Shown here one piece after another: positions 1-64,000 of a stretch of 64,000 bases of DNA; position 1 is the stretch's first letter, and every line of letters starts with the position of its first letter. This stretch comes from an uncultured Gammaproteobacteria bacterium (GTDB lineage Bacteria > Patescibacteriota > Microgenomatia > UBA8517), in contig CAZMSJ010000001.1 in assembly GCA_964568925.1 (NCBI GenBank), positions 81,907 through 145,906 on the forward strand, given 5' to 3'. The notes under the pieces are model-generated. The model did no database searches. It was not told the DNA's origin and was given only the letters and a program-made list of their open reading frames with translations. Made by a program: the position numbers and the translations under genes.

Positions 1-86
1 TGTGCAAGAAGAATACTAAACATTAGGTAATTGTACTTGTCTGTAGATTTTGAAACAAGTGTATGAAAAGGAATAAATTGGTAATA

Positions 87-117
87 CAAAAAAAGCCCAA
101 GAAGACTTGGGCTTTTT
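87..117 (-). terminator. Rho-independent terminator closing the pilin-like operon (hairpin is bidirectional)
   Basis: Stem GCCCAAG (95-101) / CTTGGGC (106-112) with loop AAGA. The A-run at 87-94 gives a U-run on the minus strand, and a T-run at 113-117 follows on the plus strand. It lies 22 nt downstream of the stop of the 134..481 gene. Confidence 0.7.
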
Positions 118-133
118 AAGCAGAAAAACAAGT

Positions 134-481
134 TTAGATTGTTGGAATAGTAAAGTTCAAAATACTTACTCCAAAAATGCTTTCTACCAAAGTTGCAATT
201 GCCCAGGCAGAAAAAATAATTACGAGCCCAATCAAAGCTGCAGTAATTTTACCTCGAGCTGATTCTGTTGATGCTTTGTCTCCACCAGAGAGAATCCATT
301 GTAATCCTCCGATTATTAACATAAAAAAGAATATAAGACCTGCAACGACAATAACTCCGTTAATAGCAAAGGTAATGAAACGTTGCACAGTAAAAGTTCC
401 TAAAGATGCATTCGTACTTCCTGGGTTTAGATCAATCGAACTTCCTTTTGTTTGTGCGAATACTGTAGAAAATAAATTCAT
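134..481 (-). CDS. Small two-TM pilin-like protein (TrbC/VirB2-type 'T4SS pilin'-like), paralog 1 of 9
   Basis: Two hydrophobic helices flank the motif LSGGDKASTESARGKITAALIGLV, which is shared by all nine tandem paralogs. The ORF-track start at 493 is a GTG inside the AGGAGGTG Shine-Dalgarno sequence, so the in-frame ATG at 481 (11 nt after GGAGG) is preferred. Confidence 0.6.
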   Translation of the reverse strand: MNLFSTVFAQTKGSSIDLNPGSTNASLGTFTVQRFITFAINGVIVVAGLIFFFMLIIGGLQWILSGGDKASTESARGKITAALIGLVIIFSAWAIATLVESIFGVSILNFTIPTI

Positions 482-627
482 ATCATATGTCACCTCCTTT
501 TAGAAATCTCACTTTTTGTGAAAAATCGTAGAGTTTAGCGTATCTTGAGCTGAAAGTCAAGGATAGAGGCCTATCTATTAGTTATTTATCGCGTATTTTG
601 ACCAGAGAAGTCAAGAGGGAGACTCAG

Positions 628-969
628 TTACTTTGCAAGAATTGGAGTGAGATCAACATTAATTAAGTTGATACCAAAGATTGATTGCAGAAGTTTTGCA
701 ACAGCATACACACTTACTAAAACTACCAATCCTGTTATTGCTTGCACAATTTGAGAACGGGCACTTTCTACTTGTCCTTTATCACCACCAGATGTTATCC
801 ATCGAATTCCACCAAGGAGGAACATAAAAAAGAAAGCTAAGAATCCAACAACAAATAGGAGAGTAACCATTTGTTGAATAAAATTTGAAACAACGGTAAC
901 TCCATCTTGCCCAGGTCCGCCTTTGTCTATTATTAAGTTGGTAACGTCAGCTAGTACTACAGAATACAT
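628..969 (-). CDS. Pilin-like two-TM protein, paralog 2
   Basis: Carries TSGGDKGQVESARSQIVQAITGLV between two TM helices. It starts 3 nt after the upstream paralog's stop. Confidence 0.6.
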   Translation of the reverse strand: MYSVVLADVTNLIIDKGGPGQDGVTVVSNFIQQMVTLLFVVGFLAFFFMFLLGGIRWITSGGDKGQVESARSQIVQAITGLVVLVSVYAVAKLLQSIFGINLINVDLTPILAK

Positions 970-972
970 AAA

Positions 973-1344
973 TTATTGGTTTCTTAATGCTTGAATTTGA
1001 GTATTAATTCCTAATATGTCGAAACCTAAAACTCTTCCAATTAAGCTAATAATTGCAACCGCAAATATCACAATGACTAAACCGGTTATTCCTGCTGAAA
1101 TTCGCTTTCTTGCAGTCTCGTATGCCCCTTTGTCACCACCGGACGTGATTATCCCAATAGCACCGATTAAAAAGATGAAGATAAACCATATACCTGCAAT
1201 TACTGTCATTACCCCAATTATTGTAGACAAAAGCATCTCTAATTGACTGCCAGGATTTGAACCAGGAAGAAAAATTCCTCCGGCAGGTCCTGTATATCCA
1301 CCACCTGGGCCAAAACGAAGAACAGCTGCAATTTGATTTGTCAT
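973..1344 (-). CDS. Pilin-like two-TM protein, paralog 3
   Basis: Carries TSGGDKGAYETARKRISAGITGLV between two TM helices. It is tightly packed in the same-strand array. Confidence 0.6.
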   Translation of the reverse strand: MTNQIAAVLRFGPGGGYTGPAGGIFLPGSNPGSQLEMLLSTIIGVMTVIAGIWFIFIFLIGAIGIITSGGDKGAYETARKRISAGITGLVIVIFAVAIISLIGRVLGFDILGINTQIQALRNQ

Positions 1345-1354
1345 ATATAAGTCT

Positions 1355-1699
1355 TTAGATAGTTAATGTTGGGTTAAGTAGAGCATCTGCTCTTCCATAG
1401 ATAATAAGACCAATGACAGATGCTAACAAAAATGACCCAACCAAAAATACCAAACCAATAATCGTCTGATAAATTTTGGCCCATGCTGATTCCATTCCTT
1501 TTGGATTGTCACCTGCACTCATGAACGCGTATCCTGCTAGTACAAAGTTAAAGAGGGCGTACAAACCTCCAAGCATAATAATGAGATTTAAAATGAGCTG
1601 AATTAATCTTCCCGGTCCGGTGTCTACTGTACCAAATTGTCCAACAGCGTCAGGTGGCGCAATTCTGCCAAATACTTGGAGAAGAGGAAAGATGTTCAT
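1355..1699 (-). CDS. Pilin-like two-TM protein, paralog 4
   Basis: Carries the variant motif MSAGDNPKGMESAWAKIYQTIIGLV with the same two-TM architecture. Confidence 0.55.
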   Translation of the reverse strand: MNIFPLLQVFGRIAPPDAVGQFGTVDTGPGRLIQLILNLIIMLGGLYALFNFVLAGYAFMSAGDNPKGMESAWAKIYQTIIGLVFLVGSFLLASVIGLIIYGRADALLNPTLTI

Positions 1700-1729
1700 A
1701 TGTTTAATAAATAATACCCTGTTTTAAAG

Positions 1730-2074
1730 TTAGACGCCACTTTGTGTTCCACGAATAAACCCTGGTGCAGTAAAAAATTCAACTCCAACTAGTCTCTGAA
1801 TTATCGCGATAATCCAATATGCACAAAATACTACGAGGAAACCAACGAGTGCATAGGTAATGGCCTGTTTTCCTTGTGCAGCACCCTTTGGGTCATTTCC
1901 ACCAGCACTTGAGATCATCATGAAACCTCCACCAACAAGAAGAAACAACAAGATAAGTCCTGCAAGGACAAGGCCACCAGCCATGATTGTAGTAATAAAA
2001 TCTCCAATACCTTTTGTTTGACCAAAAGGGGAACCAAATGTTTGACCAATATTAACCAACGCAAGTTTTTCCAT
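1730..2074 (-). CDS. Pilin-like two-TM protein, paralog 5
   Basis: Carries SSAGGNDPKGAAQGKQAITYALVGF between two TM helices. Confidence 0.55.
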   Translation of the reverse strand: MEKLALVNIGQTFGSPFGQTKGIGDFITTIMAGGLVLAGLILLFLLVGGGFMMISSAGGNDPKGAAQGKQAITYALVGFLVVFCAYWIIAIIQRLVGVEFFTAPGFIRGTQSGV

Positions 2075-2078
2075 AGAT

Positions 2079-2441
2079 TTAAAATGTTTGTGTAATTCCT
2101 TGTGCCCCTAAGATGAGACCTACAATCTGTACAATCCAGTATGCACAAAAAACGATAATAAAACCAACGATTGCATTTGTGAGTTTCTGTTTGTTTGCAT
2201 TTACGGCTCCAGGATCTCCCTGTGAGAGCATTAAACCAATACCAGCAGAAATACTATATAAAACAATTATTGCACCTGCGATAAAGAATACTAATGTGGA
2301 AATTCCATATTGACCAGTAAAGACATCAGAGATGTTTCCTCCTGCAAAACGGAAACCAGGAATACTCTTTTCAAGCGTGTTGAAAGTGTTTTTGTCAAAA
2401 GGGTTTGGTGCCGTTGCTTGTGCGAGTAGAATGCTAAACAT
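2079..2441 (-). CDS. Pilin-like two-TM protein, paralog 6
   Basis: Carries LSQGDPGAVNANKQKLTNAIVGF between two TM helices. Confidence 0.55.
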   Translation of the reverse strand: MFSILLAQATAPNPFDKNTFNTLEKSIPGFRFAGGNISDVFTGQYGISTLVFFIAGAIIVLYSISAGIGLMLSQGDPGAVNANKQKLTNAIVGFIIVFCAYWIVQIVGLILGAQGITQTF

Positions 2442-2453
2442 AGTTTTAGTATA

Positions 2454-3296
2454 TCAAAAAAGACCTAAGATATTTACGCCGATTACTCTCAAGAGGAAAA
2501 TACTAAAGATAATAAGGATTAGCCCAGAAACTGCTGAGGTTAAGAGTGACTTTCCTTCAGTGAGCTTTGCTGGTTCACCTGAAGAGGTTAAAATCTTAAA
2601 TCCTGCAAGCAGGAACATGAAGAAGGTAAACCCTCCACCGATTCCTAAGAGCCAAACTAAGAAGAAGCTTGTTAGTCGGTCAAGCACGTTAATTGGAATA
2701 CAACCAATCGCAGTTTGAACCCCATCACCACTTTTCTGAGCCTTACCAGTTTTCGTGTTACAACCACCATCAAATCCACGGTCTACTGCACCACAGTTAT
2801 TGAAGCATTGTGTCTGACTACTATATTGTCCATTCTTTTGTGGTTCACACCCTGCCACACCACACGCCCAGTGTGTTCCACCACTTTGGCAGATTGCAGA
2901 ACAGTCCGCTCGTGTATCGAATGTGCAATCTTGATTCTGTGGATCTGCACATGGGGTGCATGTCCCGTTTGAATTACATTGGTGGCGAACTGGAGCCGGA
3001 GTAGGGCCAGTTGGGTTTGTTTGGATACAGGTAAAGGGAGGTCTGTTTTGGCATGCAGAGACTGTCATGTCTTGTGGAGCCATTGCACATTCATTTCCAA
3101 CGTCATATCCACCAGCGGTATCACAGGTATAACTTGATCCCGATCCCATTGGTACACAGATATATACGCTTCCGGTTGGATCCAGTTGTGCAGTGCACTT
3201 GTAGGTGCCTTGTGCCGAAACGCCAGACAAAGACAAACTCAAAAGCACTAAAAAAGATGCAATACCGATGGCCAGGTGGATTCCCTTTTTATACAT
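2454..3296 (-). CDS. Cys-rich ectodomain fused to a C-terminal pilin-like two-TM module (paralog 7)
   Basis: Has an N-terminal signal/TM segment (IHLAIGIASFLVLLSLSLSGVSA). I counted 18 Cys in the ~190-aa ectodomain. The linker TAIGCIPIN is followed by the pilin module (TSSGEPAKLTEGKSLLTSAVSGL). Confidence 0.6.
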   Translation of the reverse strand: MYKKGIHLAIGIASFLVLLSLSLSGVSAQGTYKCTAQLDPTGSVYICVPMGSGSSYTCDTAGGYDVGNECAMAPQDMTVSACQNRPPFTCIQTNPTGPTPAPVRHQCNSNGTCTPCADPQNQDCTFDTRADCSAICQSGGTHWACGVAGCEPQKNGQYSSQTQCFNNCGAVDRGFDGGCNTKTGKAQKSGDGVQTAIGCIPINVLDRLTSFFLVWLLGIGGGFTFFMFLLAGFKILTSSGEPAKLTEGKSLLTSAVSGLILIIFSIFLLRVIGVNILGLF

Positions 3297-3303
3297 ATAT
3301 CTA

Positions 3304-4212
3304 TTAAAACAGACCGAGGATATTTACACCAATTAAGCGCAATGCAAAGATTGAGAAGACAATTAAGATGAGTCCTGAAACAGCTGAGGTTAAGAGCTCC
3401 TGGCCAGCTGAAAGCTTTTTTGGGTCGCCAGAGGAGGTGAGTATTTGAAACCCTGCTGTGAGAATCATAATGAAAGCGATTCCACCGCCAATACCAACTA
3501 ACCACCTCATGAAAAATGAAGTCATTATCGTTGCATTATCAATTGGAATACACCCAATCGCAGTTGGTATTCCTTTGCCACCACCAGCGACATTACACGT
3601 ATCAACTGCAGTTATCTGTGACTGACCACCACCACTTGGAGCTGCACAAATACCTGATCTGCATGACGCTCCTGTTTGTGAACAGGTTGCTTGTCCTGCA
3701 GCGTTTCCTGTTGGGCAGCATGTTTGTCCTGTTCCACCACAGGCGCAGTAGTAGGTACTCGCGGACAAGAGACTACTGGGACAGTTTGATGGGCACAGAT
3801 TTGAAAACGAAGCAGTAACGGCACCACAGGATAATGAGTTATTTCCCGTTACTGTTTCAGCGACAAAAGTACCACAACTAAATGGGGTAGCCGCTCCATC
3901 AGTTATAAGGACTCGGTACACACCAGATGTTCCAATCGCAGGTACATTTACGCTAAAGGTGTTGTTCGTTATGGTTATTGGTGCTGCAAAGATACTACTG
4001 TTTGCACTATTAAATACTGAGACACTTGTTATTGAAGAAGCTGCCGTGCATCCTGAACCACTCACGGTAAAGCCAGCTGTTGTTGCGGCACTGGGAGGAG
4101 TTATCTCGCATCCGCTGCAAGTCATTGCATGAATAGAAGATGTTGTTTGAAATAAAAGCACTAAAAAAGTAAGGAAGCTAAAAATACCAAATCGTGTTTT
4201 ACGTGCATGCAT
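3304..4212 (-). CDS. Cys-rich / Ig-like ectodomain fused to a C-terminal pilin-like module (paralog 8)
   Basis: Signal peptide (FGIFSFLTFLVLLFQTTSSIHA) and 16 Cys by my count. The C-terminal 80 aa are nearly identical to paralog 9. The start is set at Met18 of the track ORF (ATG at 4212), downstream of the TGCTAAAAT box at 4242-4250. Confidence 0.6.
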   Translation of the reverse strand: MHARKTRFGIFSFLTFLVLLFQTTSSIHAMTCSGCEITPPSAATTAGFTVSGSGCTAASSITSVSVFNSANSSIFAAPITITNNTFSVNVPAIGTSGVYRVLITDGAATPFSCGTFVAETVTGNNSLSCGAVTASFSNLCPSNCPSSLLSASTYYCACGGTGQTCCPTGNAAGQATCSQTGASCRSGICAAPSGGGQSQITAVDTCNVAGGGKGIPTAIGCIPIDNATIMTSFFMRWLVGIGGGIAFIMILTAGFQILTSSGDPKKLSAGQELLTSAVSGLILIVFSIFALRLIGVNILGLF

Positions 4213-4241
4213 ACTATATAGATATCTCTCTGTTAGCCTAA

Positions 4242-4250
4242 ATTTTAGCA
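4242..4250 (-). promoter_or_regulatory. Extended -10 promoter element TGCTAAAAT (minus strand)
   Basis: Plus-strand ATTTTAGCA equals TGnTAAAAT on the minus strand, 29 nt upstream of the ATG at 4212. The same 9-mer occurs at 5203-5211 and 39778-39786 in equivalent positions. Confidence 0.5.
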
Positions 4251-4290
4251 CATACACATACAACTTTCGGAATGAAGAATCTCCTCTCCA

Positions 4291-5196
4291 TTAGAAGAGG
4301 CCGAGGATGTTTACTCCAATGAGTCTCAATATAAAGATTGAGAAAATAATTAATATCAGGCCTGAAACAGCAGAGGTTAAGAGTTCTTGCCCTGTAGAGA
4401 GTCTCTTTGGGTCGCCAGAGGAGGTGAGTATTTGAAATCCTGCAGCAAGGATCATAATGAAAGCGATTCCTCCGCCTATACCTAAGAGCCATCTCATGAC
4501 GAAGGCAGTGAGGGCTGTAACATTTTCAATTGGTACACAGCCAACTGCAGTTGGAATACCTTGGCCACCGCCAGCTGCATCACAGGTTGCTGCTTTTGTT
4601 GATTGTTTGGTACCAGTTCCGGAGCTCCCAAGAAGACTATTTGGTAGACAGCACTTGTTGGTACCAACACTACAACTTCCACTTATCGGTGTCTCATCAG
4701 TTGCACATGTGGCTTTACATGCTCCCTGGAAATTAGTACAAGCTTGTGGGTTTGATGTTGCTGGTGCAATACAGTTTGTCCTACAGTCAGCTTGGCTTGA
4801 TGCTGTTTGGTCGCAATCAGCAACTGAGTTATTAGGAATATCATCACATATTTGACAAGATTTTGAACCTGATGAGTCTGTTACACAGTTATTTCTTGTT
4901 TGTATTGGTTGGCAGGGGATAAAAAGTGGGTTAGGGCAGGACTGTTGTCTACAATAAGTAAAAAGGTCAGTTGAAGGAGCTTTGTACCCTGGAGCACAAC
5001 TTGATGCAAATGTCCCATCCGGTGCGTTTTGACTCTCACACATTCCTGTTCCATCAGAGTAAACACAGACAATGCATCCACTAGTTTCATTTCCTTGACA
5101 CCTACTTGCTTGTGCAAAGGTTGTCTTTGCTGATAGGCTAAGCATTCCAAAGAGAAACAGTGTGATAATTACTGCTCGTTTCATGAAAGTTTCCAT
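4291..5196 (-). CDS. Cys-rich ectodomain fused to a C-terminal pilin-like module (paralog 9)
   Basis: Signal peptide (AVIITLFLFGMLSLSAKTTFA) and 22 Cys by my count. The linker GIPTAVGCVPIEN is followed by the pilin module TSSGDPKRLSTGQELLTSAVSGL. The start is set at the ATG at 5196, 6 nt from the -10 box. Confidence 0.6.
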   Translation of the reverse strand: METFMKRAVIITLFLFGMLSLSAKTTFAQASRCQGNETSGCIVCVYSDGTGMCESQNAPDGTFASSCAPGYKAPSTDLFTYCRQQSCPNPLFIPCQPIQTRNNCVTDSSGSKSCQICDDIPNNSVADCDQTASSQADCRTNCIAPATSNPQACTNFQGACKATCATDETPISGSCSVGTNKCCLPNSLLGSSGTGTKQSTKAATCDAAGGGQGIPTAVGCVPIENVTALTAFVMRWLLGIGGGIAFIMILAAGFQILTSSGDPKRLSTGQELLTSAVSGLILIIFSIFILRLIGVNILGLF

Positions 5197-5202
5197 ACGC
5201 AA

Positions 5203-5211
5203 ATTTTAGCA
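5203..5211 (-). promoter_or_regulatory. Extended -10 promoter element TGCTAAAAT (minus strand), probably giving a leaderless transcript
   Basis: The 9-mer is identical to the one at 4242-4250. Only 6 nt separate the TAAAAT hexamer from the ATG at 5196. Confidence 0.5.
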
Positions 5212-5252
5212 TACAAGAAGTTGGTATAATGATTAGAAGCCGTTTACCGTCT

Positions 5253-6965
5253 ATGAGAAAACTACGAAACCCTTTTTTATCACTTGTCTTGATTCTCCTT
5301 CTTTCTGTTTCATTCTGGTTATCTTTCTCCATTACTTCAGCTGAGCCTGATTGTGATAGCAATAATTTGTCTGGAGGGGATATTGATGTTTGTTTGCAAA
5401 AGTTAAAGCATGACGCTGAGGCCTTGGCCCCAGCTCACGAGAACAATAAAAAAGAACTTGAGGCATTAACGAAACAAGTTGCTGACCTAAAACGAAGAAT
5501 CGATGCAACACTCAAACAAATTAGAAACTTAGAGGCAAGTATTAAGTCTCGTGAGAAAGATCTTTCCTTTACTCAAAAAGTATTTGAACAGAAGGCAGCT
5601 GAGCACTACAAATTTATGCGAGCCTATGATCCACTGCTTCCGTTCCTTGTAGCTGACTCTGCTTCAGAAGTATTTCTTGAGATCTCACTCCGACAGAGAA
5701 CGGTTGAAGGAGATCGCAAAGTTATGGAAGGGTATGGGGTGGACTTGGCAAAGTTAACTGCCGACCGTGATAGTTTAGCCAAAAACAAAGACTCACTTGC
5801 GTCACTGCAAAAGAGAGTAGATGAGCGTGCTCAGTTTTTAGGGAAGGAAGTTTCTAAAGTAGAAAGCTATTTGGCTGACCTTTCAAGCCGCCAAGAAGAG
5901 TTGTTGGCACAAAAGGCTGGTGGTTTTGCAACGTCCATTGGTGACACTCCACCAACTCTTGAACCATGTAGTGGAGCCCCTGGCACTGACAGTTTTTGTG
6001 ATCCTGGTTTCCGTCCCGCCTTTGCTGGGTTTAGTTTTGGCGCACCACACAGAACCGGTATGAGTCAGTATGGTGCATATGGACGATCTAAAAGTGGACA
6101 GTCAGCTGAAACTATTCTTTCAGCCTACTTCCAAGGAGCCTCACTCAGGAAAGATTATCCAATTCCATCAACCATTGGGGTAACTGGCAAAGGACGTGTT
6201 TCATTTGAAGAAAACTACCTATTAGGTATCTATGAAGTTCCCGAAAGTTGGGGGGAAAAAGGCGGTTTTGAGGCACTTAAAGCACAAGCCGTTGCCGCAC
6301 GCAGTTATGCGTTGGCAGTTACCAATAATGGTGCAGGAACCATTTGTACGACCGAGGCGTGCCAGGTGTATAAGCCTCAGTTAAAGACGGGTAAATGGGC
6401 AGAGGCGGTTCGCGCAACACGAGGATGGGTGTTAATTAAAGACGGTCAGCCTGCCAAAACATACTTTTCAGCTTCCACTGGTGGATACACTATTAGTCAG
6501 TGGGGGTGGACCGGTATTAAAGATGCTGCAAACGATTGGCCATCAACTGCATATGAAAAAGTATCTGGTTCTCCGTGGTTTTATAAAGGATGGTTTAAGT
6601 CTCGTTCTGGTGCAACCTGTGGACGAAGTAACCCGTGGCTCACAAGCGCTCAAATGGCAGATATCTTAAACGCATGGAAAGTCTTGTATCAAGGTGGAGG
6701 GGATACTGGTCGCATTTCACCACCAGACCCATGTTGGAATGGAAATCCATACTCGTTGTCTGAATTGTCTAACCTGGGAGGTTTTACCTCAGTCTCAAGT
6801 GTCAGTGTTGTCTATGGAAACAGTGGAAGTACCCAGTCAGTGAGCTTTGGAACAAACAAAGGAAGTGTCACAATTAGTGGAGAAGAGTTAAAGAGAGCAT
6901 TCAATTTGCGAGCCCCAGGAAACATTGGTATCAAGAGCTCGCTTTTTAACATAGAGAAGCTATAA
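5253..6965 (+). CDS. SpoIID/LytB-domain protein with an N-terminal coiled coil (cell-wall lytic or remodelling factor)
   Basis: EALKAQAVAARSYALAV, GMSQYGAYG and TEACQVYKP match the SpoIID family signature. The N-terminus has a signal/TM segment followed by a long heptad-like region. The first ATG (5229) overlaps the TATAAT at 5225-5230, so Met9 (5253) is preferred. Confidence 0.8.
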   Translation: MRKLRNPFLSLVLILLLSVSFWLSFSITSAEPDCDSNNLSGGDIDVCLQKLKHDAEALAPAHENNKKELEALTKQVADLKRRIDATLKQIRNLEASIKSREKDLSFTQKVFEQKAAEHYKFMRAYDPLLPFLVADSASEVFLEISLRQRTVEGDRKVMEGYGVDLAKLTADRDSLAKNKDSLASLQKRVDERAQFLGKEVSKVESYLADLSSRQEELLAQKAGGFATSIGDTPPTLEPCSGAPGTDSFCDPGFRPAFAGFSFGAPHRTGMSQYGAYGRSKSGQSAETILSAYFQGASLRKDYPIPSTIGVTGKGRVSFEENYLLGIYEVPESWGEKGGFEALKAQAVAARSYALAVTNNGAGTICTTEACQVYKPQLKTGKWAEAVRATRGWVLIKDGQPAKTYFSASTGGYTISQWGWTGIKDAANDWPSTAYEKVSGSPWFYKGWFKSRSGATCGRSNPWLTSAQMADILNAWKVLYQGGGDTGRISPPDPCWNGNPYSLSELSNLGGFTSVSSVSVVYGNSGSTQSVSFGTNKGSVTISGEELKRAFNLRAPGNIGIKSSLFNIEKL

Positions 6966-6973
6966 TTGGAGCA

Positions 6974-7558
6974 ATGGCCGCAATAACAACACCACACACT
7001 AAGAATCCACTTTCTTCGTATTGTCACTACCCACAAAACGTCAAATTCTCTGAGGCTGACAAAGAAGAGAAGATTGTTCTTCTCTTAAGAAAGCACTTTT
7101 TAACAAACGTAAAGTGGATTGTGATGTCACTTATCTTAATCATTGCCCCTACGCTCATTGTTGCGTTTCCGGTGCTTTCCTTTCTTCCAGAACGGTTTTT
7201 AATAGTTTTAATTTTATTTTGGTACTTGGCCACCATGGCATACATATTGGAGCGGTTTATTACCTGGTTTTATAACGTATACATTATTACTGATGAGCGA
7301 ATCTTTGATGTTGATTTCAGTAACTTGGTTTATCGAGAGATAAGTGAGGCAAACATTGATCGAATTGAAGATGTGACCAGTATCATTGGGAGTGTCATTC
7401 GTACCACCTTTAACTATGGTGACTTGGTAATTCAGACTTCGGCTGAAATTCCACAGATTGATTTTGAAGCAGTTCCACGACCTGATGATGTTGCAAAGAT
7501 TTTGCGAGAACTTCGTGTTGAAGAAGAACAAGAAAAAATAGAAGGGAGAGTACGCTAA
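6974..7558 (+). CDS. Membrane protein with two TM helices and a PH-like C-terminal domain; function unknown
   Basis: Two hydrophobic helices (IVMSLILIIAPTLIVAF and LIVLILFWYLATMAYIL) are followed by a soluble domain. The stop overlaps the next start by 1 nt. Confidence 0.6.
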   Translation: MAAITTPHTKNPLSSYCHYPQNVKFSEADKEEKIVLLLRKHFLTNVKWIVMSLILIIAPTLIVAFPVLSFLPERFLIVLILFWYLATMAYILERFITWFYNVYIITDERIFDVDFSNLVYREISEANIDRIEDVTSIIGSVIRTTFNYGDLVIQTSAEIPQIDFEAVPRPDDVAKILRELRVEEEQEKIEGRVR

Positions 7559-7788
7559 TGGAATCAGTATTGGGAACTGCAATTAGTAATGATATTTGGT
7601 TTGTCGTTAAAATCATGGTCATTATTGGCATGGTGCTCTATTCTGTCTTTGCCTTTGTTATCGTTCGACAGGTGACACACATGATTGCCACCTTAAAGGT
7701 TGGTTTTGAAACGCCTATTCGTATCTTTTCATTCCTTCACTTTTTTGCTGCCCTCGGTTTATTAATTCTTTCCTTTTTTATCCTGTAA
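7558..7788 (+). CDS. Small membrane protein
   Basis: 76 aa with two hydrophobic helices. It is translationally coupled on both sides (7558 overlaps the upstream stop, and the next gene starts at 7789). Confidence 0.5.
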   Translation: MESVLGTAISNDIWFVVKIMVIIGMVLYSVFAFVIVRQVTHMIATLKVGFETPIRIFSFLHFFAALGLLILSFFIL

Positions 7789-9717
7789 ATGACCGCAATA
7801 ACGACTGCCAAGCTGATTGCTCCGAATAGTGCGCAAGCTGTTGCTCAAGTGTATGAATTTGAGCAAGACGGAGTCCATCTGTCGGTTATTGCTGCAACAC
7901 ACTTCTTGTCTGGAGCAGGGGAAACACGAGATAACCTTGATTCACTCTTAACACTTCGTGGCATCGCTAAAAATATCTCTACTTCATTTTTTCAAACCAA
8001 AGAGAAGGGAACCTTGTTTGCATTAAAGGCTGCAATTGAGCAGGTGGTAACTGACCACACCAATTCTCGTATCAAAACGCTTGTTGCCGCAGTTGCCATT
8101 CGTGATTCATTTATTCACTTTGCAACTACACCTGAAATGATGGTGGTACTTCTCCGAAATGGGTTGCAACACAAACTGACCAAAGGAAGCTTAACGATTA
8201 GTTCTGGCTCAGGAAAACTTACGGAAGGTGACACGATTGCTATTTTGTCTGATGGATTAAAAGAAGCTCTGGCTGCTTCAAACTCTGTTGACCCTGAACA
8301 GCTTTCAGCTGAGCTGCATGCAAACGCAAATGAAGGTAGTGGGTATGCAGGTTTGTTTATTCGATATGGTTCATTTGTGTTGCCTGAAGTTGAAACAATT
8401 CTGGCAGAAGAGCAGATGACCCAGGCACACGAGACTCCACTTGCTGCACGTCCTGAACTTGTTGTTCCAGATGAGACTGAAAGTCAGAGTGAAGAGGACG
8501 CACTCCATTCGCCAATGACTGCTGTTTCAGATGTAGCTACACCACCACAACCAATTGGGGGAATAACAGGATTCCCTGGTTCTGGATTTACAGTGCGCTC
8601 AAAAACATCAGAGTTTCGAGCAAATAAAAAGAATAAACGAATGACGGTTGTTGGTGGTGCACTTCTTGTTTTGCTCTTGGTGAGTATTGTGTGGGGGATA
8701 AAGCACAAGAAAGTACAAGACGTAACCGTTGCTGCAACAGAAAAATTGACAGAGATCAGTGATACGTTAGCTGACATTAAAGCCAGCGGTTTTTATAACA
8801 AAGAACGTGCCCAAGAATTGTTTATTTCAATTGATGAAAAGATACAGTCTGTTCCGGTTACTCCACAAACTGAGAAAAACATTGCACAAATACAAGAAGA
8901 AATTGCAAAAACGCGTGAAGAAGTATTGGGCATTTATACTGAAGCTCCTGAAAGTTTCCTTGACTTAACATTACAATCAGCCTCCTTTACCGCTTCTTCT
9001 GTTTCTTTAAGTGATGAAACCCTTCGCATACTCGACTCATCGAGTAACAAAGTAATTTCAGTTCGCATTGAAGGGAAGCGTACTGAGTCAGCGGGCAACA
9101 CCTCTGACTTTTCTACTGTTGATAGAATCGCAAGTTATGCTGATCGTACCTTTGTGCAGGTAGGTACAGATTTTTTTGAATTGAAGGGACAAAATGCAAA
9201 GTTATTATCAAATCTTCCAACTAACTCCTTGTACCGTCTCTTTGCTGGTAATTTGTATGTTGTAGATCGAAGCGAAAATGCAATCTGGCGCTACTCAGGG
9301 AATGCCGTTGGATTTTCAGATCGTGTTGCCTGGCTTGCTCCAGACACCGCAGCTGCTGTCTCGTTTGGAAGCGCACGTGATATGTCGATCGATGGGTCTA
9401 TCTGGATACTGGGGGAAAACAACAAGGTTACAAAGTTAAACCAAGGAGTTCTGCAAAGTTTTAAGCTCACAGGTGTAAACCTTAATGGAGTTACCTTAAC
9501 TCATATGTTTGCTTCAGAAGATACTGCTTCGTTGTACCTACTCGACGCAGAGAAGGGGAACCTGTATGTTTTTGATAAAACAGGTGGTTACCAGTCAATG
9601 TACAAGTCAGAGGATCTTACCCAAACGGTTGGTATGGTAATCTCAGAGACCGCAAAAAAGGCATTCTTCGTTCTTCCTCAAAAAATCGTATCCCTAGGCC
9701 TCACGCACTTAAAGTAG
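7789..9717 (+). CDS. Large membrane-anchored protein with a repeat-rich (beta-propeller-like) C-terminal half; function unknown
   Basis: 642-aa ORF with a central TM helice (MTVVGGALLVLLLVSIVWGI). The C-terminus has repeated motifs of the type LYVVDRSENAIWRY and LYLLDAEKGNLYVFD. Confidence 0.6.
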   Translation: MTAITTAKLIAPNSAQAVAQVYEFEQDGVHLSVIAATHFLSGAGETRDNLDSLLTLRGIAKNISTSFFQTKEKGTLFALKAAIEQVVTDHTNSRIKTLVAAVAIRDSFIHFATTPEMMVVLLRNGLQHKLTKGSLTISSGSGKLTEGDTIAILSDGLKEALAASNSVDPEQLSAELHANANEGSGYAGLFIRYGSFVLPEVETILAEEQMTQAHETPLAARPELVVPDETESQSEEDALHSPMTAVSDVATPPQPIGGITGFPGSGFTVRSKTSEFRANKKNKRMTVVGGALLVLLLVSIVWGIKHKKVQDVTVAATEKLTEISDTLADIKASGFYNKERAQELFISIDEKIQSVPVTPQTEKNIAQIQEEIAKTREEVLGIYTEAPESFLDLTLQSASFTASSVSLSDETLRILDSSSNKVISVRIEGKRTESAGNTSDFSTVDRIASYADRTFVQVGTDFFELKGQNAKLLSNLPTNSLYRLFAGNLYVVDRSENAIWRYSGNAVGFSDRVAWLAPDTAAAVSFGSARDMSIDGSIWILGENNKVTKLNQGVLQSFKLTGVNLNGVTLTHMFASEDTASLYLLDAEKGNLYVFDKTGGYQSMYKSEDLTQTVGMVISETAKKAFFVLPQKIVSLGLTHLK

Positions 9718-9727
9718 CTTCAAAGAA

Positions 9728-9735
9728 TGTATAAT
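9728..9735 (+). promoter_or_regulatory. Extended -10 (TGTATAAT) for smpB, with a near-leaderless geometry
   Basis: TATAAT lies at 9730-9735 with TG at 9728-9729. Only 8 nt separate it from the smpB ATG at 9744. Confidence 0.5.
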
Positions 9736-9743
9736 ACCCGTAT

Positions 9744-10199
9744 ATGAAAATATACGAAAACAAAAAAGTACTGTTTGATTATGATGTCTTAGAAAAGCTT
9801 GAGGCTGGAATTGTCTTAAATGGAGCTGATGCGTCCGCTTTGCGCCATGGGCGGGTTGACCTTACCCATTCATATGTAAAAGTCATTAATCACGAGTTTT
9901 TCTTGGTTAACGCCCATATTGGACAAGAGGAAATGGGCTCAACACTCTCAACCAGAAGCAGAAAGCTTTTGGTACACGCCGAGGAGCTCGTTACGTGGGA
10001 GAGCAAGGTGAAGCGTGAAACCTTGACCATTCTGCCCTTGAGCCTGTATAATACCCACAAATACTATAAGGTTGAAATTGGCCTTTGTCGCTCCAGGAAA
10101 AAGAGTGGAAAACGAGAAGTTCTTAAGAAACGAGATATTGCTCGTGACATTGCCCGTGAATTTCGAGGTGACAAAGGAAACGATGACCGCCGTGACTAG
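9744..10199 (+). CDS. smpB: SsrA-binding protein SmpB
   Basis: Typical SmpB sequence (NKKVLFDYDVLEKLEAGIVLNG...SRKLLVHAEEL...LTILPLSLY) with a basic C-terminal tail. It lies immediately upstream of tmRNA. Confidence 0.9.
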   Translation: MKIYENKKVLFDYDVLEKLEAGIVLNGADASALRHGRVDLTHSYVKVINHEFFLVNAHIGQEEMGSTLSTRSRKLLVHAEELVTWESKVKRETLTILPLSLYNTHKYYKVEIGLCRSRKKSGKREVLKKRDIARDIAREFRGDKGNDDRRD

Positions 10200-10213
10200 T
10201 GTTTTTCATGTTT

Positions 10214-10584
10214 GGGGACGTCCCGGTTTCGACGGGAAGCACGTTGACCCTAACTGCGAGCCGAGTGTGAATTATCACTTGTAAAAACTAATTCAAAAAC
10301 AAACGACAACGATAACGAAGTCGTTGCGAGTTCAGGGTACGCATACGCGTTCGCCTAAGCCGCTGTCGTAAGGAGAGGAACCTCACCACTCCCTTAACGG
10401 CATATACCCGTGTGAGGTGCCACTTCCTCTGTTGGTTAACGGAGCTGTAAGTGAAAGACAAGTAACCTTACTTTTAGCGCATTTGTGTATTTAGTTCGCT
10501 TTAAGGACATCTTTTAAATACACTACGCTTGTAGATGTTTTGGCATGTACTTTTCGGACGAGGGTTCGACTCCCTCCGTCTCCA
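10214..10584 (+). ncRNA. ssrA: tmRNA (SsrA)
   Basis: The 5' end GGGGACG pairs with the 3' end CGTCTCC, including the G3:U wobble that is the alanine identity element. A T-arm GGGTTCGACTCCC is present. The internal tag frame ends ...ASSGYAYAFA with TAA at 10356-10358. A terminal CCA is not fully encoded. Confidence 0.85.
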
Positions 10585-10595
10585 CAGATAAAAAG

Positions 10596-10629
10596 GCGAG
10601 AGTTATTTAGAATGACTCTCGTCTTTTTG
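10596..10629 (+). terminator. Rho-independent terminator after ssrA
   Basis: Stem GCGAGAGT (10596-10603) / ACTCTCGT (10615-10622), followed by TCTTTTT. Confidence 0.7.
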
Positions 10630-10645
10630 TGTCATACTTTCTTAT

Positions 10646-11326
10646 ATGTGGTGGATTGATTATCTCTTTCCATTCTCCTGTGTTTCTTGTCACTCCTTTG
10701 GCTCCTATGTGTGTGATGACTGTATTAAAAAAGCTGGCTATGTACCCCTTGTTTGTGCCGTGTGCCGAAAGCCAGTTGCCAAGGGTGCAACTCATATTCG
10801 ATGCAAAAACGATTGGTCACCAGACTCCTCAATTGCTGTTTGGCAATATAAAGGGGTAATTAAAAAAGCAATTAAGGTAGTTAAGTATCATTTTGCTTAT
10901 CAAATTGCATATATATTGGGAGGGAAGCTTGTGCATGAGCTTTCATTGTTTGATTTTCTTCCCAAAAAGGCTCTGGTTGTTCCAATTCCGATTGCTCGTT
11001 CTCGTTTTAATTCTCGTGGCTTCAATCAGTCAGAAGAAATCGCGGAGATCATATGTAAACGGAAGGGATGGCAAATGGAGTCTGACATTCTTCTACGCTC
11101 AAAAAACACCTCACCACAGGTGAAACTTCGGGCTTTTTCAAGGTCGCAGAATATACGCGGTAAATTTGCGATAAATAAGGCAAAAAAGGACTTTTTTGTA
11201 AACAATAAACTTCCAATTGTCTTATTTGATGATGTCTGGAGTACTGGATCAACTCTTTTTGAAGCAACAAGAGTGTTAAAGGAATCAGGTGCTCGTGAGG
11301 TACTTTGGATAACCTGTTGTCGCTAG
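10646..11326 (+). CDS. comF: ComF-family phosphoribosyltransferase (competence protein ComFC-like)
   Basis: The N-terminus has a double CxxC zinc finger (CVSCHSFGSYVCDDC...CAVCRK). The C-terminus has the PRTase motif VLFDDVWSTGSTL. Confidence 0.8.
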   Translation: MWWIDYLFPFSCVSCHSFGSYVCDDCIKKAGYVPLVCAVCRKPVAKGATHIRCKNDWSPDSSIAVWQYKGVIKKAIKVVKYHFAYQIAYILGGKLVHELSLFDFLPKKALVVPIPIARSRFNSRGFNQSEEIAEIICKRKGWQMESDILLRSKNTSPQVKLRAFSRSQNIRGKFAINKAKKDFFVNNKLPIVLFDDVWSTGSTLFEATRVLKESGAREVLWITCCR

Positions 11327-11337
11327 ACAAGCACACC

Positions 11338-11422
11338 TGGCGGAGGGTACAGGGGTCGAACCTGTTAGAGCTTGCGCTCACTAGTTTTCAAGACTAGCGC
11401 ATTACCGTCCTGCCCACCCTCC
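11338..11422 (-). tRNA. tRNA-Ser(UGA)
   Basis: Hand fold: acceptor GGAGGGT/ACCCTCC, anticodon stem CTAGT/ACTAG, loop CTTGAAA, long variable arm, T-loop TTCGACC, G73, and CCA encoded. Confidence 0.85.
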
Positions 11423-11523
11423 GTGGGTTCAATTATACCTGGAAAGGTTCAATTTTACGAATTTTAGTTTGGCAATCAGGACAGAGGGTCATTTTGACTG
11501 TATAATACCGAAGAAAAGAGAGT

Positions 11524-11608
11524 GGAGGCGTAGTCCAGTGGTCCAAGACAATGGTTTGCTAAACCATGACTCGTAAGAGTCTCGCGAGTTCGAATCTCGC
11601 CGCCTCCG
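11524..11608 (+). tRNA. tRNA-Ser(GCU)
   Basis: Hand fold: acceptor GGAGGCG/CGCCTCC, anticodon stem ATGGT/ACCAT, loop TTGCTAA, long variable arm GACTCGTAAGAGTCTC, and G73. Confidence 0.85.
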
Positions 11609-11657
11609 CACGAGTACTTCTTGACTTAATCTTCGGGTTTAATTAGGATTATTTTAA

Positions 11658-12401
11658 ATGGACAGAACTTATTTTGGTGGTACTTTGGGGCGGAGTCGAG
11701 GTGGTCACAATTCTTGGGAAAAAAGAATAGCAGACCCAGTTTATTATCGTAAAATTGGTTGTGTACTTCCGAATGTGTTCAGATATCCAGAACGGAATAA
11801 TCCTTATTTCGCAGAATTTGTTGGCATAGTTCTTGGTGATGGAGGACTAACCAATAGCCAACTTAAAATAACACTCAATCGAGAAAAAGATTTTGAGTAT
11901 GTTTATTATGTTCAATCGCTTATTCATCGATTATTTGGATATCTTCCTTCAGTTCATGAGCGAAAAGATTCATTAGCAACAGTCTTGACTGTTAGTGGAA
12001 TTAATTTTGTCAACTTCTTAAAAGAGTCGGGTTTGTTTGTAGGGAATAAGGTTTGCCAGCAAGTTGGTGTTCCATCTTGGATACAAGAAGATCTTGGGTT
12101 ATCACAATTTTGTATTCGAGGGCTGATGGATACCGATGGGTGTATTTTTGAGAACAGGTATATGTCTCATGGAAGATGGTATATATACAAAAAATTAGCA
12201 TTTTCGAATCGATCAACTCCTTTACTTACATTTTTTAGAAATACTCTTGTTAAAAATGGCTTGCACCCCGTTATGTACCAAAACAAGCAGGTTAGACTCT
12301 GTAGTGAGCGAGAAACGTTGATATATCTTGAAAAGATTGGAAGTTCAAACCCACGAGTAAATCAGTTCAAATCTTGCTATAATAGTGCCACAAGAGTTTA
12401 A
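11658..12401 (+). CDS. LAGLIDADG-family homing endonuclease (double-motif), free-standing
   Basis: Two dodecapeptide motifs are present: FAEFVGIVLGDGGL and IRGLMDTDGCIF. It sits between two tRNA genes with its own TTGACT-17-TAGGAT promoter-like sequence at 11623-11651. Confidence 0.8.
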   Translation: MDRTYFGGTLGRSRGGHNSWEKRIADPVYYRKIGCVLPNVFRYPERNNPYFAEFVGIVLGDGGLTNSQLKITLNREKDFEYVYYVQSLIHRLFGYLPSVHERKDSLATVLTVSGINFVNFLKESGLFVGNKVCQQVGVPSWIQEDLGLSQFCIRGLMDTDGCIFENRYMSHGRWYIYKKLAFSNRSTPLLTFFRNTLVKNGLHPVMYQNKQVRLCSERETLIYLEKIGSSNPRVNQFKSCYNSATRV

Positions 12402-12433
12402 TTCTTTGTGCTTGATTATACTCATTTGTTTCT

Positions 12434-12518
12434 GGAGAAGTCCCATAGTGGCCTAGTGGAGCGGTTTACTAAACCGCCGTATCGAAAGATACCGTGGGTT
12501 CGAATCCCACCTTCTCCG
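12434..12518 (+). tRNA. Class II (Ser-type) tRNA with apparent anticodon ACU
   Basis: Hand fold: acceptor GGAGAAG/CTTCTCC, D-stem CCA/TGG, anticodon stem GCGGT/ACCGC, 7-nt loop TTACTAA (positions 34-36 = ACT), variable arm GTATC-GAAA-GATAC, T-arm GTGGG/CCCAC, and G73. Confidence 0.7.
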
Positions 12519-12572
12519 CACGGATCAACTTCATGATGTGGCCCGAACACTTCGTTTGGGATATAATAGGGA

Positions 12573-13094
12573 ATGCCCGAAGGAGAGAAGACTGAAGAGA
12601 CACCACGAAAAAAGCCAATTCCAGAGGAAAAGCTTTTTAGTTGGGTTGAAAAATCCCGTCCGTTTGAAAGACGTTCCCGTGATTTTTATATTTCTTTGAT
12701 GTCTGTCGCTGTTCTTTTTGGCTTATTGTTCTTTGTTATCGAAGGCCCAATGCCAGTAATCTTACTCGCAGCTCTTGTCTTTTTGTTTTATGTATTAAGT
12801 ACAACGGAGCCAGAGCAGGTTACCTATGAAGTGACAAACAAAGGTATTCGAATGGCTGGACGGCTAACTGAATGGAGTAAGATGGGTCGTTTCTGGTTTA
12901 CCGATCGGTTAAGTCACCGATTATTAATCATTGAAACATCGGTCATTCCAGGAAGACTTGAACTAGTGATTAATAGTGAAATTGAAGGACAGCTTGAAAA
13001 GATTTTGTCTGACTATTTAGTTAATGAGGAAGTGCCCCCAAGTTTCTTTGACAAAGCTGCCAGTTGGGCAAGCATGCGTCTTCCTCAAAAGTAA
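12573..13094 (+). CDS. Membrane protein, function unknown
   Basis: 173-aa ORF with two adjacent TM helices (ISLMSVAVLFGLLFFVIEGPMPVILLAALVFLFYVL). TATAAT at 12562-12567 lies 5 nt upstream of the ATG. Confidence 0.55.
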   Translation: MPEGEKTEETPRKKPIPEEKLFSWVEKSRPFERRSRDFYISLMSVAVLFGLLFFVIEGPMPVILLAALVFLFYVLSTTEPEQVTYEVTNKGIRMAGRLTEWSKMGRFWFTDRLSHRLLIIETSVIPGRLELVINSEIEGQLEKILSDYLVNEEVPPSFFDKAASWASMRLPQK

Positions 13095-13112
13095 TTGTTG
13101 TACAACAAATTT

Positions 13113-13187
13113 GTTCTCGTAGCTCAATGGATAGAGTAGCGGCTTGCGGAGCCGTTGATCCCAGTTCGAATCTGGGCGGGAACACCA
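13113..13187 (+). tRNA. tRNA-Arg(GCG)
   Basis: Hand fold: acceptor GTTCTCG/CGGGAAC, anticodon stem GCGGC/GCCGT, loop TTGCGGA, T-arm CCCAG/CTGGG, A73, and CCA encoded. Confidence 0.8.
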
Positions 13188-13194
13188 TGTGACT

Positions 13195-13278
13195 GGAGGG
13201 TTGTCCGAGCGGTTCAAGGAGCTGGTTTCGAAAACCAGTGGACGCAAGTCCTCACAGGTTCGAATCCTGTACCCTCCG
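13195..13278 (+). tRNA. tRNA-Ser(CGA)
   Basis: Hand fold: acceptor GGAGGGT/ACCCTCC, anticodon stem CTGGT/ACCAG, loop TTCGAAA, long variable arm, and G73. Confidence 0.85.
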
Positions 13279-13363
13279 CAGACACCTCGCCACAAATATT
13301 GACAGTTTTGTTTATAATCCTTCATTAAGAGAAGCAAATTTTTTGCTATAGTGACATTTACGT

Positions 13364-14053
13364 ATGTTTTCAACAATTTTTGAACAAATTATCGTTCTAC
13401 TGAAACAATTTTCTCAAGTGTTGCCACTTCCGTGGTTCACTTTTATTGGAGCGTTTACTGAAGAGGTGATTGCTCCAATCCCTTCACCACTTGTTATGAC
13501 ACTAACTGGGTCTTTAGCTGCTTCGGCAGGTGCTCTTTGGCCATATTTAATTCTCCTTTCGGTCCTCGGTGCTTTAGGAAAAACACTTGGGAGCTATCTT
13601 ATCTATGTAATTGCCGATAAGGCGGAAGATGTTTTGTTAGGACGATTTGGCCGTTTTATTGGGGTATCTCATAAACAAGTAGAGGTAATAGGGAAGCACC
13701 TGAATAAAGGTTGGAAAGATGATGTGGTGATCTTTGTGTTACGTGCCATTCCGATTATCCCAACCGCACCTGTTTCAATCGTTTGTGGCTTAATTAAGTT
13801 AAATCTACGAACCTATTTAGTATCAACCTTTTTAGGTACGGTAGTCCGTAACCTTTTCTATATCTATTTAGGGTTCACTAGTGTCAATGCAATTGAGGCC
13901 ATCAATAATGATATAGATGGAGTTGAAAAATTTGGATATCTTATTCTTCTGGGTTTGCTTGTCGCTGGAGTTGTCTATGTTTTGTACCACAGAAAAAATG
14001 ACACAGGATTAAAGTTTCTTGAAAAGAAACCTACACATACGAAAGAAGAATAA
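13364..14053 (+). CDS. DedA / SNARE-associated (VTT-domain) family membrane protein
   Basis: Multi-TM protein with a DedA-like N-terminal motif (FIGAFTEEVIAPIPSPLVMTLTG) and a family-typical length. Confidence 0.65.
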   Translation: MFSTIFEQIIVLLKQFSQVLPLPWFTFIGAFTEEVIAPIPSPLVMTLTGSLAASAGALWPYLILLSVLGALGKTLGSYLIYVIADKAEDVLLGRFGRFIGVSHKQVEVIGKHLNKGWKDDVVIFVLRAIPIIPTAPVSIVCGLIKLNLRTYLVSTFLGTVVRNLFYIYLGFTSVNAIEAINNDIDGVEKFGYLILLGLLVAGVVYVLYHRKNDTGLKFLEKKPTHTKEE

Positions 14054-14080
14054 GTGTACGTAACCCTTGTGTATACAAAT

Positions 14081-14467
14081 ATGAAAAACCTCAATATCGT
14101 GATATCTCAAACAGTTAAATATATAGAGAAATTTTTAGCAGTGATTGTAATTATCGCTGTGATTTTTTACATTTTGAATAGCTTTGTCTTTTTCGTACAA
14201 GCAGATTGGCAGACAAAAGAAGTGTTTTACGAGCTCATTTATCGCGCATTGTTGGTCACAATTGGGCTAGAGCTCTCACGAATGTTAGTAACCCACAACT
14301 TCATGTCAATATTAGAATTACTAGCCTTTGTCGTTGCAAGAAAAATGCTTAAGCCAGAACTTACTTCTCTTGATGTATTCCTTGGTGTTGTTTCTTTTAC
14401 CGTCATACTAATTGCAAATCGATATCTGGTACTTTCAGATAAAGGGAAGAGTACTGACTCTCTTTAA
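14081..14467 (+). CDS. Four-TM membrane protein, PsiE-like (weak)
   Basis: Size and TM pattern, together with ELSRMLV...LELLAFVVARKML, recall PsiE-family proteins from memory. The ATG at 14081 is preferred over the GTG at 14054. Confidence 0.4.
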   Translation: MKNLNIVISQTVKYIEKFLAVIVIIAVIFYILNSFVFFVQADWQTKEVFYELIYRALLVTIGLELSRMLVTHNFMSILELLAFVVARKMLKPELTSLDVFLGVVSFTVILIANRYLVLSDKGKSTDSL

Positions 14468-14535
14468 GGAGAGAACGAGTATTTATTGTCTAATACCACT
14501 TGTTAACGTAGTGTTTTCTTTTGTAGAATTGCTTC

Positions 14536-14952
14536 ATGGGAATTAATTACACAGCAGTACTTATTGCAACCGTTGCTCAGTTTATTGCAGGTGCTATCTG
14601 GTATGGTCCGCTCTTTGGTCGTTTGTGGGGAAAAATTCATGGCTTTGATAAGCTTCCAAAGGCAGTTCAAGCAAAGATGGTTAAGGAAATGGGTCCTTTT
14701 TATGCCATTCAGTTTGTAGTTACCGTGCTAACTTCACTCGCATTGTTTATTTTGGTTGAACTCCTTCCAGAATTTAGTCCGTTTATGATTGCTCTCCTTA
14801 TTTGGATTGGTTTTGTCGTTCCAGCAAACGTAAGTGCTGTTATTTTTGGAGGAACTGAAGGGAAGTGGGTAACTAAGAAAATAGCTGTTATGGCTGGTGC
14901 AACATTTGTCTGTTTAGTTTCTGGTGCGTTTGTTTTCTCCCTCTTCGCTTAA
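14536..14952 (+). CDS. DUF1761-family membrane protein
   Basis: The N-terminus INYTAVLIATVAQFIAGAIWYGPLFGRLWGK is characteristic of DUF1761, and the protein has four TM helices. Confidence 0.7.
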   Translation: MGINYTAVLIATVAQFIAGAIWYGPLFGRLWGKIHGFDKLPKAVQAKMVKEMGPFYAIQFVVTVLTSLALFILVELLPEFSPFMIALLIWIGFVVPANVSAVIFGGTEGKWVTKKIAVMAGATFVCLVSGAFVFSLFA

Positions 14953-14999
14953 AAAATCCTTACGTAGAGAAAGTTACGTAAATGAGGTATAATATCCCC

Positions 15000-15488
15000 A
15001 TGGCAAAAGAAGAATTGGTAATGGTTTCAGCGGCAGTTGTGTTCAAAAAGCACGACAATGACCCAACAAAGTGGTTTATTATCAGTAACAACGACGAGGA
15101 TGGCTGGGAAATTCCTAAAACCGTTGTCCGCCGTGGAGAGTCTTCAGTTCGTGCTTCAATCCGTATTACAAGTGAACAAGCTGGTATGAGAACTCGTGTT
15201 TTAGAAGAAGTGGGTCGTGGATCTGGTGCAACAAAGCTTAACAATCGACCAGTTACTCAGAAGTTTTTGTACTACCTCATGAATTGTAAAGACGGTGGAG
15301 AAATCATTGGGTTTAACAAATTTGATTGGGTAGAGTACAAAACATTAGTAAAAAGACTCACAAACAAGCGAGATTTGGCTATGGTTGCAAAGGCAAAAGA
15401 TCTCTTGAAAGAACTTGAGCAAAAGAAAGATATTCGTACAGACGAAGAAATCGACGAAATAGAAGAAGACGTGGAAGACATGGTATAA
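15000..15488 (+). CDS. NUDIX-like domain protein with a degenerate Nudix box and an acidic C-terminal tail
   Basis: GESSVRASIRITSEQAGM is only a partial match to GX5EX7REUXEEXGU. TATAAT at 14988-14993 lies 6 nt before the ATG at 15000, so that start is preferred over 14982. Confidence 0.45.
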   Translation: MAKEELVMVSAAVVFKKHDNDPTKWFIISNNDEDGWEIPKTVVRRGESSVRASIRITSEQAGMRTRVLEEVGRGSGATKLNNRPVTQKFLYYLMNCKDGGEIIGFNKFDWVEYKTLVKRLTNKRDLAMVAKAKDLLKELEQKKDIRTDEEIDEIEEDVEDMV

Positions 15489-15492
15489 CCCA

Positions 15493-15578
15493 GGAGGAGT
15501 CGGATAGTGGCCTATTCCACGCGATTGGAAATCGCGGAGCGAAAGCTCTCGTGGGTTCAAATCCCACCTCCTCCGCCA
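15493..15578 (+). tRNA. tRNA-Ser(GGA)
   Basis: Hand fold: acceptor GGAGGAG/CTCCTCC, anticodon stem CGCGA/TCGCG, loop TTGGAAA, long variable arm, T-loop TTCAAAT, G73, and CCA encoded. Confidence 0.85.
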
Positions 15579-15657
15579 GTTTATTGCTTCATAAATTGAC
15601 TTCAGAACTACACATCCCTATACTCCGCTAATCGTTTTATTTCTTTCGAGGTGACTG

Positions 15658-15939
15658 ATGAGTACCCACATGCAGACATTAGTAGACTTGTTGTATTACA
15701 TGGATAAGGTTATCCAAATCAGTTTTTTGTATAACGGAACTCAAGTGAACGTTATTGCAAAAGTTGTGGCTGTTGTCTCTGGGGCCGAACATTATGAATT
15801 GCATCTCTCTTTGCCAGAGTTTGATGGAAGACAGATTCGCTTTCTGAAAGCAGTAGAGTCTACAAACACACTAGAGCTTGTTCCCAAAAGCTGGGATCCT
15901 ACTGAGCAGTGCAGTTTTGTTTGCCATATTCGCTTTTGA
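15658..15939 (+). CDS. Hypothetical protein
   Basis: 93-aa ORF followed by a strong terminator. No recognisable motif. Confidence 0.45.
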   Translation: MSTHMQTLVDLLYYMDKVIQISFLYNGTQVNVIAKVVAVVSGAEHYELHLSLPEFDGRQIRFLKAVESTNTLELVPKSWDPTEQCSFVCHIRF

Positions 15940-15960
15940 AGATAATAGTGATTGAAGTAA

Positions 15961-15988
15961 ATGCCCTGATATGCTCAGGGCATTTTTG
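15961..15988 (+). terminator. Rho-independent terminator
   Basis: Stem ATGCCCTGA (15961-15969) / TCAGGGCAT (15975-15983), followed by a T-run. Confidence 0.75.
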
Positions 15989-16029
15989 TGGCTGTTTGTT
16001 TTGGTTTGTTGTGATACAAATAGAAATAA

Positions 16030-17514
16030 ATGGCTGAGAGAGAAGGACGATCAGAGTATTCTCCGGTGTATCTTGAGCGAGAGCCACTCCAAGATCATTG
16101 CGGTGTCGTCGCCGCTTTTTGCCCAGAAGGTACTCCTTTTTTTGTCTCAGGTGTTGCAGGTCTTCAAAAAATACAAACTCGTGGATACGATGGCGCTGGG
16201 GTGTGTATGGTGTCCCGAGATGGAGATATTGATACATACAAAAACACGGGGGTGATTAGCCAGGTGTTTACCAAAGAGGTGGTACAACGATTCAAAGAAC
16301 AGGAAGGTAAAACCTGGTTGTTTCAAACACGGTACGGGACAAGTGGAGCGTCAGCCTTTGATAATGTTCAACCAATTATTCGGAATCACTTGTCAGGAGA
16401 GTCATTTGCGTTTGTTCACAATGGACAGTTTGCAAATGAAACCGTTGTTTTTGGAGCTGACAGTGATAGCGTTCGTTTTGCAGATACCTTGGCGCAGTCT
16501 TGTGGAGAAACATGGGACGAGCGAATTCTTTCATTACATAACCAATCATCCGGCGCATGGTCAGCCTGCATTGCAACTGAGAATGAGTTGTTTCTTTTGC
16601 GAGATAGATTTGGCATTCGTCCACTTTCTTTCGGAATGAAAATGGATAGGAACGACAAGAGTGTATGGGTAGTTGCAAGTGAAACTGCTGCACTTAACGT
16701 AATGGGGGTAACATCTATTCGTGAAGTTCTTCCTGGTTCAGTTATTAAACTTGATGAGAAAGGTATGCATATTATCCAAACACCGGACACGGTGGATCAG
16801 GATAAGGCTGCTTGTATTTTTGAGAATATATATCTTGCGAATGGAAATAGTGCAGTTCATGCAACGAGAGAGACTGATCTAGAGATCCAAGAATCATTGT
16901 CAGTGACACAGTTTCGTAGGCAGTGTGGAAGACTCTTGGCACAAGAGGAACTGCTTGATATGCCACATCTTGTTGATTACGCCATTGGGGTCCCTGGGAC
17001 CGGTATCGCAGGAGGGAGGGAGTATGCAGAGTATGTCGGTGTTCCATACATACAGGCAATATCAGATGTTCGTCCTCCAGAGACAGATGCACGTACCTTT
17101 ATGACACCTGATATCAATCAAATTCCACAAAAAATACGAGACCATTTTTATTTTGAAAAAAATTATTTAGCAGGAATGCGAGTTGTCTTAGTTGATGATT
17201 CAATGGTTCGGGGGAACATCACGAAAGGAATTATTCGAATGCTTAAGGAGGAGTGTGGTGTTCAATCAGTACATATTCGTATCTTGTGTCCACCGATTGA
17301 TAAACCATGTTATTTGGGAATTAATACAAGAAGCCCGAAAGAGCTTATTGCATACAGAAACGATAATGACATTGAAAAAATCAGAGAAGAAATTGGAGCT
17401 GATTCACTTTCATTTTTATCTGACACGGCAGTTATTCGAGCCACTGATTCTCATGGTGGTTTTTGCCTCGGGTGTATGGCACACCACAACCCACCAACGG
17501 GGCCTCATTCTTGA
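16030..17514 (+). CDS. purF: Amidophosphoribosyltransferase-like protein (class II glutamine amidotransferase + PRTase)
   Basis: An N-terminal propeptide is followed by CGVVAAF, the Ntn catalytic Cys. The PRTase motif VVLVDDSMVRGNI is present, and a C-terminal Cys cluster is PurF-like. Confidence 0.75.
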   Translation: MAEREGRSEYSPVYLEREPLQDHCGVVAAFCPEGTPFFVSGVAGLQKIQTRGYDGAGVCMVSRDGDIDTYKNTGVISQVFTKEVVQRFKEQEGKTWLFQTRYGTSGASAFDNVQPIIRNHLSGESFAFVHNGQFANETVVFGADSDSVRFADTLAQSCGETWDERILSLHNQSSGAWSACIATENELFLLRDRFGIRPLSFGMKMDRNDKSVWVVASETAALNVMGVTSIREVLPGSVIKLDEKGMHIIQTPDTVDQDKAACIFENIYLANGNSAVHATRETDLEIQESLSVTQFRRQCGRLLAQEELLDMPHLVDYAIGVPGTGIAGGREYAEYVGVPYIQAISDVRPPETDARTFMTPDINQIPQKIRDHFYFEKNYLAGMRVVLVDDSMVRGNITKGIIRMLKEECGVQSVHIRILCPPIDKPCYLGINTRSPKELIAYRNDNDIEKIREEIGADSLSFLSDTAVIRATDSHGGFCLGCMAHHNPPTGPHS

Positions 17515-17597
17515 TTGTAGATACGTCTCATAGTACAATATCCGTGTTTGTTTCCTCCTGCTTCGTACGTAATTTAAAAAAAGGAGTACGTGTTCAC

Positions 17598-18395
17598 ATG
17601 GAAAAACCAATTAGTGGTAATTCATGGCACTTTAAAATCTACCAGTGGTGGAAAAACGAGTCTCATTTTGACAAAGACAAACCATTAGGGTTTCGAGAAA
17701 ATCTTTGCCACTATATGAGAGTGGTGTTGATTTGGGGGCCAATTGGATGGTTCTTTCAATACCCACTGTGGGGAAAGATTCCACCTGCTTTATATGTAAT
17801 TGGCGCTGGGGTTCTTGTTATGCTTGGTGTGATTGCCTCGGTTAATCCATTAGCACTTGTTGTTGGAATTGGGATGGTTGTGGCCACTATAGCGTTCATT
17901 ATGGTCGCAATTTTCCTTGCAGAACTTTCAGAGCGACCAAATACGGCAGGTCGTTTTATTCGAATACTGACCTCGCCCATATCTTTTTTAATTCGCAAGT
18001 GGATGAGTTTTTTAAACACCGTTGTCGAGCCACTGCTGTTTACGAAGAATAAGTACCTTATTCATTCGTGGGTACTCTTGTACTGCCTTTTAGGTGGTGT
18101 CATAACGCTTGCATTTGGACTCGCTGGTCTCCAAACATACGTAATTGGGACTATTGTTTTGTCCTTTGCACTGGCAGCTGCTGCTGGAATTCTTGTTACC
18201 ATTTTTGCGATTCATTCTACAATTGAAGGGTACAAGGAACGCAATGCAAAGCAGAACACCGTGAAGGGGATAAGCACCGTTGGCCTGTTTCGTGCCTTTC
18301 TAAACACGAAACGAGGTTCTCGTATTTGCCCATATATTAAGCTTCCAGCAGAGGAAGGGGAGATCGTAAATGATTTACCATCAACACCCGTCTGA
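17598..18395 (+). CDS. Multi-pass membrane protein, function unknown
   Basis: The start is set at the ATG at 17598, with AAGGAG at 17581-17586. This avoids a 52-nt overlap with purF. Several TM helices are present. Confidence 0.55.
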   Translation: MEKPISGNSWHFKIYQWWKNESHFDKDKPLGFRENLCHYMRVVLIWGPIGWFFQYPLWGKIPPALYVIGAGVLVMLGVIASVNPLALVVGIGMVVATIAFIMVAIFLAELSERPNTAGRFIRILTSPISFLIRKWMSFLNTVVEPLLFTKNKYLIHSWVLLYCLLGGVITLAFGLAGLQTYVIGTIVLSFALAAAAGILVTIFAIHSTIEGYKERNAKQNTVKGISTVGLFRAFLNTKRGSRICPYIKLPAEEGEIVNDLPSTPV

Positions 18396-18795
18396 TTTTA
18401 ATCAGGCAGTTACCGTAATTGGGTGTTTCTTAGTGCATGATGGAAAGATCCTTCTTTTGAAGGGTGCTAAAGCTCCACGATTTGGATTGTGGTGTGTTCC
18501 AGGTGGCGAAGTGAAAGAAGGTGAACTGGACATCGAAACACTCGTCCGTGAGGTTAAGGAGCAGACAGGACTTGAGATCGATGGGTATTTTATTGAATGG
18601 TTTAGTCCATTTTTTGTTCGAAACCCAAAGTCTGATTTTGTCTACAAGCTCTGCCGAGTGGTTCTTCCACCAACGTCTCGTCATAGGTGGTTGCCCATAC
18701 ATGCTGCTTATCTCTGGCAAACACCAGAAAAAGCACTGCAATGTCTGATTGAAGATGAAGCTCATATCCTGAAGCTTTGTTACAATCTGTTTTGA
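18370..18795 (+). CDS. NUDIX hydrolase
   Basis: Canonical Nudix box GGEVKEGELDIETLVREVKEQTGL. Confidence 0.8.
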   Translation: MIYHQHPSDFNQAVTVIGCFLVHDGKILLLKGAKAPRFGLWCVPGGEVKEGELDIETLVREVKEQTGLEIDGYFIEWFSPFFVRNPKSDFVYKLCRVVLPPTSRHRWLPIHAAYLWQTPEKALQCLIEDEAHILKLCYNLF

Positions 18796-18806
18796 TACTC
18801 TAAGGG

Positions 18807-19358
18807 TCAGCTTCGCTGGCCCTTTTTTGTTGTCTCAAGAGTTTCGAGAACCTTATATGCCATAACGGCTGTCGTTCCCCAGACATTAAATGATTTATTA
18901 AATCCGTACATTGGTAGCTCCACAATGACATCAACTACTTCAAGTGCTTGTTGTGTCACACCGTCACTTTCATGTCCTGCAACAAGCGCTACGGGAAAAG
19001 AAGGGGAATAGTCCTTCCACGAAATAGACCGATCACTCTGTTCAACTGCAATTGTTTGAACACCTTTTTCTTTCAATTCAAGAATGACTTCGTAAGCTGT
19101 ATCTCTCTTTTCCCAAGGTACCCAATTCTCGGTTCCAACCGCTGCTTTGTGTATTCGAGAGTTTGGTGGAAACTCCATGTTGCCGCACAAATATACTTTT
19201 GCAGCACCGATGGCGTCAGCCAGTCGAAACATAGAACCAATGTTATATGTGTCCCAGACGTTATCTAAAACCAGATAGATTGGATTTTTGTGTCGATTTT
19301 TAATCTGTTCTTCTGTCGGGGTGAGTTTTCGAAGCTCTTTTGAGTTATATATTCCCAT
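18807..19358 (-). CDS. SpoU/TrmH-family (SPOUT) RNA 2'-O-methyltransferase
   Basis: Motifs LVLDNVWDTYNIGSMFRLADAIGA, LVAGHESDGV and ELPMYGFNKSFNVWGTTAV are present. Confidence 0.8.
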   Translation of the reverse strand: MGIYNSKELRKLTPTEEQIKNRHKNPIYLVLDNVWDTYNIGSMFRLADAIGAAKVYLCGNMEFPPNSRIHKAAVGTENWVPWEKRDTAYEVILELKEKGVQTIAVEQSDRSISWKDYSPSFPVALVAGHESDGVTQQALEVVDVIVELPMYGFNKSFNVWGTTAVMAYKVLETLETTKKGQRS

Positions 19359-19432
19359 AGCTAGTCAAAAGTATACAGGAAAGAAGACCTAAATCCAAAA
19401 AAATACTCCACGATTTCTCGTGGAGTGGACTC

Positions 19433-20173
19433 TTAGTTCCAAGGCAGTCTGCAAATTAACGGTATTACTTCCGTTAGCTCTTTAATCGCGTGTGCCCCAA
19501 CTGGAAGGGTGCCTTGGCGATATAAGTTCCAACCATCTGGTTTATCTACCCAAATGAGCATATTTACCCCGCATTTTCGGGCAGGCCACATGTCTGTTAA
19601 TATGCTGTCACCTATGGCAATTACCTCACTTGGTGCCACATTCAGTGCCTTAATTGCTTGTGCCCAATGTCGTTCAGTTTTGTGTTCTGACTCTGGCACA
19701 ATGTGCAATTGTTCAATGTAGAAATGCAACTTGTGAGATGAAAGCTTTAAATCTGTCCATTCACCGTTGCCATGAGTGATGATTGCCAAAGGAATTTGTG
19801 ATTCTTTGACTTCACGCAAAAAATCGAGCGCGCCCATACGAAGATCGGGGACCGTTTCATACACTTTCAGCATAAAACCCAATGCATTCACTATTACCTC
19901 TTCGCTTGACCGGCCATATATCGTGACAAGTTCAACAGCAATTTTCTTCCAGTTACTTTTCTTTATTGATTCACTTGCGTAGAGCTCTTTACTTAGTCTG
20001 TGTACGTGAGCTTCAATCTCAAAGCGTGGAATGCTTGGAATTGCTGCATGTACCGTTGAACAGAAAAGCTCTATTTGACGGGTAAAAATACGATTTGTGT
20101 GCAAAATTGTATCGTCTAGATCGCAGAGAATTACTTTCGCCTTAAGTCGCTGCATTGCGTCAGAAAAGTTCAC
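19433..20173 (-). CDS. HAD-superfamily hydrolase
   Basis: Motif I is ILCDLDDTILH (DxDxT). Motif IV is AIGDSILTDM. Confidence 0.75.
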   Translation of the reverse strand: MNFSDAMQRLKAKVILCDLDDTILHTNRIFTRQIELFCSTVHAAIPSIPRFEIEAHVHRLSKELYASESIKKSNWKKIAVELVTIYGRSSEEVIVNALGFMLKVYETVPDLRMGALDFLREVKESQIPLAIITHGNGEWTDLKLSSHKLHFYIEQLHIVPESEHKTERHWAQAIKALNVAPSEVIAIGDSILTDMWPARKCGVNMLIWVDKPDGWNLYRQGTLPVGAHAIKELTEVIPLICRLPWN

Positions 20174-20261
20174 GGTTAACTCCTTTTTAATGTTCTGATT
20201 CTCTTAAGTTACATATAAGATTCGTGAATAGTATTCCTTTTTTGTTTAAAATACAAAAAAA

Positions 20262-20333
20262 GCTTCCGTAGCTTAACGGATAAAGTATCAGTTTCCGGAA
20301 CTGATGATAGTGGTTCGATTCCACTCGGGAGCA
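20262..20333 (+). tRNA. tRNA-Arg(CCG)
   Basis: Hand fold: acceptor GCTTCCG/CGGGAGC, anticodon stem TCAGT/ACTGA, loop TTCCGGA, T-arm AGTGG/CCACT, and A73. Confidence 0.8.
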
Positions 20334-20356
20334 CCTTGTGTTTGTAAACGTTTCTC

Positions 20357-20758
20357 ATGCTAGAATTATTTGTGAAACAAACTATTCGTCCTGCTGGAGT
20401 GACAGCACTTTCTGTTTCCTCTTTCATTATCTCTGTCATAATGGGGCGCTTCGTAATTATGGCACTTCCAGCTCTTGCCTTTGGAGGAGTGGAAGATAAC
20501 TCCTACGTTGTTTTCCTTTTGTTACCTCTTCTTCTTTTTGTCCTTGCTATCCATTTATGGAGAATGATGTGGTTCGCTATTTACTTATATTTGTTGAGTG
20601 GTTTGTGTGTTGGCTTCATTTCTTTTTTATTAGTTGAAAGTAAATTGCTTATGCCAAAGACAATTGAACCCAGAATTCTCCTTTCATTTATCATTTTTTA
20701 CAGTCTTTATTTCCTTTGTTTTGTATACCTTCTCAAGAAGAGGAACCTTTTTCATTAA
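20357..20758 (+). CDS. Membrane protein, function unknown (start uncertain)
   Basis: Four hydrophobic helices. The ORF-track start is only 24 nt after the tRNA, so an internal Met (MGRFVIMALP) is also possible. Confidence 0.45.
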   Translation: MLELFVKQTIRPAGVTALSVSSFIISVIMGRFVIMALPALAFGGVEDNSYVVFLLLPLLLFVLAIHLWRMMWFAIYLYLLSGLCVGFISFLLVESKLLMPKTIEPRILLSFIIFYSLYFLCFVYLLKKRNLFH

Positions 20759-20818
20759 ATTGACTTCATTTTGAAACCAGTGGTATTGTTGCGTAGTTTT
20801 ACTTTAAGGAGGTTATTC

Positions 20819-21157
20819 TTGGTCATACGATTTTTTCTTGTGTTTGTTGCTCATACATTCAGAAGTGGAAGATCATATAGTGCACTGCTTGTGGATGAAG
20901 ACATTGTCTTCAACAGTACACGGACAGACAAAGACACTTTGTTGTCTTATCTAACTCTTGTAACACGTATATCTCCTGATGTGTCGCTTGTTCCGTGGTT
21001 TACAGACATAACACGAGCCAAAGCATTTGGTTCATTGCTTGTCCAGGAAGCCAAAGCCACAAATCGTTTCGTACATCAGGATGCGTTACGAAGAGAAGTC
21101 TTTACTGGCGTTTTGTATGAATTCTCTCAAAAAGGGAATCGAACGAAACGAGTGTAG
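20819..21157 (+). CDS. Hypothetical protein
   Basis: A TTG start at 20819 lies 6 nt after AAGGAGG (20806-20812). A strong terminator follows. Confidence 0.45.
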   Translation: MVIRFFLVFVAHTFRSGRSYSALLVDEDIVFNSTRTDKDTLLSYLTLVTRISPDVSLVPWFTDITRAKAFGSLLVQEAKATNRFVHQDALRREVFTGVLYEFSQKGNRTKRV

Positions 21158-21165
21158 TTATCTAT

Positions 21166-21196
21166 GGCACCGAAGATCTTCGGTGCCCATTTTTTG
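21166..21196 (+). terminator. Rho-independent terminator
   Basis: GGCACCGAAG (21166-21175) / CTTCGGTGCC (21178-21187), followed by CATTTTTTG. Confidence 0.8.
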
Positions 21197-21203
21197 TTTA
21201 AGG

Positions 21204-21209
21204 TATAAT
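21204..21209 (+). promoter_or_regulatory. -10 box TATAAT for dnaG (leaderless geometry)
   Basis: GGTATAATCAGG, with the ATG at 21216 only 6 nt downstream. The GTATAATCAGG 11-mer is repeated at the rpoD promoter. Confidence 0.5.
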
Positions 21210-21215
21210 CAGGCC

Positions 21216-22955
21216 ATGCACGACCAAGTACGGGAAGTGAAAGAGAAGACAGATATAGTGGCCGTTATTGGTGAGTATGTAAATTTAAAGCAAGCAGGTC
21301 GCCGTTTTACTGGACTCTGTCCATTCCACAAAGAAAAATCCCCATCATTTACTGTTTCTCCTGATATGCAAATGTATAAGTGTTTTGGTTGTGGGGAAGC
21401 AGGAGACGTCTTCACTTTTTTAGAAAAACATGAGGGGATGGAATTTCGAGATGCCTTAAAGTTTCTTGCGGGTCGTGTCGGTGTCGTCCTTACTGAACCT
21501 GACTCAAAAGTTTCAAGAGAGCGTCAGTTACTCGTTGAAATAAACGAAGCAGCTGCGTCCTTTTATCACTATTTACTCAAAACCCATGTCCTTGGTGCTC
21601 CCATGAGAGCGTACCTTTCGGGGCGTGGTATTGAAGACCGAACAATTGACACCTTCCGGTTAGGTGCAGCAGCCCAGTCACCAAATGCATTGTTTACCTA
21701 CCTTACGCAAAAGAAAAAGTATGCTCCTCAAATGATTGAATTAGCCGGTCTTATTTATAAGACGGAGCGAGGATACCTTGATCGGTTCCGTGGTCGTGTG
21801 ATGTTTCCTATTTGTGACCATCATGGGGAAACGATAGCAGTTGCTGGTCGTATTTTGCCGCAATTTGATAATGGAAAGGTCGGAAAGTATGTCAATTCGC
21901 CAGAAACACCGATATACCACAAAGGGTCCTCTTTGTATGGAATTCATGTGACAAAAGCTGACATGAAGCGAGCTGATATGGCCGTTGTTGTTGAAGGAGA
22001 AATGGATTTATTATCCGCTTGGCAGGCTGGGGTAACCAACGTTGTTGCCATCAAAGGCTCTGCCTTTACGGAAGGACAGTTAACGGTGTTGTCTCGATAT
22101 GTGCGACAAACAACACTGGCCCTAGATAGTGATTTCGCCGGAAGCAATGCAGCACTTAAAGGTATCTTTTTGGCAGAGAAAATGGGAATGACGGTGAAAG
22201 TGGTACAACTGGGGGACTACAAAGATCCAGATGAGTTTGCCAAAGCTGATGCAAAAGGATTTATCATTGCGGTACGCGAAGCAATTGGCGTGTGGGATTT
22301 TATTATTGAATTTACTCTTTCAAAATTTGATGTGACAACCGGTGAGGGAGTGCGAAATGTGAGTCGAGAATTAATGCCACTTTTGGCACAGATTGAAGAC
22401 AAGGTTGTTCAGGCAAGATATGTGCAGTACCTCGCGATGAGACTTAAAGTTCCGCCAGAGGCTGTTATTTCACAGTTGTCACAGACTCCTCAACAGAAAT
22501 TAAGCCAGACACAGTCACTTGGTGTCTACACTCCTGAAGTACTTGATCGACGAGAAATGCTTGAAAGAAGATTGTTTGCAGCACTTATTCTCGAAAAAAT
22601 AGATGCATCTACTGAGATTCTTCTTGATGATGTGTCACTTCGTGACATTTATCAAAAGTATTTAGTGTGGAGTGGAGAGAACAAGGGCAAGCCACTTTCA
22701 GAATTTGCCGTTACTCTTGAAAAAAACTATGCTGACCTTCTGTCTAATATCATTTTATCCCAAGAAGACGACATTTTAGAAACATCACTTTTGAAAAAAG
22801 AGTTGTCTCAAATTGTCTTAAGAGAGAAATTAGCGGCAGCTAGTGATGAAATTGCGGCTGCAGAACGGGCAAATGATGAGGAGAGACTCACTCTCGCACT
22901 AAACAAACATCGTGACCTGACGGCAAAACTTGCTCAATTTACTGCTTCCTCTTGA
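21216..22955 (+). CDS. dnaG: DNA primase DnaG
   Basis: CHC2 zinc finger (CPFHKEKSPSFTVSPDMQMYKCFGCGEAGD) and Toprim motifs (VVVEGEMDLLS, LALDSDFAG). The start is set at Met64 of the track ORF, after the terminator and -10 box. Confidence 0.9.
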   Translation: MHDQVREVKEKTDIVAVIGEYVNLKQAGRRFTGLCPFHKEKSPSFTVSPDMQMYKCFGCGEAGDVFTFLEKHEGMEFRDALKFLAGRVGVVLTEPDSKVSRERQLLVEINEAAASFYHYLLKTHVLGAPMRAYLSGRGIEDRTIDTFRLGAAAQSPNALFTYLTQKKKYAPQMIELAGLIYKTERGYLDRFRGRVMFPICDHHGETIAVAGRILPQFDNGKVGKYVNSPETPIYHKGSSLYGIHVTKADMKRADMAVVVEGEMDLLSAWQAGVTNVVAIKGSAFTEGQLTVLSRYVRQTTLALDSDFAGSNAALKGIFLAEKMGMTVKVVQLGDYKDPDEFAKADAKGFIIAVREAIGVWDFIIEFTLSKFDVTTGEGVRNVSRELMPLLAQIEDKVVQARYVQYLAMRLKVPPEAVISQLSQTPQQKLSQTQSLGVYTPEVLDRREMLERRLFAALILEKIDASTEILLDDVSLRDIYQKYLVWSGENKGKPLSEFAVTLEKNYADLLSNIILSQEDDILETSLLKKELSQIVLREKLAAASDEIAAAERANDEERLTLALNKHRDLTAKLAQFTASS

Positions 22956-22963
22956 TCCGTACA

Positions 22964-22969
22964 GGGTTT
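22964..22969 (+). promoter_or_regulatory. -10 box TATAAT upstream of rpoD
   Basis: AGTATAATCAGG lies 60 nt upstream of the rpoD ATG. It shares GTATAATCAGG with the dnaG promoter. Confidence 0.45.
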
Positions 22970-23029
22970 AGAGTATAATCAGGACTAGACATCTGTTCTT
23001 CTTTTTGTGCCTCGTTTCGAGTCCAAAAT

Positions 23030-24112
23030 ATGACAACACTCAGAAAACCTAGCTTAGAACTTATCAAAAAAGGAAAATCACAAGGGTTTATTACCCAAGA
23101 GGATATTCTTGATGTGTTTCCAGATGCAGAAAATCGACTTGCTGAACTTGATGTTTTTTACGAACAATTAATTGTTGAAGGAGTCGACGTTTTTGAATCA
23201 GTTGCGGCCGACGAAGCCGGACTTGAGAGTGCTACCGCTTCACTAGATCAGGAACTAGAAATCTTAACAAAGCTTGAAGGAACTGAGTCAACAGATCCTG
23301 TTCGCCAATACTTGCGAGAAATTGGTAAATATCCACTGTTGGATGCTGAAGAAGAAATTGAACTTGCAAAAAACTACGAAAAGCAGAGTAAGCGAGCTAA
23401 AGATAAATTGATTGAGAGTAATCTTCGTTTGGTTGTCTCCATTGCAAAAAAATATATCGGTCGAGGACTTTCTCTCTTGGACTTAATTCAGGAAGGGAAT
23501 CAGGGCTTAATTCGTGCTGTTGAAAAGTATGACTGGCGCCGTGGATTTAAGTTCTCAACCTATGCTACCTGGTGGATTCGACAGGCAATTACTCGTGCAA
23601 TTGCAGATCAAGCTCGAACAATTCGTATTCCAGTACACATGGTCGAAACAATCAACAAACTCTATAGAACAAGTCAAAAATTGATGCAAGAGTTGGGACG
23701 AGAACCAACACCAGAGGAAATTGGACAGGAGTTAGAGCTCTCAGCAGATCGTGTTCGTGAAATCTTCAAGATTTCCCAGGAAACAACATCACTAGACACA
23801 AAGGTTGGAGAAGATGAAGATTCAACATTGGGAGACTTTATTCCAGATGAATCTCAAGACTCACCAGTTGATGCTGCATCAAAACAATTGTTGAAAGACC
23901 ACCTTGAGGAAGTATTGGGAACCTTGACTGAGCGAGAAAGTAAAGTTTTGGCATTGCGATTTGGTTTGGACGGAGGACAGGCAAGAACCTTGGAAGAAGT
24001 TGGAAAAGTTTTTGGTGTTACTCGAGAACGTATCCGACAAATTGAGGCAAAAGCACTCAGAAAGCTTCGTCATCCTTCACGACGAAAGAAGTTGCAAGAT
24101 TATTTGGACTAA
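23030..24112 (+). CDS. rpoD: Primary RNA polymerase sigma factor (sigma-70 family, RpoD-like)
   Basis: Region 1.2 is [11 protein letters not shown]. Region 2 is [40 protein letters not shown]. Region 4 is [28 protein letters not shown]. Confidence 0.92.
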
Positions 24113-24204
24113 TTCTGTTTTATTTTTTTCTCTGCTCACTTTGAAAATTGCGTCTCTCCACGATATACTATCCAGGCACTTTTGCATTTGAAGGGAGGTT
24201 CTTT

Positions 24205-24465
24205 GTGGGAACGCTCGTAATTTTTGTCATTTGGGGAGTATTGATAGCTTTATTATCAGCTGCGACTCGAAGCATGGTACGAGAAAAGTTGCCACCAGTG
24301 GGAATATATACATTACCAGTAGTTCCATTTTGTTTGTCCCTGCTTCTACTTTTGTATCATGATTTTGGAGGATTACGGAATGTTGCAATTCTCGTTGCTC
24401 TTGTTGCAATGTTTTTCTTGTACGATACTGTTTGTATTTGGATAGAAAGGAAATACCACTTCTAG
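24205..24465 (+). CDS. Small membrane protein
   Basis: A GTG at 24205 lies 6 nt after GAAGGGAGG. Three hydrophobic helices are present and a terminator follows. Confidence 0.5.
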   Translation: MGTLVIFVIWGVLIALLSAATRSMVREKLPPVGIYTLPVVPFCLSLLLLLYHDFGGLRNVAILVALVAMFFLYDTVCIWIERKYHF

Positions 24466-24479
24466 CCGCATTGCAGTTT

Positions 24480-24510
24480 GGCTACCCGTTTTACGGGTGG
24501 CCATTTTTTG
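24480..24510 (+). terminator. Rho-independent terminator
   Basis: 9-bp stem GGCTACCCG / CGGGTGGCC with one G-U pair, a 5-nt loop, and T6. Confidence 0.75.
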
Positions 24511-24523
24511 TAAGGATAAGGTC

Positions 24524-24868
24524 TCAATCTGTCGTTTGAGGTTTTATTTCCACCTGACGTATGGGAAACTTCATGAATTTTTTTAGTCTCTTTGCTCTGT
24601 TTTTGATCTTATCAATTGTTAGGTTTTCAATATCAATTATTGTTCCAGAACAACTACCAATGGTGTAGGCGATAAAGCCGGGAATGTTGCTACTCACGTC
24701 TTTGGCAAGTTGCCAAATGATAAAGAAGGCGATGAAGTTTTCTAAGAAGACCACGGTAGCAGCAGCCTTGTTATTGCGTTTTGCAATAAAGGCCGTTCGT
24801 TGGGTTATCAAAAACATTTCGATAAAGCCCACAAAAAGATAGCTGGTGGTTTTTAAGAGAAAGTCCAT
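24524..24868 (-). CDS. Membrane protein resembling the DUF5698 / UPF0316 N-terminal module
   Basis: The pattern TQRTAFIAKRNNKAAATVVFLENFIAFFIIWQL...FIAYTIGSCSG recalls YebE-like UPF0316 proteins from memory. Confidence 0.45.
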   Translation of the reverse strand: MDFLLKTTSYLFVGFIEMFLITQRTAFIAKRNNKAAATVVFLENFIAFFIIWQLAKDVSSNIPGFIAYTIGSCSGTIIDIENLTIDKIKNRAKRLKKFMKFPIRQVEIKPQTTD

Positions 24869-25007
24869 TTTGAGGGGGTTCTCCTTCTTTGTTGGACACA
24901 GTTATTGGTTCCATATTGGTTGGTTTAGGCTAAAAAGACACGTGAGAATTGTGCCTGATACGCCTATTTTAGCCTATTTGTAGGTGTTTTGGCAAATTTG
25001 CCCTTGG

Positions 25008-25036
25008 TTGACAAAAGAACCACAAAAACCGATAAT
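25008..25036 (+). promoter_or_regulatory. Sigma-70-type promoter (TTGACA-17-GATAAT)
   Basis: TTGACA at 25008-25013, a 17-nt spacer, and GATAAT at 25031-25036. Downstream lie the RBS AAGGAAAGGTG and the ATG at 25075. Confidence 0.6.
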
Positions 25037-25074
25037 ATGCCGTTATTGACTCATGTAAGAAGGAAAGGTGTCAT

Positions 25075-25356
25075 ATGCCAGAGCTCTATATTGGTGTAAT
25101 TGCATTTGCCTGGCTCGTCTTTTTTCTTGTTGTCGTGTTTTGTCTTGTACTTGTTCTTTCAGCACTTGCACTCTCCTGTGGGGTAATTCCCACACGAGTA
25201 TCAACAATCTTTTTGTTTGCTTTCTTAAGTTTACTTTCTAGTTCTATGTTGTTTCGTGATGGGGGAACCTTTTTCATAAGCTGGGCATGTTTTTTAATTC
25301 ATCTCCTGCTTTTGGATGCTCCTGATACATACAATTACTTGAACGAGAAGTGGTAG
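25075..25356 (+). CDS. Small membrane protein
   Basis: 93 aa with three hydrophobic helices, flanked by a promoter and a terminator. Confidence 0.55.
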   Translation: MPELYIGVIAFAWLVFFLVVVFCLVLVLSALALSCGVIPTRVSTIFLFAFLSLLSSSMLFRDGGTFFISWACFLIHLLLLDAPDTYNYLNEKW

Positions 25357-25362
25357 TAAGAG

Positions 25363-25390
25363 AGCGTGCCGTTTGGCACGCTTGTTTTTG
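25363..25390 (+). terminator. Rho-independent terminator
   Basis: AGCGTGCC (25363-25370) / GGCACGCT (25375-25382), followed by TGTTTTT. Confidence 0.8.
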
Positions 25391-25436
25391 TGCCCAAAAA
25401 GCAGAAGTTAGTTTTCTTTGTTTCTTTTGCTTGTTG

Positions 25437-25889
25437 TTAGAAGGAAGAAAGCCAGATTTTAGCTAGGTAGAGGGTTGTGATAATGGTCACAACGGTTAAA
25501 CACTGGTTCATGATTTGAAAAATGAACCACACTGAATCATTGTGGAAAATTCTTCGTGCAGGCAGTCTCTCAACCTCATATCTGATGATCGGGGAGAACT
25601 GTTGATTGAGCCAATACACTGTTTCTCCAATGCTTCGAACAAGCCAGAAAACTGAAAAAATGAGCCAGAACAGGATCCAATCATTTAAATACAAGGAAAT
25701 AGAAGCCGCAGCTGTCCAAAAGAAACTAAAAACTAACGCATCTCCCCAGACATACATACCAAGGGGGTAGAAAAATGGTGTTTCTCCATAGGCATTCTTT
25801 CTTTTGGAACAGGCGTTAAAGGCAAGAACAAAAATTATTAAATTAAAAGTGATGACAAAGACGAGGAAGGCAACAGAAATGGCAGTCAT
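25437..25889 (-). CDS. Multi-pass membrane protein, function unknown
   Basis: 150 aa with about five TM helices. Confidence 0.55.
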   Translation of the reverse strand: MTAISVAFLVFVITFNLIIFVLAFNACSKRKNAYGETPFFYPLGMYVWGDALVFSFFWTAAASISLYLNDWILFWLIFSVFWLVRSIGETVYWLNQQFSPIIRYEVERLPARRIFHNDSVWFIFQIMNQCLTVVTIITTLYLAKIWLSSF

Positions 25890-26042
25890 GAGAATTTGAT
25901 TCTATCAGATTGAAACTTGAGGATACAGGATAGGAAAGAGGAATAAGAATAAACCATCCAATTTAATTACCTTATAATACTATGGTATACTTGTGTGTTT
26001 GGTTGAACGTGATTCAAAAATCCTTTAACAGAAAGGCTCGTT

Positions 26043-26450
26043 GTGAATATTCATTCACTCTACAGCAAAGTTCGTCGCCCGTTGGCAGTTCTCTGTATGT
26101 TCGTATTTGTGGTAACGGTATTTTTCGGAATGTTATTCGGCAATATGCTCCCCAGAGAGGAACGAGCAGGTGTGTTTATTTTGTATCTTTTGTTGTTTAT
26201 TCTCTGGACCTATGCTACATCAATCGGTCGATTGTTAACCTATTTTGAACATGAAAGGCGATATCGGTGGGTAAACATATTTTCAATGATCTTTTTTGTT
26301 TGTGTATGTCTGTATGGGACTATCTTGCCGCAGGCTCCCGTTCGCTCATATGAGGGATCATATATAACCCTGAATAATATTTTTGGGATTGCGGCAATCT
26401 TTTGGGCTTATCTGAGTGTTGCTCTTGATTTAGGTGAAATATTCTTGTGA
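26043..26450 (+). CDS. Membrane protein, function unknown
   Basis: 135 aa with four TM helices, a GTG start, and a terminator downstream. Confidence 0.5.
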   Translation: MNIHSLYSKVRRPLAVLCMFVFVVTVFFGMLFGNMLPREERAGVFILYLLLFILWTYATSIGRLLTYFEHERRYRWVNIFSMIFFVCVCLYGTILPQAPVRSYEGSYITLNNIFGIAAIFWAYLSVALDLGEIFL

Positions 26451-26457
26451 ATCTAGT

Positions 26458-26486
26458 AGGTCAGGGTAACTCCTGGCCTCTTTTTG
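26458..26486 (+). terminator. Rho-independent terminator
   Basis: AGGTCAGG / CCTGGCCT with one G-U pair, loop GTAACT, then CTTTTTG. Confidence 0.65.
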
Positions 26487-26519
26487 TGGATTAAACTTGA
26501 GGATGTAAGCTCAGAAGGG

Positions 26520-26525
26520 TATAAT
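26520..26525 (+). promoter_or_regulatory. -10 box TATAAT upstream of the split tRNA-Asn
   Basis: GGGTATAAT, with TTGAGG placed 17 nt upstream. The tRNA 5' end at 26550 is 24 nt downstream. Confidence 0.4.
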
Positions 26526-26583
26526 TCCAGTGTACTTTAAATAAAATAATCCCCTGTAGCTCAATGGCAGAGCGGTTCGCTGT

Positions 26584-27103
26584 AGACACTTGCTATTTGG
26601 TATACTTAATTGTGTATGCCAGAGAAGCGAAAATATGCTGATCGCGCCGAGTATATGAAGAAGGCTGTTGCGATGAGACGAAGAAAGCTCAAAGCAATGG
26701 TTGTCGAATATCGAGGCGGGAAATGTATGATTTGTGGTTACAACAAATATTTTGGAGCGCTTGATTTACATCATGTAGATGAGACTCAAAAATCATTTGG
26801 TTTGTCTGTTCGAGGTCTTACTCGTTCTTGGGAAAAGATCAAAGAAGAGGCAGATAAGTGCATTTTATTATGCGCAAATTGTCACCGTGAGATTCATGCC
26901 GGCATTGTGCAGCCTCCAAAAGAAATTTTGGAGTGAACACCAGGCTAATTCGGGGAAGTCCAGGTCTACTGGATAATCCCGAGCTAAATCATCATGAAAA
27001 TGATGTAAATGTGTAGAGACTATATACCTGGGGTCTAAGTTCTAATTTTTTTAGAATATGATCATAAGATAGTCCAAGCCTCACAGTAATGAGAGGGTCC
27101 TTG
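26584..27103 (+). mobile_element. Group I intron (IC3-like core) with an internal HNH ORF
   Basis: The 5' exon ends in U (26583) and the intron ends in G (27103). Hand-folded pairings: P3 26940-44/27027-31; P4 26950-54/26978-82; P5 26959-63/26969-73; P6 26990-95/27000-05 with a GAAA loop; P7 27018-23/27069-74; P8 27040-45/27051-56; P9 27079-83/27090-96. The strings AATTCGGGGAAG and GTAGAGACTA recall the Azoarcus tRNA-Ile intron (from memory). Confidence 0.75.
26616..26936 (+). CDS. HNH homing endonuclease (intron-encoded)
   Basis: CMICGY...LDLHHVDE...LLCANCHREIHAG gives the HNH motif with flanking CxxC pairs. The stop lies 3 nt before intron P3. The ATG at 26616 is preferred over the TTG at 26610. 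Confidence 0.8.
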   Translation: MPEKRKYADRAEYMKKAVAMRRRKLKAMVVEYRGGKCMICGYNKYFGALDLHHVDETQKSFGLSVRGLTRSWEKIKEEADKCILLCANCHREIHAGIVQPPKEILE

Positions 27104-27129
27104 TAACGAAAAGGTTGTAGGTTCGAGTC

Positions 27130-28671
27130 CTACCGGGGGAGCCAGGCATCTGTTATCCGAACCATGTCTCGCCTTATAACAACATCAAAGGCAGGCGTGT
27201 AAGTGATATTGACGATTTTCTTATCTTCAATCCAGATTTTCTCCACAAACCAGCTTAAAAAATCTTTTCTCTCGGTTTCAGTAAATGCTTTGTATAGCTT
27301 TGGTAGTTGTCGCAGAAAGGCAATAATTGTTTCTATCTTCTCTTCATCAAGATTCACAGATGGCTTGTTGAGTTTTGCAATTTCAGCTTCAACTCCTTTG
27401 AGTTCATCTTTCAGAGGAACATACTTTTGTTGAATACGCTCCTGTGGGATAGTTTCAGCAATAATTTGATCTTCTAGCTTATCCATTTTCTTCTCAACAA
27501 TTGTTTTGCGGGCAATCAAAGACTGGATTTTACTAGGAATGTCTTTGCCTTGCTCATGCATATACTCTAGCAATTCAGTTCTTAATGCTTTGAAAAATCT
27601 CTCATCAAAATCAATTGCAGCTATCCAATCCTCAAGTTGTTTATGGATTTTATTCATTGGCGCATAGGGTTGGCTGCATTCCTTGCCTTTGTTCTTGGAG
27701 CCTGTACAGCGATAGTAAAGAAAGATCTTACCATTTTTCTTAATATGTTGCTCTCCAGTCATTAGACTTCCACATTCATTACAAAATACCAACCCTGCCA
27801 AAAAGAAGTTATGTTTTCTCTCGCGATTTGCACCGTTATTGTGTTTTGCTAGTATCTCTTCTGACTTTTTAATATCTCCCATAGTTATAATCGCCCCATG
27901 TTGTCCTTTGTAAATTTTACCGCAATAATACACTTTTCCAGCGTATCTCACATCAGTTAACATCCGATGGATTGCATTTGCTCTAACTCTTTTTCCTTGA
28001 GGGGTGCGAAAGCCCTCCTCGTAAAGCTCATTCTCAAGGGAGTATATCGAGTGACTACCAGTATGGAAACGCCTAAAGACTTCTTTTACAAAATACTCAC
28101 GTTCTTTGTCAATCTTCCAAGGCTCACCCTTTTTGAAAGAGTTGAGATAGCCAATAACTGCCATCCCAGGCTGAAATCCTTTTTCGGCAAGAGCGACCAT
28201 GGTTCTTTTGGTCTTTTCTCCTGTAATTTCTCTTTGAAGTTGATTGGCCCCAGCCATTACTAAATCAACGAATTTTCCTACAGGATCATCTCCGAAATTG
28301 GGTTGTTGAGTGGCAATGAGTTGCACTCCGCATTTCTTAAGAATTGTTTTGACTGCTAAGTGATCTTGTGCATCACGAGCAAAACGATCTGTCTCTTCGA
28401 GAAGTACTGCATCAACATCTTTATCCTTTTGGCAACGCTCAAGCATTCGCATAAACTCAGGTCTGCCTGAAGTACTGCCTCCGCTTTTTCCACCATCCTT
28501 GAAGACTTCCAGAATATGCCAATTTCTTTCTCGAGCAAATTTTACTAAACGATCTACCTGGTCATCTAGTGAATGCCCCTCTTGTACTTGACGATCTGTA
28601 CTTACGCGAGCATAGAGGAGGACATTGCTTATTACTTTTTGTTCATCTTCGATGTTTTGTTTGTATGTCAT
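27130..28671 (-). CDS. Large serine recombinase (integrase)
   Basis: Resolvase catalytic motif LLYARVSTDRQVQEGHSLDDQ, a recombinase domain, a zinc ribbon (CNECGSLMTG...YYRCTGSKNKGKEC), and a C-terminal coiled coil. The last five codons and the stop are encoded by the tRNA acceptor/T-arm sequence. An alternative TTG start lies at 28704. Confidence 0.88.
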   Translation of the reverse strand: MTYKQNIEDEQKVISNVLLYARVSTDRQVQEGHSLDDQVDRLVKFARERNWHILEVFKDGGKSGGSTSGRPEFMRMLERCQKDKDVDAVLLEETDRFARDAQDHLAVKTILKKCGVQLIATQQPNFGDDPVGKFVDLVMAGANQLQREITGEKTKRTMVALAEKGFQPGMAVIGYLNSFKKGEPWKIDKEREYFVKEVFRRFHTGSHSIYSLENELYEEGFRTPQGKRVRANAIHRMLTDVRYAGKVYYCGKIYKGQHGAIITMGDIKKSEEILAKHNNGANRERKHNFFLAGLVFCNECGSLMTGEQHIKKNGKIFLYYRCTGSKNKGKECSQPYAPMNKIHKQLEDWIAAIDFDERFFKALRTELLEYMHEQGKDIPSKIQSLIARKTIVEKKMDKLEDQIIAETIPQERIQQKYVPLKDELKGVEAEIAKLNKPSVNLDEEKIETIIAFLRQLPKLYKAFTETERKDFLSWFVEKIWIEDKKIVNITYTPAFDVVIRRDMVRITDAWLPR

Positions 28672-28798
28672 AAACTTTGAAAGCCGCCTGGTTGAACTCA
28701 ACAAGAATCGCTTCTGTTGTCCAGACGGCCATCAAAAAAAGCGGTTCTTAATGTTGAGTTCATAATTATTCAACCATGTTTTAAGATCGGGTGTCAAA

Positions 28799-30385
28799 TC
28801 AACTTCGTCTTCCAATGTCAACAAGCTCATTTTCTACCCACTTTTCATTTGCTTGTATGTCATTAGGTAGCAGCAATTCTTCAGCCTTATAAAAGCTACA
28901 ATCCCAGAATCCTTTATTTAATTCAACATAGGTCTTTATAACTGATTCAAATGATTCATTGTGGTCAGCAATAATTGTGTTTATCCTCATATTTGCACTT
29001 GTGATTATGCTTAATGGGGAACCGAGATCTCTTGGTAAAAGTTCCATCCCATCAAAATACTTTTGCTCAAGTTTTTCTATGAGTACGATCCTGTCTTTGA
29101 GGTACTGAATGTTCTCCTTGGCTCTTTCAATAAAGTTTGTGATGACTTTGCGATATAGTGGGTCTTGGAATTTAACAATTGCAGTTTCTGCGTCATAATC
29201 TGTTTTAATAAGTTTGAGAGGCATAAGTATTTTGGATAATTTCACTAAGTCTCGTTGGTTTTTATAGGAATGGAGAATTGATCCAAAGTCGTCGTGAGGG
29301 GGCAAAATTGCAATTGGATGGTCACGCTTGTCAATGATCCTGTGATCTCCTGCAAAAACTACACCTTTATCTTTAACAAAGCGCAGTTCAATGCAATCAT
29401 CAGACAAAGGATTGTAGCCTTTCATACTTGAACCTTCTTCACCCGCATATTTTTGATAGCGACCATCCCAAGCATAGTAACTTCCTGCCTCAACTCCTTC
29501 AATTTCCTCTGTATGGAATTGTCTTTTTTTACGGTTATATCTTTTGACTTGTCCTTTAATCCATTTGAGTTTTCCTTCAGCTATTGCTTTTTGAATACGA
29601 ACTTTTTCCTCCTCGACAGTTTTTAGCCACTTATCGTATTCTTCTTTATCTGGAGCTACAAGTGCGTCTGGCTGTTGTTCTTCAATGTATTTTGCTAGTT
29701 CCTCATCGCTCATGTTTTCGTATTTGCAATAATCCTTCCAGAGAAGTGGCTCTTTGCCTAAGCGGTTCTTTTGTCTCAAATAATGTGACAATCCCTCTTT
29801 TTTATCTTTTATAGTGTCAGCGATGAGATCTTCTTTTGATTTTCCATATCTTTCAATCCACCAGTACCATTCATCCAAAAGGTCATACTCCGTAACATAT
29901 TTTTCTTTAACAAGACGATAAAAGGCTTCCTGGTCAACTAATCCATGCCTACCATCAAGCGAGATGACCTCTTCTTTTATAGACTGCTTTGCTTGCTTCA
30001 AACCTTTATCGTAATCTTCTTTTTTAACTAACACTGGCATACGATCAAGGTAGTTTGATAATTGGTCCATCATAGGTGAGGTGGCAATCAGATACATTAT
30101 GGTTGAGATTCGTAGGTGTGCATTCTCAAGCTCAAGTAGAGTAATTTCCATCATTGGAACGATATGAGTCCAGACCTCGTCCTTAACACTAATAAGAGAG
30201 TTATATTCTTTTGCCTGATGAGATGGGCATGCGGAAACAATAGCAGCCACTTCTGTTCTCAATCCTTCAGATAGTTCACCATCTTTTGCTTCCTTCATCG
30301 CTTTCTGCTGAATTTGGATGACTAGTTTAGCTCGCTCTTTCGCAGTCATTAAAGGTGATAGTTTGGCAAAGTTTAATTCTGTCAT
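28799..30385 (-). CDS. Hypothetical 528-aa protein (element cargo)
   Basis: Long uninterrupted ORF. Its start overlaps the upstream gene's stop by 4 nt. No motif recognised. Confidence 0.6.
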   Translation of the reverse strand: MTELNFAKLSPLMTAKERAKLVIQIQQKAMKEAKDGELSEGLRTEVAAIVSACPSHQAKEYNSLISVKDEVWTHIVPMMEITLLELENAHLRISTIMYLIATSPMMDQLSNYLDRMPVLVKKEDYDKGLKQAKQSIKEEVISLDGRHGLVDQEAFYRLVKEKYVTEYDLLDEWYWWIERYGKSKEDLIADTIKDKKEGLSHYLRQKNRLGKEPLLWKDYCKYENMSDEELAKYIEEQQPDALVAPDKEEYDKWLKTVEEEKVRIQKAIAEGKLKWIKGQVKRYNRKKRQFHTEEIEGVEAGSYYAWDGRYQKYAGEEGSSMKGYNPLSDDCIELRFVKDKGVVFAGDHRIIDKRDHPIAILPPHDDFGSILHSYKNQRDLVKLSKILMPLKLIKTDYDAETAIVKFQDPLYRKVITNFIERAKENIQYLKDRIVLIEKLEQKYFDGMELLPRDLGSPLSIITSANMRINTIIADHNESFESVIKTYVELNKGFWDCSFYKAEELLLPNDIQANEKWVENELVDIGRRS

Positions 30386-30759
30386 TTTCGTTTTAATGTT
30401 GTTTTTCTTTCAAAAAGTACACTTTCAATCATTTCAATGCGTTCATCTAAGTTGGCATTCTCCATAGCTTTTAGAGCGTGGCTGCAAATATAGGCAATAG
30501 TGTTAGCAATTTGAGGAGGAATAGTGCCGCCTCTGACTCCGTTTATTGTTTCCTCCAAAATACTTACAACATCTGAAGGGTTTTTCATTGGTGCGGGAGG
30601 AAGGCTGAGTCTGTCTCTTTTGGACATCTTGCCTCCTTTGGCAACAGCCAAAGCGTGATCCTCGCGAGTATCAGGATTATGAGCAAAGCAATACTGAGAT
30701 TTCTTCATCGCGTTTGCCTGGCATTGTTCACCATTAGCGTTGACATAAGTACACCTCAT
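30382..30759 (-). CDS. Hypothetical protein with an N-terminal Cys/His cluster
   Basis: CTYVNANGEQCQANAMKKSQYCFAH is a CX9CX11CX2H pattern. The gene has 4-nt overlaps on both sides. Confidence 0.55.
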   Translation of the reverse strand: MRCTYVNANGEQCQANAMKKSQYCFAHNPDTREDHALAVAKGGKMSKRDRLSLPPAPMKNPSDVVSILEETINGVRGGTIPPQIANTIAYICSHALKAMENANLDERIEMIESVLFERKTTLKRK

Positions 30760-31250
30760 GATTTTTGGCCTCCTTTATTAGCAACAGTAGTGGGTGATAC
30801 CCACTCACATTCTTGTCCAAAGATGTCCTTGCAAGTAGCCAGAAGCTCGTTGTCAGACATAAAGTAAATCATTTGTCTTTCGCGGCCTTCGTCTTCAAGA
30901 AGCTCAATAAGTTTTAGGACATCGTTGTACTTCTTAACTTGAGTTTCCCTTTCTTGTTGATTGAAAAGATCAACACTTGCAACTTCTGGTTCAAGATTGC
31001 GAGCAAAGGCAGTGGCTTCTTCATATCTTGTAATAAGGATGTCGTTAGGCCATTCCTTCAGAAAGCGAATATCTTTGTATGTAGCTTCGTTTTCAGATTG
31101 AATTTGAAGACTTTGCAGTGCCTCTTTCAAAGCCTGAATAGTCTCGTTTCGTGCCCCAGCTTGCCTGGCGGCATCCAAGTTTGTTTGAGCCTTTTTAATC
31201 GCTGACTCAAGATTGGTAGATGTCTGAGTAGATATTGAGTGGATGTCCAT
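30756..31250 (-). CDS. Hypothetical 164-aa protein
   Basis: The ATG at 31250 is preceded by AAGGGAGG 11 nt upstream. It is the first gene of a translationally coupled triplet. Confidence 0.55.
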   Translation of the reverse strand: MDIHSISTQTSTNLESAIKKAQTNLDAARQAGARNETIQALKEALQSLQIQSENEATYKDIRFLKEWPNDILITRYEEATAFARNLEPEVASVDLFNQQERETQVKKYNDVLKLIELLEDEGRERQMIYFMSDNELLATCKDIFGQECEWVSPTTVANKGGQKS

Positions 31251-31289
31251 AACTACAAAATCCTCCCTTCTTGAAGCTGATAGCTAGAA

Positions 31290-31468
31290 CCTCGGTAGAT
31301 GTTTGTAACCAGAAGAGTAGTTAACAATAAAAATAATCTGTTTGTAACTAAGGATGTGTACTTTATATCCTTAACCCTCCTGCACATAGTAATGTCTACT
31401 GCTTTTTGCAGTTTCGTGCGTAATTGAGCTATAAATTGGTGTTTTGAATGTCTACTCATTGTCTACTT
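31290..31468. repeat. Cluster of short direct repeats (iteron-like) in the intergenic region downstream of the primase gene
   Basis: TGTCTACT occurs three times (31393-31400, 31449-31456, 31460-31467). TGTTTGTAAC occurs twice (31300-31309, 31339-31348). GGTAGATGT occurs twice (31215-31223, 31294-31302). Confidence 0.5.
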
Positions 31469-33733
31469 TTAAGTCATGTTGGGATCAATTCCATATCGCT
31501 TCATTAGTTCTTCAATAGTTTCTGGTTGGATTACATATCTCCAATATCCTTGGACTTTCTTGCCAATAATGCCAAAACGTTTAAGTGCTGCTCCTACACC
31601 ACGGCTGGTGAAGTATTGCTTTTGATCTTCTTCCAGAAATTCACTGGCTCGCTGTTTGATTTCCTTGTTAGTGATATATCCTAGGCTTGAAGTAGAGGTA
31701 AGCTCTCGTAGCGCTAGAAGGACCGCTGCATCAAAGTCCTCCAAATCAGATCCAGAAGTTTCCTGTGCTCTTCGAATAGCTTCTTCTTTAATCTGCTCAA
31801 AAGTTCCTGGCAGGTCTTTATCAAGAAGCTTGGCGATGCAAAGAAGTGGTCTCCAGAGTTCGTTTTGTCTGTTAAGCAATGCATTTACCTCTGGGTCGGA
31901 GTGATAGAAACCTGCGATTTCTTTTGCATAATCCAGTGCAAAGATATAAAGCAGAGAGCGCAAGTACTGCCAGTTTTCTGAACCTTCAGTAACAGCAAGA
32001 TTACCTTTCTCAGGGTTATTGGTTCTGACCATTGTAATAGTGATAGATCTGTCTTCGAGCACATTATCAAGACCTGAGATGTTGGCAATGGCTTTGGGGC
32101 TATAAATTTCAAATGATTCAATTTCAAAGTTACCCTTAGCTCCTTTTTTGACACGATATGCAGGAGCTCCTTGTTTGTATCCAGAATTAAGTAACTCCCG
32201 TAGCTCTTCCTTTTTAGTCTTGTCAGACAACTGCTCACTTTCATCCAATGCCAGCGTGCATCTTTTGGCCTCTACTATGCGAAAGAGTACTGATGGGGAG
32301 ATATTGCTTGAAAGAATTGCATTAAAAGCAAGTTTTTCAATTAAAAGTAAAGTTTTAGTTTTTCCACTTCTTTTTACTCCAACTAAATAGATATAAGGGA
32401 AGGCATCAAAAATTGGAAAAAGATAAGTTCCCATTATCCAAAGAGATAAAATATCGGCATCTGTATCATTTCGGAAATCAACAAACTTAAGAAGAGTCTG
32501 TCTTATTTCAATGAATGCAAGAGTGGAGGGAGAGGAAGTACTGCTCTCAAGAAACTTTCTAATATCTGACACACTCCAGCGGCTTATTTTGCCAGGAATT
32601 TTACTGACCTTTCTGACTGGCAAAATAGTATCCTTTATCGTTATTGTGCCCTTCTCAATAACAGTCTTTTCTTTATTGCTGGTGACAATAACGATTTTTG
32701 TCTTTTCCTTACCATCTATTTTTATTGGAAGAGGATTACCGATAAATAGTTGATCGTTATAGTAATCAAGTGCTGGATGTACGGCTTCTTCTAACTCTGA
32801 TTGAAGGATTTCAAAGTCTTTTGGCTTTATCTCCACAGTTTTTGCTTCGTCAAGCAATTTTTGGAAGTCATCTGGGGTCTTTTTAAGTTTTGCGAAGTAA
32901 TCACTTGTGTCGACTTTGTCATCTCTTTCTTGTGATAAGAGTACAATCTTTGCTCTTTTACCAAAATGTCTTCCTATTGCCTCTGCCCCTTGTTTTCCTG
33001 CATCATCAGTGTCGTAGCAAATGTAAATGGTGTCGATCCCATCAAATTCTGATACCCAGTCCTTTTTGAAAGTCGCAGCACCTGCTGTACCACTGACTGC
33101 TGGGAAACCATTTTGATTGGTAACAATTGCATCAAATTCTCCTTCTGTGATTACAACAAAAGAACTACCATTCTGCTTTACTTCTTCAAGGGTTGCGATA
33201 TTAAATAATGCAGCTTTACCACCTTTTTCATTCCACATTTTGTTGCCATCCTGTTTCTCAGGATCTCTTCTGTGGCGGACATTGATAAGGTTTCCTTCTT
33301 TATCAAATACTGGAATGGTTATACTTTTCCCATCCCAGCCAATTTGGTATTTAGTAATACTTTCATCAGTAATACCGCGTTGGTCTTTGAGGTAAGTTTG
33401 AATTCGCTCAGGTAATTGCTCGTGATATTGAGCTGCAAGGTTTTTATCAAGTTTGGTGGTATTTAACTTGGCTTTGTATTCAATCTTTTGTTTACCCTTT
33501 TTACTTTCAAGAATGGCTTCATCTTTTATGCCAAGGTTGTCAAGTAAATTTTGCCAGCTTCCTTTCATGCCACATTTGTGACACAGATAACAGCCCTCGG
33601 TATTGTGGACATACAAGTGGAATTTGGTGTCCTCACAGAAAGGACAGCAAATAATGGCTTCAGCGCCATCGGTTGAAGTCTTGTATGTTATACTGGTTTT
33701 TGATAGATAGTCTGTAACTGTTTTGTAAATCAT
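31469..33733 (-). CDS. Primase-type replication protein: zinc finger + Toprim + DUF3631-like P-loop domain
   Basis: Zinc ribbon CPFCEDTKFHLYVHNTEGCYLCHKCG; Toprim motifs VVITEGEFDAIV and CYDTDDAGKQGAE; Walker A GVKRSGKT; Walker B TLALDESE. Confidence 0.8.
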   Translation of the reverse strand: MIYKTVTDYLSKTSITYKTSTDGAEAIICCPFCEDTKFHLYVHNTEGCYLCHKCGMKGSWQNLLDNLGIKDEAILESKKGKQKIEYKAKLNTTKLDKNLAAQYHEQLPERIQTYLKDQRGITDESITKYQIGWDGKSITIPVFDKEGNLINVRHRRDPEKQDGNKMWNEKGGKAALFNIATLEEVKQNGSSFVVITEGEFDAIVTNQNGFPAVSGTAGAATFKKDWVSEFDGIDTIYICYDTDDAGKQGAEAIGRHFGKRAKIVLLSQERDDKVDTSDYFAKLKKTPDDFQKLLDEAKTVEIKPKDFEILQSELEEAVHPALDYYNDQLFIGNPLPIKIDGKEKTKIVIVTSNKEKTVIEKGTITIKDTILPVRKVSKIPGKISRWSVSDIRKFLESSTSSPSTLAFIEIRQTLLKFVDFRNDTDADILSLWIMGTYLFPIFDAFPYIYLVGVKRSGKTKTLLLIEKLAFNAILSSNISPSVLFRIVEAKRCTLALDESEQLSDKTKKEELRELLNSGYKQGAPAYRVKKGAKGNFEIESFEIYSPKAIANISGLDNVLEDRSITITMVRTNNPEKGNLAVTEGSENWQYLRSLLYIFALDYAKEIAGFYHSDPEVNALLNRQNELWRPLLCIAKLLDKDLPGTFEQIKEEAIRRAQETSGSDLEDFDAAVLLALRELTSTSSLGYITNKEIKQRASEFLEEDQKQYFTSRGVGAALKRFGIIGKKVQGYWRYVIQPETIEELMKRYGIDPNMT

Positions 33734-33802
33734 AGTCGTAAATTAAAAACATTTTTATTTCTTTTTAGGAGGAAGACAGGGTAGATGCCTTCCTCCAAGG
33801 GT

Positions 33803-34207
33803 TTAAGCAGTTTGTTTTGACTTAGCAGGCATAATCTTAGTTATGTCCTGCCATCCCTCTTCGTTTCCTGGGCGATCCTCGACAAGAATTTGGCACTCAT
33901 TGCCAACTAGCTCCTGTAAGGACACTTCTTCATCTGCCCCAGGCTCTTTGCCCATCAAAGCTGTAACTGCACGAAATAATTTTGATGTGGTTTCAGAGGT
34001 TTTGCCTTTTGTCAGCTTGGCACTAGCAATATGGGTTCGCTTAACTCCTTTGTGCTCTCCTTCTGTTATTTCAAAATCGAGCCTTACAAATGCTCCATAT
34101 TGCTCGCCATCCTTTTCTTCAAAGCCTGCAAGCTTTGCCTGATACACTCCAACTGGAATTGGCTCAGGTGCTTGTGCTTCTTTTACTGTGTATTTTCCTT
34201 TAGCCAT
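33803..34207 (-). CDS. DUF669-like phage/plasmid protein (possible ssDNA-binding fold)
   Basis: Size and the pattern PEPIPVGVYQAKLAGFEEKDGEQYGAFVRLDFEITEGEHKG resemble DUF669 proteins from memory. The ATG at 34207 lies 6 nt after GGAGGTG. Confidence 0.45.
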   Translation of the reverse strand: MAKGKYTVKEAQAPEPIPVGVYQAKLAGFEEKDGEQYGAFVRLDFEITEGEHKGVKRTHIASAKLTKGKTSETTSKLFRAVTALMGKEPGADEEVSLQELVGNECQILVEDRPGNEEGWQDITKIMPAKSKQTA

Positions 34208-34370
34208 TGTGATCACCTCCTTTGGAAAAAGCTTTTGTCAAATCTGATTGGAATTTTTCATTTTGGATCTGTGCCATTTTTCGTTCGTACCACTCAAGGA
34301 GAAGTACTGCCAATGGTCTTAAGCTCTGGCTTATTTCTTTTGAGTTGGGAATAATAGTTTTTTGTTTCAT
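34200..34370 (-). CDS. Small 56-aa ORF (below the ORF-track cutoff), translationally coupled
   Basis: The ATG at 34370 lies 2 nt after the upstream stop, and the ORF's stop overlaps the next gene's ATG by 8 nt. It encodes MKQKTIIPNSKEISQSLRPLAVLLLEWYERKMAQIQNEKFQSDLTKAFSKGGDHNG. Confidence 0.35.
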   Translation of the reverse strand: MKQKTIIPNSKEISQSLRPLAVLLLEWYERKMAQIQNEKFQSDLTKAFSKGGDHNG

Positions 34371-34372
34371 AA

Positions 34373-34633
34373 TCAGTCGAATTTTTCCGAATAAATACGG
34401 TTTTTAAGAATCTTGATGTTGTTGAAGAAAGCTAGGAGGCTTAATTTGAGACTGTTATTCCAATAAAGCTGGATAATTTCATCCATACCTTCCAGACGAG
34501 AAAAGACAAACTCTACTTTTGAAGGATCGGTTTTATCTAAATGGTCTATGGAAAATCCTGCGGTAAGAATCGCAGCAGCTAAACCCAAATCATGGGTTGA
34601 GAAGTATTTGTTAATATAATAGTCGCTTGTCAT
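34373..34633 (-). CDS. DUF5659-like small protein
   Basis: FSTHDLGLAAAILTAGFSIDHLDKTDPSKVEFVFS matches the DUF5659 pattern recalled from CPR and phage genomes. Confidence 0.55.
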   Translation of the reverse strand: MTSDYYINKYFSTHDLGLAAAILTAGFSIDHLDKTDPSKVEFVFSRLEGMDEIIQLYWNNSLKLSLLAFFNNIKILKNRIYSEKFD

Positions 34634-34722
34634 ATAATGTTAATCCTTTTGGATTACGTTTATATTTTGGGGCAAGCTAAAGAGGGAATATATGTTGCTT
34701 TTCTGAAGATTCTGAAAAGTTT

Positions 34723-36810
34723 CTACCGAGGGTAAGTGAGACGATAAGCATTATCACCCTTAACAGTTTTAGTTGGCTGCAATACTTTATCAATAAGCGC
34801 TTTCGTAGCTTCGTCACGAGCACTCTTTTTAATAAGGCTTTTCATTTTGTTGCTGAAGCTTTGCGGAGTATATTCATCTCTCCACTTGTCGGCATCCACA
34901 CCTTGTATTTTTGCCATTTCACCAATGCAGAATTTATGAATCTCCTCATGCCCAACTGGATTATTGAAGTTATTCCATAAGCTCATAACAAAGTTGTATT
35001 GAGGAGTACCAGGTGTTACTTGCACTACATTTTGGTGGTCAATCCACAAGTCGCCATTTACTTCAAATTTAACTCGCTGAATTTTTCCAGAAACAAAATC
35101 ATTGAAATACTCTTTATCAATTGTGACCAGACCCTTTATTAAAGTGACCAGATCACTAGTTGGAATAAAAACTAGGTTACTATCCTTAGTCGTGATCTTT
35201 TCAGGAGAGATAACTACTGATAAAAGAGAAGTTTTATCCAATGTTCCTGTGTCAGCTTTATGGTTGAAATAGTACACGGGTACTTTTGCTCCAGGAAGAT
35301 TACCTAATAGCCAAATTTTTCCCGCTTCAATCTCTCTCAATTTGCCCGCAAGTTCTAATTCGGTTGCCAGAAAGGTTAAAAAGTTTTTCGAGTTAAGAGT
35401 CCATCTTTCAATTTCACCTTTATCAATCCATTCCTTCGATCCAGATGTTGGACAAAAGTAAAAGAAGCTATCGTTTCGTGATTGGACTTTATGGCTCTCG
35501 TGACAAGTCTTACACTGCACTTCTTTTAGTGGCTCGACCTTTTTGTAGATTCCATTGTCAGTGGCCCATCGAGTGACTGAAGCTGTAAATAATCTGTTAA
35601 GCTCTGATGTTGTTATCTCTTTGATCTGATCAAAGGAGAGTAATGTGTCTAGTATCTCTTCAAATTGATATTCCAAACCCCAATCTTTGAGATAATTTTT
35701 GACTTTTCGGTAACGAGGGTTGTCATTTATATTATGAGAATTAGGCCAGGCAACAAAGAAGGTAAGAGTTCCGCGGGATCTTTTAATTGTTGTTTCAAAT
35801 TTAATTTGAAAGACTCCTTTGCTAATAAATAATCGACTGAGAGGAATTTTGAGTTCTCTAATGAACTCGTGAATTGCTTGCACTCCATTTGTATCTTCGC
35901 TTACTTCTAAATTAAGTTTTCTGGTGCCACCAAAAAATTTGAGTTGTAATTGCTTTAGTTTTACAAACTCTACTTTATCTTCTGGTGGAGTAGGGAAAGT
36001 AAAAGAAGAGCTTTTAAGAACATCAAGATTAAAGACTCGGTCACTATCTACATTCAAATCTACTCCAAGCACTGCCTTGCCAAAAATTTGCTGAATAGTC
36101 TTGGCTCTTTTCCAGCCGCCAGCGGCTTTTGTGCTCAATCGTCCTTCTTTTGGATAATATAAAAAGAAAATTTTATCTACTGGTTTATGAGGGTGACGCT
36201 TTCTGAGCTGCTCTTCTTCGTAGACAATGGATGATTCGGTATAGTCCTCAGGATATGCAACAAAGCAAACTCTGTCTTCTTGCCGATAGCACTCGACATA
36301 GCAATTTCTTCCCCTTAATTCACTGTTAAAAATATAAGTGCTAAGTGCTTTTTGGAGCTGTGCTGTTTTACCTGTAATTTTCGATATATCTTTTACTTTT
36401 TTAACACCTGTGAGTTCTTTCCAGCCACGAGTATCATTGACTTCATACCAAGTGGCTACATCACTGAAATGCTCGTTTTGGTGAAGAAAAAACCAGAAGG
36501 CCTTGTCGTGCTGATTCAGTTGATCAACTTCTTCATAAGGGATTTGCAAGTTTTTCCCTTTGGCTTCTTCAATCAACAAGTGCAATCCTTCATTAGGAGT
36601 CAAACTGTTGATTTCTTGGAAATCTAACTCAAGGGAAGATCGTGATTTGTCATCTAATTTTGAGAGTTGTTTAATTATTGCTTCTTTAGCTTCATCTTCG
36701 TTGTCTGTAGTGGGGAGGGTGAGAGGGATATTGTGGAGCCGGCAGTACTCCTTCAGGAAAGAAGGGCTTGTTTGAAGAATAAACTCTTTTAAGACAAATG
36801 ATTGTGACAT
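34723..36810 (-). CDS. Hypothetical 695-aa protein (first gene of the element block)
   Basis: Long ORF with its own promoter-like sequence. A central CX2H...C cluster is present (CKTCHESHKVQSRNDSFFYFC). No family recognised. Confidence 0.6.
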   Translation of the reverse strand: MSQSFVLKEFILQTSPSFLKEYCRLHNIPLTLPTTDNEDEAKEAIIKQLSKLDDKSRSSLELDFQEINSLTPNEGLHLLIEEAKGKNLQIPYEEVDQLNQHDKAFWFFLHQNEHFSDVATWYEVNDTRGWKELTGVKKVKDISKITGKTAQLQKALSTYIFNSELRGRNCYVECYRQEDRVCFVAYPEDYTESSIVYEEEQLRKRHPHKPVDKIFFLYYPKEGRLSTKAAGGWKRAKTIQQIFGKAVLGVDLNVDSDRVFNLDVLKSSSFTFPTPPEDKVEFVKLKQLQLKFFGGTRKLNLEVSEDTNGVQAIHEFIRELKIPLSRLFISKGVFQIKFETTIKRSRGTLTFFVAWPNSHNINDNPRYRKVKNYLKDWGLEYQFEEILDTLLSFDQIKEITTSELNRLFTASVTRWATDNGIYKKVEPLKEVQCKTCHESHKVQSRNDSFFYFCPTSGSKEWIDKGEIERWTLNSKNFLTFLATELELAGKLREIEAGKIWLLGNLPGAKVPVYYFNHKADTGTLDKTSLLSVVISPEKITTKDSNLVFIPTSDLVTLIKGLVTIDKEYFNDFVSGKIQRVKFEVNGDLWIDHQNVVQVTPGTPQYNFVMSLWNNFNNPVGHEEIHKFCIGEMAKIQGVDADKWRDEYTPQSFSNKMKSLIKKSARDEATKALIDKVLQPTKTVKGDNAYRLTYPR

Positions 36811-36839
36811 AGTAATACAATCTTCATATAATTGGGCGA

Positions 36840-36869
36840 ATTATACACCTTTTTGTTAAAAGAAGCCAA
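36840..36869 (-). promoter_or_regulatory. Sigma-70-type promoter (TTGGCT-18-TATAAT on the minus strand) for the 695-aa gene
   Basis: The minus strand reads TTGGCT (36869-36864), an 18-nt spacer, then TATAAT (36845-36840). The ATG at 36810 lies about 29 nt downstream. Confidence 0.5.
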
Positions 36870-36902
36870 GGCTGCGGTTTTATTTGCATAATTTTATCCA
36901 AT

Positions 36903-36954
36903 AAAAAAGGCCAGCTAATCCAAACTCTCGTGTGAGAATTTAAATCAACTGGCC
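36903..36954 (-). terminator. Long imperfect hairpin plus U-run terminating the M23 peptidase gene
   Basis: GGCCAG (36909-36914) and CTGGCC (36949-36954) close a 46-nt imperfect hairpin. The A-run at 36903-36908 gives a U-run on the minus strand. Confidence 0.55.
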
Positions 36955-36989
36955 AATGAGCCTACTTCAGAATCATTTCTGCGTAAGCA

Positions 36990-39728
36990 TTAGCTTCCAA
37001 CAGTTACCTGTGCGGTCACTGGGTAATTGTTGCCATCAAATCCCTTGCAGGTAAATGTCGCGGTGTATGTACCTGCGGCATAGTTGTGGGTATATCCGTT
37101 TTGGTGACCAATGCTGGTACCATTCCCGCCGAAATACCCGACATTACTACTGTCACCCCAATCCAAGATTTGCCAATCCTCTGCACAGTTGCTCCAATCA
37201 GCATCAGCTTCCACCAGATTATTCTGGGGGTCAGTGACAGTCAAAGTCAGAGACAGCGTTGGCTGCGGTACTGGCGTTGCAGTTGGTGGAACTGGTGTTG
37301 GTGTCGCCGTAGGCGGACCTGTCACAACAACTTGTTGAGTTGCTGTATAAGTTTGTCCTGTACGACCATTGACTGTTAAAGTCATAGTGAACGTCCCAAC
37401 GGGGAAGATATGCGAATCCACTTTCGTGTCCGCCGACCCTTGGTAGTCCACATATGCTCCATTGTGTCCAAAGTCCACTCGTTGCCAGCTATCAACCGGA
37501 GCATTTGCCCAGGTTGCCGTATAGTTGACCAAACCACTGACTGCATCAACAGAGTTAAGCGTAAGTGACAGTGTTGGCACTGGCATTACAATCTGCTGAC
37601 TCGTTGGGTAGTTTTGTCCGTCCAGACCTTTCACCGTAAAACTCAAGGTGTAAGTGCCTGGGTTGTAGATGTGCGTGGCATTTTGCGTTCCAGATGCGCC
37701 ATTCACATCAAAGCTTTGTCCATCGCCAAAATCAATATGGTGCCAATCAGCCAGTGCGTTACTCCAGTTGAGTGTAAGGTCAACCAGACCACTACCTGTG
37801 TGCGCTGAATTGATTGTTAGCGAGAATGTCGGCGCTGGAGGCTGAACCACGACTTGTTGGGTATATGGATAGCCCACACCGTCAGTGCCATAGACAGTGA
37901 CCGTCACATCATATGTGCCATAGTTGGCATATTGGTGAGTCGGTGAGACATCGCCAGAGCCACCTTGAACATCGAATGTTGCTCCATCTCCAAAGTCAAA
38001 ATGTTGCCAACCAGGAGCTGCTCCAGACCATACGAGATGGTTAGTGACTTCCTTTGTAGCAATGTTTGTGACTGTGGATGTGAATGTTGCCGTTGGTGCG
38101 TGCATTCGTCCGCCACAAGTTGAATCGTGGAAAACTTCAATGCTTTCGATTGTGTCATTGACTGGCGCACCCGTATTAAGAGTGTCATTCGTCAAGTCGG
38201 AATCACTCACATTAAAGCAAGCAAAACCGCCGCCGAGATTTCCACTCTCATACAAAACTGCTGACCAGCCAGGGGTCACACCGATTGATGTAATACTATT
38301 GGAAACTGGACCTGAGACATTACCGCTGAACGGATCATGCCAACCGTAATGTGTGTTCCAATAGGTCGGATCAACCCATACGGTGACTGTGTCGCCAGGT
38401 TCCAGACCTCGATATTGTCCTCCGCAGTTTGAATCTTGATAAACCCAGACTGAAGAGATCGTGTCAGTGATCGGATAACCTGCGTCATAGTAAGCGCCTG
38501 ACAGTTCAGGATAAGAAGCAACAAAGCACTTCTTCAGACCTGTACCGTTTTGACCTTCAGCGACCATGATGGACCATCCAGAGTCAATTTCGATACTACT
38601 GGCTTGGTTATCCATGTAATTGACATCAGGTGAAAGGTTAAACCATCCACCACTCGGATTGTCCCAACCATATTGAGTCCCGCTGTAATTGGGATCCATA
38701 CGCAAATCCACATGAGAGTTGCCAGTCTGTCCGCCTCCTGAACCTCCAGCAGATGGTTGTGGTTGATTGGCAGGAACTGATTGGTCAGACACCAATATAC
38801 CACCACCTCCGCCTAGATACCCGTTTCCAGAGTATTGGACATCGGCTCGTGCTGTGCTACGTTCACAATTTTGTTGACCGGCATATGGACTACCTGCTGG
38901 TTCAACGCCACTACAGACGTAGTTGCTAGGAAGGTAAGTGTAAACGCCAGTACGCATAGGACCAGTGAACCAATCTCGGAAAGAGAATGACTCATATGGC
39001 ACAGGCCACCAATCAGCGTGGACTCCTTCTTCTTTAACTGCGACACCATCGTAATTGTAAGCGACTGGCTCGCAGTTCCCAGGTTGGCAATTTGGTGGAA
39101 TTCCAAGCTCATTAGGGCGATAATCGTATATACGATAACCGTTCACCATAACCGAGTGCCAACTAAGAGGATTACCTCCGTCTCCGTTGGATGCACAACA
39201 ATTACGAGAACCATCCCGTAGTTCAACGTGCAGATGTACTTTCCCATCTGTTGTGCCTGTACTACCAGCATCGCCAATAGTATAACCAGGCAAGACATGA
39301 TAGGTCTGTCCAGCCGATACTGCGTCCAGAATTGGTTGCCAGATATTACTGAGATGCCCGTAAATTATTACGGAACCACCCACTGTATGCTTTACAGCAA
39401 CCTTGATTCCCAGACCGCCTCCTGTATTTGTCTCGCTTGCCCAGATAACATCTCCTTCTGCCATCGCAGCGACAGAGAAGGATTGCCCTCCATAGGCGAA
39501 ATCCATCCCCGAACCTGCATAAAGGTCCATAAATTGAGTTGTCGGACCTCGTCCCCACTGGTGTGGACCACCACTCCAAGAGGGACCCGTATTAGCATAG
39601 TAGGGCAGCTCGAAGTTCGGTAAAGGATACCCTGGATCTGCCGACACTTTTGATGGTGTCAGACCTGAGAAAGCAACCACAAAGAGGGTTGCTACGACAA
39701 GGACTTGCAAAAACTTGCGAATACTCAC
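36990..39728 (-). CDS. Secreted M23A (LasA / beta-lytic protease-like) metallopeptidase with beta/gamma-crystallin-like and PKD-like repeats
   Basis: Signal peptide present. The catalytic core aligns by eye to LasA (GPHQWG...GMDFAY...SVAAMAEGDV...IYGHLSNI...GKVHLHVEL). Two repeats of the GWS(I/A)...E..N..G....CF...I(S/E)S(V/I).V(Y/F).DS.CGG type follow, then four PKD-like repeats of ~70-95 aa (W..(I/F)DFGDG...H.Y..GTY). The gene has a GTG start after AAGGAGG. Confidence 0.8.
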   Translation of the reverse strand: MSIRKFLQVLVVATLFVVAFSGLTPSKVSADPGYPLPNFELPYYANTGPSWSGGPHQWGRGPTTQFMDLYAGSGMDFAYGGQSFSVAAMAEGDVIWASETNTGGGLGIKVAVKHTVGGSVIIYGHLSNIWQPILDAVSAGQTYHVLPGYTIGDAGSTGTTDGKVHLHVELRDGSRNCCASNGDGGNPLSWHSVMVNGYRIYDYRPNELGIPPNCQPGNCEPVAYNYDGVAVKEEGVHADWWPVPYESFSFRDWFTGPMRTGVYTYLPSNYVCSGVEPAGSPYAGQQNCERSTARADVQYSGNGYLGGGGGILVSDQSVPANQPQPSAGGSGGGQTGNSHVDLRMDPNYSGTQYGWDNPSGGWFNLSPDVNYMDNQASSIEIDSGWSIMVAEGQNGTGLKKCFVASYPELSGAYYDAGYPITDTISSVWVYQDSNCGGQYRGLEPGDTVTVWVDPTYWNTHYGWHDPFSGNVSGPVSNSITSIGVTPGWSAVLYESGNLGGGFACFNVSDSDLTNDTLNTGAPVNDTIESIEVFHDSTCGGRMHAPTATFTSTVTNIATKEVTNHLVWSGAAPGWQHFDFGDGATFDVQGGSGDVSPTHQYANYGTYDVTVTVYGTDGVGYPYTQQVVVQPPAPTFSLTINSAHTGSGLVDLTLNWSNALADWHHIDFGDGQSFDVNGASGTQNATHIYNPGTYTLSFTVKGLDGQNYPTSQQIVMPVPTLSLTLNSVDAVSGLVNYTATWANAPVDSWQRVDFGHNGAYVDYQGSADTKVDSHIFPVGTFTMTLTVNGRTGQTYTATQQVVVTGPPTATPTPVPPTATPVPQPTLSLTLTVTDPQNNLVEADADWSNCAEDWQILDWGDSSNVGYFGGNGTSIGHQNGYTHNYAAGTYTATFTCKGFDGNNYPVTAQVTVGS

Positions 39729-39777
39729 TGTTGTCCTCCTTAGGACTTCTGTTAGAATGTAAATGTACTGCGTGGCA

Positions 39778-39786
39778 ATTTTAGCA
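39778..39786 (-). promoter_or_regulatory. Extended -10 TGCTAAAAT for the M23 peptidase gene
   Basis: The 9-mer is identical to those upstream of the two Cys-rich pilin-fusion genes. A ~50-nt leader carries AAGGAGG. Confidence 0.5.
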
Positions 39787-39832
39787 CTGTTTCATTTGAA
39801 ATAAAACCCATATTATCGTATAATTTCGCACT

Positions 39833-40549
39833 ATGACTAAAACTGTTAGAAAGGTCACAAAAAAGTCGATTTACTCTAAAGATATAACTCTGTTTGTAAT
39901 TTTGGCTTTTGCTGTTTTTGCTGTTGTACTGCTTTCAAAAAGTAAAATCACGGCATTAGTTCAGGACAAGACTCAAGTTAATAACCTGGCAACGCCAAGC
40001 ACTATCTCGCCTAAGCTTGAAAGGGTGAAATATACTTTAGAGCCAGCTGAAAACGGAAAGATGTTGAGTTCCTCTAATTATGATTTCCAAGTTACCTTCC
40101 CAGGTTATTATGATGACTTCACAGTAGGGTGGGGTTTTGATAAAGATTTTCCTGAAAATGAAACTACTTCAGTAGGTGGCAAGCATCGACTAGATCCGTC
40201 AGATAAAGATAACTTTATGAGTTATGACATAAGTATTGGATTTCTCAACAATCAAAGTATTCAGGATCTGATAGATAAACAAATCGAAGGTATAAAAAAG
40301 AGCTTGGAAATGGCAGGTAAAACAGAAAAAGATGGTCAAATCCAAACACAGACACTTACGACTCAAGCTGGGAAGTTTGTTAAAGTAAGGCATATAGATG
40401 CCTTTAATTTCGAAAGTGTCTATTATTACATTCCCTACAAAGATAAATACTACACAATTTATGCTGGTCAAAGCAGGAATACTCGTTTTTCTCAAGTACA
40501 ACTAAGTGAAATTGATCAGGTTGTAAAAAGCTTCAAATTTGTAGATTAA
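39833..40549 (+). CDS. Membrane-anchored or exported hypothetical protein
   Basis: N-terminal TM helix (ITLFVILAFAVFAVVLLS). TATAAT at 39819-39824 lies 8 nt before the ATG. Confidence 0.55.
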   Translation: MTKTVRKVTKKSIYSKDITLFVILAFAVFAVVLLSKSKITALVQDKTQVNNLATPSTISPKLERVKYTLEPAENGKMLSSSNYDFQVTFPGYYDDFTVGWGFDKDFPENETTSVGGKHRLDPSDKDNFMSYDISIGFLNNQSIQDLIDKQIEGIKKSLEMAGKTEKDGQIQTQTLTTQAGKFVKVRHIDAFNFESVYYYIPYKDKYYTIYAGQSRNTRFSQVQLSEIDQVVKSFKFVD

Positions 40550-40570
40550 ACGGAATATAATATAGCTGAA

Positions 40571-41191
40571 ATGAAAAAGGCTATATTTCTAATACTAGCT
40601 GCAATTATATTAAGTGGTGTAGCAATAAGTTTTCAAAAAGAACGATTAAGAAAATTTGAAGCTCCAAGACAAAATACTCCTCCTATTCAGCTCACAATCG
40701 GTAAAGACTTTACTCTGGAAGCTGTTGTTAATGATTTGAAGTACTATGACTTTATTAAAGACGAAAGTGCTTTCAAATATGCTTTGGAACACACAAAAGA
40801 TACTAGCCCAGGTCGAGAAGGATCTTTAACAGTTGGCAATAATACTGTTGATCGAGAAGCAGTTTATACCATTTCTCAAAGCATGACCGCTTGGCAAATT
40901 GCAGATATTCTTTTGAATCAAGGAGAGTATAGCTCTTGTGATCATGGTTGTCCTGAAAGTAACTTCAGTCCTGAATTACTTCCTGGTGGAGATTTGGCTC
41001 CAACTATCAAGCAAAAATATGAGTGGGTTAAAACTTATGAGGATTGCGTCAAAGCTATTGGTCATGATGGAGGGCAACTATCCAGTGAACAATATGCTCA
41101 AAAGACTGATATTAGAATTTGTACTTCTCCTGATGGGAGATATTTTGTTCAAGGAAAAGAGGGGTGGACTGACAACCCGCCATATCCTTAA
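40571..41191 (+). CDS. Exported hypothetical protein
   Basis: N-terminal signal/TM segment (AIFLILAAIILSGVAISF). TATAAT at 40556-40561 lies 9 nt before the ATG. Confidence 0.55.
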   Translation: MKKAIFLILAAIILSGVAISFQKERLRKFEAPRQNTPPIQLTIGKDFTLEAVVNDLKYYDFIKDESAFKYALEHTKDTSPGREGSLTVGNNTVDREAVYTISQSMTAWQIADILLNQGEYSSCDHGCPESNFSPELLPGGDLAPTIKQKYEWVKTYEDCVKAIGHDGGQLSSEQYAQKTDIRICTSPDGRYFVQGKEGWTDNPPYP

Positions 41192-41514
41192 TCTTTCTTT
41201 AACTTCTTAATGAAATTGTGTGGATTGAGAAGTATTGCGTTTCTGTTTTCTTTTTCATAAATGTAAGGAGTCCCAATAACGGTCTTACAATGACTACACA
41301 CTAAATTTGGTATTTCTTTAATATCTACAATTTCTTGTAGTTCACGTAACTTCTCTGGTTCAAAGATCCTGTCTAGGTAAAGCCTCTTTAGTGGTCCTGG
41401 TCCATCTTTCTGATATAAAAGTAGAAATTCTTTGCAATTAGCACAATAAAGATTAAGAAACTTTGAAGTGCCTCCTCTTGCTTTTCTGTGTTTGTCTCTC
41501 TTGAACTTTAGCAT
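41188..41514 (-). CDS. Small zinc-ribbon-like protein (CxxC...CxxC)
   Basis: CANCKEF...CSHCKTV, 108 aa. It is the last gene of the minus-strand cluster. Confidence 0.5.
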   Translation of the reverse strand: MLKFKRDKHRKARGGTSKFLNLYCANCKEFLLLYQKDGPGPLKRLYLDRIFEPEKLRELQEIVDIKEIPNLVCSHCKTVIGTPYIYEKENRNAILLNPHNFIKKLKKD

Positions 41515-41534
41515 AATGCATTCTGAGGGCAGTT

Positions 41535-42887
41535 TTATTTATCTAAGTATTTAACCACTTCATTGGAAAATTCATGAACCAAATCAGTTGAGATAATTAC
41601 TCCAAGACTTTCACTGTCATCTGAACTGACCATTGAGGGAATTCCAATCATGCAGCCTCTTTGGTCAACTGCTAATCCGCCTGAGTTTCCGTGGCTAATT
41701 TTGGCGGATGTGACAATAAGTCCATCACCTGGAAAGCTACTAACGACACCATCAGTTACAGTTAAAGAGTAGCCACCGCTAATGGCAGGGTATCCAAATA
41801 TGCGAATTTGCTCTCCCAGCTTTACACTTTCATTGGTGCATCTGGTGCTATCATCGAAAGCAGGAAATTTGCGTGGATAGGTGCCTCGATATTGTTGTTC
41901 TTCCTCGTCGTAGTAGGCAGAGTGGATTGACATAAATGCTAAGTCATAGTCATCGCTTATGGTTGGAATGACGAGTGGGGTGGCTAAATAGATATTTTCA
42001 GGTTGTCCTGTTATTGGATTTGGGAGTATGACTAGACATCCATCTTCATCAACATTTATATGTGTCTTATCTTGAGGAATAATGTGTGAGTTGGTAAGGA
42101 TTACTCCATCGTCAGTAATAATGGTGCCAGAGCCGCCACTGACTTCCTCTCCTGAAACTGTACTTGGACAATAAATATTTACCACTGATGAAGCAATTTG
42201 TTCTTGGTTATATTGACTATTAGAACTAGTGACTTCGGTTGCTTGATTTGTATCGACCACAGGAGTGCTACTGTAACTGGTGTCGTCAGATGGAGACATC
42301 AACCCAATTAGCATCAAAAGATAGAAGCCAATAAAGAATAGTAGTGCGAGTATCTCTTTCCAAGAAAAACTAGTTTTAATACTTTTATTTGGTGTTTTGA
42401 TAGCCCAATAATCATTAAATACTGTCTGAATTTTATTTAGAACTATTGGAGTTAAGAATCCCAATGAGATTCCATTTATAGTGATTAGCCAAAATAACCG
42501 CCATCCTGGTGAATAAGTATCCTTGATACCTTTTTCCTCTGCTAACTTCTTAATTTCATTAAACTGCTCATACATTAGGAACAAATTAAGAATAGGAACA
42601 AAAAGTCCAACTGTCCTCCAAAATGGACTAATATTTGACTTTCGCTCTTCCTTAATCAGTTGCCAATTTCTTTCAAACCAATATAGAAAATACACACCAT
42701 AAGTGACAGCGAGCATAATAGTGAACTTTTTAATAGGGTAGCTATTAGATTTTCCAGTTGAAGTGTCTTGGTCTATCGCTGAATGATGAGAGCTTTCTGA
42801 TTCTGTGAAGCCATCTAATTTTTCTCCGCAATGCTGACAGAACTTGCTATTTTCAGGATTTTTCTTTCCGCAGCTAGGGCAATACAT
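41535..42887 (-). CDS. Zinc-ribbon / multi-TM / trypsin-like serine protease fusion protein
   Basis: The N-terminus is MYCPSCGKKNPENSKFCQHCGEKL. It is followed by four TM helices and a chymotrypsin-fold triad context (LTNSHII, YDLAFMSI, SHGNSGGLAV). Confidence 0.75.
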   Translation of the reverse strand: MYCPSCGKKNPENSKFCQHCGEKLDGFTESESSHHSAIDQDTSTGKSNSYPIKKFTIMLAVTYGVYFLYWFERNWQLIKEERKSNISPFWRTVGLFVPILNLFLMYEQFNEIKKLAEEKGIKDTYSPGWRLFWLITINGISLGFLTPIVLNKIQTVFNDYWAIKTPNKSIKTSFSWKEILALLFFIGFYLLMLIGLMSPSDDTSYSSTPVVDTNQATEVTSSNSQYNQEQIASSVVNIYCPSTVSGEEVSGGSGTIITDDGVILTNSHIIPQDKTHINVDEDGCLVILPNPITGQPENIYLATPLVIPTISDDYDLAFMSIHSAYYDEEEQQYRGTYPRKFPAFDDSTRCTNESVKLGEQIRIFGYPAISGGYSLTVTDGVVSSFPGDGLIVTSAKISHGNSGGLAVDQRGCMIGIPSMVSSDDSESLGVIISTDLVHEFSNEVVKYLDK

Positions 42888-42891
42888 ATAA

Positions 42892-43272
42892 TTATTTCTT
42901 TTTATTCTCGTTCTCAGCTTTTTTTAAGAGAGACTCTGGATTTAGTTTATACCAAAAACCCCTAATTAAGCGATAAACTCCATAAAGCATTGCACCCCAG
43001 AATATGTAGTATGTACCACCGTCTGAGGCGAAAAGATAAGTACCTCCTGTAATTGCCATTCCAATCACAAACCAAATCACTCCTTGCTTCATCTCACTAT
43101 CAGCTAATACTTTAGCGTCTTCAATTAGGGAAGTGTGTTGCTCCTTGAAATATCTATCTACTGATCCATGTTCTTTTTCAGTGTTTGATTCCTGTGTACT
43201 TACTTTAGTTCCACAGTGAGTACAAAATTTAGCTTCTGGATTGATTTCGTTGTTACAATTAATGCATCGCAT
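42892..43272 (-). CDS. Zinc-ribbon membrane protein
   Basis: MRCINCNNEINPEAKFCTHCGTKV followed by two TM helices. Confidence 0.6.
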   Translation of the reverse strand: MRCINCNNEINPEAKFCTHCGTKVSTQESNTEKEHGSVDRYFKEQHTSLIEDAKVLADSEMKQGVIWFVIGMAITGGTYLFASDGGTYYIFWGAMLYGVYRLIRGFWYKLNPESLLKKAENENKKK

Positions 43273-43274
43273 AA

Positions 43275-43964
43275 TTATTTTCTATATTTAGCTTCAGATA
43301 CACCTCCCAGGTATCCCCAGATTATCTGTATAAGCAAATTACTTCTCATGTTCTCAATAAGATCGTTAGGTAACTCTTTGACTGTTTCTGCGGATTCAAG
43401 GACATTTTTCAGTTCAAACTCAAAGAAAATACTCATGGCCTGCATTAGCTCCTCTGACATTCCTTTTGTAGATTCTGCATAATTTTTAGTTGCTATCTTA
43501 GTCCATTCCTTAACTAGTTTCTCCAAATCGATACTTTTAGGTTTATTTAATACTTCATCATTTGAAAATGCCTCAGCCATCCAGAACCAATAACCACCAT
43601 AGGTGCACCAGCTAAAGACATTTTTGAGAGCTTCAATAACTTTATATGGTTGTTTATTAAGTAAGTCCTTATTTTCTTTAATAAAATCCTCAAATCTATT
43701 AGTGGAGATTCGCTGCATTAGCTCCCAAACTTCATTGGAGGAGAGGTCAGAATACTTTTTTCGTTCTTCTCCTGAAGAGTCATAAATTTCAGCAAATTTA
43801 TCCCAAAGTTTGGTATGGACTTTAGGAGAGGAAGTACTTTGATCTGAAGAATTTGTTTGACTGGAAGTGCCTTGGTTATGTTCGACTTTCTCCAATTTTG
43901 CACCACAGAATTTACAAAACTTATGATCTGGATCAATCTGTTTGCCACAATTATTACAATACAT
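43275..43964 (-). CDS. Zinc-ribbon domain protein
   Basis: MYCNNCGKQIDPDHKFCKFCGAKL, followed by a low-complexity linker and a ~170-aa helical domain. Confidence 0.6.
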   Translation of the reverse strand: MYCNNCGKQIDPDHKFCKFCGAKLEKVEHNQGTSSQTNSSDQSTSSPKVHTKLWDKFAEIYDSSGEERKKYSDLSSNEVWELMQRISTNRFEDFIKENKDLLNKQPYKVIEALKNVFSWCTYGGYWFWMAEAFSNDEVLNKPKSIDLEKLVKEWTKIATKNYAESTKGMSEELMQAMSIFFEFELKNVLESAETVKELPNDLIENMRSNLLIQIIWGYLGGVSEAKYRK

Positions 43965-44044
43965 ATAATAGTAATTTTTATATTTACCCTAATTATAGCC
44001 TCAAAGACGCCTAGCAAGCAAAACTAAGCGTCTTTGTTGCCAAG

Positions 44045-44605
44045 TTATCTTCCTAAATCTATTTCTTGTGCTTTACCAAAAAGTCCACCTTTGACTAAAA
44101 GTTTTAGTCCAGCGGCGTCTTTTGGTATATCAAACACAATATCTCCTGTAACTGAAAGGCCTGGTTGTACTTGCTGCAAGAATAAATCGACCTTACCTTG
44201 AGAAAGTCCTTTTGCAGTTTGTCCTTCAATAGATCTATCAAATTTCCTTCCCTGGCTGTCAGTTAAGATGATCATTGAGCTATCAACTGTTTTTGTTTCT
44301 TTGCCCTTATTTTCAATTTTTAATGTAACTACAAGAAACATTCCTTGAGCGTCTTTTTGGGTGTACTGATTCCCAAGAGAGGACGCTGTTGTTACATCAG
44401 TAGCGGTAAAAGCTAAGTCACCATCTTGAGCAGGTTCTCCAACTTTTGCAATTGCTTTTGTTTGAGAGCCAGTGTTCTGAGAATTTGATGTCTGTTGATT
44501 GTTGGAAGAGTCCGAATTGGTTTTTGAACCTCCAGCAGAGCCAATAAGCCCTAAGACTACTAAAACTACAAAACCTATCCCGACTATTTTTAATGCTTTC
44601 TTCAT
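44045..44605 (-). CDS. DUF4352-like exported protein
   Basis: Signal/TM segment and a Ser/Asn-rich linker. The beta-sandwich region (FLVVTLKIENKGKETKTVDSSMIILTDSQGRKFD) is typical of DUF4352. An AGGAGG RBS is present. Confidence 0.65.
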   Translation of the reverse strand: MKKALKIVGIGFVVLVVLGLIGSAGGSKTNSDSSNNQQTSNSQNTGSQTKAIAKVGEPAQDGDLAFTATDVTTASSLGNQYTQKDAQGMFLVVTLKIENKGKETKTVDSSMIILTDSQGRKFDRSIEGQTAKGLSQGKVDLFLQQVQPGLSVTGDIVFDIPKDAAGLKLLVKGGLFGKAQEIDLGR

Positions 44606-44649
44606 ATAATTTCACCTCCTTTGTGACTGACGCTAATGCTAACTGTAGT

Positions 44650-44688
44650 TTAGCAAAACCGTAAGTGTAATGCGAGCCTGTTTGCTAA
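44650..44688. promoter_or_regulatory. Inverted repeat (candidate operator) in the divergent region between the DUF4352 gene and the XRE gene
   Basis: TTAGCAAA (44650-44657) and TTTGCTAA (44681-44688) are perfect 8-bp arms. GATAAT at 44723-44728 lies 6 nt before the XRE ATG. Confidence 0.4.
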
Positions 44689-44734
44689 GTGTAGCTTAGT
44701 AGAGTACCTAGCCTAAGCCTTTGATAATTGGGAC

Positions 44735-44950
44735 ATGAGAAAGAATGCAAAACTTCCTCGGGTCTTAGGAAGCAGGGTGAGACGAGCTCGGAAAGAAGCA
44801 GACCTTACACAAGAGGATCTGGCCTACAAAGTAGGTGTAAGTAGAGCCTACATGGGGTTTATTGAACAAGGGAGAAATGTTCCCTCTCTTGAGGTGCTCG
44901 AAAAGATAGCACGAGTATTAAAGGTTAGACTTTCTGATTTCGTCAGATAA
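44735..44950 (+). CDS. XRE-family helix-turn-helix transcriptional regulator
   Basis: RVRRARKEADLTQEDLAYKVGVSRAYMGFIEQGRNVPSLEVLEKIARVL is a canonical HTH_3 pattern. Confidence 0.85.
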   Translation: MRKNAKLPRVLGSRVRRARKEADLTQEDLAYKVGVSRAYMGFIEQGRNVPSLEVLEKIARVLKVRLSDFVR

Positions 44951-45077
44951 ACGAGTATTTATCAGAACTTTTTAGCCTCGAATTGAGAGTTCGGATAATA
45001 TCCCATATGGGGAGCAAGATATTTCACTTTGAATTTTTTACTCCAGTCAGCCATTTTGGCTATGTTATGATTTACCA

Positions 45078-45542
45078 ATGAAGAATTTTGAGCTAGATGT
45101 CACTCTAAAGACAAAAAAAATACATATTGTTAATAAAAGAATTTCTTCAGAAGAGTACATCGATTTTTTAAAACGTACAGACCTTGGAAGTCAGTATCCT
45201 AAGGAAGACTTTGTAAACAGGATATCAACACTTGTAGATAGCGTTCCAATAAGCCTTATTGCATATGATCAGGAAAAGATAATAGGTGTATGTTTTGGAC
45301 TAACAGACTTCGCATATTGGCTCTTCTTGTCAGACTTAGGAGTTGATCGTGATTACATTCGATTGGGTATCGGTAGAACCCTGATTGAACAAGCACACAT
45401 CTTGGCCGGGGGAGTTGATAATATAATTATGTTTACGATGGCAAATGAAAACGCTGTCGAATTCTATAAAAAATGTGGATGGAAACCTTCTGAATTTATG
45501 AAATACAGCAAGATTCTATGGACAGACCACACTGTCTCTTAA
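45078..45542 (+). CDS. GNAT-family N-acetyltransferase
   Basis: Acetyl-CoA-binding motif A-like RLGIGRTLIEQA. Size and beta-alpha pattern are typical. Confidence 0.65.
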   Translation: MKNFELDVTLKTKKIHIVNKRISSEEYIDFLKRTDLGSQYPKEDFVNRISTLVDSVPISLIAYDQEKIIGVCFGLTDFAYWLFLSDLGVDRDYIRLGIGRTLIEQAHILAGGVDNIIMFTMANENAVEFYKKCGWKPSEFMKYSKILWTDHTVS

Positions 45543-45677
45543 TGGAGGAGGGTCAAACATGAGAAATCTTTCTCCAATGTTGTGCATGAGAATCTTATAA
45601 TATTGACTATCGCTTCGTTTTTTGTTAGACTAGATAACTGTATTTGAACTCCCGGTGATCATTTGGAGGTAATTTTT

Positions 45678-45907
45678 ATGCGTTACTCAGTATCAGGTGG
45701 ACAAAGTTATCAAGATGCCGTTCGTCTTGTTCAAGCCCTTACAGGTGTTAATATCGTTGCCAATATCACTGTTGGGGGATTGATATCGATCCTTCCGAGA
45801 CACAAATTCAACAGATGCACCGGATTGTCGAGAGTGCCGGTATGAAAGCAACAGAGGGAACCACAATTGCTAAGCATCTTGGAGCAATTGAGGGCAAACC
45901 AAAGTAG
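45678..45907 (+). pseudogene. Small gene split by a frame change at a G5 run (frameshift, sequencing error or programmed -1 slip)
   Basis: Frame 0 runs from the ATG at 45678 (GGAGG at 45666-45670) to ...ANITVGG. The -1 frame is open from 45752 and continues IDIDPSETQIQQMHRIVESAGMKATEGTTIAKHLGAIEGKPK to TAG at 45905-45907. The two frames overlap at GGGGG (45774-45778). Confidence 0.45.
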
Positions 45908-45928
45908 TTTTTTCTGGAAGTGAGTTAA

Positions 45929-45961
45929 AAGGTATGAACTTATTATTCATACCTTTTTTTA
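45929..45961 (+). terminator. Rho-independent terminator
   Basis: AAGGTATGAA (45929-45938) / TTCATACCTT (45947-45956), followed by a T-run. Confidence 0.8.
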
Positions 45962-45998
45962 TTGTCTACTAAATTTCAAAACAATATTACTAAATTCA

Positions 45999-46022
45999 CA
46001 CTTACACTTACACTTACACTTT
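45999..46022. repeat. Hexanucleotide tandem repeat, (CACTTA) x3 plus CACTTT
   Basis: Direct reading of 45999-46022. The repeat lies 21 nt upstream of the ATG at 46043. Confidence 0.8.
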
Positions 46023-46042
46023 TAATCTGATATCATAAACCC

Positions 46043-46471
46043 ATGACAACAATACATCCTTGGATTAACTTCAACGGTAATGCAGAAGAAGCATTTACTT
46101 TCTATAAATCAGTATTTGGTGGAGAGTTTAGAAAAATAGTACGTTTCAAAGACATTGCGAGTGCTGAGTTTCAGGTTCCAGAAAAGGAAGAAAATAAGAT
46201 AATGCAGATCTCTTTACCTATTGGGGCAAACACACTTCTTGTTGCAAATGATGTTCCAGAAATCATGGGGCGTGTGAATGAACGGGAAAATAGAAGCAAG
46301 ATTTTAGTAACTGCTGAAAGCAAAGAAGAAGCAGACAGATTATTTACTGGTCTTTCTGCTGGTGGAGAAGTTGAAGGAGCAATGGGGGAAGGCCCATACG
46401 GAACATACATGGGAATGTTTAGAGATAAATATGGAATCGAGTGGATTATTGAGTTTTCTTCAGAGAATTAA
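46043..46471 (+). CDS. VOC-superfamily protein (PhnB-like / 3-demethylubiquinone methyltransferase-domain type)
   Basis: IHPWINFNGNAEEAFTFYKSVFGGEF...DKYGIEWII is a typical PhnB-like signature. Confidence 0.7.
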   Translation: MTTIHPWINFNGNAEEAFTFYKSVFGGEFRKIVRFKDIASAEFQVPEKEENKIMQISLPIGANTLLVANDVPEIMGRVNERENRSKILVTAESKEEADRLFTGLSAGGEVEGAMGEGPYGTYMGMFRDKYGIEWIIEFSSEN

Positions 46472-46552
46472 TTAAGGTTACTAAAAAACATAGATTCATT
46501 GCTCATATTGCCTTTCAGTGAGAACTTATTTGAGAAAGAGTAGAATTACTGA

Positions 46553-46861
46553 GTGAATAGAAAATCTGTTTTAAATGCTTTCTCTGCCTCCGGTTACATT
46601 ATTCTGGTTGTGTCTTTGATGAATTTGATCATGCAGACACAAAAGGATAAGCCAGACACTATTGCAGCCCCCATCACCGTTTTATCAGTGTTAACGCTTT
46701 CAGTGGCTGTTATGGCATATTTGTTTTTTTATCAGCCGATTATGTTTTTTATTGAAGGGAAGAAGAAGCTTGCTGTTAATCACTTCCTCCAAACGGTAGT
46801 TGTCTTTGCTGCTCTCACCGCGTTGTCTGTTATTCTTCTTTTCTCCGGTCTCTTGAAATGA
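46553..46861 (+). CDS. Small membrane protein
   Basis: 102 aa with three TM helices and a GTG start. Confidence 0.45.
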   Translation: MNRKSVLNAFSASGYIILVVSLMNLIMQTQKDKPDTIAAPITVLSVLTLSVAVMAYLFFYQPIMFFIEGKKKLAVNHFLQTVVVFAALTALSVILLFSGLLK

Positions 46862-46941
46862 GAGGTAAGTACCCATAATTTGTAATCTTCGTGTAATCGT
46901 GGTAAAATTCTCTTTGTCGTTCCTTACAAAGGAGGCATTAC

Positions 46942-47148
46942 ATGCTAGGAACTATTTTGCTTATCGCGTACTGTCTGGTACACGGGATGTTTATTTGCTG
47001 GGGAGTGCTTTCCTTCGGTCGAGAAGGCGGATTTGCTCGCCTCAGTCAAGGATATCAGGAGAAAAAACCTTTCTACCTGAAACTGCATCCATTGCTAAGC
47101 CTCTTGGCCTTTCTTTTAGGCCCAATCGGTGTATTCCTTTTTTTGTGA
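46942..47148 (+). CDS. Small membrane protein
   Basis: 68 aa with two TM helices. AAAGGAGG lies 8 nt upstream of the ATG. Confidence 0.5.
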   Translation: MLGTILLIAYCLVHGMFICWGVLSFGREGGFARLSQGYQEKKPFYLKLHPLLSLLAFLLGPIGVFLFL

Positions 47149-47203
47149 TCAACTTTTTTGTTCCTGATTCACAGAAGATGTGGTATCAGTAGTAAATTGA
47201 AAG

Positions 47204-47233
47204 CCGCTGTACACTCTACAGCGGTTATTTTTG
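47204..47233 (+). terminator. Rho-independent terminator
   Basis: CCGCTGTA (47204-47211) / TACAGCGG (47217-47224), followed by TTATTTTTG. Confidence 0.75.
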
Positions 47234-47311
47234 TGCTCAATTTTTGACTAAACCTTACTAGAAATAAGTGGGCTATATACAAGTACTTCATATAAGTGTA
47301 GTATGTGAAGT

Positions 47312-47485
47312 ATGTCAACTAGTACAAAACAAAGAATAACACTCTTTCTAAACCCTTCAATTTCAAAACATGCAAAAGCACAGGCAATTGTAGAAGATAT
47401 GACCCTTACTGCACTTGTAGAAAAAGCGCTTATTTCGTATTTACCAAAAGAAACAGTAATCAAAAAAATTGAAAATACTGATTAA
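47312..47485 (+). CDS. Ribbon-helix-helix (CopG/antitoxin-like) small protein, 57 aa, not in the ORF track
   Basis: My translation is MSTSTKQRITLFLNPSISKHAKAQAIVEDMTLTALVEKALISYLPKETVIKKIENTD. It shows the beta-strand-helix-helix RHH pattern. It replaces the implausible antisense 71-aa ORF at 47248..47463. Confidence 0.55.
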   Translation: MSTSTKQRITLFLNPSISKHAKAQAIVEDMTLTALVEKALISYLPKETVIKKIENTD

Positions 47486-47512
47486 AACATATAGTGGGGG
47501 GGTGAATTGATA

Positions 47513-47764
47513 ATGGAAATTGTATATTGGATAATTTTTGGAGCATTAGCCGGTTGGGTAGCATCTATCTTCATGAAGACTGACGCAAGTCAGGGAACAC
47601 TCTACGATATCATCTTAGGAATTGTTGGTGCCGTTGTGGGAGGTTTTTTCATGAATAATATTGGTAAGCCAGGTATTACTGGGTTTAACCTGTATAGTTT
47701 TTTGGTAGCAGTAATTGGAGCAATCGTTGTTATTTTTGTCGGTCGTTTAGTCCGAAATAGATAA
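47513..47764 (+). CDS. GlsB/YeaQ/YmgE-family (transglycosylase-associated) stress membrane protein
   Basis: IIFGALAGWVASIFM...DIILGIVGAVVGGFF is the family signature. Confidence 0.75.
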   Translation: MEIVYWIIFGALAGWVASIFMKTDASQGTLYDIILGIVGAVVGGFFMNNIGKPGITGFNLYSFLVAVIGAIVVIFVGRLVRNR

Positions 47765-47819
47765 CGAAGTTCGTTTATACAAAGGGTATGTGAAATTATT
47801 GAGAGGATGTGAATTATTA

Positions 47820-48215
47820 ATGGTAAAAATTATAAAAGAAACAGTGAGTACACAAACAGGTCGTGATACTACAAAGGCAATAGAACCTGTCATTCGAAAC
47901 GCAACCGGGTTGCAATCGGTGCAATACGCAATCTACTTTCTTTTTGGACTGATAGATGTATTACTTGTTTTTCGACTCATTTTGAAAATAATGGGTGCAA
48001 GTACTGCAAGTAGTTTTGTCCGATTCATCTATGGTGTTACGTGGAGCTTTATTCTTCCGTTTGAAGGAATCTTTCGTCGAGAGGTAAATCAGGGAATTGA
48101 AACGTCCTCTGTTTTAGAGCCATCCGCAATTGTTGCAGTCGTTGTATATATTCTTCTTGCGTGGGGAATAGTTCAGCTTCTTCAGATTATGTCTGGAAGG
48201 GAGCAAAGTAACTAG
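47820..48215 (+). CDS. YggT-like membrane protein
   Basis: LIDVLLVFRLILKIMGA...FIYGVTWSFILPFEGIFR resembles the YGGT repeat. The ATG at 47820 is preferred. Confidence 0.5.
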   Translation: MVKIIKETVSTQTGRDTTKAIEPVIRNATGLQSVQYAIYFLFGLIDVLLVFRLILKIMGASTASSFVRFIYGVTWSFILPFEGIFRREVNQGIETSSVLEPSAIVAVVVYILLAWGIVQLLQIMSGREQSN

Positions 48216-48243
48216 TTTTACGGTTCTATTGTTTACTAAAAAA

Positions 48244-48732
48244 ATGGATACAATATTTAAAGAAAATAAGGTATCTTTTGAAAGTCTAGCTTTCGAAAAA
48301 CAAAATAGACAAGACAAGAGTGTGGTTGAGGGTTTAGTAAGAAAATCCAACCGCATCTTGGTCTCTGTATCTTCACACAAATTCCCCTTTGATTTCTTTC
48401 CTGACACAATTAATGTGGAGGATGGAAGGTTAACCGTAATTACTCGTGACTTCTTTTTCTCTTCCCGTGTTCATAGTGTTGACATAAAAGACATATCAAA
48501 TATCTTCATAAATACGAAGATGTTTTTTGCACAACTCGTTGTTGTTTCAAAAACCTTCAAAAACAACGAAATTAAAATTGAACATTTGAAAAAAAGTGAA
48601 GCAGTATATGTACGGAGACTTATCGAAGGACTACGCAGTTTTAGTAGCAAGAATATCGATACTTCTACATATTCCGAGCAGGAGCTTATTCATAAACTTG
48701 AACAACTAAGTACTACTGATATTGTCGTTTAA
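48244..48732 (+). CDS. Hypothetical protein (possible bacterial PH-like domain)
   Basis: 162-aa ORF starting at the ATG at 48244. No firm motif. Confidence 0.5.
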   Translation: MDTIFKENKVSFESLAFEKQNRQDKSVVEGLVRKSNRILVSVSSHKFPFDFFPDTINVEDGRLTVITRDFFFSSRVHSVDIKDISNIFINTKMFFAQLVVVSKTFKNNEIKIEHLKKSEAVYVRRLIEGLRSFSSKNIDTSTYSEQELIHKLEQLSTTDIVV

Positions 48733-48761
48733 TTTTTTAAAAGAATTGGAGGTGTTAATTT

Positions 48762-48902
48762 ATGAATCTATCTACTAACTTAAGTCCGCTCGCATCAATC
48801 CTTTTCGGGGTATTAATTCTTCTGTTTCCAAAATTTCTCAATTATCTCATTGCAGGGTATTTGATCTTTGCTGGTATCGTTGGGCTCGGTCTTATTCGAT
48901 AA
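48762..48902 (+). CDS. DUF3096-like small membrane protein, 46 aa, not in the ORF track
   Basis: My translation is MNLSTNLSPLASILFGVLILLFPKFLNYLIAGYLIFAGIVGLGLIR. GGAGGTG lies 7 nt upstream. The sequence matches the remembered DUF3096 pattern (...LLFP+.LNY..A.YLI..G..GL). Confidence 0.55.
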   Translation: MNLSTNLSPLASILFGVLILLFPKFLNYLIAGYLIFAGIVGLGLIR

Positions 48903-48991
48903 AGTGATTACTGACTGTTTCTCAATCGTATAAAAATTGAGGAACAGAGTTGGTGAAGTCATAGACGGCCCATTTTCTGATAGAATAGGGC

Positions 48992-49552
48992 ATGACTAAA
49001 CAGATACTTTCACTTGCTGACCAAAAAGAACTTCTTGAGACTCTTCATACTCGTTTTGAGAAGAATCCCCATCGTCACCCTGGTGTTGCGTGGACAGCTG
49101 TCTTGGGGCTTTTAGAAGCTTCTCCAGAGAAACTGTGGTCACTGAAACAAATGGAAGAAACCGGTGGAGAGCCAGATGTTGTCGTTGTAGAGAAGAAAAC
49201 TAATCATGTTACGTTTATTGATTGTTCAGCTGAGAGCCCAAAGGGGAGAAGAAGCCTCTGCTATGACAGACAAGCACATGATGATCGAAAGTCATATAAA
49301 CCCAAAGACTCCGCACATGATATGGCCAAGGCAATGGGCGTAACAATGCTTTCTGAAGACCTATATAAAGCACTTCAGACAACAGGGGAATTTGACACAA
49401 AGACATCAAGTTGGATTGAAACACCTGAAGCTATCAGGAAGCTTGGTGGGGCAATCTTTGCTGATCGAAGATATGATCATGTGTTTATCTACCACAATGG
49501 TGCTTCTTCCTATTATGCTTCTCGAGGTTTTAGAGCTTCACTTACAAGTTAA
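48992..49552 (+). CDS. DUF4256-family protein
   Basis: Shows strong resemblance to DUF4256 consensus strings: LWSLKQMEETGGEPDVV, DCSAESPKGRRSLCYD, DTKTSSWIETP and YHNGASSYYASRGFR. Confidence 0.75.
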   Translation: MTKQILSLADQKELLETLHTRFEKNPHRHPGVAWTAVLGLLEASPEKLWSLKQMEETGGEPDVVVVEKKTNHVTFIDCSAESPKGRRSLCYDRQAHDDRKSYKPKDSAHDMAKAMGVTMLSEDLYKALQTTGEFDTKTSSWIETPEAIRKLGGAIFADRRYDHVFIYHNGASSYYASRGFRASLTS

Positions 49553-49657
49553 CCTTCTCAGCACAAAACACCTATAACTTGATTCGCTTCTGATCCTGTA
49601 CTATACTATGCTTCGTTTACCTCTCATTTGGTAATAGGTACATTGAGGAGTTTTGTA

Positions 49658-50062
49658 GTGAAGCGTATTTTACTGTTCATTCTGTTTGCCGTTCTTTTTT
49701 CAGCATGTACTCCTGTTCCGCAACTAGGGGACAAGCCCCAGGGTATTGGAAAAGAAGATGGGTTCGGTCGTGGAATCGTGAGTAACGTTGATCCCTTAAA
49801 CAACGGTCTGTTTGCAGTTTGGATCTTTGGTGACAATATCAATGTGTATTGCACCATGGATAAGTCCATAATTACCAAGATTAAAGACATTTCAAGAGAG
49901 TGGGATGCAACTGTTTATTATACCTATCGTGATTGGAAAGTAGGTGATCCCGAGGTTGAAACACTTGATTCATATTCTCACAAAATCAGCGCGTCTTGTG
50001 GTCAAGGTACTGCACATGGAAGCAAGTTGATGTCGGTTGAGATAATAAAAAAATCAAAGTGA
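49658..50062 (+). CDS. Putative lipoprotein
   Basis: A GTG at 49658 lies 8 nt after GAGGAG. The signal peptide has the lipobox LFSAC. Confidence 0.55.
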   Translation: MKRILLFILFAVLFSACTPVPQLGDKPQGIGKEDGFGRGIVSNVDPLNNGLFAVWIFGDNINVYCTMDKSIITKIKDISREWDATVYYTYRDWKVGDPEVETLDSYSHKISASCGQGTAHGSKLMSVEIIKKSK

Positions 50063-50078
50063 CCGGGAAGGAAATCTC

Positions 50079-50267
50079 ATGATAAGTGCGAGTTTCATGG
50101 CATTGGGAAGTTTTGCCTTTGTATTCGGTATTATGATTAGTGTTTTTGGTACAGCAATTGCGATCCATTCAAATGGATTGGCCGCTGGTGTCGTTCCATT
50201 TATTTTAGGTCTCGGCTTAGCCATTGCTGGTTGGTTCTTCCTCTCCCGAGGAATGAGGATGAACTAG
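50079..50267 (+). CDS. Small membrane protein
   Basis: 62 aa with two TM helices. GGGAAGGAAA lies upstream. Confidence 0.5.
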   Translation: MISASFMALGSFAFVFGIMISVFGTAIAIHSNGLAAGVVPFILGLGLAIAGWFFLSRGMRMN

Positions 50268-50283
50268 CAACTAAGTGATTTAT

Positions 50284-50329
50284 CGCTTGAAGAGTTGTGT
50301 ATTGGTACACTTTCTTCAAGCGATTTTTG
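50284..50329 (+). terminator. Rho-independent terminator (long hairpin)
   Basis: CGCTTGAAGA (50284-50293) / TCTTCAAGCG (50313-50322), with inner GTGTA/TACAC pairing, followed by ATTTTTG. Confidence 0.7.
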
Positions 50330-50335
50330 TTGCTA

Positions 50336-50445
50336 AAGGAAACCCCGTACGTAAGTACGGGGATGAATTTGCCTTCCCTTCACGTTGCGAAGCTTCGTGA
50401 TTCCCAAGGAAACCACGGACGTAAGTCCGTGGAGGTTCCTTTTGT
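50336..50445 (+). ncRNA. Candidate structured RNA / repeat: two paralogous GUAA-capped hairpins flanking a third hairpin
   Basis: The unit AAGGAAACC-N-CG(T/G)AC-GTAA-GT(A/C)CG-N-GG occurs at 50336-50362 and 50406-50432, with a 70-nt period. Stems are CCCCGTAC/GTACGGGG and CCACGGAC/GTCCGTGG. A central hairpin TCACG...CGTGA lies at 50380-50400. The flanking AAGGAA / TTCC(C)TT sequences can extend each stem. Confidence 0.4.
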
Positions 50446-50484
50446 GCAAAAGAAAAGCAAAAAGTCACATGATATATTCATACT

Positions 50485-50883
50485 ATGAACAACGAGACTG
50501 CTGGTTATTCAAAGAAAACATTGAAAGACAAAATTGGAATAAAACCACATATGTCGGTTGCTGTCATTGGAGCCCCTGCAAATTTTAGTCTGTCAGAAGT
50601 TTCATATATTGATGCTGTATCTCATGATCTAGATGTTATTCTTCTGTTTGTAACTTCAAAGAAAGACCTTCTAAAAGAGAGTAAACGGTGTCGAGATTAT
50701 ATAAAGAAAACAGGAGCCCTTTGGATTGCTTGGCCGAAAAAGACATCAAAGATTGTGACTGATATCGATGGGAATATCGTCAGAGAGATTGGGTTGTTGA
50801 CCGGTCTTGTTGACGTTAAAGTCATTGCAATTGATTTGACCTGGTCTGGATTAAAATTTGTATACCGGGTTACAGATAGATAA
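50485..50883 (+). CDS. DUF3052-family protein
   Basis: GYSKKTLKDKIGIKPHMSVAVIGAP...GALWIAWPKK...LVDVKVIAID matches the DUF3052 pattern. TATATT at 50473-50478 lies 6 nt before the ATG. Confidence 0.7.
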   Translation: MNNETAGYSKKTLKDKIGIKPHMSVAVIGAPANFSLSEVSYIDAVSHDLDVILLFVTSKKDLLKESKRCRDYIKKTGALWIAWPKKTSKIVTDIDGNIVREIGLLTGLVDVKVIAIDLTWSGLKFVYRVTDR

Positions 50884-50907
50884 CGTTCGTTTGATATAAT
50901 TACCCTT

Positions 50908-51309
50908 ATGTCAGAACCAAAAACAAAAGAAACAAATACATCTCTCACGGATTTTTTAGATTCACTTGCCTCTGAAGACAAACGTGTAGACGCCAACCAT
51001 TTTGTTTCTTTGTATGAGAAACAAACGGGAGAGAAGGCTGTGGTGTGGGGAACAAGTATTGTTGGATTTGGAAAGTACGCAGTTACTAAGGGAAAGAAGC
51101 AAACCTTTTGGCCCCTTTTGTCATTTTCTCCACGCAAAGCAAATTTCACCTTGTATGGTCTTTTGTCTGTTCCTGAAAACAAAGAGTTGTTGCCAGAAGT
51201 AGGCAAACACAGTGTTAGTGGAGGGTGCTTTTACGTAGAACACTATTCAGATATAGATGAAGCCATTTTAGGAAAGATGATTAAAAATGCATTTGCCGCT
51301 TCAAGCTAA
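50908..51309 (+). CDS. DUF1801 (YdhG-like) domain protein
   Basis: The pattern FLDSL...KRVDANHFVSLYEKQTGEKAVVWGTSIVGFGKY...FSPRKANFTLY fits DUF1801. TATAAT lies 7 nt before the ATG. Confidence 0.65.
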   Translation: MSEPKTKETNTSLTDFLDSLASEDKRVDANHFVSLYEKQTGEKAVVWGTSIVGFGKYAVTKGKKQTFWPLLSFSPRKANFTLYGLLSVPENKELLPEVGKHSVSGGCFYVEHYSDIDEAILGKMIKNAFAASS

Positions 51310-51322
51310 GAAAAGTAGGTGT

Positions 51323-52597
51323 TTACTGTCTGCTCTGGAGTAGTGTCAGTTTCTCTTTATACTCTTCAATTTCTTTTTTCAGTTCTGTCATTTTCAGTTC
51401 TCGACCAATCATTGCTTCATTCATTTCAGACAAATATCTATTTGTCTCTTCATACTTAACCGTAATTTGTTTCAGTCTTGTGATATCAGATTCAACTGCA
51501 ATGAATTTGACCACTTGGTCATTTTCTAAAATAGGGGTGACCTCAATGTGAAGCCAGATCGGGTCACCATTTTTTTTGTAGTTTAGTATCTCAACAAAGA
51601 AAGGTTTTTTCTCCTTTATCCCATCAATGAAACGCTTTGTGTCCCTTGGGTCAGTATCTTTTCCTGTTAAGATTTCTTCTCGTCGGTGCCCCACAACGTC
51701 CCCAAGTTCATATCCAGTGTTTTTTGAAAAACTTTCATTAATCCAGGTTATTTCACCTTTTTCATTGGCAATTGTTACCCCAGAAATTGTTTTGTCTGCA
51801 ACGATAGACATTTCTTCGAGTCTTGTTTTTGTTCTTTCTAGATCATCAATTTTTTTGTTTGCTTCTTTCAAACCTTCGGTTGCCTCCTGGTGAGTTGCAA
51901 GGATTGACCAAGGGTATCGTGTTTCAATTTGAAACCCTCTTCCTTTCTTTTCAATCTGGATGTAGAGATACGCAATTGGAATAATTAATAACGAAAGGAC
52001 AATTCTCACGATATAGTCAGTCAGCAAAATTGTAAGCATTGCAGGGGTTCCCCAAAAGGCGCCAAGGACAAAGATTGTCGTATCAAGAAGGTTTACCCCC
52101 AAGAAGACGAAGGCAATTTTTGCCATAATCCAAGAACTGTTTTTACTCATGAAGCTCCAGAGGAATGTTATGAAATAAAAGTCTGCAACTACTGCAATAG
52201 TTGAGAATATATGGTTTTGAAACCAACTGGTATTTAGTTGAAAATATGAAGGAAAGATTCCTGTCAAAGAGAGGGCAATGACACTAAAAGCATAGAGAGC
52301 TTCTCCTGTTAGTAATCCATAAAAGAGTTTTCGTGTCTGAGCTGGCCCATCAAACAAGAAGATGAGGAATAGTCCGAACAAAATTGATGGGAAGAATACG
52401 ATTGATGAAATAAAGATTGGGTATCCTTGAAAAAAGGTAATACTGCCTACATCTGAAAGCCATTGAACAATGACCATCACTGAAGTAAGAAAAACGATCA
52501 AGTACCCAGTTCCTGTTTTTTCTTGGTATCGGTGAATAAGCCCCACAACAAACAAGAGAACAAATATCTGAAGTATGACTAAGGCAGGAGCAATCAT
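51323..52597 (-). CDS. Membrane-embedded PAS-domain sensor lacking a recognisable output domain
   Basis: About seven N-terminal TM helices, a coiled coil, and a PAS core (GVTIANEKGEITWINESFSKNTGYELGDVVG...KKNGDPIWLHIEVTPI). The protein ends with the helix MIGRELKMTELKKEIEEYKEKL. No H-box or ATPase motifs are present. Confidence 0.7.
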   Translation of the reverse strand: MIAPALVILQIFVLLFVVGLIHRYQEKTGTGYLIVFLTSVMVIVQWLSDVGSITFFQGYPIFISSIVFFPSILFGLFLIFLFDGPAQTRKLFYGLLTGEALYAFSVIALSLTGIFPSYFQLNTSWFQNHIFSTIAVVADFYFITFLWSFMSKNSSWIMAKIAFVFLGVNLLDTTIFVLGAFWGTPAMLTILLTDYIVRIVLSLLIIPIAYLYIQIEKKGRGFQIETRYPWSILATHQEATEGLKEANKKIDDLERTKTRLEEMSIVADKTISGVTIANEKGEITWINESFSKNTGYELGDVVGHRREEILTGKDTDPRDTKRFIDGIKEKKPFFVEILNYKKNGDPIWLHIEVTPILENDQVVKFIAVESDITRLKQITVKYEETNRYLSEMNEAMIGRELKMTELKKEIEEYKEKLTLLQSRQ

Positions 52598-52654
52598 ACT
52601 TTAATACTAGAACTCTTTTGGGTCTTTTACAAAGTGAACAAAGAAGGAAGAGCG

Positions 52655-53128
52655 TTATTCTTGGTTATACGCTTGATAGAGGAGTGCTTCGTCAATTTTT
52701 ACCATTTGAAGCATCGCTTGCATAACTCGTCCTGACTTTTTCGGATCAGGATCACTCATTAGTTTTCCTAGCGATTTTGGAATAATCTGCCAGGTTAAAC
52801 CAAACTTGTCTGTTATCCACCCACACTGCAGTGGTTTGCCACCTTCAGCCAGCTTGTTCCAAAGGAAGTCAACTTCAGCCTGGTCTTCACAATGAACAAA
52901 AAAGGAAATAGCTTCGTTCATTTTGTAATGTGGGCCCCCGTCAATGGCCATGAACTCAACACCATCAAGTACAAATGAAGCAGTTAGCACTTTACCTTTC
53001 ATTTCAGGAACTTCGTCACCATAGCGAGCAATCATATGTATCTTTGAATTTTTAAACAGACTTACATAAAAGGTGACTGCTTCTTCTGCTTGGCCGTCAA
53101 ACCAAAGGAATGGAGAAATTTTCTGCAT
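52655..53128 (-). CDS. VOC-superfamily protein (PhnB-like / PF06983-type)
   Basis: MQKISPFLWFDGQAEEAVTFYVSLFKNSKI...DKFGLTWQI. The start is set at Met36 of the track ORF (53128) to remove the overlap with the divergent gene. Confidence 0.7.
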   Translation of the reverse strand: MQKISPFLWFDGQAEEAVTFYVSLFKNSKIHMIARYGDEVPEMKGKVLTASFVLDGVEFMAIDGGPHYKMNEAISFFVHCEDQAEVDFLWNKLAEGGKPLQCGWITDKFGLTWQIIPKSLGKLMSDPDPKKSGRVMQAMLQMVKIDEALLYQAYNQE

Positions 53129-53206
53129 CACCCATTGTCTCATGATTTCGCGATAAAGGCGAGAAAGAAAAGTGCTTGTTTCTTTGCTAAAATATGGGTA
53201 ATTGTC

Positions 53207-53566
53207 ATGAAAGAATATAAAACGATTGACCAATACTTGAAACAGTTTTCTCCAGAGGTCGCCTCAAAGCTCACTGCATTACGAGAAATGATTGCTGACA
53301 CGGTGCCTGAAGCTACAGAGGCGATTCGCTACGGTCTTCCAACCTTTCAATTGAACGGAAATCTTATTCATTTTGGAGGATATAAAACTCATATTGGAGT
53401 GTACCCAGCACCTTCGGGTATTGAAGCATTTGAAAAAGAGCTTACTCCGTATCAGAAGGGGAAAGGAACACTTCAGTTTCCTTTGGACAAAGATCTTCCA
53501 TTGTCATTAATTAAGAAAATTGTTCTCTTTCGAGTCAAAGAAAACCTCGCAAAGGGGAAAAAGTGA
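53207..53566 (+). CDS. DUF1801 (YdhG-like) domain protein
   Basis: IDQYLKQFSPEVASKLTALREMI...AIRYGLPTFQLNGNLIHFGGYKTHIGVYP. The start is the ATG at 53207. Confidence 0.7.
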   Translation: MKEYKTIDQYLKQFSPEVASKLTALREMIADTVPEATEAIRYGLPTFQLNGNLIHFGGYKTHIGVYPAPSGIEAFEKELTPYQKGKGTLQFPLDKDLPLSLIKKIVLFRVKENLAKGKK

Positions 53567-53570
53567 AGGC

Positions 53571-53954
53571 TTAAATGTGGTCTTCGTGGTCAGCTTCAGC
53601 GTCTGCTTTCGTTTTGTGTACCGTTTGATCTTTGTGATGGGCTGGTGAGTATATGGTATAGATTTTTACTGGGTTGTTTGAAGATGTATTTACCACATTA
53701 TGTGCTGTTCCCGCAGGGATAATAAAAGCGTCACCCTCGTGTACTTCATGGGTAACTTCACCAAGTGTTAGTTTTGCGTCACCTTTTTCAATTCTAATAA
53801 ATTGATCAACAATTTCATGTGTTTCAAGTCCAATGTCTTCAAGGGGATTAAGGTGCATCACTACAAGTTGTGCATGTTGACCAGTATAGAGAACTTTTCG
53901 GAAGTTTTCATTCTCAAGTGTCTCTTTTTCTATGTTTCCTATAAAGCCATTCAT
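53571..53954 (-). CDS. Cupin-domain protein
   Basis: The cupin motifs fit the context GLETHEIVDQFIRIEKG...GDAFIIPAGTAHNVVN. The start is set at Met16 (53954). Confidence 0.7.
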   Translation of the reverse strand: MNGFIGNIEKETLENENFRKVLYTGQHAQLVVMHLNPLEDIGLETHEIVDQFIRIEKGDAKLTLGEVTHEVHEGDAFIIPAGTAHNVVNTSSNNPVKIYTIYSPAHHKDQTVHKTKADAEADHEDHI

Positions 53955-53979
53955 ATCTGTTTGGAGTATACACCTTATC

Positions 53980-54381
53980 CTAGAGATCCGTTCTCTCAAT
54001 CGCGTTTCCCTCGAGATCAGACACTTTTTTGAGCATGATTGTTTGGTATTCTCTTAATTTCTCTTGAACGACGGGTTTTGTAGTTTCGTTTTCTTCTTCA
54101 AAAAGTGAAAGAAGCTCTTCATAGACATGAGCTGTCATTTCCTTGCCTGCGTCACTTTCGCTACGCATCTCTATTGAGAGAAGGATATATTCAGAAGAAA
54201 TGATCTGGAGTTCTTCAGTGATCAAACTATCAGTTTCTTGATGTACAAGTTGTTCAAGGATACTTATCACCCGTCTACTTACGTAATATTCAAAGGCTGG
54301 GTTACCTGGCGTAAGTTCAGGAGGGAAGGCAGAGTCAAAGATAGGAGGGATTATTTGTCTTTCGGTGACCAGTCTCTCCAT
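53980..54381 (-). CDS. Hypothetical protein
   Basis: 133-aa ORF predicted to be helical. No motif recognised. Confidence 0.45.
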   Translation of the reverse strand: MERLVTERQIIPPIFDSAFPPELTPGNPAFEYYVSRRVISILEQLVHQETDSLITEELQIISSEYILLSIEMRSESDAGKEMTAHVYEELLSLFEEENETTKPVVQEKLREYQTIMLKKVSDLEGNAIERTDL

Positions 54382-54429
54382 ACGACGAATATAGTCTCTC
54401 AGTAAGGTTCTTACAAGTTTTTTCTATAC

Positions 54430-54458
54430 AAAAATCCCTGGGTGTTTTAACCCAGGGA
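54430..54458 (-). terminator. Rho-independent terminator (minus strand)
   Basis: TCCCTGGG (54435-54442) / CCCAGGGA (54451-54458). The A-run at 54431-54434 gives a U-run on the minus strand. It lies downstream of the 54465..55106 gene. Confidence 0.7.
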
Positions 54459-54464
54459 AAACAA

Positions 54465-55106
54465 CTACCACATCCAGTGACACTGGTATGTATGTTTACC
54501 TAAACTTTTCTTACCAGAAAATACTTCTTCCACTCCACTTGCAGACTGAAAGGTGTTACTTTCTAGTCTGTTTTGATAGACGAGATTTTTGTGAGTAGTA
54601 TCTGGTATCCCTCTCCCTCCAAAAAACTGTTTTGTCTCATACGCATGCAAAAGCGCTGAAAGAACGACTGGTAACGCTTCCTGCTGGTAATACCCTTCAT
54701 AGGTCATCGCCCACAAGAGCGTCTCACCAAAATAGATATGAGTAGAACCCATTGATCTGCTTTCCCCTGATGTCTTGTACCAATGATCAATCAGCTTCAT
54801 GAGCCCTCGTTGATAGGGGATCATCTCATACCCTGGCAGAAAGCCTGGAATTGCTGTCGTACTTACCACCCAGCCTTGTCTCATTGCTTCAAAAAAGAAG
54901 TCTTGAACATCAGCTAATTGTGGACGACAGGTACTGTTGATATTCAGTTTCCTTTTGCAAAATGGACAGACTTTTATCTCAGGGGAGTTTTCAATGCCAC
55001 TTCCTTCAATTTTCTCAACAAAACGACTGACATTAAATGTGTTAGTCAGATGGTGGATAATTTGAGTTCCACAGGTGCGACAAAGGCGCTTTTCAGTCTT
55101 TCCCAT
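54465..55106 (-). CDS. Hypothetical protein with an N-terminal CxxC...CxxC zinc ribbon
   Basis: CRTCGTQI...CPFCKRKL, followed by a ~150-aa domain with no family I can name. Confidence 0.5.
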   Translation of the reverse strand: MGKTEKRLCRTCGTQIIHHLTNTFNVSRFVEKIEGSGIENSPEIKVCPFCKRKLNINSTCRPQLADVQDFFFEAMRQGWVVSTTAIPGFLPGYEMIPYQRGLMKLIDHWYKTSGESRSMGSTHIYFGETLLWAMTYEGYYQQEALPVVLSALLHAYETKQFFGGRGIPDTTHKNLVYQNRLESNTFQSASGVEEVFSGKKSLGKHTYQCHWMW

Positions 55107-55203
55107 TGGTGTAACCCCTTGTTTTTGTGTATAAGAAAGCCCTAACAGTAGGCATTATATCAAAAATATGGGTAAAATCCTATAAATTCTGAAACTGTGT
55201 GTC

Positions 55204-55785
55204 TTACATTCCCATCTGCCACTTTTTAATTGCCTGTGATGGGTAGAGAAGCATAATAATATTAAGTGTTAAGTTATCTCGGATAAGAAGTCCCACACCA
55301 ACCTCCATAAGAATGATTAATGAAACCACAGCCCAAACAGGGAGTCTTTTTGCAAGATAGAAGCCTAAAACCATAGCTAAAATATCAAAACTAGAGTTAA
55401 TGATACTGTCTCCATAATAGTCGAGAGACATGGTTGTTGTTCTGTATCGATTGATAATAAAGCTACTGTTTTCAATAAGCTCCCATCCTGTTTCAATTCC
55501 CAATGCAAGGATAAATGATTGGAAGAGTGTTATCTTTTTTGAAAGAAATCGACCTAAATAGAAGAATGCAAAACCATGAATGATGTGAGAGAAGGTATAC
55601 CAGTCTGTTAAGTGTTGAGAATTCTCACTGGTCATAACTGCACTTTGCCAAACCTTGATGTACCCACATTTGCAGATGATTACACGGCCAAAACGGTACT
55701 CAGCTATGAATGTAACAATGAGCCCTGCAACTGTTGCAAATACATATGACAACACGTTTGTTTTCTTTTGTGTTTTTCTTTTCAT
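55204..55785 (-). CDS. DUF2585 (UPF0314) family membrane protein
   Basis: SQHLTDWYTFSHIIHGFAFF...GWELIENSSFIINRYR...DYYGDSIINSSFDILAMVLGF matches the family pattern. Confidence 0.7.
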   Translation of the reverse strand: MKRKTQKKTNVLSYVFATVAGLIVTFIAEYRFGRVIICKCGYIKVWQSAVMTSENSQHLTDWYTFSHIIHGFAFFYLGRFLSKKITLFQSFILALGIETGWELIENSSFIINRYRTTTMSLDYYGDSIINSSFDILAMVLGFYLAKRLPVWAVVSLIILMEVGVGLLIRDNLTLNIIMLLYPSQAIKKWQMGM

Positions 55786-55844
55786 ACAAAGAGTACTTAA
55801 TCCTAACAGTGGAGAGGTGTTTGTTGAAAGCAGATCTTTAGATC

Positions 55845-55875
55845 ACAAAAAAATACCTGGCTTAACGCCAGGTAT
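55845..55875 (-). terminator. Rho-independent terminator (minus strand)
   Basis: ATACCTGGC (55853-55861) / GCCAGGTAT (55867-55875). The A-run at 55846-55852 gives a U-run on the minus strand. Confidence 0.75.
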
Positions 55876-55887
55876 ATGTCTACGAAT

Positions 55888-56556
55888 TTAACGGAGATTG
55901 TAGCCGCCATCCATCATCACAGATGTGATCGGGTATGGGCTCTCAATGAGTGACCATACTTGATGTGCTACATCAGTATCATCAATGATGCGAACCATAG
56001 ATGTCCAATATCGGCTCTTGGCTTCTTCAGTCATTCCATTTAGTTCTCTTGTATTAACAAGAGCTAATAACAAACTTGTAATCCAGACCTTTCCATTTTT
56101 GCCGTAGTTTGGGTTAGAGTTCACGGATTTTGCCCAGTTATCCATATAGGCAAAGGCGGCACTATAGTGTGGTGCTTCGACCAAGCCATGGATTGAACAC
56201 TGACCTAAGATGTTGATGATCCTACCATCTTCAACCAGTCGTTGGGTAGCTAAGCTCATAAACCGAATATGTCCGGCGAGCAACTTCAATGCCTGATTGG
56301 CCTGATCGATATTCATTGGATCAGCTGTCAGGAACGGGAAGGATGACATCACGACGGCATCTATTCTGCGATTACCTAATTTCTTGAAAAATGACTTAAT
56401 TGAATCATCGTCACTCAGGTCACACAAGTGAATCTCATGCCCTTGTCCAAGGGTTGAAAAGTGTGTTCCGATTGTGCTCCAACCACGGTCCATTCCTTCG
56501 AAAATGATAGATTTACCAATATCCGAGCTGCTGCCTGCAACTAGTAGTGTTTTCAC
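55888..56556 (-). CDS. Short-chain dehydrogenase/reductase-like (Rossmann) protein
   Basis: The N-terminus KTLLVAGSSSDIGKSI is a variant of TGxxxGxG. Size and secondary-structure pattern are SDR-like. Confidence 0.55.
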   Translation of the reverse strand: MKTLLVAGSSSDIGKSIIFEGMDRGWSTIGTHFSTLGQGHEIHLCDLSDDDSIKSFFKKLGNRRIDAVVMSSFPFLTADPMNIDQANQALKLLAGHIRFMSLATQRLVEDGRIINILGQCSIHGLVEAPHYSAAFAYMDNWAKSVNSNPNYGKNGKVWITSLLLALVNTRELNGMTEEAKSRYWTSMVRIIDDTDVAHQVWSLIESPYPITSVMMDGGYNLR

Positions 56557-56656
56557 AAAGAACTCCGTTTAGATTATGTTAAATGCTACCTATAATACAC
56601 CAATGTATGGTCGAAATCAAGTTTTGAAGTAATCTCTTCGTATGGTAGTATTTCCT

Positions 56657-57193
56657 ATGGATAAAAACATAGCAGTTTCCTGTCTTCACGACGATCTTTT
56701 GAATGCACACACAAATTTTTTGCAAACGATGGAAGGGGTAACAAATGAGGTAGCCGCCTTTAAGCCAACAGGTACAGCCAACCCAATTGCAGGTACCTTT
56801 GCACATCTTGTCTTTTCAGAAGACTTTTTCACTCAAGGATTTTTAAAGAAAGATAAGCCACTCTTTGAGACTGAATGGAAAGACAAAACAGGTATTAGTG
56901 AATTGCAGCCAACCGAATGGGTAACTGCGTACCCTGCGTGGCTCAAGAGTGTAACTGTCGATATGCCACAAGCTTTGGAGTACACAAAAGCTGTTTTTGC
57001 AGCTACTGAAGCATTTGTTGCAGGGCTTGTTGATGCTGATTTAGAAAAATCAGTTGATATGAGTATGTTTGGAATGGGTGAGAAAAAAGTAGGGAATTTC
57101 ATTGGGAGTATGATTACTGGTCACGCCAACAACATCATGGGTGAGATTTCTGTTTTGAAAGGAATACAGGGCCTCAAAGGATATCCATTCTAA
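56657..57193 (+). CDS. DinB-family (DinB_2-like) four-helix-bundle protein
   Basis: Shows the DinB-like pattern of helices and His residues (LLNAHTNFLQTMEGV...FAHLVFSEDFF...GHANNIMGEI). The start is the ATG at 56657. Confidence 0.6.
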   Translation: MDKNIAVSCLHDDLLNAHTNFLQTMEGVTNEVAAFKPTGTANPIAGTFAHLVFSEDFFTQGFLKKDKPLFETEWKDKTGISELQPTEWVTAYPAWLKSVTVDMPQALEYTKAVFAATEAFVAGLVDADLEKSVDMSMFGMGEKKVGNFIGSMITGHANNIMGEISVLKGIQGLKGYPF

Positions 57194-57237
57194 AGTCTTC
57201 TTTGTTTTCTTCTTCTGTTTGTTGCTACAATGAATCT

Positions 57238-57789
57238 ATGAAGAAAGTTCTTCTCTTAGTTGTTATTGTTCTTGGAGGAATCTTTATTATGTCACTTGGA
57301 AATCCATTCTCTCGGGTAGCTTCAATAGGGGGATCTGGGGATGTACTGAATAAAGAACGTGATTATCGAGATCCGGCACACTTTAAACTGGATGGAGTAC
57401 AAATGCCAACAATTGGCGTAACAAAAGAAGCTGACATATATACCTTATTTGGAAGTGATTTTGATCGACGACTAACCTTTAAAACACCTCGTGAGAAAAC
57501 GATTAATGGGACTACTTTTAGTTTTAATAAAATAATTGCCTATCAGGATTACACCTATGTGTTATCAAATGAAACAAAGAATGGGGAAGAAGTTCGAACA
57601 GGAGAGCCAGTAGGCCGTGATGAAGCAGTTATTTACCTCCTTGAAGGAGAGGTCCGTTTTTATGCAGTACGCAAACAAGTGAAAGAGGGAACGGACTATG
57701 TATCAGTGAGCCCATCTGAAAATCTTGATGAATCAGGAGATGTGTGGCCAAACTCCATGGCTGACATTGCAGACTACCGTTCACAATAA
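57238..57789 (+). CDS. Exported hypothetical protein
   Basis: Signal/TM segment MKKVLLLVVIVLGGIFIMSLG. The start is the ATG at 57238. Confidence 0.5.
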   Translation: MKKVLLLVVIVLGGIFIMSLGNPFSRVASIGGSGDVLNKERDYRDPAHFKLDGVQMPTIGVTKEADIYTLFGSDFDRRLTFKTPREKTINGTTFSFNKIIAYQDYTYVLSNETKNGEEVRTGEPVGRDEAVIYLLEGEVRFYAVRKQVKEGTDYVSVSPSENLDESGDVWPNSMADIADYRSQ

Positions 57790-58769
57790 AAAATAAGTGT
57801 GGTGCCCCACGGGTCTTTTAACGTAATAGTTTGTTCTTCCTCTTCATACGAAATGTTGTTCTTTATTAGTCTGTCAGTTAGAAGTGCATATTCACTTTCA
57901 GAGATTCCCATCTGAAACGAGTGGAGTCCTACGCTTGCTTCTCGTTTTGAAGCGCCAAAACTCTCCCATGTATTTAAACCCAAATGGTGATGGTATCTAT
58001 CGACTGAAACAAAAAGTGCTTGTGGTAGTTCTGCTGTAATTTCAAAACCGAGTATGTCTACATAGAACTGCTTTGCAAGGTTAATATCACCAACCTTCAA
58101 ATGCATGTGCCCAATTTTTTTGCTTGGGCTCTCATCCTCACGTGACAAGTGAAGTTCTATATACTCTCCAGGATCAATGTATGTGGTTCCCATGACAACC
58201 TGCCTGTTTACCCATTCCCATATTGATTTATCACGGTCCCAATATAATTCAATGCCGTTTCCTTCAGGGTCCTGCAGGTAAAAAGCTTCACTGACCAAGT
58301 GATCTGCGCTTCCTGTAAAAAGGTGTGGAGTTTGTTCAAATACACGAAGAAGTGTTTTCGCTAAATGCTTTTGAGATGCAAACAAAATTGCAAAATGATA
58401 TAAGCCAGTAGAACCCTGTTTTTGTACAGGGAGTGATTGATCTTCAATGAGGACTAGAAGTGGGGTAGTATCTGTCCCAAGTTTTTTTTTACTCCTTGGT
58501 CTTTTAGTATCGCAAGACCAATTGTTGATGTGTAAAACTGTACCATTTTCTTCATGTCCCGTACGTGGAGTGTAACGGTGTGTATCGTAAGTCCTTTCAT
58601 ATGTGTCAAGTATATCGCACGGGGGTACCTGATCTATCAGAAGTAGTTGAAAACATATACACTGAGTGCACGATGGCACAAGTCCATTACACAAAAGAGG
58701 AAAGCCTCCAATGGAAACGCTTAAAGCAGGGGGATATGTATCGATATGTTGATGAGAACGGTGATGCAT
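57774..58769 (-). CDS. Two-domain VOC / extradiol-dioxygenase-like protein (N-terminus and start uncertain)
   Basis: GLYHFAILF...ADHLVSEAFYLQDPEGNGIELYWDR and IGHMHLKVGDINLAKQFYVDILGFEI...YHHHLGLNTWES are typical VOC modules. The first ~100 codons of the track ORF are atypical and overlap the divergent topoisomerase IB start. Confidence 0.6.
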   Translation of the reverse strand: MHHRSHQHIDTYPPALSVSIGGFPLLCNGLVPSCTQCICFQLLLIDQVPPCDILDTYERTYDTHRYTPRTGHEENGTVLHINNWSCDTKRPRSKKKLGTDTTPLLVLIEDQSLPVQKQGSTGLYHFAILFASQKHLAKTLLRVFEQTPHLFTGSADHLVSEAFYLQDPEGNGIELYWDRDKSIWEWVNRQVVMGTTYIDPGEYIELHLSREDESPSKKIGHMHLKVGDINLAKQFYVDILGFEITAELPQALFVSVDRYHHHLGLNTWESFGASKREASVGLHSFQMGISESEYALLTDRLIKNNISYEEEEQTITLKDPWGTTLIFYCER

Positions 58770-59677
58770 TATCTAAAAAAGAGAGAGATCGAGTACTCTC
58801 GTTAGTAATTCCTCCCGCATGGAAGTCTGTTGCCATTTCTTCAGATCCATATGGCCATATTCAAGCAGTTGGTGTTGATGCAAAGGGGCGAAAACAATAC
58901 ATATACCACTCTGATTGGGTAAAAAAGAGCCAGCAGAAAAAGTTTGATCAAATGATTGCCTTTGGTGAAAGCCTTCCAGCTCTAAGAGAGGCAATGGACT
59001 CGCATATGAGAGAACATTCATTAAGTCGTGATCGGGTTACTGCTACTGTTGTTTGGCTCCTTGAACACACCTTTATTCGTGTCGGAAACAAAGCGTATGC
59101 AGATGAAAATAAATCATACGGGTTAACTACCATGAGAGAAAAACACGTGGAGGTTGATGGAAATACTATTTCTTTTTCCTTCAAAGGGAAAAGTGGTGTC
59201 TATCATGAGTTAGCGATAACTCACCCACGAATTGCTCGTACAGTTCGCTCGTGTCTTGAGTTACCAGGGTATGAGCTGTTCCAGTATCTTGATGTAGATC
59301 ACAACCGGCAGACGGTTGATTCATCTGATGTAAATGCATATCTCCAAAAATATACTGGTGCAGACTTTTCGGCAAAAGATTTTCGAACCTGGGGAGGAAG
59401 TGTTTTAGCTGGAGATGATTTATATAAACGGGGAAATGCCGAAAATGAAAAGGCACGTAAAACGAATATTTCACAAGCTGTTGCTTCAGTTGCAAAACAC
59501 TTAGGAAACACCAAAACGGTTTGTCGTACCTACTATATTCATCCCACTGTCATTAACACCTACGAAAGGGAGATATTAGTTCCACATTTTGAAAAGTCAT
59601 ATAGTCAAAAAAACACAAAAAAAGAGGGGCTTACTAATGAAGAGAGAGCGCTTCTTTCACTTCTGAAAAACTACTGA
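58673..59677 (+). CDS. DNA topoisomerase IB (poxvirus-type bacterial TopIB)
   Basis: LVIPPAWKSVAISSDPYGHIQAVGVDAKGRKQYIYHSDW, SFSFKGKSGV, AKDFRTWGGS and the catalytic-Tyr context CRTYYIHP are present. The start is set at the ATG at 58673. Confidence 0.85.
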   Translation: MAQVHYTKEESLQWKRLKQGDMYRYVDENGDALSKKERDRVLSLVIPPAWKSVAISSDPYGHIQAVGVDAKGRKQYIYHSDWVKKSQQKKFDQMIAFGESLPALREAMDSHMREHSLSRDRVTATVVWLLEHTFIRVGNKAYADENKSYGLTTMREKHVEVDGNTISFSFKGKSGVYHELAITHPRIARTVRSCLELPGYELFQYLDVDHNRQTVDSSDVNAYLQKYTGADFSAKDFRTWGGSVLAGDDLYKRGNAENEKARKTNISQAVASVAKHLGNTKTVCRTYYIHPTVINTYEREILVPHFEKSYSQKNTKKEGLTNEERALLSLLKNY

Positions 59678-59740
59678 CCACAATCAATTGTAGTGGCATT
59701 GATATTGCTTTTGTTCCCTTTGGTATACTGTGACCTCTCT

Positions 59741-60055
59741 ATGCAAAGCACTTCATTTCGAGAACAAGTTTACGAATTGGCAAAGAAAATTCCGGTGGGC
59801 AAGGTTGCTACCTATGGTCAATTAGCCCGTTTGTCAGGACGGCCAAAGGCTTCACGCGCAATCGGTCTTTTTATGCGAACGAATCCAAATGCACCAGTTA
59901 CCCCATGTCATCGAGTTGTGTCGTCTTCTGGTGCTTTAACGGGATATTCGGCTGAAGGGGGAGTTGTGAAGAAAAGACTCATGCTTGAAAAAGAAGGAGT
60001 TTTGTTTGTCGGAGACAAAGTAAATTTAGATGTTTCTCAGTGGGACGGTAAATAA
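59741..60055 (+). CDS. MGMT-family protein (methylated-DNA-protein-cysteine methyltransferase DNA-binding domain, active-site Cys retained)
   Basis: IPVGKVATYGQLA...PCHRVV is the PCHR active-site motif. The start is the ATG at 59741, after TATACT. Confidence 0.75.
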   Translation: MQSTSFREQVYELAKKIPVGKVATYGQLARLSGRPKASRAIGLFMRTNPNAPVTPCHRVVSSSGALTGYSAEGGVVKKRLMLEKEGVLFVGDKVNLDVSQWDGK

Positions 60056-60066
60056 CCTATTTTCCA

Positions 60067-60094
60067 CAAAAAAGAGGCGATGCACGCCTCTTTG
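60067..60094 (-). terminator. Hairpin terminator between convergent genes (strong U-run on the minus strand)
   Basis: AGAGGCG (60073-60079) / CGCCTCT (60085-60091). The A6 run at 60067-60072 gives a U-run on the minus strand. Confidence 0.65.
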
Positions 60095-60100
60095 TGTATC

Positions 60101-60484
60101 CTAATCCTGCCAGTCCTTCATTACTTTCCACAATCTGTGGTTGATAATGTTCTTTCTTTCTACTTCTGTTATGTAACTGCCATCAAGATGGAGGTAATAA
60201 TGACCTTCTTTTGCTTTGATTGCAGTCAAACAAGACGTGAGCTCTTCCTCTGTTGTATGCTCACCAATTGCATAGCCAATAATCTCTTGCGATATTGAAT
60301 CTTTCAAAGTGTAGATGTGTTGACATCGGTTTGCTTTTGCAATTTCGACGCCAAAGTCACTATTTGCCTTCACAACTTGGCCAATAATAATCCCAGCAGA
60401 CTCATGCAGGATTGCAAAAATTGGGTAGCCCTTTCGTCCAGTCCCTGTGTTAAAGAAACCTAACACAAATTTTTCACTGATCAA
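60101..60484 (-). CDS. Hypothetical protein
   Basis: A TTG start lies 6 nt after AAGGAGG. 127 aa, with no motif recognised. Confidence 0.5.
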   Translation of the reverse strand: MISEKFVLGFFNTGTGRKGYPIFAILHESAGIIIGQVVKANSDFGVEIAKANRCQHIYTLKDSISQEIIGYAIGEHTTEEELTSCLTAIKAKEGHYYLHLDGSYITEVERKNIINHRLWKVMKDWQD

Positions 60485-60582
60485 CGCAAACCTCCTTTGT
60501 GGTTTGAAAACGCAAGTATATCCGATATTTTGTAAAAAAAGAAATTTTTAACCTAAGCTCACTCATACTGTATAGTAAAGGA

Positions 60583-60918
60583 ATGAATGAAATTGCTTGC
60601 CCAGTTTGCCACACACAGGTTCGGGCCATTGACTACTTTTGTTTCAATTGTGGTGCAAATTTGAAACCTAAACCAAAGTCAGTTGATGCGCTCGCACAGG
60701 TTTACCTCTATCTGGGCTCTTTTTTCCTTCCACCCATGGGGTATATTTGGGGAGCAAGATACTTGAAGGAGTCTGAACAGAAAGCCAAGGTTGTTGGTAT
60801 TATTGCGATGGTTATCACGACCGTTTCACTTGTGCTAACGATAGTTGCCGTTAAGCAGTTGTCAGACATGATAAACAGCCAAGTGAGTAGTGGGGTAATG
60901 AACTTGTTAGGTAACTGA
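60583..60918 (+). CDS. Zinc-ribbon membrane protein
   Basis: CPVCHTQVRAIDYFCFNCGANL followed by two TM helices. Confidence 0.6.
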   Translation: MNEIACPVCHTQVRAIDYFCFNCGANLKPKPKSVDALAQVYLYLGSFFLPPMGYIWGARYLKESEQKAKVVGIIAMVITTVSLVLTIVAVKQLSDMINSQVSSGVMNLLGN

Positions 60919-60930
60919 GGAGTAAAAAAA

Positions 60931-61314
60931 TTAGTTTTCTACATCAAACCAGTCAATTGGAGTTGTGTCATCTGGTTCTCCATTGTAGTTAACCAAGATT
61001 TCTTCATCTTTTTTAATATCTTTAATAGCGGTGTAGACCATGACTTGTTCCTTAAAGTTTTGCTTCCAATCTGCATTTGGTTCAAAAGAATGGTTATAAA
61101 TTGAACCGTATCCAAATGCAATCGCACCACTTCGAGTACTTCTCCATGGATACATATAGTGTGAGAGTGGAGTCTCTTCACAATGAGCACGATCTTTAGT
61201 ATCAAGTAAAAGAGTAGGTGCTTTTTCAATAACTTCACCTTTTTTAAAGTCTCGCAATGCATATACGCCAAGACCCTTTTTTCGTGTTTTTCTTACTTCA
61301 ATATCGTAACTCAT
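60931..61314 (-). CDS. SET-domain protein (putative lysine methyltransferase)
   Basis: KGLGVYALRDFKKGEVI, the YNHSFEPN (NHSxxPN) motif, and EEILVNYNG are present. Confidence 0.75.
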   Translation of the reverse strand: MSYDIEVRKTRKKGLGVYALRDFKKGEVIEKAPTLLLDTKDRAHCEETPLSHYMYPWRSTRSGAIAFGYGSIYNHSFEPNADWKQNFKEQVMVYTAIKDIKKDEEILVNYNGEPDDTTPIDWFDVEN

Positions 61315-61421
61315 TGCAAAATTCTAACAAACATTTTTGACAATTGCATCTACTGAAAATTATTGGTCAATGATCTTACTTGCGTGGCATCTTTATAAGG
61401 TGAGAGAATGAATTACCTGCT

Positions 61422-62630
61422 ATGAATAAAAGTTATAGTGCCCATGTTGTGAGTACAAAATTGATTGCAAAAGAGACATGGGAATGTGTCTTTGCAGTAG
61501 ATGACACCTTGTTTAGTTTTACTCCCGGGCAGTATGTGTGGGTCATTTTACCCAATCACAAAGAGCTTGATCCACGAGGAGAGCGCAGAGCTTTTTCTAT
61601 TACTTCAGTTCCCAATAGTGAGTCAACACTATCAATTGTTTTTCGAGAAAATACTGCAAGTGAATTTAAAAATGACTTAATTCATTTGTCTCCCGGTGAC
61701 GCAGTACAAATAGAGGGACCTTTTGGGGGATGGGCACCGTTTACAGATAATGTATGTATTGTGGCTGGTGGAGTAGGCATCGCACCATTCTTAAGTATTA
61801 TTCGAGATTTAGCTCCCAAGCAAATTAATTGTAAATTACAACTTTTGTTTGCAAACAGTAGTCAGGAAGATGTGTTTTATGAAGATGAGTTGCGTTCAAT
61901 TGAAAAAGAATGTGACAATTTCCATTTCAAAAAGGTAATTGGCACAATTCTTCCAGATCAATTAAAGGCAATGACTCCTGTTGGACCAACGAAGTGGCTT
62001 ATCGCCGGTTCACAATCAGTGGTCGATTCTGTAACGCAAATGTTACTGGTACAAGGTGTTTCACTTCATGACATGTTCTTTGAAGAACATTATCCACGAG
62101 TAGGTGAGTTTTACTTAACAGCAGAGGAATTGCTTTCAAATGAGGGAGTCAACTACTTTAAAAGTATTGTTGAGCAGTCTCTAAATCACATTATTGTGAC
62201 TGATATTGAAGGGGTAATTATCTATGCAAATCGGGCAGCAGAAAAGTTAACAGGCTATACCTTTGATGAAATGACTGGCCAAACTCCACGTTTGTGGGGT
62301 GGCCTCATGCCAAAAGAATTTTATATAAAAATGTGGCAAACGATAAAGGTAGACAAAGTTCCGTTCAAAGGAGAAATCACCAACAGAAAAAAAGATGGAA
62401 CGTTCTACCGTGCAATCGCGACCATTACTCCCGTTTTTCAAAGCAATAACCTCTTGATAGGGTTTTTAGGTGTTGAAGAAGATATTACGGCACACACAGA
62501 TACTGAAAAAGAGTTAATACAAAAGTCACAAGAGCTAGAGAGACTTAACAAACTGATGGTTGGTAGAGAGCTAAAAATGATTGAGTTAAAAAATCAGATT
62601 CGAAAACTTGAGTCACAACATGAAGGATAA
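61422..62630 (+). CDS. Ferredoxin-NADP reductase-like (FAD/NAD-binding) domain fused to a PAS domain
   Basis: RAFSITS is the RxYS-type FAD motif. GGVGIAPFLSI is the NAD(P)-binding motif. The PAS core follows (IIVTDIEGVIIYANRAAEKLTGYTFDEMTGQ...KKDGTFYRAIATITPV). The terminal helix is MVGRELKMIELKNQIRKLE. Confidence 0.75.
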   Translation: MNKSYSAHVVSTKLIAKETWECVFAVDDTLFSFTPGQYVWVILPNHKELDPRGERRAFSITSVPNSESTLSIVFRENTASEFKNDLIHLSPGDAVQIEGPFGGWAPFTDNVCIVAGGVGIAPFLSIIRDLAPKQINCKLQLLFANSSQEDVFYEDELRSIEKECDNFHFKKVIGTILPDQLKAMTPVGPTKWLIAGSQSVVDSVTQMLLVQGVSLHDMFFEEHYPRVGEFYLTAEELLSNEGVNYFKSIVEQSLNHIIVTDIEGVIIYANRAAEKLTGYTFDEMTGQTPRLWGGLMPKEFYIKMWQTIKVDKVPFKGEITNRKKDGTFYRAIATITPVFQSNNLLIGFLGVEEDITAHTDTEKELIQKSQELERLNKLMVGRELKMIELKNQIRKLESQHEG

Positions 62631-64000
62631 CAATCAAGAAAACATTGACTATCTAGAGAAGAGAAAGGCCATGCTTATCTATGGCTTTTCTTTCATTGGC
62701 TCAACTTCACTCTTTATCTTTGGTCTTTGGAACGTTGTCCTTGGTGCAACCATGTTAGGGTACTTTGAATTACTCGCCGCAGGAGTTGTTGTAATTAACA
62801 TGGTGTACTTTAAGTGGACAAATGAGAGATACATAAAGACCGTATCTGCAATTGTGTTGTTTATCCTGGCACTCGTTTTGGTTTCCTTGTATGTAACAGG
62901 AGGGCTTGGAGGAACAAGTGGTGTGTATTGGTTCTTCACCATGCCCGTTGTTGCTTTTTTTCTGGTTGGAAAAAAAGAAGGTGCCCTGTGGGTGGGGAGT
63001 GTCTTGTTAGTTACTGCACTTTCCTCATTAATCCTTCCAAATGAGCTCTCAGTTTATGACGCAGATCAGACTCGGCAACTTATTTTCTCAGTGATTGTTG
63101 TCTCCGCCATTGTGTACCTCTATTCAGATATCAATGAGAAAATTGAAAAGCATTTGATGCAACGGGAAAAGATGCTTGTTTCCTATTCCGAACAAATGTC
63201 TTCAAAGGGAGATGAACTTGTTGAGCAAAAGAAACAAGTTGATGAACAAAATATTGAACTAAATGACACGAAGCGAGCAATGCTTAACCTTCTTGAGGAT
63301 TCTAAAAATTTGGAAGAGCAGTTAAAGGCTGAGCGTGATCGAAGTAGTGCCATTATCACCTCCGTCGGTGAGGGGTTACTTGCAATCAATATGAATCACG
63401 AGATTACCTTGATTAATCCTGCTGCCCAAGAATTCTTAGAAGTTGATGAATCAGTTCTTGGAAAGAGGTGGACTGAAATTGTTTCAACACTTCGACACGG
63501 AGTAGAAACACCAGTTGAAGAGCGTTCGTTTTCTAAAACGCTTACTGATGGTCAGGTTGTTGTCATTAATCTTGAAGATGATCATTATTACAAAACACAT
63601 ACGGGAAAAAAGTTCCCAATCGTTTCAGTTACAGCACCAATTAAAAAAGATGGAGTTATCATCGGAGCTGTTAAAGCATTTCGTGTTGCGACTGATGACA
63701 AACATCAGCAACAGATTATTGAAGCTGAAGTTAAAAAGCAGACAGAGGAATTGCAAGATGAGCAAGCAAAGCTCTACTCATCCATTAACAGTCTTCCTAT
63801 TGGGTTTTTGATTGCAGACGCAAGCGACCGAATTATTGCAATTAACCCAATTGCCAAAAATATGATTTGGAACACCTCGACCCCAACGTCAGCTGCTGAG
63901 ATTGGAAAAAACCTTGGACCTGAAGTACAAAATGCATACGTTCAAAGTAAACATACACAAAAGCCAATTGAAATTAAACGGTTCACATTTGGAGCAAAGT
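62620..64000 (+). CDS. Membrane sensor protein with coiled-coil and PAS-like regions; 3' end truncated by the window
   Basis: I translated the frame from the ATG at 62620, which overlaps the upstream stop by 11 nt, and found it open to position 64000. It has about five TM helices, then KRAMLNLLEDSKNLEEQL and PAS-like segments (ITSVGEGLLAINMNHEITLINPAAQEFL; LPIGFLIADASDRIIAINPIAKNM). It is absent from the ORF track because it runs off the window. Confidence 0.65.
   Translation, partial: MKDNNQENIDYLEKRKAMLIYGFSFIGSTSLFIFGLWNVVLGATMLGYFELLAAGVVVINMVYFKWTNERYIKTVSAIVLFILALVLVSLYVTGGLGGTSGVYWFFTMPVVAFFLVGKKEGALWVGSVLLVTALSSLILPNELSVYDADQTRQLIFSVIVVSAIVYLYSDINEKIEKHLMQREKMLVSYSEQMSSKGDELVEQKKQVDEQNIELNDTKRAMLNLLEDSKNLEEQLKAERDRSSAIITSVGEGLLAINMNHEITLINPAAQEFLEVDESVLGKRWTEIVSTLRHGVETPVEERSFSKTLTDGQVVVINLEDDHYYKTHTGKKFPIVSVTAPIKKDGVIIGAVKAFRVATDDKHQQQIIEAEVKKQTEELQDEQAKLYSSINSLPIGFLIADASDRIIAINPIAKNMIWNTSTPTSAAEIGKNLGPEVQNAYVQSKHTQKPIEIKRFTFGAK

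Follow-up and report, generated by a model that had tools for sequence, protein, structure and literature searches.

Since Crick's wobble paper, the near-absence of adenosine at the first anticodon position (A34) has counted as a rule, particularly for two-codon boxes. The 64,000-nt stretch of DNA analysed here (the window) carries a tRNA-Ser gene with the anticodon ACU, which places A34 in the box that the serine codons AGU and AGC share with AGA and AGG. This locus raises the question of whether the gene is a working tRNA, how widely such genes occur, and what an A34 would do in a split box.

A tRNA-Ser gene with an ACU anticodon

The window segment is bacterial chromosome with 40% G+C. Besides smpB, dnaG and a tmRNA gene, it has an array of T4SS-pilin genes, and ARAGORN counts eight RNA genes, tRNA-Ser(act) among them. 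Proteins encoded near the tRNA have homologues named Woesebacteria, Microgenomates or Patescibacteria, which places the organism among the CPR bacteria and probably within the Microgenomates. The tRNA cluster contains the following features, listed in their order along the DNA.

9744..10585 (+): smpB and the tmRNA gene; these form the conserved left end of the cluster and served as first synteny anchor (Pfam SmpB; tmRNA by ARAGORN and Rfam, 138 bits)
11338..11422 (-): tRNA-Ser(UGA) (ARAGORN, Rfam)
11524..11609 (+): tRNA-Ser(GCU), conventional, the G34 partner for the AGY box (ARAGORN; Rfam, 57.6 bits)
11658..12401 (+): free-standing LAGLIDADG homing-endonuclease ORF between the GCU and ACU genes (Pfam LAGLIDADG_3, LAGLIDADG_2)
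12434..12519 (+): tRNA-Ser(ACU), class II, G73, loop TTACTAA (ARAGORN; Rfam tRNA model; six identical assemblies)
12468..12470 (+): its anticodon A34-C35-T36 (direct reading; ARAGORN sets the anticodon at gene position 35)
12573..13094 (+): DUF5673-like membrane protein gene, the synteny anchor just downstream of the ACU gene (weak Pfam DUF5673; homologues named Woesebacteria/Patescibacteria)
13113..13187 (+): tRNA-Arg(GCG), with G34 where most bacteria carry A34 (ACG) (ARAGORN; Rfam, 64.4 bits)
13195..13279 (+): tRNA-Ser(CGA) (ARAGORN, Rfam)
15493..15578 (+): tRNA-Ser(GGA), the co-resident isoacceptor closest to the ACU tRNA, at 77% identity (ARAGORN; pairwise identity)

Further genes lie between tRNA-Ser(CGA) and tRNA-Ser(GGA) and again between the latter and tRNA-Arg(CCG), the last member in this order.

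The Rfam tRNA model (RF00005) matches positions 12434-12518 over its full length (1-71) with 50.6 bits (E=1.2e-8; gathering score 29), a score within the range of the four other tRNA-Ser genes of the window (46.8-57.6 bits), and the covariance model flags 0 non-canonical pairs. The tRNA has a 7-bp acceptor stem (GGAGAAG/CTTCTCC) with discriminator G73, a 3-bp D stem (CCA/TGG), the anticodon stem GCGGT/ACCGC, a variable arm that forms its own stem-loop (GTATC-GAAA-GATAC) and a canonical T arm (GTGGG-TTCGAAT-CCCAC). Within the anticodon loop TTACTAA, A34, C35 and T36 stand at 12468, 12469 and 12470. G73 and the acceptor end G1-C72/G2-C71/A3-U70 are identity elements of tRNA-Ser, and the class II tRNAs for Leu and Tyr carry A73; the window gene has these serine elements in common with the four other tRNA-Ser genes of the window. 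In every structural respect tested, it is an ordinary tRNA-Ser, and it is functional by every sequence-based criterion.

These results bear out the initial annotation of this DNA in its fold, its Ser identity and every structural detail, in the anticodon ACU with A34 at 12468, and in the two neighbours that it named, tRNA-Ser(GCU) and tRNA-Arg(GCG). The check by ARAGORN and a covariance model that it had proposed returns the anticodon act, a normal-range score and no sign of a pseudogene. Like bacterial tRNA-Ser(GCU), the ACU tRNA belongs to class II, has G73 and the same acceptor end, and serves the AGY box, and the two are usually encoded within a few hundred bases of each other. The loops differ at position 34 alone (TTACTAA versus TTGCTAA), so that the cognate codon of the A34 form is AGU instead of AGC.

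Compensatory change within the lineage

A single G-to-A change converts GCU into ACU, and the gene might therefore be a pseudogene or decaying copy, or else a GCU gene altered by a mistake in sequencing or assembly. The exact SmpB protein of the window is present on 20 public contigs, six of which, from different samples, span the ACU site, and the ACU tRNA is 100% identical in all six of these independent assemblies. Its identity to the local GCU tRNA is only 71%, which rules out a recent G34A mutant of the neighbouring gene. Two further relatives, found through SmpB alone at 81% identity (L011 and L012; an NCBI MAG and a JGI contig), carry Ser(ACU) at the same location. In these two relatives, the acceptor-stem pair A6-U67 has become G-C, the D-stem pair C11-G24 has become G-C and the anticodon-stem pair G29-C41 has become A-U; two T-stem pairs are changed compensatorily, and the variable arm is rebuilt with its pairing kept. 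All seven bases of the anticodon loop are constant. Compensated stems around a fixed loop are what selection on a tRNA leaves behind, and the pattern calls for purifying selection. With this compensatory evolution, six identical assemblies, 71% identity to the GCU gene and a covariance-model score in the normal range, a pseudogene or an error is barely credible.

The cluster in more distant relatives and its homing endonucleases

Through the DUF5673-like neighbour we retrieved seven distinct relatives at 49-59% identity, one of which is a complete 917-kb Woesebacteria genome. Most of the seven keep a cluster of smpB, tmRNA, Ser(UGA), Ser(GCU), the DUF5673 gene, Arg(GCG), Ser(CGA) and Ser(GGA), and tRNA-Arg(GCG) stands at the same place in all syntenic relatives. 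Ser(ACU) was not found in the cluster of these seven relatives and is thus either dispensable in them or located elsewhere; a universal CPR trait is rejected on the same ground. At this locus, the ACU gene is limited to the window's own clade. An arrangement of tRNA-Ser, DUF5673 and tRNA-Arg resembling that of the window is also found in Southlakia epibionticum (PMC10633639).

The 0.8-kb gap between the GCU and ACU genes results from the LAGLIDADG ORF inserted there, which is not part of the tRNA's function. In strains L001, L002, L004, L007 and L010, the GCU gene lies 17 nt upstream of the ACU gene. L001 and L002 have no LAGLIDADG gene in the GCU-ACU spacer; theirs is a different gene, 30% identical to that of the window, and sits on the opposite strand in the next spacer upstream. 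Three different free-standing LAGLIDADG genes thus occupy spacers of the Ser-tRNA cluster, at 11658-12401(+) in the window, at 11648-12295(-) in L001 and at 2892-3914(-) in L383, the last being a third such gene that a more distant relative has in the same spacer as the window's. Strains that share an identical SmpB do not have the same spacer filled, which marks the cluster as a homing hotspot.

A hotspot filled by different LAGLIDADG genes, and an ACU gene confined here to a narrow clade and lacking from the cluster of seven syntenic relatives, are what one might see if the tRNA were a nearly neutral passenger, delivered by a mobile element, homing-endonuclease conversion or a phage and, expressed or not, serving no selected role in the host. 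However, every stem is compensated and the loop is fixed, which argues for purifying selection while SmpB diverged by 19%.

Two other regions of the window also merit mention. The product of 27130-28704 is a large serine recombinase, and close to it is a primase-like protein (31469-33733) with Toprim, weak DUF3631 and zinc-ribbon matches, which suggests an integrated mobile element mid-window at 27130-33733(-). Nine consecutive small ORFs at 134-5202(-) have sister-contig counterparts that match T4SS_pilin (PF18895); this array is conserved, but copy and sequence vary among strains L001, L002 and L011.

A family of Ser(ACU) genes across bacterial genomes

One genome per GTDB species was scanned with the pattern GTTTACTAAAC, 14-30 bases, GTTCGAATC, which gave at least 120 loci. 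ARAGORN calls tRNA-Ser(act) in 117 of the 120 matches listed, with 116 distinct sequences. The survey of related CPR genomes that the initial annotation had recommended therefore shows Ser(ACU) recurring, mostly in Patescibacteria, in at least 117 genomes, and what looked like a one-off gene is a member of a large, previously unremarked family. Its statement that A34 in bacteria is normally confined to tRNA-Arg(ACG) proves too strict for this lineage, with Ser(ACU) in at least 117 species-level genomes and at least 120 viral contigs. The titles of the matches listed are mostly Patescibacteria (Paceibacteria, Nomurabacteria, Magasanikbacteria, Microgenomates, Levyibacteria, Roizmanbacteria, Collierbacteria and others); 26 listed records are titled Saccharibacteria and 16 Gammaproteobacteria or Pseudomonadales, and all 42 come from one third-party assembly series.

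Among the 16 records titled Gammaproteobacteria or Pseudomonadales, 13 have 38-44% G+C (full range 35-49%) and 10 have a window-type tRNA body. Several contigs with such titles are about 1 Mb long, and many have Microgenomates-type tRNA bodies (L020, L024, L029, L034, L040, L055, L062, L066, L073, L094, L103, L108, L116, L122 and L124). The Gammaproteobacteria and Pseudomonadales labels on these contigs look wrong.

In an alignment of the 116 listed sequences, the helices show 97-100% canonical pairing, except for the innermost variable-arm pair (80%). Several pair types occur at most positions of all five helices, and the variable-arm stem covaries; G73, G1-C72 and G2-C71 are invariant, and A3-U70 is present in 115 of the 116. 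Among the listed sequences, the family has a self-identity of 73% and is 55-58% identical to other Ser isoacceptors, while its members share 56-78%, never more than 78%, with the GCU tRNA of the same genome, from which they differ as a separate body lineage. These identities mark the ACU genes as old paralogues rather than repeated point mutants. A GCU tRNA lies in the same block as the ACU gene in 71 of the 117 listed genome loci. The closest ACU genes to that of the window, among the matches listed, are 87-90% identical and come from other CPR-like MAGs. The initial annotation had allowed for a mis-registered loop and for a decaying isoacceptor; both are excluded by the compensatory changes and by conservation over at least 116 distinct sequences, and a specialised isoacceptor is the option among those it offered that fits.

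Since the ACU arm was part of the pattern used to scan genomes and viral contigs, loop conservation in these scans is not independent evidence; the relatives found through SmpB and a GCU-anchored sample are independent. The latter comes from a metagenome scan anchored on the Paceibacteria-type tRNA-Ser(GCU) pattern, not on ACU. In this sample, Ser(ACU) is present in 56 of the 116 loci with a GCU gene and in 45 of the 83 GCU loci with at least 300 nt on both sides; in the 83-locus subset, the two genes are mostly 60-300 nt apart, on either strand. The arm GTTTACTAAAC, on which the sample was not selected, is found in 56 of its 57 ACU genes. These counts indicate that Ser(ACU) is common, and its anticodon arm unusually fixed, in the Paceibacteria-type clade.

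Another tRNA recurs in these neighbourhoods. tRNA-Ile(UAU) is frequent near Ser tRNAs in CPR loci (17 calls in L136-L255 and 4 in L016-L135), which suggests that a tRNA with U34, and not a CAU tRNA modified with lysidine, decodes AUA there.

Ser(ACU) genes are also found outside the CPR, at 2976-3066(-) of L023, 7429-7519(-) of L049 and 4909-4998(-) of L022. The context is ordinary and chromosomal in a Planctomycete contig with moeA and moaA, and likewise in a Verrucomicrobial contig, where dxs, icd and panE are its neighbours. There is also a nearly identical tRNA on a Phycisphaerales contig.

Ser(ACU) genes in viral contigs

The same pattern gave at least 120 loci in IMG/VR (L256-L375). ARAGORN calls Ser(ACU) in 120 of the 120 listed (89 distinct sequences), and 75 of these 120 hold 5-23 tRNAs in arrays typical of phages. 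Ser(GCU) is present in only 1 of the 120 listed viral loci, which suggests that ACU is favoured over GCU as the AGY-box anticodon of uncultivated phages. BLAST of a phage collection, a method blind to a single base, retrieved seven regions and found no cultured-phage Ser(ACU); in four of these seven regions, ARAGORN calls only Ser tRNAs with UGA or GCU.

The viral Ser(ACU) genes form a different sub-family. Among the matches listed, identity to the window gene reaches no more than 76% for viral genes as against 90% for CPR-like genomes, so a phage origin of the window gene is not supported. The frequency of Ser(ACU) in viral tRNA arrays could again be taken to favour a neutral passenger. Nevertheless, with the nearest relatives in CPR-like genomes, about half of the GCU-anchored CPR loci keeping the ACU gene and the compensated stems described above, we consider such a passenger improbable.

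Some bacterial titles in the genome scan touch on the viral set. Among MAG contigs titled Flavobacteriales and Pirellulales, L060 has a Ser(ACU) identical to that of the viral locus L268, and L106 has one that is near-identical to that of the viral locus L294 and adjoins tRNA-Gly(UCC). L060 and L106 may be phage contigs binned into bacterial MAGs.

Phage tRNAs have been proposed to stand in for host tRNAs that defence nucleases cleave, and the abundance of Ser(ACU) in phage tRNA arrays recalls these proposals. The tRNA could accordingly have a mainly non-decoding role, as an anticodon-nuclease decoy or substitute, a cell-wall aminoacyl donor or a regulatory RNA, the more so as tRNA-Ser(GCU) already covers both AGY codons and decoding does not strictly need ACU. 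But the T arm, in both its stem and its loop TTCGAAT, is fully canonical, as is the anticodon loop with U33 and A37, unlike in known non-ribosomal tRNAs, and the neighbourhood contains no pointer to a cell-wall transferase or a nuclease. This makes a non-decoding role very unlikely.

Meaning and usage of the AGN codons

The window contains 302 AGU, 146 AGC, 213 AGA and 62 AGG codons. AGA is used at SmpB positions 71 and 73, which are invariant Arg columns. Alignment of 29 pairs of orthologues shared with L011 and L012 sets AGA mainly opposite AGA, CGA, CGU and CGC (CGN/AGR), and AGU opposite AGU, AGC and UCN. The standard code, with AGA as Arg and AGU as Ser, thus holds. A reassignment of AGA to Ser, which would make inosine at position 34 (I34) harmless, is rejected since AGA stands in invariant Arg columns and exchanges with CGN. 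Because AGA is an Arg codon, I34 in Ser(ACU) would misread it, and the SmpB columns and orthologue alignments support the earlier warning that I34 risks Arg-to-Ser miscoding. AGU is the commoner of the two AGY codons in the window; a codon-usage signature for AGU was not found there, its share being 0.67 against 0.54-0.72 for the other U/C pairs.

The state of A34

tRNA-Arg(ACG) is the near-universal bacterial form and the one essential substrate of TadA, and the bacterial TadA target loop is U33-A34-C35-G36. Ser(ACU) resembles tRNA-Arg(ACG) in its encoded A34 and C35, its 7-nt loop, U33 and A37. In contrast, tRNA-Arg(ACG) is a class I tRNA of a four-codon box with G36 and is deaminated to I34, whereas Ser(ACU) belongs to a box split with Arg and its loop reads U33-A34-C35-U36. 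The boxes typical of I34 have synonymous U-, C- and A-ending codons, and AGN is not such a box, AGA being Arg.

In every CPR locus examined, CGN-box Arg tRNAs other than the C34 form (CCG) have GCG (more than 20 cases) and never ACG. TadA's essential substrate therefore seems missing in CPR loci, which implies TadA-free, archaeal-style CGN decoding. Arg(GCG) occurs alongside CCG in the window (13113-13187 and 20262-20335), L011, L012, L381-L390 and others. A motif scan of low power found no deaminase motif within the 64-kb window, and tblastn with an approximate E. coli TadA query, a weak test, found no TadA-like match in 1.06 Mb of DNA. For the complete genome of the cultivated Saccharibacterium S. 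epibionticum, Tables S1/S2 list a dCTP deaminase only, with no PF00383/PF14437 and no CDA-fold deaminase (PMC10633639). In E. coli, which has TadA, the A34 of an orthogonal ACU tRNA is not deaminated, and this tRNA reads AGU at 9.4% and AGG at 0.36%, with AGC and AGA below detection (PMC11066159).

Conversion of A34 to inosine by TadA or a relative would make Ser(ACU) a general AGY decoder, reading AGU, AGC and, weakly, AGA. A34 is the substrate position, E. coli deaminates engineered Phe-AAA and His-AUG split-box tRNAs, and some Lactobacillales TadA enzymes also modify tRNA-Leu(AAG) (bioRxiv 10.64898/2026.05.15.725136). Yet I34 would miscode conserved Arg AGA codons, and the GCU gene nearby (in 71 of 117 listed loci and in the window) would be redundant if I34 read AGC. 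In addition, position 36 of the loop is U where the TadA target has G, Arg(GCG) and never Arg(ACG) is found in CPR loci, the Southlakia annotation is without a CDA-fold deaminase (PMC10633639), and the ACU anticodon escapes deamination in E. coli (PMC11066159). We consider inosine unlikely at this position. The retention of GCU near ACU in most loci fits a division of labour better than an I34 reading both codons, and A34 most probably stays an unmodified adenosine.

In Mycoplasma and in mitochondria, an unmodified A34 can read a whole four-codon box, so Ser(ACU) may misread AGR codons to some extent. Superwobble of this kind is typical of a tRNA that decodes a four-codon box alone or for the most part, in the absence of a G34 isoacceptor; Ser(ACU) has a split box and an adjacent GCU gene. 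Like Mycoplasma tRNA-Thr(AGU), in which A34 is unmodified, and Lactobacillales tRNA-Leu(AAG), Ser(ACU) retains A34 over the long term in AT-rich, reduced or specialised genomes. Thr(AGU) and Leu(AAG) serve four-codon boxes and replace the G34 isoacceptor (bioRxiv 10.64898/2026.05.15.725136), whereas Ser(ACU) works in a two-codon box alongside its G34 partner.

Discussion

We propose, with a probability of about 0.7, that Ser(ACU) is a functional, Ser-accepting accessory isoacceptor for the AGY box that reads AGU by an A34:U pair, its A34 probably not being deaminated. The tRNA would be expressed and charged with serine, and ACU would pair with AGU by Watson-Crick geometry, while the neighbouring tRNA-Ser(GCU) would cover AGC and could wobble onto AGU. 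If A34 is unmodified, AGU would be read almost exclusively and the Arg codons AGA and AGG left alone. SerRS is expected to recognise its tRNAs by the acceptor end and the long variable arm and to disregard the anticodon, so that the step from G34 to A34 would cost nothing in charging. An old, widespread and patchy family would thus have arrived at, or been retained in, the smpB-tmRNA-tRNA(Ser) cluster of this lineage in a narrow clade only.

The pyrimidine-ending split boxes are those of Phe, Tyr, His, Asn, Asp, Cys, Ser-AGY and Ile (AUU/AUC), and to our knowledge serine alone among them has a synthetase that does not read the anticodon. For the other split-box amino acids, position 34 or its neighbours are identity elements. 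That ACU persists, and not AUU or AUG, would follow if SerRS ignores the anticodon. When overexpressed in E. coli, Ser-tRNA(ACU) was among the few split-box ANN tRNAs that improved growth parameters (bioRxiv 10.64898/2026.05.15.725136).

The closest known counterparts with the same anticodon were engineered in E. coli: Raval et al. (2026) used a Ser-tRNA(ACU), and Schmitt et al. (2024) an orthogonal M. jannaschii tRNA(ACU). These tRNAs were tolerated or beneficial, were not deaminated, and read AGU with little or no reading of AGC and AGA (Raval et al., 2026; Schmitt et al., 2024, PMC11066159). They are laboratory constructs, made since the anticodon was deemed absent in nature, whereas Ser(ACU) is a natural family under selection. 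A survey of 4,047 bacterial genomes in GtRNAdb found split-box A34 tRNAs only sporadically and the 15 non-ACG ANN anticodons essentially absent, and all ANN tRNAs were engineered in E. coli in the same study (bioRxiv 10.64898/2026.05.15.725136). A term search of a 2025 preprint on the tRNA genes of complete Patescibacteria genomes found no mention of Ser(ACU), and no description of it in CPR bacteria or phages was found in the full-text literature, where the bracketed form 'Ser(ACU)' is unmatchable and a mention could be missed. The family is broad and patchy, and apparently undescribed.

On balance, and with confidence a little above even, we regard Ser(ACU) as the first natural, lineage-wide family of split-box A34 tRNAs, an unmodified AGU-specific decoder selected in many Patescibacteria, some PVC bacteria and the tRNA arrays of many uncultivated phages, and permitted since SerRS ignores the anticodon. 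If true, this would contradict the view that split-box A34 tRNAs are sporadic, and would provide a natural system in which to test the avoidance of A34. A natural split-box A34 tRNA under clear purifying selection is thus present in over a hundred species-level genomes from a major bacterial radiation, and many viral contigs carry one as well. The Arg(GCG) that these lineages carry instead of Arg(ACG) also implies life without TadA. If A34 is indeed unmodified, its near-absence elsewhere would not be a hard decoding constraint, and anticodon recognition by the synthetases would become a candidate reason for the gap. Organisms would then also exist in which A34 decoding could be measured in vivo, and some Saccharibacteria are cultivable and genetically tractable.

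Follow-up and report, generated by a model that had tools for sequence, protein, structure and literature searches.

A group I intron with an HNH endonuclease gene at position 35/36 of a Candidatus Woesebacteria tRNA-Asn(GUU) gene

The tFind survey of Williams (2020; bioRxiv 10.1101/2020.01.27.920355) raised the number of tRNA-intron types from the four classical ones to 21; it is a purely computational catalogue, in which ORFs are treated no further than in a remark that introns longer than ~400 bp may contain genes. One of its classes, Asn.4Ug, comprises, as cited in PMC13011429, tRNA-Asn introns that lie after the fourth anticodon-loop base, follow U(-1), and end in g. [quoted passage not shown] (mSystems 2026; PMC13011429; preprint 10.1101/2025.07.03.662931); four of these introns carry HNH genes, and those of the class that are >500 nt encode HNH (PF01844). 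In the same work, ORF-less relatives were spliced in vitro at 35/36 and their products sequenced, the tRNA-Asp 35/36 intron of GCA_001029755.1 self-spliced precisely in vitro, nearly all Patescibacteria tRNA introns were placed in subgroup IA and none in IC, and an ambiguity between Thr and Asn in the placement of the boundaries was described.

Here we analysed a locus of this kind within a 64-kb stretch of DNA (hereafter the window, meaning the whole stretch that was analysed). The host is Candidatus Woesebacteria (Patescibacteria): the SmpB protein of the window is identical to that of a Candidatus Woesebacteria bacterium (MBP7119188.1), the window carries bacterial housekeeping genes (SmpB with tmRNA, DnaG with sigma-70), and nearly all relatives of the HNH protein come from Patescibacteria genomes. 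Contigs identical to it are also present in the sequencing runs SRR13287411, SRR13287419, and SRR13287453. The best overall explanation of the locus, and in our judgement a very probable one, is a Woesebacteria tRNA-Asn(GUU) gene with a mobile 520-nt group I intron at 35/36. A first reading made without database searches (hereafter the sequence-only reading) had regarded an Asn(GUU) host gene, an insertion at 35/36, and an HNH ORF as unusual. This appraisal does not stand, as the class is already in Nakagawa et al. and the catalogue of Williams holds 21 types; the arrangement is known for Patescibacteria from work of 2020-2026, and the window copy is nothing new in kind. The gene and its intron are laid out as follows.

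26497..26525 (+): promoter-like TTGAGG-17-TATAAT, 24 nt 5' of the tRNA (consensus scan, 10/12; putative function)
26550..26583 (+): tRNA-Asn 5' exon, positions 1-35, ending C32 U33 G34 U35 (ARAGORN on the spliced sequence; matches the 5' part of the intron-less allele L179 exactly)
26584..27103 (+): group I intron, 520 nt, starting right behind U(-1) and ending with the omega G 27103 (RF00028; boundaries by L179)
27104..27144 (+): tRNA-Asn 3' exon, positions 36-76, with G73 and encoded CCA (ARAGORN; uninterrupted L179 allele)

When 26550-26583 and 27104-27144 were joined in silico, ARAGORN called a 75-nt tRNA-Asn(gtt) with a canonical cloverleaf, GUU anticodon, U1-A72 pair, G73, and encoded CCA; at the exon junction of this spliced product CUGU meets UAA (flanking letters GGTTCGCTGT and TAACGAAAAG), which gives the anticodon loop CUGUUAA. 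The natural counterpart of this product is found on a metagenome contig (L179) that is syntenic with the window, with a sigma-70 protein 93% identical and with DnaG and a 150-aa ORF conserved. Its uninterrupted tRNA-Asn is identical to the spliced window tRNA at 75/75 positions and has the same uninterrupted loop, CUGUUAA, and the similarity between window and contig breaks exactly at 26583 and restarts at 27104. The intron boundaries are thereby fixed independently by an intron-less allele. The sequence-only reading had proposed a tRNA-Asn(GUU) with halves 520 nt apart, U1-A72, and G73, which the ARAGORN call and the identity with L179 confirm, and its insertion point between positions 35 and 36 coincides with the breakpoints against this allele. 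L179 keeps the whole tRNA, the promoter region, and ~90 nt downstream beside DnaG and sigma-70, including the -35 and -10 of the promoter-like site, which in the window is preceded by a terminator-like hairpin at 26458-26479. A G27-A43 mismatch in the anticodon stem of the spliced tRNA (ARAGORN) is present in the L179 allele too, and 17 other full-length metagenomic tRNA-Asn with the same anticodon arm are identical to the spliced tRNA at 59-68 of 75 positions. Window and L179 are thus a matched intron-plus/intron-minus pair, syntenic and with identical exons, and provide material for testing homing by the HNH protein.

When introns were permitted, ARAGORN placed the 3' site in the raw region after 27086 and returned a 92-nt tRNA; this placement was rejected for 27103/27104, since there the intron ends in G, the cloverleaf has 75 nt, and the boundary agrees with the L179 allele. 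With default settings, ARAGORN called no tRNA at the locus. The genome, searched with a default tRNA finder, would therefore seem to be without tRNA-Asn, which affects completeness estimates for Patescibacteria, an effect that has already been raised (PMC13011429).

The helices of the ribozyme and the ORF within it were placed as follows.

26579..26584 (+): P1 5' strand, exon GCUGU plus intron A(+1); pairs with 26908-26913, with a U26583-G26909 wobble at the splice site
26598..26606 (+): TGGTATACT, extended -10-like element 9 nt 5' of the ORF ATG (TGnTAYAHT conservation; putative function)
26616..26936 (+): HNH endonuclease ORF, 106 aa plus stop, in the P1 loop (ORF list; Pfam; homologues; AlphaFold2)
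26905..26907 (+): candidate P10 strand UUG, which could pair with 3' exon UAA 27104-27106 (U-G, A-U, A-U)
26908..26913 (+): P1 3' strand, internal guide sequence U-GCAGC (GCAG invariant in 60/60 homologues, at the same place)
26914..26933 (+): P2 hairpin, 8 bp, GAAA loop, within the last 7 ORF codons (covariation)
26940..26944 (+): P3 5' strand CCAGG, pairs with 27027-27031 (88.6% paired, 16 pair types; Rfam alignment)
26950..26982 (+): P4 (26950-26955/26977-26982) enclosing P5 (26959-26973) (P4 98.3% paired, 14 pair types; Rfam alignment)
26983..27012 (+): P6 (26983-84/27011-12) and P6a (26989-27005) with GAAA loop (P6, covariation; P6a, sequence and MFE fold)
27018..27023 (+): P7 5' strand GACUAU, pairs with 27069-27074 (5/6 pairs invariant in 60 homologues)
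27027..27031 (+): P3 3' strand CCUGG, 3 nt from P7
27032..27063 (+): P8 hairpin (MFE fold of an ORF-deleted construct; Rfam alignment)
27069..27074 (+): P7 3' strand AUAGUC (pairing with 27018-27023)
27079..27096 (+): P9 hairpin (Rfam alignment; MFE fold)

A cmsearch with RF00028 (Intron_gpI) matched 26885-27096(+) over the full model length with 64.1 bits, above the gathering score of 50, and with E=6e-14 for the scan of the whole 64-kb window. U26583 ends the 5' exon and G27103 ends the insert, just as had been proposed from the sequence, and the hand-folded P3-P9 core is recovered by the Rfam match, with P7 GACTAT/ATAGTC unchanged and the GAAA cap placed on P6a; P1 with its guide and P2, which had been left unplaced, are now located at 26909-26913 (guide) and 26914-26933 (P2). 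The likeness to the Azoarcus intron named in that reading holds for shared core strings, but it is limited to the universally conserved core, and of the Patescibacteria tRNA introns nearly all were placed in IA and none in IC (PMC13011429). A match of Rfam Ref68 inside the ORF was dismissed as chance (16.6 bits against a cut-off of 44).

The same architecture was found in 59 of 80 species-representative genome loci, and 8 more are alike but cut by a contig end. Covariation counts took in P1, P2, P3, P4, P6, and P7, while P5, P6a, P8, and P9 were left out since the MAFFT alignment is unreliable there. P1, P2, P3, P4, and P6 were 89-99% paired, with 4-28 pair types (P2, P3, P4, and P6), and exceeded slid and shuffled controls; the inner six pairs of P2 showed 28 pair types in 60 homologues and were 96.9% paired, compared with a shuffle mean of 62%, and P6 was 99.2% paired across the 60 with GC/GU and CG/GC exchanges. 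The guide GCAGC (26909-26913) sits 325 nt downstream of the 5' splice site, within the 3' end of the ORF. Its pairing with the exon (CUGU with GCAG) is invariant in the 60 homologues, and the pair between intron +1 and the base preceding the guide covaries (GC 40, AU 14, and UA 3 of 60; 95% paired versus 69% when shuffled). No covariation of tRNA position 31 with the guide was found, the guide remaining GCAGC even where position 31 is C or A, and P1 therefore has four or five exon pairs. Covariation in support of P10 was likewise not found in these homologues, where its middle pair is kept in 23/60 and the exon side never varies. The invariance of P7 is uninformative for covariation, but is expected of the guanosine-binding helix. 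As just 3 nt separate the P3 3' strand from P7, the window intron has no P7.1/P7.2; about two thirds of the homologues have an insertion of 30-60 nt between P7 and the P3 3' strand, which the window intron is without. Support for reading the gene as a tRNA-Asn(GUU) with an HNH-bearing group I intron between 35 and 36 comes from the score against Rfam, adherence to the splice-site rules, the L179 allele, the 59 homologous loci, and the in vitro splicing published for close relatives.

Because the P1 guide lies 325 nt downstream and P2 occupies 26914-26933, the ORF fills the P1 loop. It reads through the guide sequence and P2, so that its last ~10 codons double as both, and its TGA stop (26934-26936) lies 3 nt before P3 (26940-26944), in agreement with the sequence-only reading, whose HNH assignment is upheld by the 106-aa ORF and its invariant HNH residues. 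The motif order is CxxC...HH...CxxCH...H, and C37, C40, H52, H53, C86, N88, C89, H90, and H94, among them the catalytic His, Asn, and His and the zinc ligands of two CxxC pairs, do not vary among 28 homologues. In HMM searches against HNH families the window protein scored 20.0 bits (E=8e-4) with Pfam HNH PF01844, 1.4 below the cut-off of 21.4, and an NCBIfam search gave no match. PF01844 was matched at E<=0.01 by 12 of the 28 close homologues (best 3.3e-5). A single-sequence PDB search, which was stronger than the profile search, aligned the nuclease domain of E. coli McrA (6ghc) with the HNH motifs at E=1.2e-4. The AlphaFold2 model (pLDDT 82.6) has a strand-strand-helix arrangement around the HNH motifs, and all recognised folds among the 50 Foldseek PDB matches listed were HNH-type (Cap5, Cas9 HNH, T4 endonuclease VII, Gme HNH), with a top E-value of 0.08 (probability 0.96) and none <=0.001 among these matches.

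The ORF belongs to a large family (1374 homologous clusters), in which, at a protein identity of ~75%, synonymous sites are probably saturated. The tail after the catalytic motif reads (I/V)(T/V)Q(L/P)P in intronic copies only and differs in free-standing ones; the protein tail is therefore dictated by the RNA. TGnTAYAHT precedes the HNH start in 42 of 81 loci, intronic ones as well as free-standing ones, and in 27 of the 42 the spacing from its end to the ATG is exactly 9 nt. Judging from this conservation, TGGTATACT may act as a promoter inside the intron, giving an endonuclease mRNA with almost no leader.

Relatives of the HNH protein keep close company with tRNA-Asn. In all 80 genome loci the HNH gene lies within a tRNA-Asn gene or immediately 5' or 3' of one, and on phage contigs a tRNA-Asn is within 400 nt of it in 41 of 59 loci, Asn making up 10% of the tRNAs there. 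Three arrangements were seen: HNH genes free-standing by an intron-less tRNA-Asn (L007, L029, and phage tRNA arrays), free-standing by a tRNA-Asn with a short ORF-less intron at the presumed target site (L005, L009, L011, L014, L019, L025, L054, L062, and L067), and embedded in the P1 loop with the 3' end fused to guide and P2 (the window copy and those of at least 59 other species). It is possible, if somewhat less than probable, that the lineage is a homing endonuclease dedicated to tRNA-Asn and common to phages and Patescibacteria, whose loci appear to keep every stage of the assembly of ORF and intron. If true, published counts of "endonuclease-less" tRNA introns underrate mobility, and a common CUGU target of the guide would explain the 35/36 introns in Asn, Asp, and Tyr tRNAs.

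The occurrence of free-standing HNH relatives beside tRNA-Asn in Patescibacteria and in phage tRNA clusters may itself be new; it bears on the assembly of mobile introns and on gene flow between bacteria and phages, and could merit a separate study. A blastn search against phage records gave just two short matches, both within the HNH core. The annotated one, Escherichia phage WPEC5, was set aside, as its 180-aa HNH adjoins tRNA-Met and tRNA-Ser and not tRNA-Asn.

Based on these features, we propose the following course of splicing and homing. The tRNA gene would be transcribed from its own promoter-like site, and P1 would form between the exon end G31 C32 U33 G34 U35, extended by the intron's first base, and the guide U-GCAGC, 325 nt downstream. 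Exogenous guanosine would then attack after U35, held in the U-G wobble, whereupon G27103 would occupy the guanosine site and the exons would be ligated into a normal 75-nt tRNA-Asn. A ribosome on the ORF and the folded ribozyme should be mutually exclusive on one RNA molecule, because the last ~10 ORF codons double as guide sequence and P2. The conserved -10-like element 9 nt before the ATG suggests that the endonuclease is made from a separate, nearly leaderless transcript. The most likely targets of the predicted enzyme are tRNA-Asn genes without the intron, which it would cut or nick close to the anticodon, and repair off the intron-containing copy would spread the intron together with its ORF.

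Several other explanations have to be weighed against a functional, mobile intron. The intron could be a dead relic and the locus a tRNA pseudogene, with Asn decoding left to an intact gene outside the window; the view spans 64 kb of the genome, and some homologous loci are visibly decayed (L049 lacks the 3' part of the ribozyme and the exon, and the ORFs of L016 and L028 are truncated). We consider this highly improbable, as the core helices, U(-1), terminal G, guide, and ORF are all intact in the window, the promoter-like site 5' of the gene is conserved in L179, and no second tRNA-Asn was found in the 64-kb window. Boundaries two bases off would turn the gene into a tRNA-Thr(UGU) with an intron at 33/34. 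Such a shift has next to no probability here: the shifted intron would end in U and not G, ARAGORN calls Asn for the window, the uninterrupted L179 allele reads CUGUUAA, and sequenced in vitro products of homologues show 35/36 (PMC13011429), even though ARAGORN with introns reports ~30 related genome loci as Thr(tgt), the intron being placed at 33 or 34, and both ARAGORN and tFind often call homologues so, an ambiguity noted by Nakagawa et al. (PMC13011429).

The remaining two concern the ORF and the neighbourhood. With 35 invariant residues and 60-80% identity between copies from several Patescibacteria classes, the protein is conserved to an unusual degree for a selfish endonuclease, and its sequence matches extend to a group II intron maturase, in the HNH domain; the HNH protein might thus not, or no longer, be a homing endonuclease and instead aid splicing, act on RNA, or serve a host or defence function. 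The invariance of its catalytic and zinc-binding residues, the linkage to tRNA-Asn in 80/80 genome loci and 41/59 phage loci, which is the pattern of DNA-targeting homing, and the varying presence of the intron between species with identical exons (window versus L179) make this unlikely. It is decidedly unlikely, too, that tRNA and intron belong to, or were rebuilt by, a neighbouring integrative element, for the whole tRNA, the promoter region, and ~90 nt downstream are conserved in the chromosomal context of L179, and no second copy of the tRNA 3' end (attachment-site repeat) was found in the window. What speaks for this reading is the element's large serine recombinase ORF at 27130-28704(-), which overlaps the tRNA 3' end by 15 nt, and the position of recombinase homologues directly 3' of tRNA-Asn in 14 of 80 related loci; it would in any case touch the origin of the 3' exon alone, not the nature of the intron.

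Read as a tRNA-Asn(GUU) gene with a mobile group I intron, the locus can be set beside the known systems. The classical bacterial tRNA introns (Leu(UAA) 34/35, fMet 33/34, Arg(CCU) 36/37, and Azoarcus Ile(CAU) 36/37; all IC3 and mostly ORF-less) are self-splicing group I introns, as the window intron is predicted to be, and resemble it in lying in the anticodon loop and in their J3/4-P4 and J6/7-P7 strings (AATTCGGGGAAG, GTAGAGACTA), but differ in host tRNA and in insertion point; their IC3 subgroup stands against the IA published for nearly all Patescibacteria tRNA introns. T4 SegB (PMC2330249), a free-standing homing endonuclease in a phage tRNA cluster, is a GIY-YIG enzyme, whereas the window lineage is HNH. 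Some relatives of the window protein are, like SegB, free-standing by phage tRNA genes, while in the window the gene is inside the intron. "Collaborative homing", in which a free-standing endonuclease acts with an ORF-less intron, has reportedly been described by Bonocora and Shub and by Zeng et al. The placement of HNH relatives by tRNA-Asn, whether or not the latter has an ORF-less intron, bears a likeness to it both in Patescibacteria and in phage arrays. Studies of collaborative homing are named in a review (PMC3984707).

The closest likeness is to the class of Nakagawa et al., with which the window intron shares phylum, host gene, 35/36 site, U(-1), terminal G, and HNH family. One homologous locus of our set (L039, CP011213.1) is the 568-nt tRNA-Asn intron of GCA_001029735.1 in their supplementary table, and its HNH is 70% identical to that of the window; their intron of GCA_023898525.1 encodes the same HNH family. 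The window copy, from a Woesebacteria draft genome, is not among the introns of their 95 complete genomes. In its ribozyme part it shares 77% identity (138/179 aligned positions, with identical core strings) with their Microgenomatia tRNA-Asp intron of GCA_001029755.1, more than with their Saccharimonadia tRNA-Asn intron (67%), and it is without the P7.1/P7.2-like insertion. Nakagawa et al. describe neither the placement of the ORF within the P1 loop nor free-standing HNH copies, and whereas the published in vitro tests concern ORF-less introns, the window intron has a P1 loop of 325 nt.

The segments 26550-26583 and 27104-27144, which the sequence-only reading had taken for the two halves of a split gene, together form 75 nt, and ARAGORN folds these into a tRNA-Asn(gtt) whose anticodon loop is CUGUUAA; U1 pairs with A72, the discriminator base is G73, and the CCA is encoded. 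The one irregularity is that G27 and A43, which top the anticodon stem, are mismatched. When the whole window was scanned with default ARAGORN, no tRNA was found near 26550, and a tmRNA and seven tRNAs were called elsewhere. The proposed junction follows the group I rule, as U26583 is the last base of the 5' exon and G27103 the last base of the insert. The group I core, previously folded by hand, was recovered by Rfam Intron_gpI at 26885-27096 on the plus strand (64.1 bits versus a gathering score of 50; E = 6e-14 over the whole window; full model length covered), and the individual helices were borne out: P6a has its GAAA cap, P7 is GACTAT / ATAGTC, and P3 begins 3 nt past the stop codon.

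A scan with the spliced anticodon arm yielded 21 uninterrupted tRNA-Asn genes in metagenome contigs, including that of L179, a syntenic metagenome locus, where 75 of 75 positions are identical to the in-silico spliced window tRNA. The gene neighborhood of L179 is that of the window (sigma-70 protein 93% identical; DnaG and a 150-aa ORF conserved), and the tRNA promoter regions are ~86% identical. Similarity between the two loci ends at 26583 and restarts at 27104, which sets the insert at exactly 26584-27103. A related species has an empty-site allele with identical exons. From its sequence and position, we infer a tRNA promoter role for TTGAGG-17-TATAAT, a promoter-like site 24 nt 5' of the tRNA and downstream of a terminator-like hairpin, which is conserved in L179.

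The intron anatomy is complete, with the P1 guide sequence (IGS) and P2, both initially left unplaced, now assigned as follows:

26909-26913, plus strand: P1 guide sequence GCAGC, pairing with exon G31-C32-U33-G34-U35 (26579-26583)
26914-26933, plus strand: P2, 8 bp with a GAAA loop

These assignments were compared across 60 non-identical homologous introns. All 60 contain an invariant GCAG(C/U), 310-354 nt into the intron and shortly 3' of the endonuclease catalytic motif, followed in order by a hairpin, UGAAAA and P3. Within P1, the splice-site wobble is U26583-G26909, and the adjacent pair, between intron base 1 and the base before the guide sequence, covaries (G-C in 40/60, A-U in 14/60, U-A in 3/60), with 95% paired; column shuffling gives 69%, and sliding the partner by one base gives 5-17%. 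The inner six pairs of P2 are 96.9% paired with 28 pair types; P3, P4, and P6 are 88.6%, 98.3%, and 99.2% paired, respectively, with several pair types in each, and P7 is invariant. For P10, three pairs are possible in the window (26905-26907 with 27104-27106), and support for them was sought in the 60 introns and not found. P7 and P3' are only 3 nt apart in the window core, a spacing that in about two thirds of homologues is 30-60 nt longer, the added sequence resembling P7.1/P7.2.

Given the P1 and P2 assignments, the ORF fills the P1 loop, continues through the guide sequence and P2, and stops in J2/3. Past the catalytic motif, intronic copies of the protein share the tail (I/V)(T/V)Q(L/P)P and free-standing copies (HNH genes outside any intron) differ, so this part of the protein is dictated by the RNA. 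Within the intron, the extended -10-like TGGTATACT (26598-26606) ends 9 nt 5' of the ATG; in 42 of 81 loci, intronic and free-standing alike, the HNH start has such a motif upstream, and no Shine-Dalgarno-like sequence was evident by eye. These features suggest an internal promoter giving the endonuclease a transcript of its own, nearly leaderless. Such a transcript would fit the overlap of the ORF with P1 and P2, since an RNA molecule under translation could not at the same time fold as a ribozyme.

The ORF product was accepted on motif grounds as a putative HNH nuclease, as originally read. The window protein scores 20.0 bits against Pfam HNH, 1.4 under the cut-off, and 12 of 28 homologues match HNH at E<=0.01; C37, C40, H52, H53, C86, N88, C89, H90, and H94 are invariant. 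The best solved-structure match is the E. coli McrA nuclease domain (E=1.2e-4), and in an AlphaFold2 model (pLDDT 82.6) the strand-strand-helix unit comes after a long N-terminal helix. Of the 50 PDB entries that Foldseek listed, none is a statistically strong match, and those recognized are all HNH-type nucleases.

Housekeeping genes in the window (SmpB beside the tmRNA; DnaG then a sigma-70 factor; a SpoIID-domain protein) place the locus on a bacterial chromosome. The window SmpB is identical to MBP7119188.1, labelled Candidatus Woesebacteria bacterium, and contigs of up to 147 kb encode the exact HNH protein, as do three Logan assemblies carrying the same locus. Other features of the window include:

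27130-28704, minus strand: large serine recombinase, 524 aa, with Resolvase, Recombinase and zinc-ribbon domains
31469-33733: Toprim primase-like gene, behind the recombinase among unknown ORFs, in a region reaching ~36800
11658-12401: 247-aa ORF with LAGLIDADG endonuclease domains, between tRNA-Ser(GCT) and tRNA-Ser(ACT)

The recombinase gene ends 15 nt within the tRNA-Asn 3' end and, together with the unknown ORFs and the Toprim primase-like gene, raises the possibility that the region from 27130 to ~36800 may be an integrated element. A search of the window for a repeated tRNA 3' end found none. Diverse recombinase homologues (23-30% identity) lie just 3' of tRNA-Asn on the opposite strand in 14 of the best 80 of 345 genome matches to the HNH ORF. 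Elsewhere (11338-15578), five tRNA-Ser genes (TGA, GCT, ACT, CGA, GGA) are found in ~4 kb together with a tRNA-Arg(GCG), and two of these anticodons, ACT and GCG, are uncommon in bacteria. By its domains, the LAGLIDADG ORF is a putative second tRNA-adjacent homing endonuclease in the window.

Homologues of the HNH ORF formed 1374 clusters at 90% identity, and 345 matches were in species-representative genomes. The best 80 of these 345 are 60-80% identical and nearly all from Patescibacteria, of many classes. In 59 of the 80, the same arrangement of a tRNA-Asn(GUU) split at 35/36 was rebuilt (intron 499-712 nt; ORF start, with few exceptions, 17-49 nt from the 5' end of the intron), and in 8 further loci it is interrupted by a contig end. 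Many related loci were called by ARAGORN as tRNA-Thr(UGU) interrupted at 33/34, a mis-annotation already described in the literature. Truncated ORFs occur in two loci (L016 and L028). In another, a Candidatus Berkelbacteria contig (L049, ~760-1330), the HNH copy is intronic but its ribozyme and 3' exon are incomplete: the former lacks its 3' portion and the latter its 5' portion, and P8 is fused to the T arm. This reflects either decay into a pseudogene or misassembly.

The HNH gene lies outside an intron in the remaining 12 of the 80 genome loci, ~30-150 nt from a tRNA-Asn gene:

L005, L009, L011, L014, L054, L062, L067: HNH 30-110 nt upstream of a tRNA-Asn with a short ORF-less 35/36 intron
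L019, L025: HNH downstream of such a tRNA-Asn
L007, L029: HNH beside an intron-less tRNA-Asn
L032: HNH 3' of an apparent tRNA 3' end

Viral contigs hold 262 relatives (50-63% identity), and phage tRNA gene arrays house them in IMG/VR (L084-L163). Of 59 non-identical viral loci, 34 have tRNA-Asn as the tRNA closest to HNH and 41 have a tRNA-Asn(GTT) <=400 nt from it, with Asn making up 10% of the tRNAs there; most commonly, both genes lie on one strand, the HNH ending 15 nt 5' of the tRNA. In two viral contigs (L084 and L094), HNH appears to be intron-embedded. The 381-kb genome of Escherichia phage WPEC5 (L185, PV654397.1) has an annotated 180-aa HNH endonuclease (86523-87065) that adjoins tRNA-Met and tRNA-Ser genes and has a 79-nt stretch in common with the window ORF (77% identity). 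Collaborative homing is a route to mobile introns, which the pairing of free-standing HNH genes with tRNA-Asn resembles; the phrase appears in a review (PMC3984707). Nakagawa et al. (mSystems 2026, PMC13011429; preprint July 2025) concluded that most tRNA introns are without endonucleases and made no mention of free-standing copies; with such copies beside ORF-less introns, some "endonuclease-less" introns may be mobile yet not counted as such.

In the 95 complete Patescibacteria genomes analyzed in that study, group I introns at 35/36 were reported in 15 tRNA-Asn(GUU) and 3 tRNA-Asp(GUC) genes, with HNH (PF01844) endonucleases encoded by four of the tRNA-Asn introns; one Asn and one Asp intron self-spliced precisely in vitro, with a terminal G-to-C change as negative control (PMC13011429). 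The tRNA-intron types had been raised from four classical ones to 21 by Williams (2020), whose class Asn.4Ug is cited by Nakagawa et al. The sequence-only reading was right in observation and interpretation. Its view of the Asn(GUU) host, the 35/36 insertion, and the HNH ORF as unusual does not hold, as all three define this class: the window element is an ordinary member of it. For the window copy, we infer splicing, the internal promoter, and endonuclease activity. In CP011213.1 (L039), exon and intron start are identical to the published 568-nt intron of GCA_001029735.1 (supplementary table of PMC13011429), and the HNH is 70% identical to that of the window; the published GCA_023898525.1 intron also codes for this protein family. 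The guide sequence GCAG pairs solely with C32-U33-G34-U35, common to Asn, Asp, and Tyr tRNAs, which may explain the restriction of 35/36 introns to these three. At 196 nt, the ribozyme part of the window intron (26908-27103) equals in length the spliced Microgenomatia tRNA-Asp intron (GCA_001029755.1), and the two are 77% identical; its identity to the spliced Saccharimonadia tRNA-Asn intron of Nakagawa et al. is 67%. It is thus nearer to an intron of another tRNA, with which it shares identical J3/4-P4, P4'-P6, J6/7-P7-P3', and J8/7-P7' strings.
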